From Podarcis bocagei (lineage: Eukaryota), in NCBI GenBank assembly GCA_964188305.1, contig OZ076886.1: DNA of 64,000 nucleotides, one strand, 5' to 3'. The notes under the pieces are model-generated. The model saw nothing but the letters and a program-made list of their open reading frames with translations. It made no database searches and was not told the origin of the DNA. Within the stretch, counting starts at the first letter, position 1; each line of letters opens with the position of its first letter. A program made the position numbers and the translations under genes. Positions 1-64,000 of the stretch are shown here, one piece after another.

Positions 1-857
1 GTGTGTAACATTTTAATAAATATTACTTATGAAGGCAAATTCACAGCTGTTAATTATTATCATGTTTCTCCCCACTAGATTTGTTAAGTTTTGTGCAAAT
101 GATCAAAGCAAAGCTATTTATAAATGTCTTCGTAATGTATATTTAAACATGCCTGTTTGAAATTTGCTATATTCCAAATTTGTGATATAGAAATCCCTGA
201 GAATGTTACATTTTAAGTCTACTTTCAGTCATTGTTATGCTCATCCTGTTGCATCTGAAGTCTTTGGTTCAGCAGGGACATCTCGATTCAGAATGAAATT
301 TGCTATTACCTGTAAAGCATGAACAATGTGTTTCTGGGTCAGTGCCATACACAGAACCATTCTCTAGAGCAGATATCTGCAGGGAAGCTTCTTGGCAAGC
401 AGTGAACTCATAATCAGAATGCAGGACTACAGAGATTCTGGCCAAAGCAGCAGAACTCCCTTTTCTAAAAATAACAAACACATCTGACTACAAGAGCCAA
501 GTACCTGGTATGCAGTGGGAATAACAGACAGAATAGGAGACACAGTTCACTTCTTTTGTTGAAGTGGTGGCTTTTACTGCCAAAGATTAAGATTAGTACT
601 TCCTAGACCTACTTCTATGCATGTGGCTTCTAAGGGCAGCTGATAAACGGCAAAACATAGGAAGGCCTACCCCAATATTTTCCACATTTGCCTACCTAAA
701 CAGTAGGATTGATATATCTGTCTCAGACAAAAGATGCATGTACAACATGCAAATGACCTTTGTTATCATGTGAAGATGAATAGGCTGTGATAACCAGCAT
801 AAAGGAATCTGATGAGGAATGCAAAGCAATTGAAACAACAATCTAGAAGGTCAAAAG

Positions 858-1107
858 CAGGGGTCAGCAACCTTTTTCAGCTGTGGGCCGGTCCACTGTC
901 CCTCAGACCATGTGGTGGACCGGACTATCTTTTGAAAAAAATTATGAACAAATTTCCTTGCCATACAAATAACCCAGAGATGCATTTTAAATAAAAGGAC
1001 ACATTCTACTCATGTAAAAACATGTTGATTACTGGACCGTCTGTGGGCTGGAATTAGAAGGTGATTGGGCTGGATCTGGCCCCCAGGCCTTAGTCTGCCT
1101 ACCCCTG
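858..1107. mobile_element. Non-autonomous hAT-type DNA transposon (MITE), 250 bp
   Basis: Ends CAGGGGTCAGCA...TGCCTACCCCTG; perfect 8-bp TSD GTCAAAAG at 850-857 and 1108-1115. Confidence 0.9.
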
Positions 1108-1784
1108 GTCAAAAGTATGAAGAAAGAAATCTGGGCATGTATAATTCTTCCATGATTTTTTCAGAAAATTTTCAGATTAGAAAAAACAACAACCAATCCT
1201 TGCAAGACACTTTGAGAAACTAAGGGCACTATGATTAATTTTGCACCTCTTTCTTTGGCCAAATTGATTTTGACAAAACTAGCTTGATTAATGAGTCCTT
1301 AGGGCTGCTTCTGATATGGATAGCCAAGTACAAACTCTGCATGTTGGTACTGCATGAGACACAGAGATATAAGTGCACACATTTATAATTTTTGACTTCT
1401 TTCACATACAGGGTACCTAACCATATTTTATTGCACTTGTCCAATTCTATGAGATTACACCACATAAAAAATAGTCCCATAATCATATCATGTGGAATAA
1501 ATTCCAGTATAGCTAGAATACATGAAACATATAAATAACACCACATATAACATATAAATAACACCACTGAGCCGTCCCATTTTGGTGCAGTATCCTAAAA
1601 TGAAAATAAGGGGAAGTTATCATTCCACCCCACCCATCTACTACAAACTTTTCAATGTTACAAACAGGGATGAATGCAGGTTGGCTGACTTCCTATGTGA
1701 GGGACAATATATATTACATCTGAAGCTATGAAATTTGATCTCTTATATAAAATTGTGTTGTTTAAGAAATATAGCTATTCTCTC

Positions 1785-1818
1785 TATTATTATTATTATT
1801 ATTATTATTTATTATTAT
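1785..1818. repeat. (ATT)n microsatellite
   Basis: Direct reading; one interruption. Confidence 0.95.
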
Positions 1819-3574
1819 ACTTGTGTTAACCAATCAGCAATAAGCACATATGTGGCAAATGCTGTAACAAAGGACTCTCCGAGACTTGCTCGAGAGATGC
1901 CTCCCAGATGACACCTGCTACTCGTCTGTCGCTTATTTCAACCCAACACTAGCTCACATTCAAAACAATTATTCCAATTAAAATTGCCAGCTCTGAAGAA
2001 ATATTTATTTCAAATACTACCCATGTTTCTATAAAATTAAGGCTTTCTCAGAATCATCTATTTTAAGTACTCCTCTATCCTCTATCATTTTTGTTTGGGG
2101 GTTTTGAAATACAAGTAACAAACCAAAGATGGACCAATTTACAGGTCCATGGTTCACAAATGTCTGCAGTAGTTTTAAAAGAAACAACAGAAAAACAAAT
2201 AAAAGAAAACACAGGAAAAACAAAGTGATGAAAAACCAAGCCAAATGGGCTTCTATCTAGTATTTGAAATGGTACATATACAGAAAAGAATGACTGTGAG
2301 GCTGTTTCTTTCTCCCTAGGGAGGAGCTGTCATTTCCATCACTGGAAATGGTACTTTAAGCAACTGTCATGTCTGTAGGGTTCCCCCCCCTTCTTTTTTT
2401 TAACATACTGTACTTTAGGACACAAACAAGTATAGAAAAGCTAAAGCTGTTATTCTGAGCGCTCAAAATAAAAATGCATTATTTTGTTAACATTTTGTCT
2501 TTCATTTTATTTTTCTAATTCAAATGTTCTGTCCCAAATCATCACACTTTATAATTGAAACTTCAACAAAAATATAACAATTATTTATTTCCTAATTTCA
2601 CTCAGTTTGCTTGCATTAAAAAAGATAAATTAGCACTGTTGTAAAACAAATTGCACCCTAATGCAACCTTGTTAGGTTCAGTCTATAAAGTACCCTTTAA
2701 ACGTATGTGGCTGTCAGCAACAATGACTCATGAATATGCAGATCTTTCACTTTTAATAAATTTTCCTTGGAGATCTCATAATGTAAAATTAACTTTTTCG
2801 GATAAACTTCTTCGGAAAGGTACTGTTTCATTCAATCCTAGAGAGAAAGCAACTTTTTGCTGTTCTGCTTTGAAAAACCTTATTATGATTTGGCTAGCAG
2901 GTAAAAAAAAAGATAAAATATGCTGGAATTAGCAACAGAAACAATTTTTCAAAACCATAAAAAACTAGTCAAATACAAAACAATGGTAGACAAAATCTCA
3001 AACACGTAACACAGACATTCATTGATCCTTCACAATGTAAGTGTTGAACAAGTTTTTTATGCTTTATTTAAAAAATCTTATCTAATTTTTGCAAACATCA
3101 ACCAGCTCAATAATACAAGTTCTTTGAACAATATTAACAGAAAGATATAAACACTTTGAAAGTATCTGGGATGCTTGAAGTTGTGTATACTCTCTTCAAT
3201 ATTTGAGGAGACTGCCCCCTCGTCCCCGGTTGATGGGCACTGCCATTCAAATGGTGTGTGCGTGCCACATCATATGATCAATTATGTGGGTGGAGTTTAC
3301 CTCCCCTGCCCCCCCCCCCCAATATTTTATTCAAGTTGGCAACCCTGGTCCAATCATATGCATAATATTCCCACCTGCCCAAATTCAAGGGCTGCATGCT
3401 GTCAGTGGCCAGGGCTGAAGCCAGAAGGGGGAAGGGCAAGAGTGAAAAGTGACAAAAGTCACCTCCTTTTCTTTCTGCCACCCTTTTCTCTTTCCTCTAC
3501 ATCCCTTGCTTCTCCCTATCCAGAAAACTACTGGAGGATCAGATCACTCTTGCTAGAGGTCTGAACTCCTTTTC

Positions 3575-3632
3575 TCCTTCCTTCCTTCCTTCCTTCCTTC
3601 CTTCCTTCCTTCCTTCCTTCCTTCCTTCCTTC
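3575..3632. repeat. (TTCC)n microsatellite
   Basis: About 14 perfect units; explains the EGRK repeat in ORF 3528-3746. Confidence 0.97.
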
Positions 3633-4609
3633 AACAAAGGAAAATAAAATGTAGGCTTTACTCCTGTGAATAGAACTCTTCTTACAGGACACCTCTGCCT
3701 GAGACAATTTTAATCCCCCACCCACCCCGTACTTCCCTTGCCACAAACTGCTCCAGTTGTAAACCTCCTAGAACCATGGGTGGAAGAAGAGAGAAACAGC
3801 AAAAAGCACCATATATCCCACCTCTTTCTTCCAGCAGGTGTCTCCTCTGACTCTCATTCCCTTCAGAGATTGAAAGAAGTCCTGTTTACAGAAGCAGAAG
3901 TCTGGATCTAGCCCATTAAAACATTTAATGCTTAAATAACAATGCAAAAATGGTTATATACTGACCAACAAATACAGTGTTTGTGGATATACAGAGGGGG
4001 GAAAGCAACCTAGGTGGGAATGTTCACTCTAAATACAATCCAATTTAGCACAATATTTTACTTTTTACTTCTCCCTGCACTTTTAATGCCACATAAGCAC
4101 AAATAAGCTAAATAATGCTTATGGAAATTTGTGTCAATGATATCTGCAGTTCAGAAAAAAAGAAAGAATTGTGGTTGTATTTTGCAGTACACAATAGAAT
4201 TGCCTTTTAATAGTAGATTTAGTTCATCTAATCCATTCTTAATCTAATTAATACAGTGTAAAGCATGATGGTAACACTTCTAAAAATAGATGGCATCTTA
4301 TGAAAAGCAAGCAAGTGATCAGTGCACAAAAGTAATGACAACCTTTTAAAAAATAATAATTAAGGTTGTGTTTTGATTGGACATTTAGGATTTTTTAAAT
4401 TTCTGTTATTTTTTGATGTGCAGCGATTAACACCTGAAAGCAAGTAAGATATTCTAAAACATTTCAGAGCTATTAAATCTGTTTGAAAAATAAATTAAAA
4501 TTATTTTTCATTTTTCCAAACTACTTCACTAAGCAGAAATATAATATGCTAAATATTATTTTGTTAATGACACCTTCTCTTGCAAAAAGAAACCCTCAAA
4601 CCCTCAGTG

Positions 4610-5122
4610 AGTTAGGGAGTTCCCATGCATGCAAAACGGGCTCTGGAGGATTGAGTGAATGAGACCAATAGTAGTCCCAAAGTCAAGAAGGTAGTTTCTA
4701 CATGTACTGTGGAGGGAAATAAGAAACAATGGGGCTCATCAACCTGGGAAGGTAGCCGATCTAGAAGAAGGAAAACTCTGATCCTAAACTCCACTGTCTT
4801 GTGAGATATCTTTGGACTAAGGAGCAAATTCTACAGAAATCCCAAGTGGAGTTCCTAAGACAGTTAGATTGTGCCTCGTACATCTCCTTCTGGCAATTCC
4901 TGCAGCCAAGCTGGTGCCAAATGTATTGCTCTGCTTTCCTCTGTACCACAACAGTGAAGCCAAGAGGTGGGTCTTGTCATCTGGTCAGCCCAGGACCTGC
5001 ATACGCACTACGTCAGCTGGTGCCCTGGGGAGGTCACTTTGGTGCTGCTAATGTAGTGGTTGACTTCACCCCTGGAGGTAAACTCCATTATTTCTTAAGA
5101 CAGATGCCAACACACAACACAC
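4610..5122 (+). mobile_element. Interspersed non-autonomous retroelement, probably RTE-related
   Basis: GC-richer ~0.5 kb block in an AT-rich context, ending ...AGACAGATGCCAACACACAACAC (CAA/CA-type tail). It resembles a recurrent squamate repeat with RTE 5'UTR-like sequence. Family is from recall and no TSD was found. Confidence 0.5.
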
Positions 5123-8100
5123 ATTACAATTCTGAAAAATCAAGCTTTTAGCTTCCCTCTACTTCAAGGGATGAGGCATGCATTTGTAAATTTGATATGC
5201 GAAACGCTAAAGAATTGGAAAGTAGGAAGCAGGTAAAAGGAAGGCTAAACTCATTAAGGCCTTCATTTCTGAATATTTCTAAGTCCAGATGTCAACAGCT
5301 GACTCAAGCTTTTCACATCTGTGGGTTAACAATTTCGGGAAAAGAATACAGACACTTTTTCCCAGTAAACAAGTGTTTGAAATATTCCACATTCATTATA
5401 ATGATGTGTGAAACAGCCTCATGGTGATAAACCCCTTTCTACTAGTGACAAAGCTGTCCTCCTTTCCTCACCTAAAGGTTTATTTTGCCTATGATGCCAG
5501 AAAATTAAGTGTGAGGCACATTGTCAGGGTCCGCACAAGAGATTTCAAGGTCTTAAGTTAGCATACTCTATGAAGAAAACCTACATTATTATATCTACAT
5601 TACTTTGTAGCAGATGTAAAATTTGTTTGTTTTATATGAAGACAACGCGAGGGTGGGGGTAGAGCAGATCAGTAAAAATAATACAGCAGATAAACAAACA
5701 AAAATTTGAAAACATATAGTTAGAAACATTTTCATTCTTCATCATTTCAGCTGAATTGATCGTTCTATTGGGCCACCCAGAAGTTTGCTTGATGAACCTA
5801 GGGCAAAACCACCAAGGGAGACATCCTACTGTCAGAAAGTAATGAAGCGTGCCCCTGCCCTTTGCTTTCAAAATCAATTAAAGGTACTTACAGTCTCAGG
5901 TTTAATAAAAGATAATTATTTCACAAACTGAAATTTCACAGGTCATGTAGAAAAGAAACGTCAGTGTGTAACAATTCCTCATATGTTTAATACTAAGAAG
6001 AAACATGTATCAACTATGTCCTACTCTTCACTCCTCATTGCACAAATCAATTGTACACTGAAGACTCATTTTAACAGGCTGTAGAGAAAACGTGGCTTTG
6101 TTAAAAACCATGCTGGGTTTCCTCCATAGCTTCATATCTACACCAGCCCAAAAGGTAACCTAATACTTGAATGCGTGCTGCGCTTCATTATAAATCCCCT
6201 GCCCTGGGGGCAAAAAAATAAAGAATCAAAAGCGTCCCAATTCCCAGTAGAACATAAAGAGTATGACGACTTCAGCATAGCATGATAGTGTAGCATTCAT
6301 TGCAGGCAGTGTGTAGGCCATACTTTTGTTTGAAGTAACTGTAAAGTTTACCATTCAAACAGGACAGGCATATTTATGAAATTATTAGATGGGTGAAAAG
6401 GCATGCACCTTATGCTAACACAATCATCTCCACTATTAGTCTGCAATGTGTGGACAAGACAGGAATCAAGGTGTGTGTGGCTGCTTTGGCTCAAATGATT
6501 TGTCTTTACTTCATGGATACAGAAATATCTGAAGGCGGGGGCACACAGAAGATAGCTTAAAAGGAAAGGAATTATCTATCACATTTTATAAAATGTGGAA
6601 CTGATTTCTGTTGTCTCGCTATCAGAGAGAAATCTGTTTTTAAGCAGAGTGGATGGCATACAGAGTTTTCTTCCACTAGCCTTCCCTTTGATAACTTTCA
6701 AGATGATTTGTCGCACTCCTTGTAAGAATTATTGGGAACGCCACACTTTCTTTCAGAATGCACATCATTTCCCCTCCATTGCTTAAACTTTAAACTACCA
6801 CAAAATTCTTGATGGTTCACCTTCCTCAACTCCCACTTCATTAGTTGTCTTGCTAACATTTTCTGCTGTATGTCCAAACTCAATTACAGCTATATCTATT
6901 CAATATATCTATTGAAAAGCTCTTATTGAGAAACTGGTTTCATTCCAAAAATAAAAGCTCAGTGCAGTTAAATTCTGCATTACCCCATAGTGTGTCCATT
7001 TGAAAACAGATGTAAGAGGTCCAATGTGATTGGCCAGGTGTGTAGACTATGCAGAAAAAACAAGTAACTAGTCTCCATTAATTCTAGAATAAAATGTAAT
7101 GTGTGCACAGCCTCCCCTCTCTCTGTGTATTTATATCTATTAAAAAATAAAAATGCCCATGTGCTTAGTAGTAATGAAGATACTCAGCTCTAAGGCTGAG
7201 CTTTCACTGTGTTCATTGTGAGAGTGTGCAGTTGTCGTCAAACTGTGATCTGGGTGAGAGGGTAAACAACTATTTTGTTGTATATTATCTAAACACATTT
7301 TATTGTTATTATCATCATCTTCATAATCTAAATATCACAATCACCTAAACCTAAGCTTGTAGTTCAGGATTCACCAACATGGCCTGCATGGACAAGTAGT
7401 GCCCAGAGCCTTCCTTGGCACCCAGATTCCCCTCCTACCACCAGTCTGCTTTGCCAAAAGAACAGATTGCAGTGTGTACTTGGTTGCAGTGCCTGTGAAA
7501 GTTTTTCCAGCTTGCAAATGTGGCCATGGGCCAAAAACGGATGGAGATCCCTGCTTTGTGAGTTACAATACAAACTGATTATAAATGTCAATTAAATACA
7601 CAAGCCAACCACAGTAACCAAAGGATTCCAAGCACACAAGCTAATTGTATGTCCCCTCTGTCTAGACCTTAATATTTAATTTCAAAGTTTTAAGGATTAT
7701 TAATTTATTGAAAATTTCTCTGGGTCATATTTTTCAATGAATTTTAAGTGTGTATAATTTCTCTAGATTGTGCCCTATGTTTTTCATGAAGCAAATGATT
7801 ATGTCATAGCCTTTACAATTAATAGTGAAGCTGTCAGAGTGATCTGTGACATTCTAGGAAATTTTGGCCTCCCACTTACCAAGCTACTTCACATTTACAT
7901 TAAAGTGACTGTCTGTTAGCATTTGCTTGCCAGAATGTGCTTTAATCTGTCACCTTCTTCAGCACGTGTGATGTTCCAGCAGCCTGACAATATTTCCATC
8001 TTAATAATCTAGAGTGCTATTTTTCTGATGCAACATATAACACATATCTGATATGTGATATAGCATAAAAGTGAAGGATATAAACTTGTTTTCAGACTTT

Positions 8101-10084
8101 GAGTAAATAAAGTCCTCAACAGTTCCTTTTTGCTTATTTGTTTATGGAATATGATCTAGCAAATTAGGCCTACAGTTTTCATTACAAATACAATGTAAAT
8201 GAAAATGAAAATTCATATTTTGGTCTCAATAATCTACCCCTGCATATATACTTGACATTATGTTTATCTTCCTCCTTTCTGTATACATATGGAGAACTGA
8301 AAACAGCTCCAAAAGGCTTGAATCAGTTGAAACAATGAAGATTAAGATCTCTTTGATTGCAATGAGCACACTGCAAAGTACTGTATTTCTTGTATCAGTA
8401 AAGACAACATGTTAGTTAGACAATAAACTTCAGAGTTGAAATTTTCATTCACAGAGTGAGGGCATGTGGTTCTTCTCCATTTTAAAGAGGAATCCCTCCT
8501 TTGGGGCATGGGAAAGTGGAACAAACAGTTTCAGGAAACACTAGCCAAGCCATAAAAGGTATGCTTTGATATTTTTTTTGCAAATTTGCTGGCTCCTGCA
8601 AGTCACAAAGCAACAAGCCTTAGTCCATTAGTATGACAGGTAGTGTTCTTACTAACAACTGCTTTTTACTCCCCCTGACAAATGTGCTCTGTGCCATGGT
8701 TGACGTTTGTGTAGTAATCAGGACTGATGGATAGGGACGCCAATGCTGCCGAAAGTGCCCCCCGATTTAATGTGAGCGATTTGTCAAATGTGTTGCGATT
8801 GCATTGCTGTCAGGCACAGCCAGGAAAGCACTTTGTCATATTTCCACCAAGCAAGGTCACTTTGGCAGGGGATAGAAGGTCCCACCAATGAAATTTTCAT
8901 GTTTATTGGTGATGTGCATGGCCTACTTTCAAAACTTGTTTATTTTCTATTAAATAGCCATTTCAAGTCTCCTCTGAGAAGCTTCTTTTGTTAGAAACAT
9001 CCGTAAGAAGTTTTTTTGGGGGGGGTTTTAGATAAAAGGCCATTGGAATAAATATACATTTGGAACATTCAAATGTAAGGAAGTGCACATTACCATTTCC
9101 ACTGAAAGAAGGTGGTTTACATGAGATGTAAGAACTCTACTTATAACCTGATTCTTTAAAAAGTGTTGGGAACACTCAAAATGTTATGAATCCTAAACAT
9201 ATGGGATAAGTGAGAAGAAAAAATACATCAGTCAAGGCATTGGATACAAATGGCCAATAATTATTCTATATTTTAAACAGGGAATAGAAGAGTCATAACA
9301 TTCAACAAATGCACTCTATCAAATTCCACCATTTCAATTAACAGTTAATGTTATAAAGCTATACTTCGGGCAAATTAGCAAAATGTGAAAAAAATATTTT
9401 AGTTCCTAGAAAGCTCCAGGAGGTATTACCACTGGAAAACTGAACAATATTTTCAACTGGCTGGTAGCCTTTTCTGACAACATCCCAGGACAGCTCTAGT
9501 TTTGAGTAATTATGCACTGCTATCAATGAAAATAGGATAACTATATGTACATCCAATTGACAGGATCATAGTGAAGGTCAATAACTTGTTTTCATCTGCA
9601 GCACCTGATCCAGCAAGGGATACATGCATGGAAGACTGCTTTTGCATCCTTCTGTTGCTATCCTTATACAGACTGGGATATTACTCTGCATTACATATAC
9701 TGTATTATCAAGGGCTGGTCCTGCGTCTACTGAAGCAGCATCACTTACTGAGGGAAGGAGAATCAAGCCATTAATGACCCAAAGCAAAGGTGTAGGGCTA
9801 TACTTAAACTAAAGCCTCTAATTTTGTCAAAGTACTTTAAGGATTCCGTTCATTTGTCATGTGCCATACTTTCTCCATTTCATCCTCCTTACCAGAGGCT
9901 ATGGTATGGAAGAAGCAATAACATTTCAGTGCACGTACCGTAATTGCTGCACTTACAGAGTTGGGAACTTGAAAACTTGTTATGTGAGCTACCATGTCAT
10001 TATGCACAATTATTTTACATGAGACTTCCAAATGAGCCATTGTTAATGGGGACTTATAAGACAGACTCACCAATCTCGTTAGAA

Positions 10085-10205
10085 CAGGGATGGGGGTGTT
10101 GTCGAATGACAATTCCCATCATCCTTGATCCTTGGCCATGTTGCTTGGGGCTGATGGAAATTGTAGTCCAACAACCACTGAAGGGTCGCAGGTGCCCCAT
10201 TTCGG
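10085..10205. mobile_element. Short hAT-type MITE (common squamate palindromic family)
   Basis: Starts CAGGGATGGGG; internal palindrome ACAATTCCCATCA...TGATGGAAATTGT; 8-bp TSD CGTTAGAA (10077-10084) / CTTTAGAA (10206-10213), 7/8 match. Confidence 0.8.
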
Positions 10206-10592
10206 CTTTAGAATTCAGTAGCTAACAGCATGAGCAGGAAATCCTCAGTTCAAATCTTGAGTCAGAATTGAGATCAGTGGGTTGCCTTAGATAACTCCCC
10301 TTTAGTGGCATCCTTATTCTAAGAGTTATCAACATAATGCTTATGTGAACTGTTTTGAGTATTCAGGGGAAATCCTTATATAAATCCTAAATATTATTCA
10401 TCAACATGGAAGCTATAGGAATTAAACTTCTTAAAGACAATCACCTAGACATATTAAGCAATACAACAGCCACTTTCCTTGATATATGCTGAAGTAGGGC
10501 AGAGATATGTAGCCACAGCTTTGACTCCCCCTCGCCCCGCACTCTAGCACCTGGTAGACCAGGCAAGTTCCCATTTAAAACTAGTGTACTGA

Positions 10593-10985
10593 GGCCACAG
10601 TGGCCCATGCATTGGTAACCTCATGACTTTATTACTGTAATGTATTTTATGTGGGGCTGCCCTTGTATCTGGTCTGGAAGCTGCAACTATGCAGTATGCA
10701 GCAACCAGACTGCTCATGGGAGCAGGTTACTGGCAAATGTTACCCCTCTGCTGAGAGAGCCGTACTGATTGCAATTTGCTACCAGGTCAAGTTCGAGGTT
10801 ATTGTGTGAATTTTAGCCCGAAATAACTTGGGACCAAAGTATGTTAAGGAGCACCTAATTCTTTATGTTCTACCTTCATCACTGAGATCCTCTGATGTGG
10901 CACTTCTGGTTGTTCCAAAGCCGAGGAGGCCTTTGCTGGGGACCAAGCCTTTAGTGTGGTAGGCTCTACATTGTGGAACTTCCTG
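10593..10985 (+). mobile_element. Degenerate L2-clade LINE, ORF2 C-terminal fragment
   Basis: Frameshifted translation gives HALVTS..YCNVFYVGLPL..WKLQL..AATRLL..NNLGPKY..SLRS..AFSVVG..LWN, typical of the L2 ORF2 C-terminus. Confidence 0.8.
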
Positions 10986-13900
10986 GCAGAAGATGTTTAT
11001 AACATAAACACCCACAAAAAAGTACTCAAGGCAGTGAACAATGTAAGATTCAAACATTAAAAACACTACAATTTCAAAACTATAAGAAGTAATAAAATAT
11101 TAGAGTACATTTCTCTGCCCACTGAAGTATTCATTCAAAGAGGAAAAACTGGCCAACAGAAACAAAAAAATGTCAGACAAATACAGATCTATGCCCAATT
11201 GCAATAGGATTTGCATGTAAGAGTTGAAAAGGCTGAACTATCAGCATGGAATATATAGAATGCCTTTACTATTTACTGCAGTGAAGGATATTAAAGGCAA
11301 CCTAAGATACAATGCAATGAACAGTATTTGTCAGCAAATGTTATATACTCTCTTATTAATTGAGATAAATTGTAAGAATGTGGTTTTAAGAAATGTTATC
11401 ACCTTAAACTAAATCATAGACTGATTTATAATCTACCCACACACTGAGATCAAGGACATTGTTTCAACCCTGCTTATCAAATATTCAAGATTCATATCCC
11501 TGCTCTTATAGATTCCTTCTAAAGCTGCTCAGTTCACAGGAAATGATAAATTGAACTACTATGTACTTCAGAGATTCTCTGGCAAAATGCTTTATAGTAT
11601 TCACTAAATATTAGAAAGAACTTCCAAAATTGTTTAATGGTCTCAGACCTCATTGAATGAGTAGATTCCCTTTATCTGTATAGCATGATTTTTTAAAAAA
11701 ATTAGTAGCATCCATTCCTACAAAAAAGGAAACACTTTATTGAAAGACCTAAAATCAAGATCTTATTCCAAATCACACTGAAGAGTGTGCTGTGTGCTTC
11801 AGAAGTAAAGGGATATAGAACATAATTCAATACATATGAAAGTGCAAAACGGGGAAGGGGGAGAGATGAGTTAAATAATGTTGAATTAGTAATTGCACTG
11901 AGCACAGATTTGTCAGAATACATTAGATAGGAAAGGGTGTAATTGCCCACCCATGTACCTGTGGGAGTCAAGCAGTTACCTATTCCCACAAATACTAATA
12001 GCAGTTTTGCCGGTTAATTCCTTAGATGCCGTGGTGCAGCAGTCAAAGACAGGAAAACCAAATACTACAGCAAACATATTTTACTGATGCTGGCAGCTTC
12101 TTGGGCAGAAAATAGTTAACCCAAGACAGCAACGTGAAAGGTAGGAATTCCACAGGGAGCCTAAAGAAAGAGATGTTTTCATCTCATTATGTCTACCTTC
12201 GTAATTATAAAAAACTCATCAACCTCTAGATGAATACCACATATAATCATTTTTCCCTGCATATTTTCTGAAGCAGGAAGCCTAACAAGATATAAATGCT
12301 ACAAGACTAATTTAGGTTATTTGCAGTTCTCATATCAAGTAGAGCCAGAATGATATATATAAAAGAAACAGAAGAAAGCTAAAAATATGTTCTTAAATGA
12401 TTGGTTCATAACCAGATAAATAAGAGCTCTCTTCTGGAAGAACCAGTAAATATATTTAGATCCCACTTTTCCCCCTCAGAGAATAAGAGGGCTTCACTAT
12501 AGCCTAAAAAAAAAATCAATCCTGGAAGTATCCACTTCCAACTCAAATATCATCAAAGCTTAAAGAACACTGACTCCACATAAAGAAATATGTGCAGTTA
12601 CCCCATCTCTTATATAGTTATCAGAGGGTTTGAAATGGGGGAGCTGATAGATTCATTTCACATGCACAGCAGCTTATACCCACCCTTCTCTTTCACAGTC
12701 TAGTCTGTCATTCCATTTCTTCCTTCAGTGGACCATGCAATGAAGCTGCAAAAGTCAATGTTATCAGACTGTCCAATAGAATACCATCTTGACTTTTCCA
12801 TCATCATGTAATGTGATGCTGGACACTCTACCTCACTTAGCAAACTGTGGAATGAAGGTAATTCAAATGTCACAAGTTAATCCCAGCTTTATGTACACTT
12901 TGCTTACCCCAGTAGATGCAGAACAGGGGTAGTGGGGATCCAAGGAAATAAAAAATGAGCAATGACTGTCGTAGCAGATTATGTAATTTACTGAACCGTT
13001 CTTAAAAAAGACAAGTCAATAACATCCCCATTCCTGGTCCAATGTGGAAATGAATTATTTGTAGTCAGTCCACTAACTCACACACAAACAGAGTTGGCAT
13101 TTCTGGGTGTGCCTGGATATACACAAAGTCGTCAATTTCCCAAGATATGAAAACTTTGTTTTCAGAATACCTCTGTTGAGATACAAAACTTGATCAGTCA
13201 ATTCTGAATGTATGGAGGGGTGGAAGCAGGACTGATTAATGCATAAATTTCAGGGCTGCAGCTCCACTGCAATCTTAATTTACCCTTTTATGTGTACAGT
13301 ATGCCCTTTGGTTGCAACCAGAGTTACATTACCAATATTCACCATTTCTGCCATACCGTTTTTACATTGCACTGAAGAAACATATAAAGACAAATGGCAT
13401 ATACAGATGTTTGCCTGAACATGCAAAGAGCTAAACCATGTAAAGGGGCATGGATATGCTGGTCTGTCATGTGGGCTGCTGCCTGAAGATGTTCTTATGC
13501 ATATTCTGTTGGACTTACAAACCTCCCTGCAAACAGTAGTCCTGTCTAATAAGGATTCCCAATTATGGAGAAGCTTCTAAGTGTATTTGACAGTACATAC
13601 TTATAAAATCTCATCAGACATAGTACAAAGATCTCAAGAGGAGCCTGTGATGTGAGAGGTGTTGCGGATGGTCCCAATGTGGCACCCCTGTCCATTGTTT
13701 AGGGCACTGTGTGTTTAAGCTAATACCAGAACATCTAAAGATGTAAATGCAATGTTCCAGTTACTGATGATCCACTACATAATAGTTCTATAAACAGTGA
13801 TTTTTAAAATATCTCACCATTAATCGAAACTTGGGACAACAACATTGTAGCAAAATATATTGCCTCTTACAATGACTAAAAGCTCGCATGGATCTTGTAA

Positions 13901-16607
13901 TGCAGTTATTCCTTTGGAGAAATTAGGCGGAGCACTTGCTGGTCTGCTGTTGCAGCAGAAGTTAAACTTTCTTCCATCACCTATAACTGGGGTCACTAAA
14001 AGTGTTGTCCTGGGTACAATGGCACCCTCGAGGAGTCCCCCTGATGCTCACATGGCCTCAGAGTCCACCCCCCTGCATTGCCCTCTCCATCATGAGGTGG
14101 TGAATGTGATTACCTCCCCATATCTGAAAAAAACACATAAAGGTGAAAGAGGATGTAGGAAGATCAGTGCTCTTTTCCCACTTCCTCCTGCAGATATATG
14201 TACTTTCCAATTTAATCAGAAAAGACAATTTATATATTCAATATACTTATAGCAGGTTAACATATAAGCCACAACATCCTTCCTAATCACACATGCTAGA
14301 TGAACTAAGAATAAGAACCTACACATGTATGTGACTCTGGTTCTTTATTTGCTGAAAGAGCAAGACCAAGGCTTGGCTCTAAATCCCAACATGTGACTCT
14401 AAAATAGGATGGATGCACTGCCTCCTTCCCTTCCCCTCCTCGCTGACATTTGGTGAGGCATCCAAAGCTAGCATCTCCATCGGTTTATCTGTATTTTCTC
14501 CTATAACCCAGATAAATTTTGATTGCCAAGTACTTGCAGTTATATTATTTGTCAATCAGTGCAATTGCTACTACCATCCTAACCAGTGGGAACTGACCTA
14601 CAATGGCTTGTAAACTGAGAACAAGTCTGAGGACATTCATGCATATGAGTAACTGGCAGAGAGTTGTTGCCCTCTGAACTCCCAAGTCTGTGAGAAGTTA
14701 TGAGGTATGAACTACTGCTAAGAGAACAAAGTAGTAAGGATATCCAAAACTCTGATTTTGGCTTCAACATCAGAGCAAACCACTCTTTGATGGAAGGCAC
14801 ACAACACATCTTGTTTCAGCTGCAGTGAGTTAGGCTGTAAAGAAGGCTGTAGTGGATGCTGTTTTGCCAACCATCCAGAACTCAGCATGGTATGCATTCA
14901 GCAAAGTGATAAGTAGGATGCAGCTTGAAGAAAGGGCTAACTACAGCTTGTATTGAATAGGGTTCCTTGATGCCATCTGCTCTCCTGAGCTTTGTGTACA
15001 AGAATTTGGGACAGAATAGTCGTAATTTGTTAAGCGCTGCAAAGGTCAGATGAATAATAGTTAAATATCACAAATGCCACATACAAAGGAGGATTATGAC
15101 ATTAAAGAGCTACAATCATGTTGACAGAAAACATACATTTACTCACTCCTCAAAGGGCACAATCTGTGGCTGTTACGCAGCTTTAGTTTTCCAGGGAAGT
15201 TAAACTAAAAAAAACACAGAAATTTTCTTTGCCCCACCCCCAGCAGAAATAATGAGAACTGGTGTGACTTTTCCCTACAACCATAGGAAGACATCAGCTT
15301 CAAAATGTCCATATTTTGTTCCAGTTTCCAACCTTTCTTCATTACAAGAAGAGTAATGCCAGAAATGACATTCCCCATTAGCTTCCATAGTCATCCATAT
15401 GCATTACAGTTGGCAAAATTTAGAACTATTGCTCTATCTACCCATTTTAATTACCAAAATCCTAGTTGCTTTTAAAATAACAAAGCCTCCTCCCCCCTTG
15501 AGTATTCAGGAGAGCTGAAGATCACCATGGAAATAATAAAATGGTGCCAGAATTTTTTTTGGCACTGATTTACTATACGTCTCCGGAGAGATATACACAA
15601 GGGAGAAAATGGAGGCAATGTTAAAAAGCAGACGTCTTTCCTACAACCCTCCTTTTAAAAATAATTCTATTTTTACTAACACTACATCACAAAGAAAATA
15701 AACACTAATATACTGTGAAAGCATGTTTTTTCTAATGAAGCTGGAATATCAATCACTTGTTCCAAGGTGAAAATCAGATTAATTGGGGTCTTGGCATATG
15801 AAATTCATTTATTAACTCAGTTTCATTCATTCATTTTTATTTTATTTTTTGTAATTTTGACAAATAGTGAAACTCATCATAAGGCCAATGATAATGGCAC
15901 AGCCCTCCAACTAGATTGAAAAAATGCTATTTGCTATATGTAGCACCATTTCCTTACTGTCATGACCACCTTTTTTACTTCAGATGTTGTTTGACTCCAG
16001 CTCCCAACAACTGCAGCCAGCAATGCTGATCGCCACATTTCCCATCCACGCAGTAACGCCTGTAAGCTACATGGAGGTTGTGCTTATCCCTCTGCTAGTG
16101 CCAAATAGCAGTGACACTGCTATTTGAGACCTTGGGGTCTCAAATTTTAGTAGCACCCTGTGTGACATCCAAATTCTGTGAATGCCCCCCCCTCACCTTC
16201 CATTCTATATCAAAGTTCTAGAACCCCTGAGGCTCTGCATCCAGTGCAATTGAACCAGTTGCACTCCCCTAAATCCACCTCTCTCAATAGCTCAAGTGGC
16301 AGATGGGCAATTGCCAGGATCAGCATTGATGTAACAATCTAAAAAGGGGATTGATCAGAAATTGTTGCACAACCTCCTCCAAGCTCTTAGTGGTGCTTCC
16401 TATGCTTCGTGCTAAATCACACGACCAACACTGTGTGAAGTTGCTAGCTAAATGAAGCCTTATAAGAAAGTGTTTATTTGGCTATACACTGCTTAAGCAT
16501 ATACACAGCACATGAGATGAAATTTATTTTATACCATTGGCAATTACATTTCCCATGATGCACTGTGAATATACATGAATTGTGCTTTTGTCAAGGAGAT
16601 GTATTAA

Positions 16608-16770
16608 TTGAGGCAGCAATGGTTCCAGAAATGCTGGAATCCACAAGAGGGGAAAGTAGCTGAAAAAGTGCTCATGTTGTGCTTCCTAAATTCCCACAGG
16701 CATCTGTTTGGCCACTGTGAGAAAAGGATGCTGGACTAGATGGGCCACTGGCCTAAATCCAGCAGGCTAT
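16608..16770 (+). mobile_element. CR1 3' UTR remnant
   Basis: GGCATCTGTTTGGCCACTGTGAGAAAAGGATGCTGGACTAGATGGGCCACTGGCCT..TCCAGCAGGCT resembles the sauropsid CR1 3' end. Confidence 0.65.
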
Positions 16771-19620
16771 GGTGGTGTTCTCATTCTCATTCTGCAACAC
16801 AATATTCACATTAAGTATGTTTTTGCTAAAACTTCCCTCCCACATTCCCTATCCTCAAAAATAAGTTTTATGAGGAGTAAAGCCTTGTGTGTATGTGTGT
16901 GTATATTTGTTCTTGAACAGGGATAAATATGCTCTAAACCATTTTTATACAGGAAAAGGAAGATACTCAATGGCTATGATGCTTAGGATTGCATATAGGC
17001 CTTTTCTCTTTTGAACAAAGGCCATGGCTCTCCAATATTAAATGAATTCACAATGTCTGTAAGAATACCAATACAGTACTACTAGAGAGGTCAAAAAGGA
17101 TTCTGAGGCTGTGCACACTAATGAGGATACTTCAAGAGATATTATGAGGAGCACTAAAAGGATAGAAATGAAACTGTATTGTAAAAGCAGAAATCCAGAT
17201 ACTCTCATAAGAAATAAGTATGTATTATTGTTTCCTTCAAATAGCATATTCAGAGATTGCATTGTGGATAACAGAAATGACCATGATAATCAATATTATT
17301 CACACATAGCAATATATGTTTTAGTATCATAACTTGATGTCAGGAAGGAAATCTAAAATGTGTCCACACCCTAGGTCCAACAATACATTATATAGTAATC
17401 ACAATGTTTGAACTTGTTCTTCTACAAACAGCCAGATCGGTTGCTTGATTTGGAATGGAAATCTGGCATAGGGGTTGGGGCAATTAAACCTTTGTGCCCC
17501 ACTGTAGTTCAACATGGGGGAGGAAACTCCTATTAATTTCAGTGGGAGCCTTTCTGTGATACAAGTAGGAGGTATGCCTGCAGCACTGATCAGGACTTCA
17601 GTGGCAACCAAAGGATTAAAGTCTCCAAATTCCTCTCCCTACCAGAGTCACAATCTGGACCTTTGCCTAAAATCTATTGAAGAACAATCCTTGAATCTTT
17701 ATTGAAAAACAACATGATTAATTTGAAATGTAGCAACCTGGAGCAAGGCTTAGATGTTGAATGGATCTTGTGGAGAAGAATATATGAAGAAGGCAGTCCT
17801 CAAGTGTTCAAAAATATTCAAATTGCTCTGTGACATACATGTACATATGGGTCAGATAGTCAATAGTTTTGTGGAGTAGATATTTTGGATTTATTGAGAA
17901 AGATATGTCTTGAAGGTTAGAAGAGTGAAAGCTTGCAGTCCTTGTGTTTCTGGTTCAAGGAAAGAGCAACAAGGCATGTTCAGGTGAAATGTTAAACTTG
18001 GGCATGGGGAGTGGTAGCATGCAAGACCTGCCCCTAACATTTACAGGTGTGCAGCCTCATCTTTGGACTTCTGCACAAAGGTCTGAAGAGGGTTTCTAAG
18101 CATGTTCCAATTAGACAGTGCTCCCAATCACAGGAAGATTTGTTAGCGTGTTTAGGAGAATATTCTTGGAAACCTCCTTCTGACCTCTGAATTAATTTAA
18201 TGAAGGTTTGAATATGGGACAATGGTACTTGGTACATTGTGGGCAGGGCTTGTGTCTGTGCCACAATGTTTTCTTATATGAAGGTGAATACTAAAATCTG
18301 CTTACTGTGTTGCGGCACCAGGAGGACATCTAACTCTTCCCAGTCCCAGAATAAACCAATGAGTGGCCAACAGTTTTCCTGTTCTAAAATCACAGAAACT
18401 CTGATCCAGACAGAATTTGACAATTAGAGCCTCTCAAAACACTGCAAATCTTCTCATGATCCATCAACAAAGGTTAGCTGAAGTTGTGCTCCATCTGCCC
18501 TGTCTCTGTCACTGGAGGAAAAGTGGTGCCAGAATTGACAGATATTTCCAGCAAGATCTCACCAAAAACACATGAGTTCTTGAGAGTGTGAAATCCCATG
18601 TGATATTGCCGTGATCTCACCCAAAATTAGTATAAATGCCTGCAGCACTTCTCCACCAGTAGAGGTAGCACAGGAGACAGTAGCACGGCAGCACTTCCCA
18701 TTTCACCTCAAGCAGCGAAATGGGATGTGCTGCCCCAGCCAGGAAAGTTTTTCTTAAACAGCCTTGCCACTGCTTATTTTAGGCCTGATAAAACAGCTTC
18801 CTCTCTGAGAGTAACATTGACCACAGCTATTCCCACTTTTATAAACCAATAAGGACCATTGTTGAGAATGCATGAAGTAAGCCTCCAAGAATCCTGTCCA
18901 TATCCTTGAGCTCCATGAATTGAAAAGTATCTACAAGAACTGGGCATGCAGGTATCAAAGCTACAGAAACTGAATCTGCAGCTTTATTGCCACAAAGAGT
19001 TCTGGAAGTGAGACTGGACTAAGGGGGAAGAAATACCATTGCAAACGGAATACAGTATAGTCTCTTTGGTTGTCCAATGTACATCACTGAACTACAATCA
19101 TATACTTTTTCAGTTATGTACAGTAAAAACAGCTCTGACTAAGCAGGCTTTCTCACTCTCCTAGTAAATAATCCGTATGATAATTTGTAGACACAATTCT
19201 TCATTTATATTCATACTGGGGGGATTTTTCTCAAAACTGCATATCCTATATTTTAGAATAATTTAATTGTAAATAATATATTGAAACACTGAAAGAAGGA
19301 AATTGCAAGGGTTCAGAAAGCATTCAATTATTATTCTAGAACACAGGGAATGTCTATCCTTCTGTCTTAAAAAAACCCTCACCTCTGTAATGAACTTAAA
19401 TCTACATCTAGTGGTGTCAATGGTAAGTTATAGAAGACACCAGTGGAAGCAGCTTTCTATTCTGCCCTTTAATTTTCTGGGCAATTATTAATGTAAAAGA
19501 GCCAGCCATCTTCAATTTCTAAAATTAGACAACCATTCCCTAATATTACATATTGATAACAAAATATTAAATTATTTTTAAGCTGTCAGCTTATTGGACA
19601 CCACACAATTTCTAGATTTA

Positions 19621-19862
19621 CAGTGGTATCTCGGGTTACAGACGCTTCAGGTTACAGACGCTTCAGGTTACAGACTCCGCTAACCCAGAAATAGTACCTC
19701 GGGTTAAGAACTTTGCTTCAGGATGAGAACAGAAACTGCGCCACGGCAGTGCAGTGGCAGCGGGAGGCCCCATTAGCTAAAGTGGTGTCTCAGGTTAAGA
19801 ACAGTTTCAGGTTAAGAACGGACCTCTTGAACGAATTAAGTTCTTAAACAGAGGTATCGCTG
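19621..19862. mobile_element. Tc1/mariner (Tigger/pogo-like) MITE, 242 bp
   Basis: TA TSD on both sides (19619-19620, 19863-19864); imperfect TIRs CAGTGGTATCTCGGGTTA / TAAACAGAGGTATCGCTG; internal tandem GGTTACAGACGCTTCA and repeated GGTTAAGAAC subterminal motifs. Confidence 0.88.
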
Positions 19863-21958
19863 TATACAGAAGAGATGCCAGTACCATACAATACAATCAT
19901 TTGCTTCTCTATTTAGTTAAGAGTTTAAAATAATACAGTAATTTAAATGCTCTATGAAGTCCATACATTCCCACACTGGAATAAGATCCTTGTGCTGTGT
20001 TTTAATAGGAAGGGCAACTTATCACTTCTTTTTATCACATGAAAATCTTGTACTGATTTGATAGCGATAGAGGATTTATTTTAGCAATTAATAATTATGT
20101 GTTTATCTGTTTTCAAATAAAATCAGAACTTTTCATGTAAAAACAGAAACACGTATATAAAAACAAGGGGATATAAGAAATCCATGCTGCCTGCTAGAAA
20201 CAAGTTATTACAGGCACAATCAGGCGACATCGCAGCCACAGAACTTCCATAATCAGCATGCTAGTGCATTCTGCCAAATCAGTTCCACTGTGTGCCTCCT
20301 CTAGTATGAGTGAGAGCAACCATCTATAAGCCTTGGCTTACTGTGACGTCTGAACAGGAGCTTGTGGCTTGTTTCTCTCCAAACAAACTACAATATGAAG
20401 CTAAGGTTTGTTCTTGGCTTCCCAACTGTGGTTTGTTTAGGGAAAATAAACCACAAGTGCTGGCTTGGATGTCATGGTTTACCAGATTCGTTGTTTTTGC
20501 TCATGAAAGGGGAGAAGCACAGTGAGAGCTATTTGGCAGCATGCAGGAGCATGTTGCTCACTCATCCAGTTATAGCCTGTACACAGTTATCCATTGTTCT
20601 ATATTTTAATAAAGCATTTTCAAGCTCAAATAACTGTGCATAACCATTGTCTTCCAATTTCAAATATAGGGAGGGACCGTGTCCTTAAAAAAATGACTTC
20701 TATAGCTTTATAAGGAATCATTTTGCCAAATGTTATTTTAACTTTATAGTTTCATTCAAGGAGCTTGTCTATCTATATGTATTCGAAGAAAATTGTGCAG
20801 TCAACCCTAAAGCTTTGAAGGATAACCCTCTAATTTATTATCTCGTTTAAATAATAAGTTAATAAATGAATTTGCTTAATGATAAATAATGCTACTTCAG
20901 TTGCTACCGCACCATCATACCTACAGCTCCTTGATAAAATCATGCTGTTCAACCAGTTTCAGAAACGTATATGTATTCTACTCAACACTAGCAACAAATC
21001 CCATTTGTCTTGAGATGACCATTCATATATTCTGTTATTAACTGAAATACTTATTCTGGACTTCTCTGTATTGTACTGAACTCCCATTACTGAGCAGCAG
21101 TTCTGTCAATTATAAATAGAATTAATATGTTTTACTGAAGTCACGTCTTTCTTATTAATTTCCTAAAGCATTCTGCAAAATTATGTGCAACTAGCATTTA
21201 TGCTGCCAGGCAACAGTACTGATTCCAAAAATTAAGCAATCCTCCACCCCCAATTAGTGGGTAATTCAAGGTAACAAAAAAAAAAAGTTTTATTTCTTAC
21301 TCTGATAGGTTCACTGTCTGGATTACAGTTGTTGAAAACAAAGTGGGTACCAGCGCATTAAGGAGGCAACCAAGTATAGCAGCTGGCTTCATGCACAGCA
21401 TGAGTCATATCATAACAGCAGGATATGCCAGAAACATTAAGAAACATGCTGCAGGAGATCCTAACTGGAACTTGTGGGCACAAGAACAACAAGAGTAAAT
21501 GATACAAAGGATGACAATAATTTAGCAGGATAGCATTTGTTCAGAAGGCAAGATTCTACTTCTGTCTTTAATAATAAATAAAAAGTTCAAAGAGTTTAAG
21601 TTAGAATAATTTTGTTGATTTCATAAGTGACTGAAACCTGTATTCACTGTTGTGTACAAATAATCTAATCTATAATAATCAAAAGCTTGAACATCTTGAT
21701 TTTTTTATGTTACATACAGATACTGCATGTAACGTATCCATTTTGAACTTGTTTGAACTCTCCATTATCATACATGAATCATACATGAAGAACCAGTATC
21801 TCTTCCCTGGTTCTTCTTCATGTATGATTAGAAGTACAGGCAGAGCTCATCTTACATTGATTTTACATATGCAATCACAGCTTTATGCAGATAGCAGAAA
21901 ATATAAAAAATAAAAAGGGGTGGTAGAGTGGGGTGGGGCATGACCCATAAGGGCCACC

Positions 21959-22112
21959 TGAGATCTCGCGGGAGCCCTCATGCAACTTTCCCACAGCCTT
22001 CAAAGCGGGGAGGTGGGGGGACTTAAAACCTCTTTCCACTCCAAGTTTCCCTGCTGCTGAAACACCTTGGAAGGTTGCACGAGACCTTTGGGGAAGCTCC
22101 TGCGAGATCTCA
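21959..22112. repeat. Palindromic core of a probable non-autonomous DNA element
   Basis: 17-bp inverted repeat TGAGATCTCGCGGGAGC (21959-21975) / GCTCCTGCGAGATCTCA (22096-22112), 16/17 match, plus an inner TGCAACTTTCC / GGAAGGTTGCA pair. Confidence 0.65.
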
Positions 22113-22963
22113 TGAGAGATCTGTCCCCATCATCTAGTGATCAGAAGATTCCGAACAAAGAAGTTCCATTTAGCCATCAGCGTTTACTCTCCCTGCCTCT
22201 TTTTCCTTCTACCTACCATGCTGCTTCCTATAATCCCTGGAACTGTTTTCAACATGGAAAGTAGTAAATTTAAAATTGTATGAATGAGTTTATCTCAATA
22301 TAATTTCTTCTCTTCTTGGCTATCTCTTTTCCCAGTCTTTACTGAGCACATTTTCTGACTGATTATGCTCTTTACGCTATAAACCTATACCCTTCCTCAT
22401 TTTATTTCACACAGATCCCCTCACTTTATTTTTGAAGTGTGAGTGAAAGAATAAAAAAGTATGACTGAGAGGCTATTTGGATGTTAATAATAGGAGAAAG
22501 TTTAATTTCTTGTGTTGGTGTATATTATTAACGCTTGAAGTGGGACTTGTGTATACCTTTTGCTTGTGCTTTCAATGTGTGAGTCACCACTTTCAACATT
22601 CTTGATAGTCACAAATATAGTAGTGCAACTTATGCTTCCTGTATTTGGCACAAATCATCAAAAACCAATGACAATGTAAAAAAGGTGGGTTTCAGGAAAC
22701 GATACCATTCTTTTTCTCTAAATTTATACACACAGAAAATAAAATAGAAAAGGTTTAGGTCTTCATGCTTTATAAGAATTGTATCTTAAGTATAATTACA
22801 CCTATTTCTGTCCTAAGGTCATCTCTTTTCAATAATAGAACCATGTCACTATCCATGAAAACTTCCAATTTTCAAAGACATGTAAAACATGTTGAAAATA
22901 TGATCTGCATTCAATCTAAACACTTACGAACACTGATGAATTCAGCTCTCCCCATCACTATCC

Positions 22964-23115
22964 TAAGAACATAGGAAGTTGGGCTACCTAGCTCAGTAAA
23001 CACGAATCAGCCGTGGCTTACCAGGGTTTCAGATGTGTGACTTTTCACAATTCTACCAGTAGATGCTGGGAACTGAATTCGGGACCTTTTGCATGCAAGA
23101 CATGGGTTCTACCCT
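22964..23115 (-). mobile_element. Degenerate tRNA-derived SINE with CR1-like tail
   Basis: Minus strand GGTAGAACCCATGTCTTGCATGCAAAAGGTCCCGAATTCAGTTCCCAGCATCT is a tRNA-like head; it ends in CTTCCTATGTTCTTA. Confidence 0.6.
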
Positions 23116-23986
23116 CCCCATCTGTAGACAATAAAAATAAGGATCAACTGGGGAAAGTAAAGAATTGGTGTGTTCACCCATCACTTTCTTGTGCTGGAAA
23201 TGCAAGCTTCACTGACTATATAGTTTCAACACAGAGCAAATAAATGCTGGTTAACAATGTATTAGTTTAGAACTGGTGATAGTTCAGGGGTTTAAAAGAG
23301 TTTACTCAAGTTTGCTATGTAGTATTTTATCTAACTGTATATTGTGTATTTTCTTCTATGTAAAATGTGGAGCTATTTCCTTCCATGAGAACAGCTGGAG
23401 ATCATGTGCTGGATGTATCAATCACTAGACATTTAAACACTAATCTTATGCTACTTCCTTCTTTCTTTCGCTCGATAATTTTATTGCTTTGGCACATTAT
23501 TTCCTTTAACCACAGATGAGTGCTCAGCTGGCCTTACAATTTACGATGTAATGCATGAGACCCCCAAACTTTTGCCTAATACCAGATTTCAGAAAAAGTA
23601 TGAGCTTTATCCACGGTACTTAAAAAAACCGAACAACCTAGCACAGGGCATGTTCACTAAATCAAGTAATTCTTCATGGGGTGGGCACTGAATTGCTTCG
23701 AGAAATACTAGTTATCTAAAAACAATCTAAATGAATAATAATAATATAATGGTCTTGACTGAAGTAGTTTTAGTACTGTTCTTGGCATAATGACAGTAAT
23801 TTAAAACACTTCTAAGCTGCAGCCTATTTTGTAAAGTGTTGACATACCAACTTATTCATTTCTATTCTGTTTACAAAGTATAGATAAGTTAGGAAAGCAT
23901 GAGGTTTCTTTCTGGAGGTGCTTGAAGAAAGTCTCTTGGCATTAAAAAATAATAAAAAGAAAGCTAATGAAACCACACAGAGTGAT

Positions 23987-24174
23987 NNNNNNNNNNNNNN
24001 NNNNNNNNNNNNNNNNNNNNNNNNNNNNNNNNNNNNNNNNNNNNNNNNNNNNNNNNNNNNNNNNNNNNNNNNNNNNNNNNNNNNNNNNNNNNNNNNNNNN
24101 NNNNNNNNNNNNNNNNNNNNNNNNNNNNNNNNNNNNNNNNNNNNNNNNNNNNNNNNNNNNNNNNNNNNNNNNNN
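23987..24174. other. Assembly gap (188 N)
   Basis: Run of N. Confidence 1.
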
Positions 24175-24444
24175 TGCTGAAGATGTTGCATCCTTCTTCA
24201 GAAGTCCAACAATTACCAATTTAATGTTAACTAATCCTCATCCATAGTCAAGATAGCAAACCTAACCTGAGCTTTCTGAGTCTGCTTTTCATAGTGTATG
24301 CACAGGGGGGGGGGAATGGGATGAAATAATTTATTATTTGCTGTGACATTGCTTATTACTGTCATTTCAGAGTACTTTGACTAAGAAAGATACCATGGTT
24401 TCTGCAAAGGAGATATTATTCAACACATGTTGATGATTTTTACC

Positions 24445-24480
24445 ACTACTACTACTACTACTATTACTACTACTACTATT
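24445..24480. repeat. (ACT)n microsatellite
   Basis: Direct reading. Confidence 0.93.
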
Positions 24481-24776
24481 ATAATTTTAAGACAAATGCT
24501 GTCATCTGTTTTTTGCCTAATGTTTAATCTTTTTAAACTTTTTCATTTTTATATGACATTAAAAGCAAATTGTAAAACCAGAAAAAATAATACAGAAAGA
24601 AACAAAACGCAGATAAATAAATACATATAATCGATGGCTTAAATCCAGACTTATCACCTGCCCTTCATCTATTTGTGTCGCTGCTGCACAGTGGGCTGAG
24701 GAAGCAGAAGCAGGTGGTGAAGTCAGCAGAGCACAAACGTACTGGCAGGAGCTTTGGACTGGCTCCACCCTCACTG

Positions 24777-24837
24777 CCACCCTTCACTCTGTCCCTCCAC
24801 CCTTCACTCTGTCCACTCCACCCTTCACTCTGTCCCT
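24777..24837. repeat. Minisatellite, 3 copies of 20-21 bp CCACCCTTCACTCTGTCC(A)CT
   Basis: Direct reading. Confidence 0.9.
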
Positions 24838-25317
24838 GTTTTCTCCGTAGGCAGCAGCAAAGCATACAGAGAGTAGGCGAATGGTACAGCTCCACTACAC
24901 CTTCTGAAACTGATCGTGGCTAGCAAGTCCCATTAATTCCAGTGGATCTACTCTAAACATGCCCAAGTACAGATGCAAACCTGTATGTTGTGGTTTCCTG
25001 GCTGCAGCATAAAGCAAGAAAGGCCATCCATGTTTTCCCTTCCCAGATTAATATTTCAATTCATAAGATAGTTTTGTCATTATCATAAGGTCCTGACTCC
25101 TAACTCTCATGGTCCTCAGAACTCCTTGCTCTCAAATTAGTTCAATAATATATAATGTCATGTTCAAACACTGCAGTGAATTGTTCATTTAAAGGATCCT
25201 ATGGAAATTAGGAGAAGACACAGGCATCCTTGATATGTGTGTTCCATCAACAAAATAGTCTCCCAAACACAACTGCTCAAACAGCTTGGCTCCCGAACAA
25301 ATCAGCTCTCGAACGCC

Positions 25318-25454
25318 GCAAACATGGTTTGCAAACATTTTTTGGAAACCGAACTTCTGACGCAGCTTCCACTTGACTGCAGGAAGCTCCTGCAGCCAAC
25401 TGGAGGCTGCGCCTTGGTTTTCAAATGGCTCTGGGAGTCTAATGGACTCCCAGA
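25318..25454. other. Cluster of inverted repeats / predicted structured element
   Basis: 24-bp arms 25361-25384 / 25388-25411, extended by 25341-25352 / 25414-25425. Perfect 10-bp stem 25430-25439 / 25445-25454. 6-bp stem GCAAAC-ATG-GTTTGC at 25318-25332. Confidence 0.8.
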
Positions 25455-28400
25455 ACATATTAAGTTCAACAGCCAAGGTACCATTGTACGTAATAAAATA
25501 TGACACGAAACAAGACCATTCAGCTGTTTGTGAGGCATATTTGGCAAATTTGCTGTAAACCTTTCTCAACATGGTTAGATAAGCATAAATTGTTAAAAAC
25601 AGATAACTTTAAATGCTTAACATAAGGTAATTTGTTAACTGAAAATATATATGAAAATGAAAAAAAAACAAGGCCGCCCACAGTGAAATGCCATGGCTGC
25701 CAAACTTGACATCAAGGACACCAGGAGCTGAGAAAGAAAACTGCACATATATATCCTTCATATTGCTTAAATGATCATCTCATTACCTTTTTACATTGCT
25801 CTATTAATTTTTTTAAAAGGCATGCAACTCCCTCTATTTCCTCAAGAGATGATATACTGCAATTATAGGACTTTTGTAGATTAATTGATGTAGATACTAC
25901 TGCTAAAATGGCCTGCCTTGTTGATTTAGATATTGGCAGGTTTAACAGAAGTGTATTCTATTGATTATCTGTTTACAGAACAATTAGGGTCATATCGTGT
26001 AAAGTGCTAATCACAACTCTTCCAACATTAGTGAGTTCTTGCCACTTTATTCCACTGAGCAGTAAATGCAGCATTTGCTGTCTGTAATAGCCAGTTTCAA
26101 AGATACTGCTAATATAGTTGAGGACTAAGAATTGAACCCATTACATTTTTATTTTAGGAAGGACTTTGGGAAATAGAAGGTGGCAACTACAATTATAACA
26201 CAACTTTTAACTAAGAAGATCTATCAACCAGTTTTAATTACATGTTGATTTAAAAAATGTTGTCTTTAATATATATCTATTTTTTCCAGGTTCATCATGT
26301 TTGGCACCATTCTATTTGGGAGACAACAGATTTATATCATACTTACTTGCCCTGGTTCTGATGACACAATGCTATCATCGATGTCCAACAACACAAGAAT
26401 CTGGATCGTAGAGCTGAGAAAGAATGATGCCTTCCCTGCACTACTCAGAATATCACTACAGAAATTCTGAATCTGATTATTTTTCTAAACGTGTGCTTTG
26501 CTGTCTCAAAAGCATGTCCATGAAATGAGGTTTTACCATGTTATTCTACAAAACTATTTTCTCAACATGTCAAGCGAGTTGAGCAAACTCACCCCCATTT
26601 ATTACACAAGGATGTGGCAAACTCCAGGTCAAAACCCTGCTCAGCCATGGAAGCCCTTTGTTAAGTCAGCTCAACCTATCACAAAGGGCTGTTGTAGCAT
26701 AAAATAGATAATGATACAATTGCATGCCCACTATGCCCATGAAATAAAGCAAATAAGAAATCAATTCAGTAGTGACATTTCCTACATACTCTATGGGTAG
26801 GTTTTCTAAATACTAAAAAGATCTTTCTCAACTTCTGTTATCCCAAAACTTGTTATCCCAACAATTTAACCCAATTAATTCTAAAAGCCAACTAAGAAGA
26901 AAAGTGTAAAAAAATAACAAGATACTGAACTATAAATTATAAGAATCTATGTTTCTGTAAAATTCTGTCTACAAATATGAACATTTATCAGGCACATCCC
27001 TAAAACAAATAGATTAAATTTATTTCTGTAACATGAACAGGTATTATTCTATTTCAGTATGGTTATTCTTAACTTCATTTTTTTAATAATTGCAGTATAT
27101 TTATTGCTTCTAAGATGAAGAGAACTAGTCTATGGACTCTCCAGGCCTCACTGAAAAAGCAGAAAAACTGCCCATTCCTTACATTCTACTGACCTCTAGA
27201 GACTGTGTGATTATATAAATATATATAGATATAGATATGCACACATTTGTGTATAATCATAAATGCTGGAGCAAAAGGATCTAAGCATACATTTACACAC
27301 TATAAATGTGAAGTAACACACACACATTTTATTGTTTCCTAAATACACTTAGGCAAGCCAACACTTATTTCTTTTCTATATTGGCAGCAATGTGAGACTA
27401 TTATGGGAAGCATGTGAGTTCAGCATATCTTACATGTTCCAAAGTGGGAGCTAAGCATTATATTGTTGAATTGTTTAGAAAGTTATTTGACTTTACTCAC
27501 AATTCAAATTATGTTTCACACTATTAAGAATTAAAGTATTCTTATATTGTATTAAATATCATTACAAAGTATGAAATATTCTCTGAATAAAATGAATGCA
27601 TGTGTGATATATAACAAGTGGGTGTCAGTGCTTTTTGGAAATGGTAAGATACTAGTTTCTGCGCTGATGCTTTGATGGTATCTGAGGAAATACCCTCCCC
27701 AGTGTGATATCAGTTATTGACCTAAGAAAAATGGTAAGATGCGACAAGTAAGAGATTCGATGGCATGCCCATAAGAAAATCTCACCAAAGTGAAGTTTGA
27801 TACCCATAAATATTTGGGAATGTAGGTCAGATTATATTTCTACCCTTGTACTAAACAACAGACTATATTTCTACCCCTGTGTTCCCACATACATATGGTA
27901 CGTCTTTATATATGACAAATTATATAGATGGAATTTTTCGATTAAAATGCATTAGAGATAATTTCTGTTGATGCAAATGATATGAGTGCAAATTCTGAAC
28001 ACTAGCAAGTCTCATCAATAAATTTCCACTGCAAGGCTCTGCAATCTTACCAATGCTTTGTTCAGCACTGATAAAAACACCAGTACAACATGAGGAAACA
28101 AAAATCATTCATAGGATTTTTTTGCGGTTAAAATAACAGGTGCAGACATTGTATAAGGCTGACATCCATTAGTTCTGGGTTTCATAATACTTCACTTTGC
28201 ATCAGGTTGTTACAGCATTTTACATCATACTGAGCACTGTAATGCATGATGTAAATTTTACATGTCCTATAAAAAGTGGTGAGATTCATACAGAAGTTTT
28301 AGTGAGAGTAGTACAAATTGAAAATATTAATTGAATCTTAAAACCCTTAAACAACACCCAATTTGGATGTCCAAACCCTTCGCAAACACACAGACATTCC

Positions 28401-31400
28401 TCAGATTATCAAGCTTTTCAATAAAAGCTTTAAAAGCTTATAACAAACTTTTAAGGATAAAAAATCCTTGAAGAGTTGCTGTATAAATCTTCACTTTTAA
28501 AAGCCATTGTGTTCAGTGTGTGTGATATGAGCAGTATTCTTTTGAAGGCATTATATGACAATATAAAATATAAGCACCAGACCTGTATACATGCACACAT
28601 TGAAAATCATACAGCACAATCTATGGGGAACCCCCACTTGTACGAGTGGGTACAGAGCAGTATCAGGACATTATGTACATAGATTCCAATTCATCTATGC
28701 CACATATAAAATTTACACTCAGAACTGTGCATTAACATGATTGACAGAAAGTAATAGCTATATTACAGATATATAATTCCTGATATTTTATTTTTTATAT
28801 AACAGGTGAAAATATAACTATTTCGAGGCCTTGATTTTATTCCCTTTATTTTATGAGAACATTAAGTATGCAAATAAAAAAATAAAAATTCAGGATTTCA
28901 TGTCAATAATTGAAAAAGAATTCTAACTTTTACCCTAATTTAATTAAATGTCGAGCAGAAGAGAAAAACATTATGATTTTGAAGTAACAAAAACGATCTG
29001 AAAGTGAAGCACATGAAAGTACTTTCTATTCCAATACAAGAAATCTGTTTGCCACATTCTTCTATAGTGTTTGAAGTTACAAAAAGGGAATCTCTATATG
29101 TTTGTATAACAAACTGAACTTCTACTTCAGCCTAAATACAGACTAAATACAAATGTCCTTACTGTCCATACACAAGTAGAATCATTAACAGCTAAAAAAA
29201 TAAAACTAGCCTCCTATGCATATGAAGATCCAGTTATTAGAAAGGTCTCGTAGAGCTAATATAAAAACCTATATGCTAAACAATCTTAATGTTTGTAATA
29301 AACATATCTACAATGTGCACACATTAAAATAAGACTTACGAAATAATTTCAATATTAATTTTAAATCTAGTATAATAGAATAATAAAGGCCTGAGTATAT
29401 ATGCACAATCAAGAAGATGGTATGTGTGATTCAACAACTTATTAAGCCAAGTACTTGAATCCAATAAGTTTTTGAAAGCTGTTAACTACACAGAGCACAA
29501 AGTGTGGCTTAGAAAAGCAACTTATTGTTATATTGCAAGTATCCTGCAACTGTTCTATATTTAAAATAATTCCTCACTATTTTAAACCTGATGGTTTGGT
29601 GATCATTGCCAAAAATAAATATTCCCACAGATAGAGGTCAGTGGTTGCCTGAAATTGCATCAGTAAGTGGCTGTATAGCAAAACTCTCTGGGTTTGCTTT
29701 GTCATGTTATTACTGATTACTAGTACAAGAAGGAGTTGCACCATAGGGCACTACAGTATGCAATACACAAATTTCCTCTCTGTCTGCTTGCATTACTCTT
29801 TTTTCACTACAAAATCCAGCTTTTGTGTTTCTTACTCCACTGACAATATTATAGTGTGATTTTTAATACTCATGGATCTGGATCTTTTCCAATCAGCAAT
29901 TTACGCTTTCTGATTCTTTTACAGATTACTCTGTTAAGCACCGACTATTCACCAGGAAGACAACTGTCAGTGCATTTCATTTCTATTAATTTAAGGGCTG
30001 CAGGTTTTTAATTTCTTAATATTTTACTTGGCATTGGCAACCAGTGCACATTTTTATAATGAATCTGGGCATTATTCTTTTAAGAGTGCGCCATTTCAGC
30101 TCTTCCCCTTAGAAAATTTGCATGTTAAAGGGCTTTAGTATTCAGTGATGAAATGTTCTGCATAGTAATGTACAGTAAACTGATTTTACAATTTAAAATA
30201 GCAGACGTGCTATGTGCCTAGCAGAACTGTGATAATTCCAGTAAGTGTGGCTGCAGTTTTAATAACACCCTATAGAATGGTATGAAAATGTAATGATCTC
30301 ACATTACTCTTCAATCAGCAGCCTGCATACGCAGTATCAGCAATGTTTAAGATTTTTTCTTGAGCTTTTATATTCCCATTGCACTGCTCTCTCTTCCTTT
30401 CTCCCCCAACAAATAAAATGATGTTTCCTTTGCTCTACAGCAGCATCTACTGGATTATCTGTAAAATGCTTCAATTCATATTAATCACACTGTTAATGTT
30501 TAGAAGAAGCAAGTTAGCATCTGCCAAAAAGGGTGGGGGAGGAGAGAGCTATGAATGAACTGAAATTTGGTTTGGAAACAGAGGCTTTACTATTGCCATT
30601 TGGCTTAAAGTACCAATGTTAGAAGTATTAGTCTTCCACATTTGTCTTTTGAGTGGTATGGAATATGCATTACTTATTGCAGGTTAGCTTTTGTTTTATT
30701 AACTATCATTACAGTATAAAACATTTTTAAAGACTTGGTTCTGCATAACAGAATCTCAGGTTCTTTGAATTTCTTCCACAATTGATATTCAAAATCATAC
30801 CCAATATTATTTAGCTGTGTTTCATCTGACACAAGGATACACAGAAGCAAAACTGAACTGGCTTTTATCATATTAGCTTTAAAAAAAATTTAAAACAGGT
30901 ACTGCTGCATCGCATACCTTCCAGAGGTTTAAACTGCAATAAGCTACATACAACTTTTTATATTTGGCAATGAATTTGATTTTTCATGTTCTACCAGTTC
31001 TATATTGCACTTCTTCATTTGTTTGTTTTAAATGGCAGGTTTCATACAAAAAGCTACCGTGCAATGGAAGTGAGCACCTACATTTCTGTACACTGATGAG
31101 GAACCATGCTCCCTGGGGGTTCAATTCTATTAACAGAGGCACTGTGGCTCACTTATACATGTCTTGCAAAGTAAAATGTATTTTCAAGTATATGAAAACA
31201 GAAGGCAGTCATAGATTTTGTTTACAATACTATTTTTCATTATTCTTGTTTCCATACTATTGTCTACATTCAAATTATCTTTATATCATGGAAAAGCACT
31301 ACCGTAAGTTTTTGTATATTCTATTGCAATAATAAGATGATACCAATCTTAACAATACCTCGACTGAATTTAAATGTTCCTCCTTTTAGTTAAGGAGTTA

Positions 31401-32555
31401 AATATATCTAGACCTTAGGGGAAAGGAGGGGCAGAAAAAGAATGCATCAACTGCAGATAGAATAATACAGTAGTCTATCAAGTTGGGAGTAGTCTTACAC
31501 TAAAAACTATTTTACACACAAACAAACACACTGCAAAATACAGATAATGACTTTAAGCAAGGACTTCCAAACTGCTAAACACCCTGGCAGCTGTGAACTT
31601 TAAAAAGCAATTAAACAGCACGCGACTGTTAAATTTAATTGTGATATTACTTTCAGCCCTTCTATCCTACCTATGCTCTTCCCTTTAAAAAAAATTAAGG
31701 GCCTAACTATGAAAACCAGGGCTGGTGTATGGTACATAATTGCATTTCCCATTCACCAATCCAAAGTTCAGACCTTCTGACTGATAATTAGCTTCTTTCT
31801 GTGTAGCTGTTATACAGGAAGTCCTTTATTATAATCCAGGTGCACTTGTAGGCAGCACTTTCAGAGTTAACTCCATTTGACAGCTGACATTAAACTACTA
31901 TTCTAATGTGGTGATTGCTTACTAAATCTGGATACTATTTAGGTAGTTTGGTAACCCGTTTCACAGAAGATGATTCTTGGTGCCTATTTATTACATGCTT
32001 TGTGTCTACAGCATGCAATGGACTGCATAACACTTTGGAAGGGCTCTCCTCATTTAACAGCGATGCTGGACAAACATAGCATTGCCACCATCTAGCCTCA
32101 ACTGACCAAGCACAGTTAGATCAAATCCCTACCGGAAAGCACTAAAGATTAATTGTGCTACAAACGGCAGAATGTCTTCTACCTGCAAGGTTGCAAGCTG
32201 AGGAACTGGAATTGCACCTTGAGATTTCCTGAAGCACTGAATTTAACCTTCTGCCAAAGTCCTGCCTTTCACTAGAGCAGCATTTGTGTTCTGTCCACAC
32301 TGAATATAAAAAAGCAAAGAAAAGCATTCCTTGCAAATGCAGCTGCCACACAAGCCCATTTGCAATTGAATCCGTATCACGCTCCAATTCATCAACATTA
32401 CTACAGGTACTTAACATCACAAACAAAAGAAAGCCCGCACAAGATCCTTGCCATCTGCCACTAAAGATGCCTTCCTTGGGTGCGAAATGATTAAAATCTA
32501 CAGCTTGGATTAAGCGACTCCACCAAACCCTCCGATGCAGGCAGGCACTTCTTAC

Positions 32556-32601
32556 CTGCCTCGGTGGAAGCCTTCCTTCCCTTGTTAGCAGTATGAAGCA
32601 T
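32556..32601 (-). CDS. TENM2: Coding part of an alternative (internal-promoter) N-terminal exon, probably of teneurin-2; encodes MLHTANKGRKASTEA + first base of G
   Basis: Minus strand reads ATG CTT CAT ACT GCT AAC AAG GGA AGG AAG GCT TCC ACC GAG GCA G|GTAAGAAG. The phase-1 donor is strong, there is a purine at -3 (GAGATG), and an in-frame TAA lies upstream at 32671-32673. The peptide matches my recollection of the TENM2 short-isoform start MLHAANKGRKPSAEAG, which joins the phase-1 exon G-RPIPP. Identity is from memory, not from a search. No other TENM2 exon was seen in the window. Confidence 0.72.
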
Positions 32602-33300
32602 CTCTAGCCTTCCCAGTCCTTGGCACCGATCGCAGATTGCACGGCTAAGTCCCTTTTTCCGAGAAAATTCTTATCGAAAGTGATTAGTTTTTGTTGTCCT
32701 TTTTAAGTCCCTCCTGCGGGAAGGAGCAGGGGAGCAATGTGACGCCACCTATTAATCTTTTGCAAGAGTGAAAAGGCAGAAAAGGAGCGCTCGATCAAAC
32801 TGAGCTTCACACATGACTAAAACTCGCCCGAGAGGCTGCTAGCTCTGGCTTAAAGCACCACTAGGCGTGAGTGTAAGAACAGAGAAGAGGGGAGAGTCAA
32901 TGGAATGTGACAACGTATGTGCATCAAAGACAAGAAAAAGAGAGAGAACAATGGGGGAGAGAAAGAGAGAGGCAGAGCAGAGCAGAATAAGCTGGAAAGC
33001 AAGACGGAGGAGTTTTAAGGAGAGCTCTTGTAGAATAAGGCAAAGGCGTCTAGCATCTTCTGTTTACCTCTCACTGAGCATGACATCCTGCCTCCCTCAT
33101 ATTCAGCAGCACATTCTTCTGTCTCTTAGGTTTGAAAACGGAGCCAGAGTCACCATGTGTGCTGCTCTCACCTCACTGTCATTTCCCTGTGCCCGGGAAG
33201 CATGCACGACAACAATTCATCCTGGAATACATTTACATACAATTTTAGTTCACGTATTCATTTGAACTGCCTCGACACCTCCCTCTAAAAGTGAACTGCT
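32602..33300 (-). promoter_or_regulatory. 5' leader and putative internal promoter of the MLHTANK exon
   Basis: Local CpG retention well above the window background (many CG in 32480-32870). CRE-like TGACGCCA at 32740-32747, M-box/E-box GTCATGTG (minus) at 32810-32817, and a long pyrimidine-rich tract on the minus strand at 32870-33000. No TEs. The TSS cannot be determined from sequence. Confidence 0.55.
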
Positions 33301-33774
33301 AATTTCTACCTCAATTTACAATGGAGTTTAACTGGCAGATGGAACTCTACTTATAACTACTGACAAACTGCCACTGGTAAACAAAAGCCTGAACAAATGC
33401 TTAATGCTACTAATTGAATTTGCACTGTAAAAAGAAGGGGGTGGGGGAGAGAAAACCATTATCACTGCTGAATCTGTGCTTCAAAAGGAAAGTATGATAG
33501 ACGTTCCCCTCTGTTCACACTGTTATTTTTACACTGAAATAAAGTGGTGGTGGTGGGGAGTTGTGATCAAGAACTAACAATATGCCAAATTAGCCAGCCA
33601 TTAGATTGGTTTTAGAAATAGGAGATACAGTATGATTGAGAATTTAATCTGAGAACGATATTTAGAATTTCGGTTTTGAACCATAAACTGCATCCCCAAA
33701 TATATTGAATTTATATTTGATGTTCAGCACATTCCTATACCTATTGCTCACATTGATATGTTTTATTTACCAAC

Positions 33775-34270
33775 ATTTTTAAAAAATGTTCATTGAGTTT
33801 TCAAAAATTACCACATACAAACAAGACAAACAATAAAGAAACAAAGATCGACCGCGTCGAGAACGTTATTGCAGGTGGAATCAAATAAACAGAAGGTTCA
33901 GTACACTTTGCAGACATAATAGGGAAACATTCTGTGAATGGAGATGTTGGAACTAAGAGTCGCATATTGATAAGGAAGCCTTGCTTCATAGAAGCCTGTC
34001 TTGTTGGGGGCCCATGCAGCACACTATTTTTTATTTACAAAACCTATAAATGGTACCCACACAGCACCAAAATGGTTTCATTTCACAATCCTTCTTAGAA
34101 CTCTCCTATGTTGGGTGAAATGCTCAGAGAAGTCAATGTCCCACACCTTCTCAAACCATCCATCCCTAAAGGGACCCAATGCAGACTGCCAAAGTTTGGC
34201 TATTTCAAGTCTGATTGCAGCCAACAGCAGAGAAAGCAGCTCCTTGTGGACAAGAGTGAGATTTATTTAC
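33775..34270 (-). mobile_element. 5'-truncated L1/Tx1-clade LINE, ORF2 C-terminus plus 3' UTR
   Basis: Minus-strand translation HKELLSLLLAAIRLEIAKLWQSALGPFRDGWFEKVWDI...*NHFGAVWVPFIGFVNKK* fits the non-mammalian L1 ORF2 tail (LLxAAxxxIAxxW...P...W...F...WxPFI). It is followed by a T-rich 3' UTR and a short A tract. Confidence 0.7.
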
Positions 34271-34596
34271 TAAAATTAAGATCACACATAGGTCTAATCT
34301 ATACTAGTCAGTCGTAACATTAAAAACGTTTTATAAAAATGTGACACCAGAGGGTGCTGTAGAGCAGAGATCAATCATCAATGAGAAATTGCATTGAGAG
34401 CTATATTACGTGGGATTTTTTAAAAAGCTTTTTTCAGATCAGTGTAGATCTAGGAATAGAAAGCAACATCTGGTAGCCCACATTTTCTATCTGCATACCA
34501 AGCTGGAGTTACAGGAAAGGTTGTTGAACCAAAAAATAGCACAACTCACACATGCATATTCATTCCCCCTCCCGTCCCTCTCACACACCCCAAGGA

Positions 34597-34985
34597 TGTA
34601 AAAACAGCCCTGTTGGATCAAACCAGACCTATCTTCAGATTAGGTGACCACAACTTTACACAGTATTCCACGCATGGTTGTACCATAGATTTGTACAAAT
34701 GACATTATGTTGTCAATTTTATTTTCAATTACCGCCAGCATGGCATTCACCTGTTTCACAGCTGAAAAGCACATCTACATTGTGCTACCCCAATATCCTG
34801 TTCCTGATCAGACGCAGCCACTTTACAGCACATGACTGCATATGTGAAAGTAAGGTTTTTTGCCCTCAAGTACATCACTTTACACTATCCTACACTGTAT
34901 TGCATCTGCCTTTTTACTGTTTTTTTACTGTATTTTAATTGCCCTCAACAATTTGGTATCATCAGCAAATTTGGCTACTTCACTG
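34597..34985 (-). mobile_element. Old, internally deleted CR1 LINE fragment
   Basis: Minus strand 34949-34984 encodes SEVAKFADDTKL (RT catalytic FADD motif); a CR1-like 3' end lies near 34600-34630. Confidence 0.8.
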
Positions 34986-35224
34986 ATCAGCCCTGACCAC
35001 AGACCCCAAGGGTGCAAACTTTAATAAAATATTGTGGCAGGGGAGGGGGGAGAGTAAGCCCTACCCTACATAATCGATCACAAGACATGGTGCGTACACA
35101 CAATTTGAATGGTCATGCCCATCAACTTTGCGGTGGCTCAGCCCCCTCTAATATTTTATTGGGAGGTGAGCCCCTAGGAATTGGCTCCTATGACAGGTCC
35201 CAATACTCTGATTGACTGAGAGTA

Positions 35225-35290
35225 CTGCCCAGAGTGGCTGGGGCAACCCAGTCAGACAGGCGGGTTCAAGTAGTAAATTACTATTATTTC
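35225..35290 (+). mobile_element. L2-type 3' terminal remnant
   Basis: CTGCCCAGAGTGGCTGGGGCAACCCAGTCAGACAGGCGGG (stem-loop) followed by a degenerate (TAT)n tail. Confidence 0.55.
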
Positions 35291-35434
35291 TACTCTCTGC
35301 TTCCTGGTTTTTTAACGAGTTACTTTACCACAAGAGAACCTTTGCATTTATTCTATGAATGTGATGCTTACTCAGGAGTCTTTGGTAAGGAACCACACCA
35401 AAAGCACGAAGGTTTGCACAAAGCACACATCCAT

Positions 35435-35554
35435 GGGTGGTTTTCAACTAAGTTTTATTCAGAGTAGACCCACTGAAATTAATGAACATGATTAAGTCAG
35501 GTCCATTAATGCCAGTAGCTCTACACTTGTGTAAAACTTAGTTGAATACCACTC
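35435..35554. mobile_element. Palindromic MITE, 120 bp
   Basis: Ends GGGTGGTTTTCAACTAAGTTTTA / TAAAACTTAGTTGAATACCACTC are inverted repeats, and the symmetry continues inward. Confidence 0.75.
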
Positions 35555-36060
35555 CTACTCTCAAAAACAGGAGAGGACTAACTCTCCTGGCTTCCTTTCC
35601 TGGTTGTTCCTTGTCACAGTTGTCTTCTATTTTAGCCACATTACAAACCAAACTTCTTGTGATGGCGAGCAAGAACACCACCATTTGCTCTTCCAATGCA
35701 AGGTATATCTTTTCAATTCCTGGGCACTCAGTTTAATTTTCTGTCATCAGAAAAGTCTTTTCCTGAAGGTTTATCACTGTAGCACTTCTCTAAATCAATA
35801 ATGAGTTGTCATTTATCATAAATATGTCAATTCCAAAATGGACATTGGGAGCTTTCAAATGAACTATGTTCCCAAACTCATCCTCAAATTCACTTGGCCT
35901 AAACAAAAGATAGATGCACAGACAAAACTCTGTAGGTAACCTGTGCCGAGGAGGTTCTACTGTCTTCTCATATTTAAAACTACGTATACCTTTAGATTGT
36001 TCCGTCAGTATCGGAAGGCTTGCTGAAACCTACCAATCTAGCATGACTATTATTTCAACA

Positions 36061-36440
36061 GGGACGCAGGTGGCGCTGTGGTCTAAACCACTAAGCCTCT
36101 TGGGCTTGCTGATTGGAATGTTGGCAGTTCGAATCCACGCAATGGGATGAGTTCCCTTTGCTCTATCCCAGCTTCTGCCAACCTAGCAGTACGAAAGCAC
36201 ACCAGTGCAAGTAGATAAATAGGTAACACTACGATGGGAAGCTAAATGGTGCTTCCGTGTGCTCTGGCAATAGTCACAGTGTCCCATTGCACCAAAAGTG
36301 GTTTAATCATGCTGGCCACATGACTTAGAAAGCGGTCTATGGACAAACGCTGGCTCCCTCAGCGTGAAAAGCAAGATGAGCGTCTCACCCCATAGTCACC
36401 TTTGACTGGACTGGTCTTTACCTTTACCTTTTACCTTTAC
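36061..36440 (+). mobile_element. Full-length Sauria (Squam3-type) SINE
   Basis: Pol III A box GGTGGCGCTGTGG, B box GCAGTTCGAATCC, (TTTACC)n tail, TSD TATTTCAACA at 36051-36060 and 36441-36450. Confidence 0.93.
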
Positions 36441-37869
36441 TATTTCAACAGTATAAAAATTTACTTGGACAAGTAAATTATCTCTGTGAGGAAAGAGAAT
36501 ATGAACTGCCCAAAAGAGACTATGTGCTTAGAGTTACATGAATATATACAAGTTATTTTTCTTCTTAAAATGTGCTTGGAGTTAAATTTTCTCCACCATC
36601 ATTACTGAGCCATGCAAAAGTCATCCCACAGCACATTAGAATAACTATTACAGAGCAAAATTTTGTAATAATGACATTTTCCATGGAAATGTAAATAATT
36701 GGTTTCAAGCCCAAGCCTCATGTAAGTTTCCCTAGCTCTAGGGAAACAACTAATCAAAGGTTTCTCTCACCATCACCTTAGAAAAGCCAATTATAAGGCA
36801 AGTTTAACACTTAGGAGAAAGACCTCCTGCTTCCTTCTCTTACAAACTAGGCCCTCTCATTTCTTTAGCCTTTCTATAGTCTGAAGCTGTGATCCCAAAT
36901 GCCCAAAATTTAGGAGATTAGGGGTATCAAACATGTAATTTTCCAAGAGTGCAGGGAAATGTACTAGTGGTAAGACAGCACAAATTTCTGTTAGTTACTC
37001 AACCTCAGTGCTGACCAGTGAACCAGATTTGTGGGCAAAATGTACTTTTGCAATGCCCAACAGCATAATATCTGATTATTATTATTCAAGTGGAGTAGTG
37101 ACTGCATGTGACAGTGTAAGAAGTGGCATTTATTCACAGCAATAGATAGATATTGAGCCCTGGCTGCATACTTGAAAGCCAAATTTAACTGTCTGACTAC
37201 GCAAAGTACATGGCCCCAGGTAAATGCCGTGAAGTACAGATTCAGTGATTTAAACTTAATTCTCCCCCTGAAGATGGGAAATCCCAGAATCCCCAGCTAG
37301 TTCTTTAAAACTTAGTGAATCATCCTGTAATAGGCACTAAGACCACAATAACGTAGGTTTCACATTATTTTTTCATTTATCTTTCAGTCAAGGTTCTTAA
37401 CAGCTTGCACAGTATATTTTTTAACTGGAGAGGAGATGAGGGCAGAAAAGAAATGCCACTTAATCTGAATACTGACTCATTTGAGGAATGCAGAAATCGT
37501 ATGCCTGCACCCAAAACAAAGGTGCCAAGGGCTTGCATTTTATTCAAAAGTGTATGTGGCTGTATCTAATTGTGACATAAGGCTCTTTGATCCAACAGAG
37601 GACACATTCTCCCTTTGTTCTGAAGCCCCCTATACCACTTCGAATACTGTTCCAAAGCATCAACCAACTCTCTGTAGCAGATGTGGGAGGGTGTTGCAGA
37701 AGGGAGGAGGAATCAACAAAAATGGCTTTCTGCTCTCACTATTTAGAATTGTAAGCCATCACTGAATAAGAGAGCCTTGGGTTAAACAGAGGAACATAAC
37801 TAGATACAAAGCTTTTGTAAAAAAGAATAAATTTAAAAATATTACTTAATTGACTATTTAATTCTCTAT

Positions 37870-38030
37870 ACAGGTAATTAAACCAAGAAGGCACAGTGAA
37901 TGACTTTGAGCCAGCCAGTTTCTCAGTTAACCTATCTTACAGAATTGTTGTGCAAATAAAATGGGAGTGGGGAGACCCCTGTATGCCACTTTGAACAACT
38001 TGAAGGAAAGGTAGGAGATAAATGTAAGAT
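37870..38030 (+). mobile_element. Degenerate CORE/MIR-like SINE remnant with L2-type tail
   Basis: TGACTTTGAGCCAG..TCTCAGTTAACCTATCTTACAGAATTGTTGTGCAAATAAAATGG..TGTATGCCACTTTGAAC..GAAAGG..ATAAATG. Confidence 0.5.
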
Positions 38031-38892
38031 GAAAGGAAGGATGGACAAGCAAGTGGCCAGGTTTCCACACAATGCTAAGTCATAATACGATAAAACAAAG
38101 CATGTCTAATTTTTCCAAAGTTTGTTTTTGCTTTCCAGGTGCCCTTGTCTCAAAAGCCTTTGTAGGTTGGTGAGCATCTGGGATGAAATTGCCAAACTGT
38201 GGTTAAGAAAGGGTTCTAGATTCCAACCATTAGAACAAATCAAGGTTCATAGGTCAACAACAAACCAAGGCTTCAAACTGTGGTATGCTGGCAGTAAACA
38301 AGCCCTAGTAAAACCATAGAGTAATAAATAAACCATGGTTTACTGCTATCTGTAAAGCTTGCTTTTGATGGATGGCACAGGTGCTGCAAAAGTTTCCTCT
38401 CCTGCTTTCAGGAAACAAACAACCCTCCAAACCCCCCAAAACAAATGCAAGATTCTGCATTAGAAGCCAATGTGATAAAAGTGTTGTTTGTTGTAGAACC
38501 TTTGGCCCAAAGACTAAAATAGTGTCTAACACATGTAATGTAAATGACAGGCTAGTAGTACTAGTATTTAAAATGTCATGAAACAGAGTTACGGAGCAAT
38601 CCAAACCCAAGGATCTGCTGGAATAAGGAGAGTGGATCTTCAGCTGAGGCTGGGCTCAGCCAGGACCATGGCAGCTGAAGTCCCTCACGAGTTGGAGATA
38701 CATCAATGTAAGTCCTCCACCCCAGCCCAGCCAGAGGTCAGCTGGCTAAGCTGAAGCCAGATCAGCCAGGACCAGTGTCAGTTCCCTCAAAAGGGTGTTG
38801 TGGGGCAGTGGCAGGGATGTGGTGGAGAGAGAATGGAAAGGGGTGAGACCTACCCATATTCCAAACTCTTAATCAGCTCAGCAACATGATCG

Positions 38893-39095
38893 CAGGGCTA
38901 GCCTACCCATGAGGCAAAGTGAGACAATTGTCTCAGGCGGCAGGATCCACTGGGGCAGCAAATCCTGACACATATCTTTATTCCCCTCTCCTTGTTCCTG
39001 ATGCAGACCTTCACTTACCTCTTCTTCCCTGGAATACAGGGTGGCGCCATTTTGTGGTTTGCCTCAGGCCCCAAAATGTCTTTGGGCTGGCACTG
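38893..39095. mobile_element. hAT-type MITE, 203 bp
   Basis: Ends CAGGGCTAGCC / GGCTGGCACTG; degenerate 8-bp TSD CATGATCG / AATGATCT (6/8). Confidence 0.7.
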
Positions 39096-39399
39096 AATGA
39101 TCTAGCAATTCAACAGAATTCACACTGGCAAAAACTTCTGGATGGAGTTAGGAAAAGGGATAAGTTACAATTGCATAATTTACACAAGTGTAAATTACAC
39201 AGGCTTCCTATAGTTTGGATTGTTGTTAGTACATTACAGAAAAGAGGTTGGTACAGATGGCAGTAGGAACAGAATCTTTACTCTGAATTTTCTTTAAGTG
39301 TAAGGTAGACTCTCCCATTCTACTTATCTTTTAAGGGGAGAACTACGTGTTAAGAGAACAAAAACATGTTCCCCAACTCCAGGCATTCCTTATAAGGAG

Positions 39400-39630
39400 A
39401 TAATAATAATAATAATAATAATAATTTTTTTATTTATACCCCGCCCTCCCCAGCCAAGGCCGGGCTCAGAGCGGCTTACAAGCAATAATAAAAACAAGAT
39501 GAGTGATTACAACTTAAAAACAAAAATAAAATACAACATTAAAATAATGGAACATTAAAATATTAAAATGGAGCCTCATTGCAGGAGAAGGAAAAGAAAA
39601 AAGAAAAAGGGGGCGGAGGGAATCAAATTG
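39400..39630 (-). mobile_element. Young L2-type LINE 3' end with (ATT)n tail
   Basis: Minus strand ...GTAAGCCGCTCTGAGCCCGGCCTTGGCTGGGGAGGGCGGGGTATAAATAAAAAAA(TTA)n with CpGs intact; (AAT)n at 39400-39426. Confidence 0.75.
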
Positions 39631-42600
39631 GAAGCAACAGCAGCATTTGAATTGGGAGATGGAAGAAATGCTTAAGCAACTACACAATTATTCTTCTCTG
39701 AAATTCCCATTGGCCTTTTTAATTGTTATTTGCCCAGCAAGTCTCCTAAACTTGAAGCAAGCCCAGCTGAGGTAGAGAGTTAAATCAGGCATAGAAGTGG
39801 TTAAACATTCTTCCACATCTCCCCCAATTCCCAATTATACCTTCTAACTGTCCCCTTTGCCTCTGCTTTAGGTTACCTTGGCAAACATGAGGTTCAATTA
39901 GATAATTCTGTCAAATAGTCACAGTTTAATAACAGTACTATGTACGTCAGGAACCTACACATTTGGTTAAAAACTTACATGGTGTAGCTATGAAATATGC
40001 TAGATAAGACTGAATCATAACTTTTTAATCATGGGGTTTCTCATAAATGTCTATAGAAAGTAACCCATCATCCCCAAAACTGGCTATATAGAGCAGAGCA
40101 AGAACAACATTAAATCAAAAAAATGTTGTATTTCTTCAAATATTTACTTCCCCCTGTGGAATCGCTAGATTAAGCTCCAGCAAAAGCTGATGACTGAGTA
40201 TATACTGTCTCTTCCACTCAGTTGCATACAGGCATCGGCAAACTATTTGGTAGTTATTATGAATGTTTTCCAACACTGTAAATTCAGAAGCATCAGAGCA
40301 GAAGCTTTATAGTAAACACAGTTTCTGACGTATTCATAAGCAAAGAAATTCAGTATTACAGATTTTTTAAAAAGATTTTTTTTAAAAACACACACACAAC
40401 AACCAGCAAGCCAGTTTGCCGCAGCTGTTGCCATTTTCCAGTATAGTCCCACCTATGGCAATCACAGAAGCAATTCAGCAAGCTTATCAACAAGCTCTTT
40501 TCATAATAATCTGACTGTTATTTGTGAAATCTGGGATAAACTGCAATTCCGGATGACAAATAACTAACACCTTTTGGAAACTAGGAGACAGAGAGAGTGA
40601 GATGAACTTCACAATATAATATGCTACAACATCTATACCTATCTGTGAGAGATGTACCTATATATCTATGAGGTTGCCCAGAAACTCTGTTGCAAGAATC
40701 ACTGAAAGATGCGTTACTGCCTGTTCTACTGACAAGTAGAAACACATCAGCTGAGCAATACCACTGGATACAGCAAAGCACATTCAAAAAACATTATTTC
40801 CCTCAGATAATTCTGGGCACTGAACTGAAGTCAACTAACCATGCCCTGGGCCCCCTAACCTCTCTCAGCGCCAATGAAAACTAATAACTGAACAGAGAGA
40901 ACCTACCCACGTGACAGTGACATAAAAACATTGGATACAGACTATGTAAAAGGACAAAAGTTTACTAACTCCCCTCTCTCCCACTCTCTCTTTCCCTATA
41001 TCTTTTCTTCCCCAACCTTATACTGGCTATAGCATTGGTGTCTCACAACAAATATAACTGTTTGGTAGAAAAGATTCTATGAACGGAAAACAGATACACT
41101 TTATGTACTTTTGCAATTCAAGAAAATCTTCAATGAAAACAATTAAACAAGAAAATAATTAGCCCACACAGAGTTACAATTCCAAGCAACCCTTAACAAA
41201 CTACAGTGCCTAGAATTCTTTGAGGGGGGAAATGTGCTTCAAATGTACTTTAGAAGTATAGTGCATACACCAAAAGTGCTTGCCTTAATGTAAGGCATGA
41301 CATGGATAACATTTAAGGGCCCTAGTCTGGAAAAACACAAATAAATATTCTATCTTCAAAAATAGTTGAAATAATCTAAAAAAATCAAACTGTACACTTG
41401 AAATGCCAGCCTAGTTTGATCACCATTTTCATAAATGTGCACCTGCATGTTTCTAACTTGCTACTTCTTTCCTCACCAAAAAAGCACACTGACAATACAT
41501 TTATCCACGCATCCAAGCTTGCTCCCTTCTGGTCCTGAAATGGTGCCTATTCTTTTAAGAGCCGCTGCTGTGAAGTATCTTTTTACTTGTCCCCAGATCT
41601 GCTGCCTGCCAAGTGATGACTGAGAGGGGAGAAAAGGACAGTGAAAAGAACACAAGCCTGGTTTACTTTTTGCAAGTGCTATACTTACACAAAATTATCT
41701 AGGGGACTATAAAGGTAAAACCAATATATGCATCTCAATAGTGGTGACATCTGCACTATCAGGTTTTAAACACTTCTGTGGGAACAAAATTATAGCACAG
41801 AGCAAATTGGGCTTTCTGTTATGTTACATTGCCTCTCCTCCTATCTAGTCAATTGTCACTCCTGGTAGGATTAGAATTCCTGGAGTCAAGTTTAAAATTC
41901 TATTCATAGTGTTAAACACCTCTATGGTTGTTTTTTTAAAAACACAGCAAAAGGAATTGCATGCTGTCAACCAATGTGAGCACTACTAGTTTACTTACAG
42001 ATGCTTTAAAATCAATGTATTCCATTGCCCTTCATCTTTTTATTCAATTGTATTACCCTATTGCTGTTTCTCATTCACTGCATCTTACTGGATTTAAAAG
42101 CTTTCTGAAGAATTAATGAGCAAAGATATCATTCAGTAAGGTCATGGTGAAGGAATCTGATAAACCATGCAAGGCAAAATTAAAATAAAATTAAAATAAA
42201 AACACTTTCCATTTTGTCTTTATCTAGCACCCACAAAATTACTTTCCTATCACAAAGGTTATTTATTTATTAAATTTTCAGGGAGCAGTTAAACATACAT
42301 GTTGCAGTGCTCACCAAAATGAGAGTTTATTAGGTTTATTTAGAAAGTAAAATCATTTTGATAAAGGACAATATGAAAGTGCTACCTCAATAGTTCTATC
42401 GCCTGTGAACAGAGTCCACAAGATAATGTGTAAGACATTATGAGGGGAAGAGAGTTTGAGCAATTAGTATCATCTCAGAGGACTAGTTTGCACTTTGCAC
42501 AACTTGTGAGCAGCAGCACAATATTCATGTAGCAGTGTGTTAATGAGCTAACCTTCAGTGTAGGGGCAAATTTGCCCTTACAGTTTTCATTTACATACTT

Positions 42601-43827
42601 AGCAAATTGCTATAAGCTAGGCATTTCCAAATTGTGATCCACTAAACTGAGTGCTGCTTACCAGACATATACAGTAGTTTACATCTATGTTTTGCTATTA
42701 TATATAGCTTGACAAATATCCCGTTTATTGCTTCCTGCAGCAGAACAGTCTGGCAGACAACATTTGGCTTTGTAGGCTACAAGTACCACAGGCCTCGTAT
42801 GGACTATACTACATTCCAGTTCACTGAAATGATACAAATATTCACAGTTCAAGTGATAATATTAGTCCTGTTCAGATATCACTCATGTGGAGAGGCAACA
42901 CCAGAGAGCTACAATGTCAGCACTGCAAAGGCATGGTTACCAGCTGTTCTGGATGGGGTGACACTCAAATTCTGGGACTAGGACAAGGGCTTTTCCCACT
43001 TCAAATTGAGTTTTCTTTCTTTCTTTTTCTTGGAGTTCTTGCTAGAAGCCAAGAGAGCATCTCAGGCTAAGATGATGATGTTGCTTCTTCGAGGAATGGA
43101 GTCAAAGAGAGAGATGGCTGCCTACCCTGTGCTATTTTGTTACCTACATAGGTGAGGTGACGCCCACCTCTGGTCACATATAGAGGAAGTTGTCCCAGCC
43201 CAGGAGGAAACAGGAAGTTCAGACATCCCCTTTTTATGTCCACCCTAGGAGTGTTGTATCTGACTGCTCTGTGTTTCACACCCCACACTAACTGCCTCAG
43301 CACATGGTTCAGCCACAGGTATAGAAAATCTCCATTTTATAGGGCTATATGGAAAATCACTTTCATATGGAAAAGATTCACAGTATGGGGTAGATGCGGT
43401 CTTACTTACTGAACTTGTCATTGTCATATGAAATAAAGCTGCAAGAATATTGTCTTGTACAATACATTCCTACATCAAGTGAGACGCATGGGGATAAAGT
43501 AGCATGCAAGAGATCAGAAAGAGTTTTAGAATCCTGTAGGCAACCAAATGCCTAGAAAATAAACAAACGCTTCCTATTTTGTGTCCGAATACTTCTGAAT
43601 TGGCAGCAGTTATTGTGAATTGATCCCCTTAAACATAGTAGCATGGAAAAAGCTATGCCACCACCCAGTGATTTGCAAGCAATGCACAATGTACAGTGCC
43701 TTCCACATGGAATGATTTCATCCAGGTTCCACACTACTTTCTCCCACATAAACCTGCTGAACAATTAAGATATTCGTAAGTGCAGAACCTGATATTTGTC
43801 CATATTGAAATGCATTTTGTTAGTTTT

Positions 43828-44662
43828 AAAGAACTGGAACAAAACTAACAAAATGAATTTCAATAGGAACCAATGTCAGGTTCTACACTTAGGCAGGAAG
43901 AACCAGCTGAACAACTATAAGATAGGGGACACCTTTACTAGGATCTAGGGATCTTAGGAGACTACACCCTTAACATGAGTCAACAGTGTGATGCAGCAGC
44001 AAAAAAAGCTAATGTTATTCTAGGCTGCATTAATAGAAGTATAGTGTCCTGATCAAGGGAAGTAATAAGGTAAAGGGACCCCTGACCATTAGGTCCAGTC
44101 GTGACTGACTCTGGGGATGTGGCGCTCATCTCGCTTTATTGACCGAGGGAGCCAGCATACAGCTTCCGGGTCATGTGGCCAGCATGACTAAGCCACTTCT
44201 GGCGAACCAGAGCAGCGCACGGAAACGCCGTTTACCTTCCCACTGGAGCAGTACCTATTTATCTACTTTCACTTTGACGTGCTTTTGAACTGCTAGGTTG
44301 GCAGGAGCAGGGACCAAACAACGGGAGCTGACCCCATCGTGGGAATTCGAACCACCGACCTTCTGATCGGGCAAGCCCTAGGTTGTATTCTGCCTTGGTC
44401 AGGCTACACCTAAAATACTGTGTCCAGTTCTGGGTGCCAAAATTTAAGAAGTATATTGACAAGCTGCCAGATGAGCAGAGGAAGGCAACCAAGATGATCA
44501 AGGGTCTGGAAACCAAGCTATAGAAGGAATTGTTGAGGAAACTGAGCATGTTTAGCTTGACAAAGAAGATACTGAGAGGAGATATGATAGCCTCCTTCAA
44601 ATACTTAAAAGGGCTGTCACATGGAGGATGGAGCAAGCTTGTTTTCTCCTTCTCTGCAGGCT
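43828..44662 (+). mobile_element. CR1 LINE ORF2 fragment interrupted by a SINE
   Basis: Encodes [40 protein letters not shown], and after the [26 protein letters not shown]. It is colinear with the CR1 at 58.5-59.1 kb. Confidence 0.9.
44068..44382 (-). mobile_element. 5'-truncated Sauria SINE nested in CR1
   Basis: Near-identical to 48669-49003; B box (TTCGAACC on +) present, A box missing. Confidence 0.92.
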
Positions 44663-45329
44663 ATTATTTCTATAATTGAAATATTAATAATTGTAATCTG
44701 AGCAATATTAGCTATTCACTTGTATTAATTATGCTAGTCATGGAACTTTTGCTTTTAAAGTTTCTCAGTTCCGCAATAGTAATTATTCTATTTCATAGAA
44801 CAATTTCTTTAACGGCAGAAGAGATTACTAATATTTCAGTATAGTAGATTATGACAGAATCAGGCACTTCTTCCTTTCTTTCAGAATTGTGTATATTTTA
44901 ACATTTGAACTCATTTAACATTAAATATTTGCTTCGTGATTTGCAGTAGAGGAAAATGCCTTTTCCCCTTTTAACTAAATTACAAAAGATGTAAATGTGG
45001 TCTCACTTGTAGACAAATCAGCTACTCTTAACAATGAGGTGTAAATTGGTGTCTAGTTAATTCTATTCACAGTAGGGGGAGAAAGTATAGAATCATCAGC
45101 TTCTTAATTTTAGCAGTGGAACCTCAGGTACTTCATAAGAATTAACACCTTCCTTTGATTCTAAAACCATTGCTAATACTTTTTATTGCATCTACAATGC
45201 CATTCAGTTAGATTACCCATGCAAATAAACATGTATCATGAATATGCACGTGTATTTTTTTATAATTTAAATTCTTCAAAGTGAATTTGCAATGAGTTAA
45301 CTGCATTTTCAAGAAGGAAGAAAAATAAA

Positions 45330-45478
45330 GAGGTATCTATAAGAGTTGGAAGAGAGCCTGAGGATCATCAGGCCCAACCAGCTACAGTGCAGGACTATGC
45401 AGCTGTCCCTTTTGGGGACTGAACCTGCAACATTGGCATTGTCAGCACTACGCTCTAACCGCCCGAGCTATCCAGCTA
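45330..45478 (-). mobile_element. Short tRNA(Ile-like)-derived SINE with CR1 3' tail
   Basis: Minus strand AGCTGGATAGCTCGGGCGGTTAGAGCGTAGTGCTGACAATGCCAATGTTGCAGGTTCAGTCCCC..., then GATGATCCTCAGGCTCTCTTCCAACTCT (CR1 tail, same as in the 58.5 kb copy). Confidence 0.8.
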
Positions 45479-48252
45479 TAATGAAAGACCAATTTCTGCC
45501 CTAATAACTGTAACCATAGTTAATATGTAGTCTACATCAGGCCATGATCAAGGCAAGAATGTAGGTGAGCTGATTGACCCTGAATCCTGACCACACTAAG
45601 GGTACAAGACTTGTCTTATTGGTTTGTCAGCTGCAAGGTGGAAGGTGTCAGATACTACTGAACATAAAAAAACTGCTGCTCTGTTGAAAACCTGTGCCAT
45701 CCATTACCATTGTAACATGCTAATGTGGGGTGGGTACAATCCCATACAGCAAGGAGGCACTGGGCTAGGAAACAAGAGACATTACTTTTGACAATATGTA
45801 AGCATTCTTCTACAGCAGCTTGGCCAAGCACAACATGGAGCAGTGGCCTTGATTGCCTAGACAACGGACATTCACCCACCCACAGATTGTTACAACACAG
45901 AATAAAACAGTGCAGGGTGATGCAATCACTATGGTGATGTGCACTGCTTTCCACCTTAGCATTGGATTAAAAAATCTTGTGAGACTCAGGTTCAAAACCT
46001 TAGCTATGTGTGGCCATCTTAAAAAGCCTTGAGTGCAGTTGATCATAGAGGAAAGATCTCTGGTGCTCCCACATTATTAGAAGAGGATGTAAAATAAGCA
46101 AAATATTGAAGAACTCGTGTTTCTTTTTGCTGTGGCCATGGAGACACAATCAGCCTCCAACTATCCTTATATGTCTCATGGTAGCTCTTACAGCTACTGC
46201 TGCTGCTGCTGCAGCCATGACACTTCTAGGCAGTCTGAAATACCCCACTTCTCTATCTCTATCTCTGTCCAACCCCATATATGCAGGCAGGGGGACAAAG
46301 TAAGAGCAAAGTGGTCTGGCTTGGCTGCAACAGTGGCCCACAAAAAGACCAAACTGAATGGGTTCAGCCTTACAACAGATGCATCACAAATCTGACACAA
46401 TATAGGTACATCACTTCTCAGCTCATGTCACTTTATTTTTATTAGGGCACAGTAACTCAGAGTATATCAGTGTCAGCCTTCTCTGTCATTTCTCTTATAT
46501 AACGAGTTTAAACAAGTCCATTTCTGTCTAGAAGGATCGAGTGCTGTCACCCTCAAAAAGTGTGCCCACTGTTTTTAAAGTTTGCTCTATAGTTGTCCAC
46601 CAGTCTACGAAATGGCCAAGGAAGATCACATAATGGCAAGGAAGGAGAATGATGCAGTTGACTTAACTCTGCCAGTCTGTGTCTGTTTCACTTACCTACT
46701 TTGAAAAAAATATACAGACTATATATTTTGTGTGTGTGTATATATTTCTGGGGGACAGACTATATGAGACCTTCACTGTATGGGTGGGAGTACAACTGAT
46801 GGTTTCTAAGACCTACCCAAGCTTTGCTGCAAAGCTGTTCTCAGAACTGCATGTCATATGATGAAGGCACAAATTATATGTTATTGGTGAGGAAGATATA
46901 GAGAGGTCATGCCTCTCTGATGTATATAAGTTCCATTGTACTCTGAAGCTGAACATGATTTTGAGATCCAGCAGCAGCATCTGTAGCATACTGAACAAAG
47001 TATGCAGGAAGACTCCAAGGGTGACCCTGTTCTAAGGCTGGGCTGCAAGAGAGAAGGAATAGTCTTTGATGTAAAGCAGGACTGACAGTGTCTGAACTGA
47101 GAAAATGCTCAAGAATGGAGAGGGGCAAAGCAGAAAACTCCTTAGGATTGTGGTTGCTGATGATGCAGAAGGAATACCCAAGCAGCACAGCAGATCAAAC
47201 AGATGCCAAAGGACTAAAACCAGGGGCATTCTCCTTGTGGCAATGGTGTCTAGACAGTCACGACTATGATCAAATTACTACCTAGGTGCCTGAATAAAAA
47301 GGTGTCATTTTTAGTCATATTCTGTAAGTGAAAGGTATGGCATTAATCCTGTTCATGTGTAAGGACGTATATTAACATATCCTGAGTAAGCACAGCAGAC
47401 TATTAACAAATATACATGATTCAAACACCAATATATCAATTTAAAACTACCTGAAAGATCTGCACTGTTGTCATCCCCCCCCCATTTAGAATAGTTTAAT
47501 TAAAAACAGCTATACAGTAGTTAGTCTGAGTTAACATTACATTCATAAAGCACTACAGCAAAATGTGATTTAAAAATATAGTGATGCAAAACCTCTAGTT
47601 AATCCAAGTAGGAGATGAAAACCAATTAAATCAACCAACCTGTGAAAAATTAACTATCCTACTAAATAAAAAAAGTTATCTGATTGGTTAGGATTTACCT
47701 TGACTTAATTTAAAAACAGCAACAACCAGAAATGTGTATAAACTTGAGAGAAAGGAACTACTAGGCTCAGAAAACTATCAGGAAAACCACAAAAAGAGTA
47801 TTAACAATACAACCCTGTGTAAGTTTTCTTTGGAAAGTCCTCTTTGTTCAATGGGGCTTATTCTCTAGTAAGTGTGTTTAGGGTTACAGGCTAAATCAAT
47901 CAAGCAGATTTAGCAGAATAAGGTCCAATGCAGAATAGCCTATGCTAGGATCAAGATAAAAAGCCTGCCAGATAAGTATTTAAATGGGGATCAGTGATAA
48001 GAAATTTTGTGTTACCACTTACAATAGCAAACTGAACCAACAATTGAATAGGACCAACCTGCAATGAACAGCCTCTCACTAGCACCAACAAACCAGTCAG
48101 TCCATTATGCAGCAGCTAGAATATAATATATTATCCATTATAACCATTCAGAAAATTCTTCCAAAGCAGTTTATATAATGACTGGTTCAAAAGCTCCTTG
48201 TTTTATTTTTGCATAATAAATCAGATCAAGAACTGTTTTCAGGATATTAGAA

Positions 48253-48580
48253 TGTAGTAGTCACTTCTCCCCTCCACGGAGAAAGCCTTTATTTATGTGG
48301 TCTGTTTAAGGCAGGGGAGGCAGGTGGACTTTAGTATGGAGGAATGGGGACTAGAAATCAATAAGGAGGTGCACTGGTCTTTCTGGTTTCTATAGCAGAG
48401 GTTTTCTGAGGTTTCCCACGTTCACAGGGGGCATCATCTTTCCTGAAGCAGGCCCCATCATTAAAAGTGCCTAAGAAACAGCTTCTAACAGAAAAAAGTG
48501 GAATCCTTGCCCTGGTCCTTATCATGAAGGGGAAAGAAGCAGGTTGCGATTCTGACTCAGATTCAGATGGATCTGTGACA
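48253..48580 (-). mobile_element. Possible solo LTR
   Basis: Minus strand begins TGTCACAG and ends CTACTACA, with AATAAA about 35 nt before the end; GC-richer than the flanks. No TSD recognised. Confidence 0.35.
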
Positions 48581-48668
48581 GTGCTCACTGCTTTATATCT
48601 ATCTCACTCTCAATCTTATCAATACCAATTTAGTGCTTAAGCAATAACAGGGATCATACCTAAGTATA

Positions 48669-49003
48669 GAGGTAAAGATAAAGGGACCCCTGACCATTAG
48701 GTCCAGTCGTGGCCGACTCTGGGGTTGCGGCGCTCATCTCGCTTTATTGGCCAAGGGAGCAGCATACAGCTTCCGGGTCATGTGGCCATCATGACTAAGC
48801 CACTTCTGGTGAACCAGAACAGCACACAGAAATGCCGTTTACCTTCCTGCCGGAGCGGTACCTATTTATCTACTTGCACTTTGTGCTTTCGAACTGCTAG
48901 GTTGGCAGGAGCAGGGACCGAGCAATAGGAGCACACTCCATCACGGGGATTTGAACCGCCAACCTTCTGATCGGCAAACCCTAGACTCTGTGGTTTAACC
49001 CTT
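48669..49003 (-). mobile_element. Sauria SINE, slightly 5'-truncated
   Basis: 12-bp TSD TACCTAAGTATA at 48657-48668 and 49004-49015; GGTAAA-type tail; B box. Confidence 0.95.
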
Positions 49004-49322
49004 TACCTAAGTATACTTACTATGAAAATAAATTTAACTTCTCTAATATATTTTAATCTGTTTTATACTGTGCAAACATGAAACAAACACTCACACACCT
49101 TTGAGACCAAAGAAATACTAAATAATACATCAAAGCATACATGGATGCCAACAATAATTTTGTAGTCTGCTTTCTTTACCGAGGCAATGAGTCAGTGTAA
49201 CTTTGTCCTGCTTGAAACTCATTTATGATTCCGAGCAGCAAAGTAATAGTTACCTCATATGAAGAGTGAAAATAAGATAACATATCAAGTGACAATAAAA
49301 CACAAACTTTGGTTTGTGGTGA

Positions 49323-49520
49323 CAGAGGAACACCTAGGCTCTCTTTCGCCCTTGGCAAGGAACTGTATCAGCACACACTGTATCTGTGCGCATCTTGAGT
49401 GCACAGATGGGCAGGTGAACTCCTAGTCACTGCAAGCAGAGTGAATAGGCACCATTTCTGTGCCCCCCAGCCTGTGCCCTTGGCAGGGGCCAACCTAAGC
49501 AACCCCTAGATGCACCCCTG
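49323..49520. mobile_element. hAT-type MITE, 198 bp
   Basis: Ends CAGAGGAACACCTAGG / CCTAGATGCACCCCTG; 8-bp TSD TGTGGTGA / TGTGCTGA (7/8). Confidence 0.75.
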
Positions 49521-50574
49521 TGTGCTGAAATGTGACAGATGCTGCTGGCTCCTATACTGACAATTTCTCAGGCAAAGGGAAGTAAGCACGGACACAAAGT
49601 ATTAAGTGGATAACTATTCCATATGTTGTCCAGCAGCCAAAATGATGATGAGAAGATTATAACATATAGACAAAGTACTCTTCTTGAAACACAAATATGT
49701 TATTAAATAGCTACCAAATATTAATACAGAAAAATGAAACTATACACTATCATAGCTGTCAAAATATTTCAAATTGAAAATATATTGCTCTGTTTTTATT
49801 ATCTGATTTGTATTCCTCACTATTTATCCGCAGCTCACTCACAGAACAAGTTTGTGAAAGTTATTTGCAGAAACATTTTATCGCAATTAGACCCAAACTT
49901 TTCCTCCACATCCCTTCACTATATCAATGGTCAATAAAATTTGAAGACACTATGCCTGCTAACCAGTCTGGAATTGGTTTAAAGTAGAAATTTACCCACA
50001 CATTATTTTTCAGAATATTCTACATTGGTGTTGAAATATTCTGAAAAATAATGTTGGTCAGTAAGGAACTGTATGTGCCATCCATGCTAAAAATATTCAC
50101 ATGCATGAAGGGTTAAAATGTCAGAAAGAAATCTAGACTGGAATTCTTCCAGCAGACATAACGGTTTTTCCACAGCTGTGAAGCTTTCACACATGCAATT
50201 CCATCATTATACCCTGAAATGGTGTAGGAGGCCCATATACCACATAATTTTTCCTCAATGTGTTGTTTGGCCCATAGGCCCAATTCGAATGTTATATCAT
50301 ATAGTATAACTGTGCTCATTCATGAAGTTTTCCACACACCTGATAAATGCCATGACAATATACTTAAGTTACACACATAGTGGCTGAATATCCAATTTAA
50401 GCATTAAGAGAACCATGTGGAACAACAGATAAGTAAGCAGCTTTAATCAGCTAGACATCATACCTTAGTTTGTGCATCTTCATGAAGCAATGTAAAATAA
50501 ATAATACTTTTTGTGTCTTTTTTATATGTACTTATTATGTATTTTGGGTTTGCAAAATGTCACCCACCCTGAGA

Positions 50575-50930
50575 CGACTGATAGCCTTCCCCTCCATTAA
50601 TCTGTCTAAACCTCCTTTAAAGCCATCTAAGTTGGCTTCCTGTGGGAGTCAGTTCCATAACCTAGCTATGCACTGTGTGAAGTATTTTGTTTTATCTGTC
50701 CTGAACCTTCCAACATTCAGCTTCATTGAATGTTCATAAGTTCCAGTCTTAAGAAGAAGAAAAGCTTTGTGGCATAATTTTATAAACTTCTATCATGTCA
50801 CTTGTTACTCATCTTTTCTCTACACTAAAAAGTCCCCAAACCAAGCTGCAAACTTTTGAGGAGTTGCTCTACCTCCATCATTTTGGTTGCTGTTTTCTGA
50901 ACCTATTCCAACTCTACATGATATAATAGC
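50575..50930 (-). mobile_element. Old CR1 LINE 3' fragment
   Basis: CTGATAGCC..TCCATTAATCTGTCTAAACCTCCTTTAAAGCCATC..AGTTCCATAAC..TGCACTGTGTGAAG is the antisense of a CR1 ORF2 end. Confidence 0.7.
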
Positions 50931-53899
50931 ACCCGATCTCCAATAACATGCCAGGTTCCCTTGGAGGCAGGAGCACTTTGTCATGGTAAGCCAAGTCTCA
51001 TGTATTTCCACTCATGTTAAACAAGGAATGCAGTGAGAAATATTTAACAGTAGGCGCTTGCATGCAGATTGTTCAAAGAAAGCCATGGTCTAAACATGGC
51101 CACCCAGTTGCATTGCACTGATTTAATCAGTATTAAAACAAAGTTTCAGGTAGTTAAAATTGAAATCGGCCTTGAACATATCTCATTCTGTTGCCTTTGT
51201 ATTAATCTGAGATGAAAACTATGGTCTGGACATTGGATAGACAGTTTTGCTAATTCACAGCAAAGTCGTCAAATGGTGGTCCGAAGTACATGTAACACAC
51301 TTTGGGATTCACTCCATCGTCATTATTCTCATTTACTTGTATGCCACTTTTCCATAGCTAAACCAATGCTCAAGGCAGCTTTCAACATCAAAAAAATTGT
51401 GTAATTCACTCAAACGCTTACAAAATTTCAATAGTTATATACAATAACTATTGAAAACATTTCAATAAATATAGAATAAAATTAAGAAATTCTTGTATAA
51501 TAAGGTATAACAATACTAAAAGATATTTCCAATAGCCCTATAATTAGGATGACTATGTTTATAATACTGTTCCTATATACATGTTCCTGTTTTTCCTGCT
51601 GCTGTTCATTGTTTTTATGTTTTTTAAAATATACTGCAAACAGATTTCAAAATATTAATTGACTTCAGAAATATTTAATTATGTATAAGTATAAAACCTC
51701 CGAATTAAAAAAACAAAAACCAAACCACTAGCATCCCTAATCATGTGATATGTTATATGTTAAACAACTAAATTTACTGCAATCCTATTCATACCTATCT
51801 GAGAGTAATCCCCAATGCCCTAAATGGGCCCTACTTCTGAATACACATATAGATTTGCATTGGGGGGAAAAGCCATGACAGGATCACAATATACCGGTAA
51901 CTGTCACTACCCCCAAACAGGTGTAATTTAACACTGAGGTGGAATAATAATAAGCTATTTGCATAAATTACCAAATTATTGTATGCTTATCAGTGTTTTT
52001 ACTGACAGATCTTATCCCTGCATGGTGAAATGGCTCAACAACAACTGTCATAGTGACCAATTGGCAGGTGAGAATTGTAGTTCCCCAAACATGTTCGATT
52101 TTAGCCGGACAAATATGTACAAATATTTTGTATGGAAAATTTTTAGAAATCATCTTTTAATTGTGTTTTTATTTGAGAAAAAAGTAATTTACTATTTTAC
52201 AGTAACTTTCATTTATTAGCATACTGTAGGAGCTGTCTACAACATTTAACAATATTAATTTTTAAGAGTTAGTGTTATGGAATCTCTATTTTTTAAAAAG
52301 GAACCTTTGAAATGCTACATACATTTACAAACATCTTCTCAGTGTTCAAGTGCTGTATGCTTCTGACACAGAAACTCAGAAATGCCTAGTGGGGTACTTG
52401 AAAAATTTCTATTAATAACTAATGAAATGCAGTGATTTATTGCATGGATTTTATATAGGGCTCTTCTTGCTTTGAGATGAAAACTGAAGCAGCTCTGTGA
52501 ATGAGCAAGCAGAGGATGCTCCCTGAAGGTTTGCAGTGGTGTGGGTGACACTTTTCTTGTCTCCCCAGAGGTGAAGTGTGTCATATCCTGAGCTCTTGCA
52601 ATCTTTACCAGCCTGGAAAGCTACAGGCTATTCCCAGAGCAGGCTATCTCACATTCACACATGCTTCTTATGTGGTTCGATTTCTTCCTTCTCCCATCCG
52701 TATTTTTTCCTTGTGTATAAAGAAAATAAAGGACTGAAGACAGAATGGATGCAGCAAAACCTAAGTAAGAATAGAGCTGAGATAATACTGTTGTATCCCT
52801 AGCTTACAATATTATGTAACATAGAGTTTCTCAACTTGGATTTTAGCACAAACTGCTGGTTGTCACAGTAAGTTCTTAGTGTAACAACTGAGCCAACCAA
52901 TTTAGGGAGCTTCAACTTTGTCTAAATAATAAATGCTACATTGAACAAGACAGAGAGTGGGACAAGGCAAGTCTTGTGAAAACTCCAACCATCACATGCA
53001 TTTCTATTTCATTTATTGTATTTTTTCGTTTAGAATCAAGAGAAATGATTGATCAAAGATTAAACTAAAAAGAAGCTCATTTCTGTCTATTGTTAGTAGA
53101 GATAAATGCTGAGCTACTACTAGTATATCCCACTGAACAATGGGAAATTTATCTTTCTTTATTCTGTTTTCATTGTCTTTTTTCTACTGAAAGGAAAGGG
53201 AAAATGAAAGTTGTAGAATTCTCACTAAAAATGTGTAGCACAGCTTGAGTATATCGTTTCAAAAGGGCATGCAGTAGCACAAAAAAAATGTGTTGCTACA
53301 TTTATTGCAAACTAAAAAGAAGACTATAGTGTGGATTTTCCAACAATAATACTTAGATGTTTAAAGACCTGTGCTCTGGAGTGTTCTAGAGAAGTCATAT
53401 TCTGCAACTTCAAAACCCTTCTTGCTAAGTCCTAGTACATGAAGACTGCTTTCAGTAATTCAATTTAATGGGGAATTCATTCTGTACATGCTCAGAAGCA
53501 GTTTCCCCCACCACTGATTTATGAGCCTTGGGGTTAAATTCTGTCCAGAAAAACAGGTTCTGCAGCTGAAGTCCAGCACAAATCTTAAGAGCTGGTGGGC
53601 AGTATAGATCAGAGGATGAGTGCTGTGCAGTTAACTCAAGCAAGCAGTTAAGTAAATATCTTGTCAGATTGTTTCAACAGCTAAAAATATTTTTTTCCTG
53701 ATGCATTTGACTGAAAAGGAAAAATGTTAGGTAGATGATAATTTAGCAGATGTCTAGTTTTGCTTCATCAGCCTGAAACAGGCAAATTTTGGCAACTCTT
53801 CCTCCTCCAATACAATGTTACAACCTGTGAATTTCTCATGGATGTGCCTCTCACAAGCTTCCATTTTCACTCTTGCAAAAACAACTGAAATTGCTCTTG

Positions 53900-53901
<2 letters not shown>

Positions 53902-53942
<41 letters not shown>
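53902..53942. repeat. (CA)n microsatellite, about 20 units
   Basis: Direct reading. Confidence 0.98.
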
Positions 53943-53944
<2 letters not shown>

Positions 53945-55247
53945 GTGAAGATCTGAAAGAAATAAAATGTAGTCTCAGAAAGTGATAGTTGTTTATATGA
54001 TTTTTATTTCATTGTTCTAATTTCAATATTATTTATCTCGAAGGCAGAAATTTGAAACATTTTTAGAAATACAGTGTTTGCCAGTGAAGGGGGTATAAGC
54101 TCCAAGGAAAAGAAAAGCACCTTAAGACAAAAATGTTTGGAAACACTTAAATGCAATGCAGCCATCAGCAAATAACATATATATCAACAAATGCAAAAGT
54201 GTGTCTTCACATATATTGCATTCTGGACATCAGCTATACTTACACAAACCAGGAAGTAAATAAAACAATTAAAGGAGGTGGACAGTATAAAATGTACAAT
54301 ATGGTTATGCCAGACAATATAGTGGCAATTCTTTGCATTTTTCATTTTTGAAAATGTAAGCATGTGAAACCCAAATTAAAAAGGCAGCTCTTCCTCCACT
54401 GCTTCAAGAATGTCACATTTGTTATTAAATAATTATGGGATGTATAGAGCATAAAGCAATGCCTTAATGTAACTTTGCCATCATGATGTCAGTCATGCAT
54501 CTTTAAATCAAATGACTGAAAATAAATTAGGCCAGCTGGTCATGTGCAGGAAGACATTTTTAGAAATGTAAGGTGTTTAGCCACATAGACAATTTCAGCT
54601 GTATGATATATGGTAATTTTATCTTTGGAAACTGCAACCATAATCACATTCATAATGCAATGATCCACTTGACAAAGGAATGTAAATGGTTAAGTAAATA
54701 CAAATTAGTGATCATTTGTTTGTTTTGGAAAAGACAGGTGAAACAATAGATTGTTTACAAAATTTCTGGGCACAATTCAAACTTCTTATTTTGACTGATA
54801 AATACCCTGCTTCTAAAACTATTGAAAGTTTTGGTGGCAAGATTCATTTGAGTCCTTTGTCATTTGAACCTTTCACTTCTCACTGCGCCCTCTGGGTGTG
54901 TTGTTTTTCCCTCACTGTTAATCTGATCTCCTTTATGTGTAATTTCTAGGGCATACTGCCCTCTCCTCTTAAAACGGACCTGCTTAGATCATACAACATT
55001 TGTCTTGCCCCTCCCCCAACCAGCTTGACTAGGACTATGCTTAGCAAAGCAAAGACACATAGGAGACATTCCAGTAATTTCTCTTAACCAAAAAAACCCA
55101 AACACCACTACCTCCAGTGACTTGCCTAAATCTAATTTTTTTTCTTGGGGCAGCGTAAGTTCTGTTTAGGCTTTTCTTTGGCAGCATATACACTCATCAT
55201 GTACCACCAGTCATTATGCAGCTAGGCCATCTTAAGCCCATTGAATC

Positions 55248-55422
55248 NNNNNNNNNNNNNNNNNNNNNNNNNNNNNNNNNNNNNNNNNNNNNNNNNNNNN
55301 NNNNNNNNNNNNNNNNNNNNNNNNNNNNNNNNNNNNNNNNNNNNNNNNNNNNNNNNNNNNNNNNNNNNNNNNNNNNNNNNNNNNNNNNNNNNNNNNNNNN
55401 NNNNNNNNNNNNNNNNNNNNNN
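55248..55422. other. Assembly gap (175 N)
   Basis: Run of N. Confidence 1.
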
Positions 55423-56779
55423 GTAATGTAATGCAATACATACTTCTTAGTTTTATCTTACAGAATATGATTCCCATCCCAGAGCTTCGGTTAGAGCATG
55501 ACATATGATAGCATAAAATTAATGGGGCTTTTTATTTCAGATAAACAAACATGCCTGCACTTTGCTTTGTTGTATATAACATTTGTTGAATACTAAACAT
55601 CCTTAATCCTTAATGACATCTGTGTGGTGCAGTATTTACTAGGGGGGTGGGTGAATGTTCTTGCATTCTCATTGAGATGTCAATTACAAGAAAAGGGCAA
55701 AAATATTGCCTGAGGGTGTTGAGTTCTAAATTAGGACACTCACACTGACAGAGGGATTAGCTCACTCTTTGAGAAAGAGAAGAAAGATGCAGTGCTGAGG
55801 CATACTTAAAGCCAGCGAATGGATCCTGCTTCCATAGTTAAGGGTGCCTTTCCATAGGTACCCTCCATTAAATATGAAATGTTCCTGTCATAGCATTTTT
55901 TGCTTTGACACAAATAAGGTGAGTTTAAAAGCAATGCAAATGTAAGGTATGAAAAGAAGTCTTCGATTTCTGAAGAACATCAGCTCAAAAAGATCCCCCC
56001 TCCCAATCCCTCTCAGTTTCTGTGTAATCTGCACAATGAAAAGTTAGACTCGATATACATATTCTTATACTGAAATCATGATCAAAGTGCAGCTTGTTTC
56101 TTTGTGTAGATATTCATTGAGGAGGGAGTGAGAAGCACACATAAGAAACACTGAAATGGAATTTAGGTCAAGGTAAAAGCACTTGACACCTGATAACTTA
56201 GATGAATAGAGCCTGTTTAGAATTAACAACTCCACCCTTTTACTAATCCTGTGTAAAACAGATTTTAGCATTGTTTTACCAGCCTTTAATATCTTATTTC
56301 TTCCTTTCAAGCAGGAGTACCGTACATTTCTGCTCTGAATTGCTGCTTTACCATTGAAGACTTGTTGTGTTGATGCTGCTTGCTGCTGAAACAATTACAA
56401 TCCATTTTTCTCTTAAATCTCCTTCATTTTCCTTGTAAAATCTCAATAAGTATTTGAAGGTTTTTGTAAGAAGTGAATTTCACTAGTAATTTAATTGTTG
56501 AAGACTGGCTATATAACAGATGCAACAACAATATTCTTCATAACTTTTTTAAAATTAATCTTAAATCAAAAATATAACCTAGCTTTTGAATAACTTGAAA
56601 TCAGTGTTGGACTCATAATTTATTATTACATTCTTTCTCATTTTGTATAGCAACAATAAATGTGAAGTTAAACTCATTATTATTTGTTATCACTTTCTTT
56701 ATAAAATGCCACCAATGTGTGATGCTTTATTTATCCCCCATTGATCAAAATGTCTGAACAGTATCAAAATTAGGAATTT

Positions 56780-56940
56780 AGTGGGACAGGGAGTTCCACA
56801 GTCTGGGTGCCATTACAACCAAGGCCCTTCTTCCTGGTTCCCAATAATTGCTCTTTAGCCAACAGTGAGACACACAGAGGGCCCATCCATCCAGCCATAC
56901 GCATAGGGTGAGGACAGGTCTATATGGGGAGAGTTGATCT
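56780..56940 (-). mobile_element. Degenerate L2 fragment
   Basis: Minus strand AGGGCCTTGGTTGTAATGGCACCCAGACTGTGGAACTCCCTG encodes RALVVMAPRLWNSL, the L2 ORF2 end motif. Confidence 0.6.
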
Positions 56941-58494
56941 AGAAGGACTGGTAATAAAGCTGTTATAATGTGTACACCAGCCCCAAGATAACAGCCTGAA
57001 GATATTTCACTTTTCCCATTTTAAGTTTTCTTTCAGTTTGTCTCTTTATAAGCACTTCCTGTTTTTGCGTTTAATTCAGCTTCTTCTAATTTATTTAATT
57101 AATTGTAATTTCTGGCATTTCACAGGAAAATAAAAGTTGGTCCATTTAAAGTTACTGTACCTTAACAAATGCACCTAAAGTGTCACTATTTCTGCATGCA
57201 CGAAAGCTTAAAGCTTCAAAACTCCCATGAGCAATCTTCTAACACTAATTAGATATTTGCTAATTAGTGTCTGATGTGTGAAATGAAAAACATTTTGAAA
57301 CTGAAGCAGGTCTAGAAAGATAGTTACTGTACACTAGTACACCTTTTTTCTGTGTTATCGCATTTCATAAATATGAATAAGATCACATGATACTACCCAT
57401 TCTATAAAATTATCTCTCTGAACAAAGCCTTTTGTATAATATAATAAGGATGTGTCAATATTTTGCATTTAGAAGCACTCAATGGAGGCAAGTGTTTTCT
57501 CTCAATGTTAAAGAGATGTCACATTTCACACATCACTTTTATGCTGCATTAACTGGTGCCACTTTTAAACTTGGCTCATCTTTGATGCTTCTGAAATGAA
57601 GAATGCAAAACAATAGAAATAATCCTTTTCACTTCTCAACTATCTTGTTCAGTTCATGTTGCTCACAGATGACAGAGAGCTGCTATTTTATGCAGTTACA
57701 GCAAACAACTTTGAAAAGTCAGCTTTGGAAAGCTATTAAATACAACCAGTGAACATAACTGATTTCGAAAATCTATGTTGTAGCTATAAGGAACAGAATG
57801 CAAATAACTCATTCTTGTACTATGCAAATCCGCCCATTGTAACTGAAATAATTTTGATACTGTTTTGTGACTACACACAAAAGTATGAATGAAAGTTAGC
57901 TGCAGTAGTGGCACATAGTTACCCACCAATATCAAAGCACCCCAAGAACCATTACAGGCTTATTTTCAGTTAGGTAAATGATTTTGTTGACTGATTTATT
58001 CTTACCAGTGTTATTTATCCAGCTATATATGCCTCATTTTGTTTTAAATAGTGTAACACTTTCTCTTTTATGGCACAATGTCATATAAATAATTTTGTTT
58101 CTGAGCTTTTACCCCCTCTGACTTGTTAATTAGAATTTGAGTTTCATTGGTGATTTTTAATTATAAACCCTTTTTTATCTAAACAAAAGTGGTACAAGGA
58201 ATTTGTCAGAAGGCTGATTTTATACTGTTATCAATGAATAACGCACAACATATTTTTAGAAGTTATTAAAAGTACTTAATGAGACTGGATTCAGCTACTT
58301 CACACATCATAAATGTGAAGGGCTACGGACCCAATGCTATTTACACACTAGTTTAAATGCTTGTACAGAAGAATATTCACTTTTTTCAGAAAATGACATT
58401 TAGGCTTGTTTCATTTACTGGTGCCATAAAAGCGCTGTAGCCAGGTCACACTCTATGAATGTTTTTAAATAAGGATCAAATTTTGTACTCTGTT

Positions 58495-59113
58495 ATAGAA
58501 TAGAATAGAATCATAGAATCATAGAATCATAGAGTTGGAAGAGACCACAAGGGCCATCGAGTCCAACCCCCTGCCAAGCAGGAAACACCATCAGAGCACT
58601 CCTGACATATGGTTGTCAAGCCTCTGCTTAAAGACCTCCAAAGTAGGAGACTCCACCACACTCCTTGGCAGCAAATTCCACTGTCGAACAGCTCTTACTG
58701 TCAGGAAGTTCTTCCTAATGTTTAGGTGGAATCTTCTTTCTTGTAGTTTGGATCCATTGCTCCGTGTTCGCTTCTCTGGAGCAGCAGAAAACAACCTTTC
58801 TCCCTCCTCTATGTGACATCCTTTTATATATTTGAACATGGCTATCATATCACCCCTTAACCTCCTCTTCTCCAGGCTAAACATGCCCAGCTCCCTTAGC
58901 CGTTCCTCATAAGGCATCGTTTCCAGGCCTTTGACCATTTTGGTTGCCCTCCTCTGGACACGTTCCAGTTTGTCAGTGTCCTTCTTGAATTGTGGTGCCC
59001 AGAACTGGACACAGTACTCCAGGTGTGGTCTGACCAGAGCAGAATACAGTGGCACTATTACTTCCCTTGATCTAGATGCTATACTCCTATTGATGCAGCC
59101 CAGAATTGCATTG
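58495..59113 (-). mobile_element. Young 5'-truncated CR1 LINE (ORF2 C-terminus, 3' UTR, (ATTCTATG)n tail)
   Basis: Uninterrupted frame [40 protein letters not shown]...[11 protein letters not shown]...[15 protein letters not shown]...FKQRLD (ORF 58591-59172; the first ~20 aa come from flanking DNA). The octamer tail reads CATAGAAT repeats on +. Confidence 0.97.
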
Positions 59114-60189
59114 TTGGAGAATCCTAGACAGCCACAGTGTGCGGGGGAAAGTAATGGGCATGTAGCTGTCAATTATTTACTGCAGTTGATCACCCAACTG
59201 AAGAAGCAAGGAAGTTTTAAATGGGAAACTGACTTGCCCTTTTCTCCATGTGCTCATCTGTAGTTTAAAAACAACAACATTTCTTTCTGGCCTGCATTAC
59301 GGCCGTCTTGGATTACATCATTGGTATTATCTGCCGTATTGCACCAATGGTTGGCCAGTTGTTTGGGAATTTGTTAACCAATTGAAATGTATTGCACCAG
59401 AATATCACTGCCAAATCTGCAAAATTCTTTGATATAGGGGTTCCTCCAATGTATTTTACACAGCCAATATGTTTCCTATGTAACTACAACAGCTGTGCTT
59501 CCTTCAGAAAATATATTAGGGTTATAGATGTTATATGCCCAACTGGAGTTTGGGGATGCTGCTGAGTGTCTTGAATGACGTGTGAAGGAGACATTAGAAT
59601 AGAAAGCTAAAAGAAAGGTGTGGACTGGAATTCCGAATTTTCTCCTCCCCCCTTTTAAATAGCAACAATCATGCTTGGAAGCCAAACAGCGAAGCTTTGG
59701 AAGCTGAGGATGTGTTGGGCTGTATCCAATCTTTTCTTTCTGCTTGCACAACAGACTTCCACTTGTGCAATAGAACTTCCCCCTCCTTTCCAAACCCTTA
59801 GGCACCCTCATTTTCCTGAGGGTTTGGGGCCCCCTTGGGGCATATTTGGGGGGGTACACAGATAGGAGTTGATAGAGAAGTCCCATTGTGTGAGTGAAAT
59901 GCCACTCATGCAGCATGGGATACCAACCAACATTTGGTAAGCCAAACAAGGTGTCAATGTACCTGTAGGAAGAATCAAAGTTCCTAAGGAAAAGGTTGTG
60001 AAGGAAGGAGAACTGGATAGATATTAACAAAGGGACCTGACAAAGTAACAGGTGGTTCTGGCAAGGAAGCTTCAATTGAAAGAGAAGGGAACCATGAAGT
60101 TCAGAAAACCTGGGGGGGGGGGGAATTGAAGGAAAACTCACAACTGCCCTGAGAACAGGAAAGGGATATTTGGGAAACTGGGAGAATAA

Positions 60190-60815
60190 AGTCATGGCAG
60201 GGACATGTCTTCATATAATCAATGGATCTGATAAGAAGTATCCTGAAATCCTGGCCTACCTGGCAACAAGCCAGTATGTCATGTCTCCAGTCCAGTGTCA
60301 ATCCACATGTCCAAACAGAGGCAAAGTCCTGCAGACACCCTGGAGCATTCAAATTCAGGTCCATCAACATAAGCAGTGAGCAGACACAGGACCTCAGCTC
60401 TGCTGCCCTTTTATACCTTTGCATGATTTTAGCATCTGGGCTTGATGAGGCATGTGACCCTCACCTGTTCCAAGCTTACTCCAGTCAAGGAATCACACAT
60501 CTCCCAGAGCTAGCAAGTCCCACCTGGTCAGCCAGTGAGCTGGGCTGTGGACCCTTCCCTGCCTCAGCCTCCTGGAGCGCCCTGCTCACTGCTCCCTATG
60601 CCTCAGAGCCCGCCGTGTTTGTGGATACACAAGCCCCTCTGGCTCTGGTGATGGGTCCTGCTGCTCTGCTTCCTGTGCATGGACCCCCATCCCCTCATCA
60701 CCTTCTGCCACCCTGTACTTCCTACACCAACCTCTCCTTCCGCATGCCCAGCTTTCCCTGGTGTGCCCCAATCCCAGCTACACCCTCCTCCCCATTGTCC
60801 TGCCAACTCATGACA
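60190..60815 (-). mobile_element. Probable solo LTR (Gypsy/ERV-like)
   Basis: GC-rich 0.63 kb block bounded by (A)GTCATG...CATGACA, with TATA-like GGTATAAAAGG on the minus strand at 60408-60418. It accounts for the low-complexity ORF 60222-60905. No TSD recognised. Confidence 0.5.
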
Positions 60816-63800
60816 AGGAGTTGGGGTGGGAGCAGAATAGTAATGCAAAAAGAAAAGCAGTTCTCCTGTGTACGTTTCCAAAAAAAGAGAGATGATGTCT
60901 CTTAAAAATACACTGGAAAGGAAAATGGTGGTGATTGCCTCCCAATCAGGTTGTAAAGGACTGATATCATGTACCTACTTTCTTCTGATTTTTGTGGTTG
61001 TAATATCTCAGTATAATTAAAAATATTAAAGCATGTCATATGAAAAGGGGGGAAGGTTTCAATAAAATATAGTACTAGAAAACTCACATGCTATCATAAT
61101 TATAAGGAAAATGCCATGCTCTCCTCTTACTTGGAAGGAAAGGCAGCATAAGGAATCAAGATAACAGTTGCAGACCCTTCATCAATCCAGCCATATTGAG
61201 AGGCACGGCTTATCTGCAGTATCATGGATGATTTTGTCTCCTTAGTTTAAAAATAGCTTAATTCACGAGACAGGAAGTCTGGGGCTTTGAGCAGTTTTAG
61301 AGGCACTTCCATGTAATTTTAACTGATATTTTGATCTTAATGGATTTATATTCATTACATGAACAGCATTAACCCCAACCCTCAGTCACCATAGGCAAGA
61401 AGATTAAAAATAAGAACTAACCTACACAAAACCACACCTATAATTTTCCTTATTATCTTTGATGCTATGCAATAAACTTCATCACAATATATTATCTCCA
61501 CTGGGCTCTATTTGAAAGAGATCCCAGTCCTGTGGAGCTAGCTTCCATTTCTCTGTATTTCTTAACTAAAATTTAATAAATAATACTGTGGCTTTGATAT
61601 GACATTGAAGATGTTCTCCCTATTGCTCATGAAGAGGAAAGGCTGAAAGTCTAGTTTTGATTCTAACTAAACAATTTCAAACAATTTTTCTATCACTGCA
61701 ATCTACAATGCCTGCCATTTTTTATTTTATTTTTTGTAATTGTATGTTTATGTACTTAAATTCATTTACCAATAGCCAACTCTGTTATATTTGTGATGGA
61801 GAAACCTCCTTCTGGAAACGTATCAGTGACTAATTAAAAAAGCAGACTTGTCAACTTCCTGGACAAAGCAAATAAACTACCAGGGTTCATTTTGCCTGTG
61901 CTTAGATAAAATTGGTAAGCTGAAAACTGAAGCTGATGCTTCTGTTCTCCTTATTGCAGCTGCCCCAGTTGAGGAGAGAGGAAGTGCACAGGGCCAATTT
62001 TAATGTACAATTTTAATGTATTTTAATGTATTCTTATGGTAGTGTTGTGTATGAACTGGGCCATAGGACTGATCTAGACAAGTGTACTTCTGCATAATAA
62101 GCTCTGATACAAACAAGATTTGTAAGCACACATAGAGTCATTCTGCTTCCCTCCCTTCTGGTGTGAGGAAACAAATCAGGACCTTTTAAATTAAGTATAG
62201 TTTCTCGTTCTGTTCAGATTGGGAAATTATGGTTAACAGCATCAGAGCAAGACAAGTTATTATGCCAACTTCAAACCATGACTTAATATCTTGGCTTGTT
62301 CTGAAGTTGTAAATCGTAGTTTTCCAATTATAATTTAACAAAAATCTGTAATTATTTCTTATACTATTGTATGCAGGCAATGACCATTTTACACTTGTTC
62401 AGCACACATGCGATCATGCATGCAGACATCATGCAACCCAGAAGTGGCCAGAAAAGGGGCTGGAATAGGGCAGACTTACACTGATAGTTATTGCTTTCCT
62501 CTCCCATTTGCCTTTAAGAATGAATGCCACACTGAGAAAGACAAACTTCAAAACTACCTTTCTCTCTGCATGGTCCAAATCTGCAACTGACAATAATCTC
62601 TGGTTCCCTTGCCTCATTGACCAAGAGCCCCAAAGCAAGATTTCACCTCCCAAAGTCCTTTTGGGAGAAATATACATGTGTGTGAAAGAAAGAAACAGAA
62701 AAATAAACAAATCCTATACTTGTTGATGCTTTTCTAATTTACAAATAAAATACCTATTTGGTTTTAAAACATTCTAATCTAAAGTTGTCCAAGTGTGAGC
62801 AGAACAAATTTCAGATCCTGCAACATAACTTCACGTATTCTGAACCCCATGGAGACATCATAGTAGGGCTGGTGAGAGGGAAGGAAGAACTGGAAGGCAC
62901 TATGGTACCTGATCCCAGGGAGCAGCCAACTGGATTCTTAGGAGGAAGTTCCATTTCAGTATCATCAGATATCCCTAGCATTAACTGTGTCAATGGCTGG
63001 ACAACAGCTTTGCTTATGCCTAATCAAGAACTGTAAAGCTCCATTTTAACTGTTGATCTGCAAAGCCTGATCTGTGTTTGGGCATTGTCATGAATTCCAG
63101 AATAAAACTTCTGGAAATATTCAAGACAAAAGTGAATGAGATCCAGAACATCACCTTCCTCTCCTTCCCCTGCAGTCTCACCCTCTCTAAATCTACTTTG
63201 GACAATTGGGAAACAGTTTAGATTAGAAAAAATTCTTTTGCAGTGTTGGATTCTGTCCTGTGTGCGCTTGAACTCCTTCATACAGCATGTTTTATTTCAC
63301 TGATCTGCATTGTTTAATTTGCTTTTGCTAAAAATGCATCCAATGCTATACCAGTGAAGTTCTGGGACTTCTGTTTCCTTTCCTACCCCATGCACTCCAA
63401 ATATATGCTTTGAAGGGTCCCCCAACATTCTAGAGCTGATTTTGATAGGCTGCAGGGCATTGGAGAGAAAAAGGAAGCTCCTTTGCAGGCATGGAAGTCC
63501 ATCACAACAGAGGAGCTGCAGTTACATAAAGCCCTCTGTTTTGAAGATACTTGGTTAAAGCCTGCACAAGTTCCAGTTCCTATGATTCTTGTTCAATATA
63601 ACATTTCTGAGCAAGTTCAAAAACATCTTCAAGGTTCAGAATAATTATGGTTTCCAAAAAACTCCAGTTCTAATTATATATTTTTAAAGAAATTATGTTT
63701 CTGAACATACTTAGAAGCATTTTTTATTTAAGCACTTCAGAACGCTTCTGATAGTGAAATATGCTCCCTTCTGCTCCTATTTCTGTTATTCTACCTCCAT

Positions 63801-64000
63801 GTAAGCAAAGGTGATTTAAATTTACCCCACCTCTTCCACTTACCTTTGCTTGTAACGCAAAGGATGATCAGGTTTTAGCAAGTGGGTTTTTGCATGTCTT
63901 CTTTCAAGTTTTTACAAGTCCTCAGTGGAAATAGTCACAAGAACCAGATTGTTTTTTAAGCCAAACAGAGGGATGTTTTTGGATCCCTAATCAGCCATCA

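Follow-up and report, generated by a model that had tools for sequence, protein, structure and literature searches.

The question raised by this locus is whether a short open reading frame of the lizard Podarcis bocagei, lying on the minus strand at 32556..32601 of the 64,000-nt stretch of DNA analysed here (the window), is a genuine start exon and, if so, to which gene it belongs. Teneurins are linked to the cytoskeleton through their intracellular domain, which in some paralogues can be released. The reading favoured here, to which a probability of roughly 0.65 is assigned, is that the lizard carries an alternative 5′ coding exon of ancient origin, which most likely corresponds to the alternative start known in teneurin-2 (TENM2) as 'exon 2B'.

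An exon of this kind has a precedent. Human teneurin-2 exon 2B, located between exons 2 and 3 and possessing its own start codon, has been described (Tucker et al. 2012, Mol Biol Evol, PMC3278476), so that the preliminary description, which presented the lizard exon as a hidden one, cannot be upheld as a claim of novelty. The ESTs that contain human exon 2B were found never to include exons 1–2, and an alternative start was proposed; the exon was likened to C. elegans ten-1 and was not found in chicken (PMC3278476).

The coding part of the lizard exon opens with an ATG at 32601–32599, comprises 15 codons (MLHTANKGRKASTEA) and ends in phase 1 with the first base of a Gly codon, the G at 32556. 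The 5′ splice site that follows it (GTAAGAAGTG, 32546..32555, minus strand) is invariant in all six taxa compared; its GTAAGA begins at 32555, and the junction CAG|GTAAGA agrees with the consensus at 8/9 positions. The base at −3 of the lizard ATG is a purine, and an in-frame TAA is present further upstream on the same strand (32671..32673). The elements listed in the preliminary description, namely the ATG, the 15 codons, the phase-1 donor and the upstream in-frame stop, were all recovered exactly from the window sequence. The lizard TAA is not the stop used in the other taxa: owing to a 1-nt indel at −3, their upstream sequence is read in another frame, which contains an in-frame stop of its own. 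A strict pattern scan of both strands, requiring a purine at −3, an upstream stop and MAG|GTRAG 24–150 nt past the ATG, returned three start-exon-like layouts in the window; the layout by itself is therefore at chance level and carries no weight, and it is conservation across taxa that sets the exon beyond chance.

Orthologous sequences were reached in two ways. A degenerate DNA pattern combining the peptide with the donor, which matches once in the window and in 0 of 100 shuffles, identified two contigs in a metagenome collection (L001 and L002) that derive from one species, are 99.6 % identical and both contain MLHTANKGRKPSTEAG followed by GTAAGAAGTG. Protein queries began with the read-through ORF of L002 (97 aa) and continued with an alignment of four such ORFs; they recovered read-through genomic ORFs on the Logan contigs L003, L004, L006 and L007, as well as the alligator protein KYO39267.1; the Alligator mississippiensis locus is referred to below as L005. 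The run from which L003 originates (SRR29089750) is whole-genome sequencing of the thrush Catharus gracilirostris, according to an eLife paper (PMC12068868). The contigs L002, L004, L006 and L007 match L003, as well as one another, over 84–100 % of their overlap at 77–84 % identity, whereas they can be aligned with alligator over 33–60 % and with the lizard over 11–29 %; because of this end-to-end alignment with the thrush and the shorter alignments with alligator and lizard, they are taken for birds of several lineages. A human origin of L001–L007 was rejected, given that L005 is alligator, L003 is thrush and the remainder align end to end with L003. The two metagenome contigs (JGI Ga0065711_1004362 and Ga0181612_176180) are bird-like host DNA, and their CpG observed/expected ratio at this locus is 0.52–0.57, compared with 0.14–0.40 in alligator and the other bird-like contigs; CG is found in L002 where L004 has CA or TG at 79 sites, and the reverse at 8. 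When the 59-aa stop-to-stop ORF of the lizard served as query, a word search gave a blank, although the proteins P0001–P0003 share six consecutive 5-mers with it and fit the length range; the word index missed them, and a blank on such a short conserved stretch is consequently no evidence of absence.

The comparison of these sequences argues strongly for an exon. The 46-nt ORF is identical at 46/46 positions among alligator and five bird-like contigs, Catharus gracilirostris included, even though elsewhere the alligator and bird-like sequences show 77–84 % identity. The lizard ORF matches them at 43/46 positions, the differences being one non-synonymous change (Ala/Pro) and two synonymous changes at third positions. 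Among the five non-lizard taxa, variable columns number 0/46 in the ORF, 0/10 in the donor, 13/79 (16 %) in the 79 nt just upstream (offsets −74 to 0), 16/250 in the core block further upstream and 274/487 (56 %) in the following intron. The ORF and donor together (0/56) are thus more conserved than both the adjacent leader (Fisher p = 7e-4) and the intron (p = 3e-19), whereas the ORF and the core do not differ (p = 0.15). In the six-taxon alignment, read in 25-nt intervals, the lizard shares 87–100 % identity with the other taxa from −325 to −75, with at least 91 % in all but one interval, then 75–100 % from −74 to about +50 and approximately 60 % thereafter. The conserved stretch shared by lizard, alligator and birds, put overall at 90–100 % from −325 to +55, covers about 375 bases and ends just past the donor, the drop occurring some 10 nt after it. 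Indels of 1 nt at −3 and of 4 nt at about intron +15 flank the ORF and donor, with none between.

The pattern is that predicted of an exon with its 3′ end at the donor 32556|32555 (L005:10046|10047 in alligator), and the data support strong purifying selection on the exon. The preliminary description of an exon accords with this, as its ATG, open frame and phase-1 donor are conserved in a squamate, a crocodilian and birds. A chance ORF in neutral DNA is ruled out by the conservation data, and on these comparative grounds the 46-base start piece with its splice signal is a real, ancient exon. The nature of the constraint is a separate matter: the frame, the ATG and the donor are kept in all six taxa, and three lizard changes are too few to gauge a synonymous bias. 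Synonymous sites are equally frozen, and the constraint is therefore not attributable to the peptide alone, nor is it specifically of the protein-coding kind.

The exon lies in the largest (32169..33525, minus strand; blastn 73.6 % over 1435 nt against L005:9069-10442) of 19 collinear non-coding blocks shared between the window (172–45076) and the alligator locus, and no intra-window repeat overlaps it. Such a dense array of conserved blocks is typical of what is expected inside a giant intron of a developmental gene, and in this respect it speaks for the assignment to TENM2. This setting lends some colour to a reading in which the whole block is a conserved non-coding element, for instance an enhancer, that happens to contain an ORF and a GTAAGA and has preserved them along with everything else. 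Pattern matching by itself finds the layout of ATG, ORF and donor at three places in the window, and the sequence upstream is as conserved as the ORF (16/250 against 0/46, p = 0.15), both of which suit such an element. An element of this kind would not, however, be expected to stop exactly at a consensus donor, to hold an ORF and donor more conserved than the 79 nt immediately upstream (p = 7e-4), or to combine indels that avoid the ORF with a leader free of upstream ATGs; moreover, the peptide ascribed to annotated isoforms matches the database variants P0006 and P0007. Preservation of a chance ORF within a non-coding element is thus considered very improbable. The strongest of the 19 blocks lies elsewhere, at 8529–8968 (87.5 % over 440 nt against L005:47432-47847); it has stops in all minus-strand frames and is likely an enhancer. 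A multi-hairpin element at 25318–25454 is absent from the blocks conserved with alligator, and the 127-aa ORF overlapping it (25189–25572, minus strand) has no Pfam match.

The base composition around the exon was also compared with that of the remainder of the window. The interval 32301–32900 has the highest CpG count of the window, with 16–17 CpG per 500 bp and an observed/expected ratio of 0.59–0.63 compared with 0.18 for the window as a whole, and it falls short of the classical island criteria. Three patches, at 35.8–36.5, 43.8–44.7 and 48.4–49.3 kb, are similarly rich in CpG, but these are intra-window repeats, while 32169–33525 is not repeated. The earlier statement that the exon lies in the only CpG-enriched, transposon-free part of the sequence is therefore roughly right as regards the highest count and the lack of repetition, and needs qualifying as regards the three other patches. 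No Pfam match was obtained for the ORFs at 58594–59172 (minus strand), 44332–44520, 35800–36500 and 48400–49300. The first of these has at least four diverged copies in the alligator locus (36–56 % amino acid identity) and is therefore a transposon protein. Runs of N occupy 23987–24174 (188 bases) and 55248–55422 (175 bases) of the window.

Whether the exon is a first exon depends on how the sequence upstream of the ATG is read. The near-invariant core (32677..32926, minus strand, −325 to −75) is a candidate core promoter with 5′ leader or, alternatively, a conserved upstream intron. In all six taxa at least 212 nt preceding the start codon are free of ATG, and the first 330 nt of the intron contain 3–10 ATGs. 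An upstream ORF of 20 codons (MCEAQFDRALLFCLFTLAKD, then a stop; 32752..32814, minus strand) shares the frame of the main ATG (frame 0), and both its ATG and its stop are intact in 6/6 taxa (lizard, alligator and four bird-like contigs). Its first 15 codons are invariant, the last five show three synonymous and one or two non-synonymous changes, and its conservation does not exceed that of the surrounding non-ORF sequence. If transcription were to start upstream of 32814, this ORF would be included in the mRNA, where its translation is putative. The predicted RNA fold of the leader and core is no more stable than that of shuffled sequences (z = +1.35), and no Rfam family was detected anywhere in the window.

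A polypyrimidine tract ending in CAG|G (32714..32740, minus strand; CAG at 32716–32714) lies 112 nt upstream of the ATG, shows a single C/T difference across the six taxa and is, as judged from sequence alone, a possible 3′ splice site, from which an exon would start at 32713. This conserved acceptor-like site places the internal promoter and the status of a first exon in question, as the exon may belong to TENM2 and yet be internal, with transcripts initiated at a more distant upstream site, the CAG|G acting as its acceptor, the near-invariant 200 nt upstream forming a regulatory intron and no promoter being located here. The strength and near-invariance of the tract are in keeping with such an arrangement, as is the lack of ATGs in the 112-nt stretch between the acceptor-like site and the start codon (32602..32713, minus strand). 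It is also well established that the upstream introns of regulated alternative exons are typically highly conserved. Nevertheless, conservation at this locus is one-sided, collapsing 10 nt past the donor, which is more in keeping with a first exon than with a cassette exon; a setting rich in CpG and free of repeats suits a promoter, and human ESTs beginning in exon 2B lack exon 1 or 2 (PMC3278476). These three observations favour a first exon, and an internal position is regarded as unlikely, although it retains more credit than the non-coding element considered above.

The only annotated gene found to use the exon is that encoding KYO39267.1 (hypothetical protein Y1Q_0004890, Alligator mississippiensis), a 67-aa protein of three exons, the first coding exon of which is the orthologue of the lizard exon, with the same ATG, 15 codons and phase-1 donor. 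This independent annotation supports the reality of the exon. In the model, exon 1 is joined as G|AT to exon 2, which lies 82 kb downstream between a clean acceptor (polypyrimidine-AG) and a GTAAGG donor, and exon 3 follows about 4 kb beyond exon 2, approximately 87 kb downstream. Exons 2 and 3 (L005:92315-92399 and about 96754-96816) have canonical splice sites and similarity to nothing found, and they could be either real alternative terminal exons or prediction artefacts. The model differs from what is proposed for the lizard exon in that it continues into two exons without teneurin similarity. It could accordingly be imagined that the exon opens not a teneurin isoform but a separate transcript, nested within a large intron, that encodes a small protein or acts as a non-coding RNA; the canonical splice sites of the 67-aa model speak for this, and the constraint on synonymous sites suggests a function at the DNA or RNA level. 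On the other side, KYO39267.1 forms a single-member cluster, has no Pfam domain and finds relatives only through the shared exon, as is typical of an ab initio model, and the published human exon 2B behaves as would be expected of the lizard exon (PMC3278476). A nested transcript is therefore judged improbable, and KYO39267.1 is probably a prediction that recognized a good start exon and then mis-joined it.

The preferred assignment, to teneurin-2, draws on the encoded peptide. Mammalian TENM2 isoforms presumably begin with a similar N-terminus followed by RPIPP, from which the lizard differs at 3 of 16 positions. The phase-1 donor and the peptide of the lizard exon agree with these presumed isoforms. 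A search of representative proteins returned two short ORFs, P0006 (MLHTANKGRKPSAEAG..., 29 aa) and P0007 (...MLHAANKGRKPSAETG...), that carry MLH(T/A)ANKGRKPSAE(A/T)G, a near match to the presumed mammalian peptide; they entered the comparison as peptides, and P0007 may stem from mammalian or human DNA that contaminates a metagenome. Both hold the variant residues A4, P11 and A13 presumed for mammals, so that the peptide invoked in the preliminary description exists in nature and is probably a real mammalian one, while its TENM2 label is presumptive.

Human exon 2B and the lizard exon are alike in being short, in having a start codon of their own and in the prospect of replacing the product of exons 1–2. 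They differ in their reported distribution, as human exon 2B was not found in chicken, whereas intact copies of the lizard-type exon are present in alligator, a songbird and further bird-like contigs. The link to TENM2, which rests on the presumed mammalian peptide and on the human exon described by Tucker et al. (2012; PMC3278476), is probably correct.

Two further teneurins offer precedents. Alternative promoters in vertebrate teneurins would be exemplified by human teneurin-1, albeit a different paralogue, for which work by Beckmann et al. in 2011 is said to have revealed an alternate promoter bound by EMX2. In C. elegans, according to the summaries of Drabikowski et al. (2005) given in PMC6297184 and PMC6510184, long and short ten-1 isoforms arise from two promoters. 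The nematode gene serves as an analogy only, in that one teneurin gene has two starts and isoforms that, as summarized there, differ just in the length of the intracellular domain; it has no known sequence relationship to the lizard exon, and the intracellular domain of the nematode short form is far more truncated. In the literature searched for a TENM2 alternative promoter, nothing specific was found beyond Tucker et al. (2012; PMC3278476), and no mention was found of the peptide strings or of the alligator locus tag.

None of the searches or comparisons returned a result that names TENM2. No Pfam domain, Ten_N included, was detected in 20 ORFs of at least 90 aa in the window (13 of 17 on the minus strand and 7 on the plus strand), and no other recognizable teneurin exon was seen in the window or, in alligator, within 97 kb downstream and 10 kb upstream. 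The minus-strand RPIPP exon anticipated by the preliminary description did not appear, the motif being absent from every frame of the window and of 97 kb downstream in alligator (107-kb locus). A spliced protein with the N-terminus of the exon was not encountered among proteins of 33–170 aa or among 1.84 billion cluster representatives, and a 30-column profile run against the representatives returned the genomic read-through ORFs and the alligator model and no long teneurin-like protein. As the word search covers proteins of 0.55–1.75 times the query length and the representative library holds one protein per 50 % cluster, an isoform of 2,600 residues that differs at its N-terminus would be invisible to both, and the absence of a spliced product is weak evidence.

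Assuming that the exon is the alternative start of teneurin-2, transcription would begin within the near-invariant block of 250 nt or upstream of it, and the AUG at 32601, the first after the 212-nt ATG-free leader, would open the 15-codon frame. The phase-1 donor at 32556|32555 would then be spliced to an exon further downstream that encodes part of the intracellular domain, and the predicted product would be a teneurin-2 in which 16 residues replace the N-terminal part encoded by canonical exons 1–2, with the membrane anchor and the ectodomain unchanged. The shorter intracellular domain joined to an intact anchor and ectodomain follows from the TENM2 assignment, which is assumed here.

What is added to the published exon is that the exon is letter-perfect in birds and alligator and that a near-invariant element of 250 nt terminates in it; the novelty is modest. 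Since the human exon has been in print since 2011 and may already be included in current genome annotations, the practical gain is likewise modest. The 250 nt upstream are nonetheless so extremely conserved that they mark a regulatory element worth dissecting, and if the exon is what it is proposed to be, the statement that birds lack it would need correcting.

It is tentatively suggested, at somewhat less than even odds, that the exon and the near-invariant 250-nt block together constitute an internal teneurin-2 start module. Its age would be at least that of the last ancestor shared by lizards, crocodilians and birds, and probably that of the amniotes as a whole, and it would be present in birds despite the 2012 report on chicken. 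Such a module may possess its own layer of control, in the form of the 20-codon upstream ORF and the otherwise ATG-free leader, which would set the amount of the short form. The intracellular domain of teneurin-2 carries EB-binding motifs that are needed for inhibitory synapse formation (PMC10284602). If the proposed assignment is correct, an alternative start that leaves out the sequence encoded by exons 1–2 would provide neurons with another version of this adhesion receptor, wired differently from the first, and the nearly letter-perfect retention of the exon in a lizard, an alligator and a songbird would mean that the short form is no mammalian oddity.
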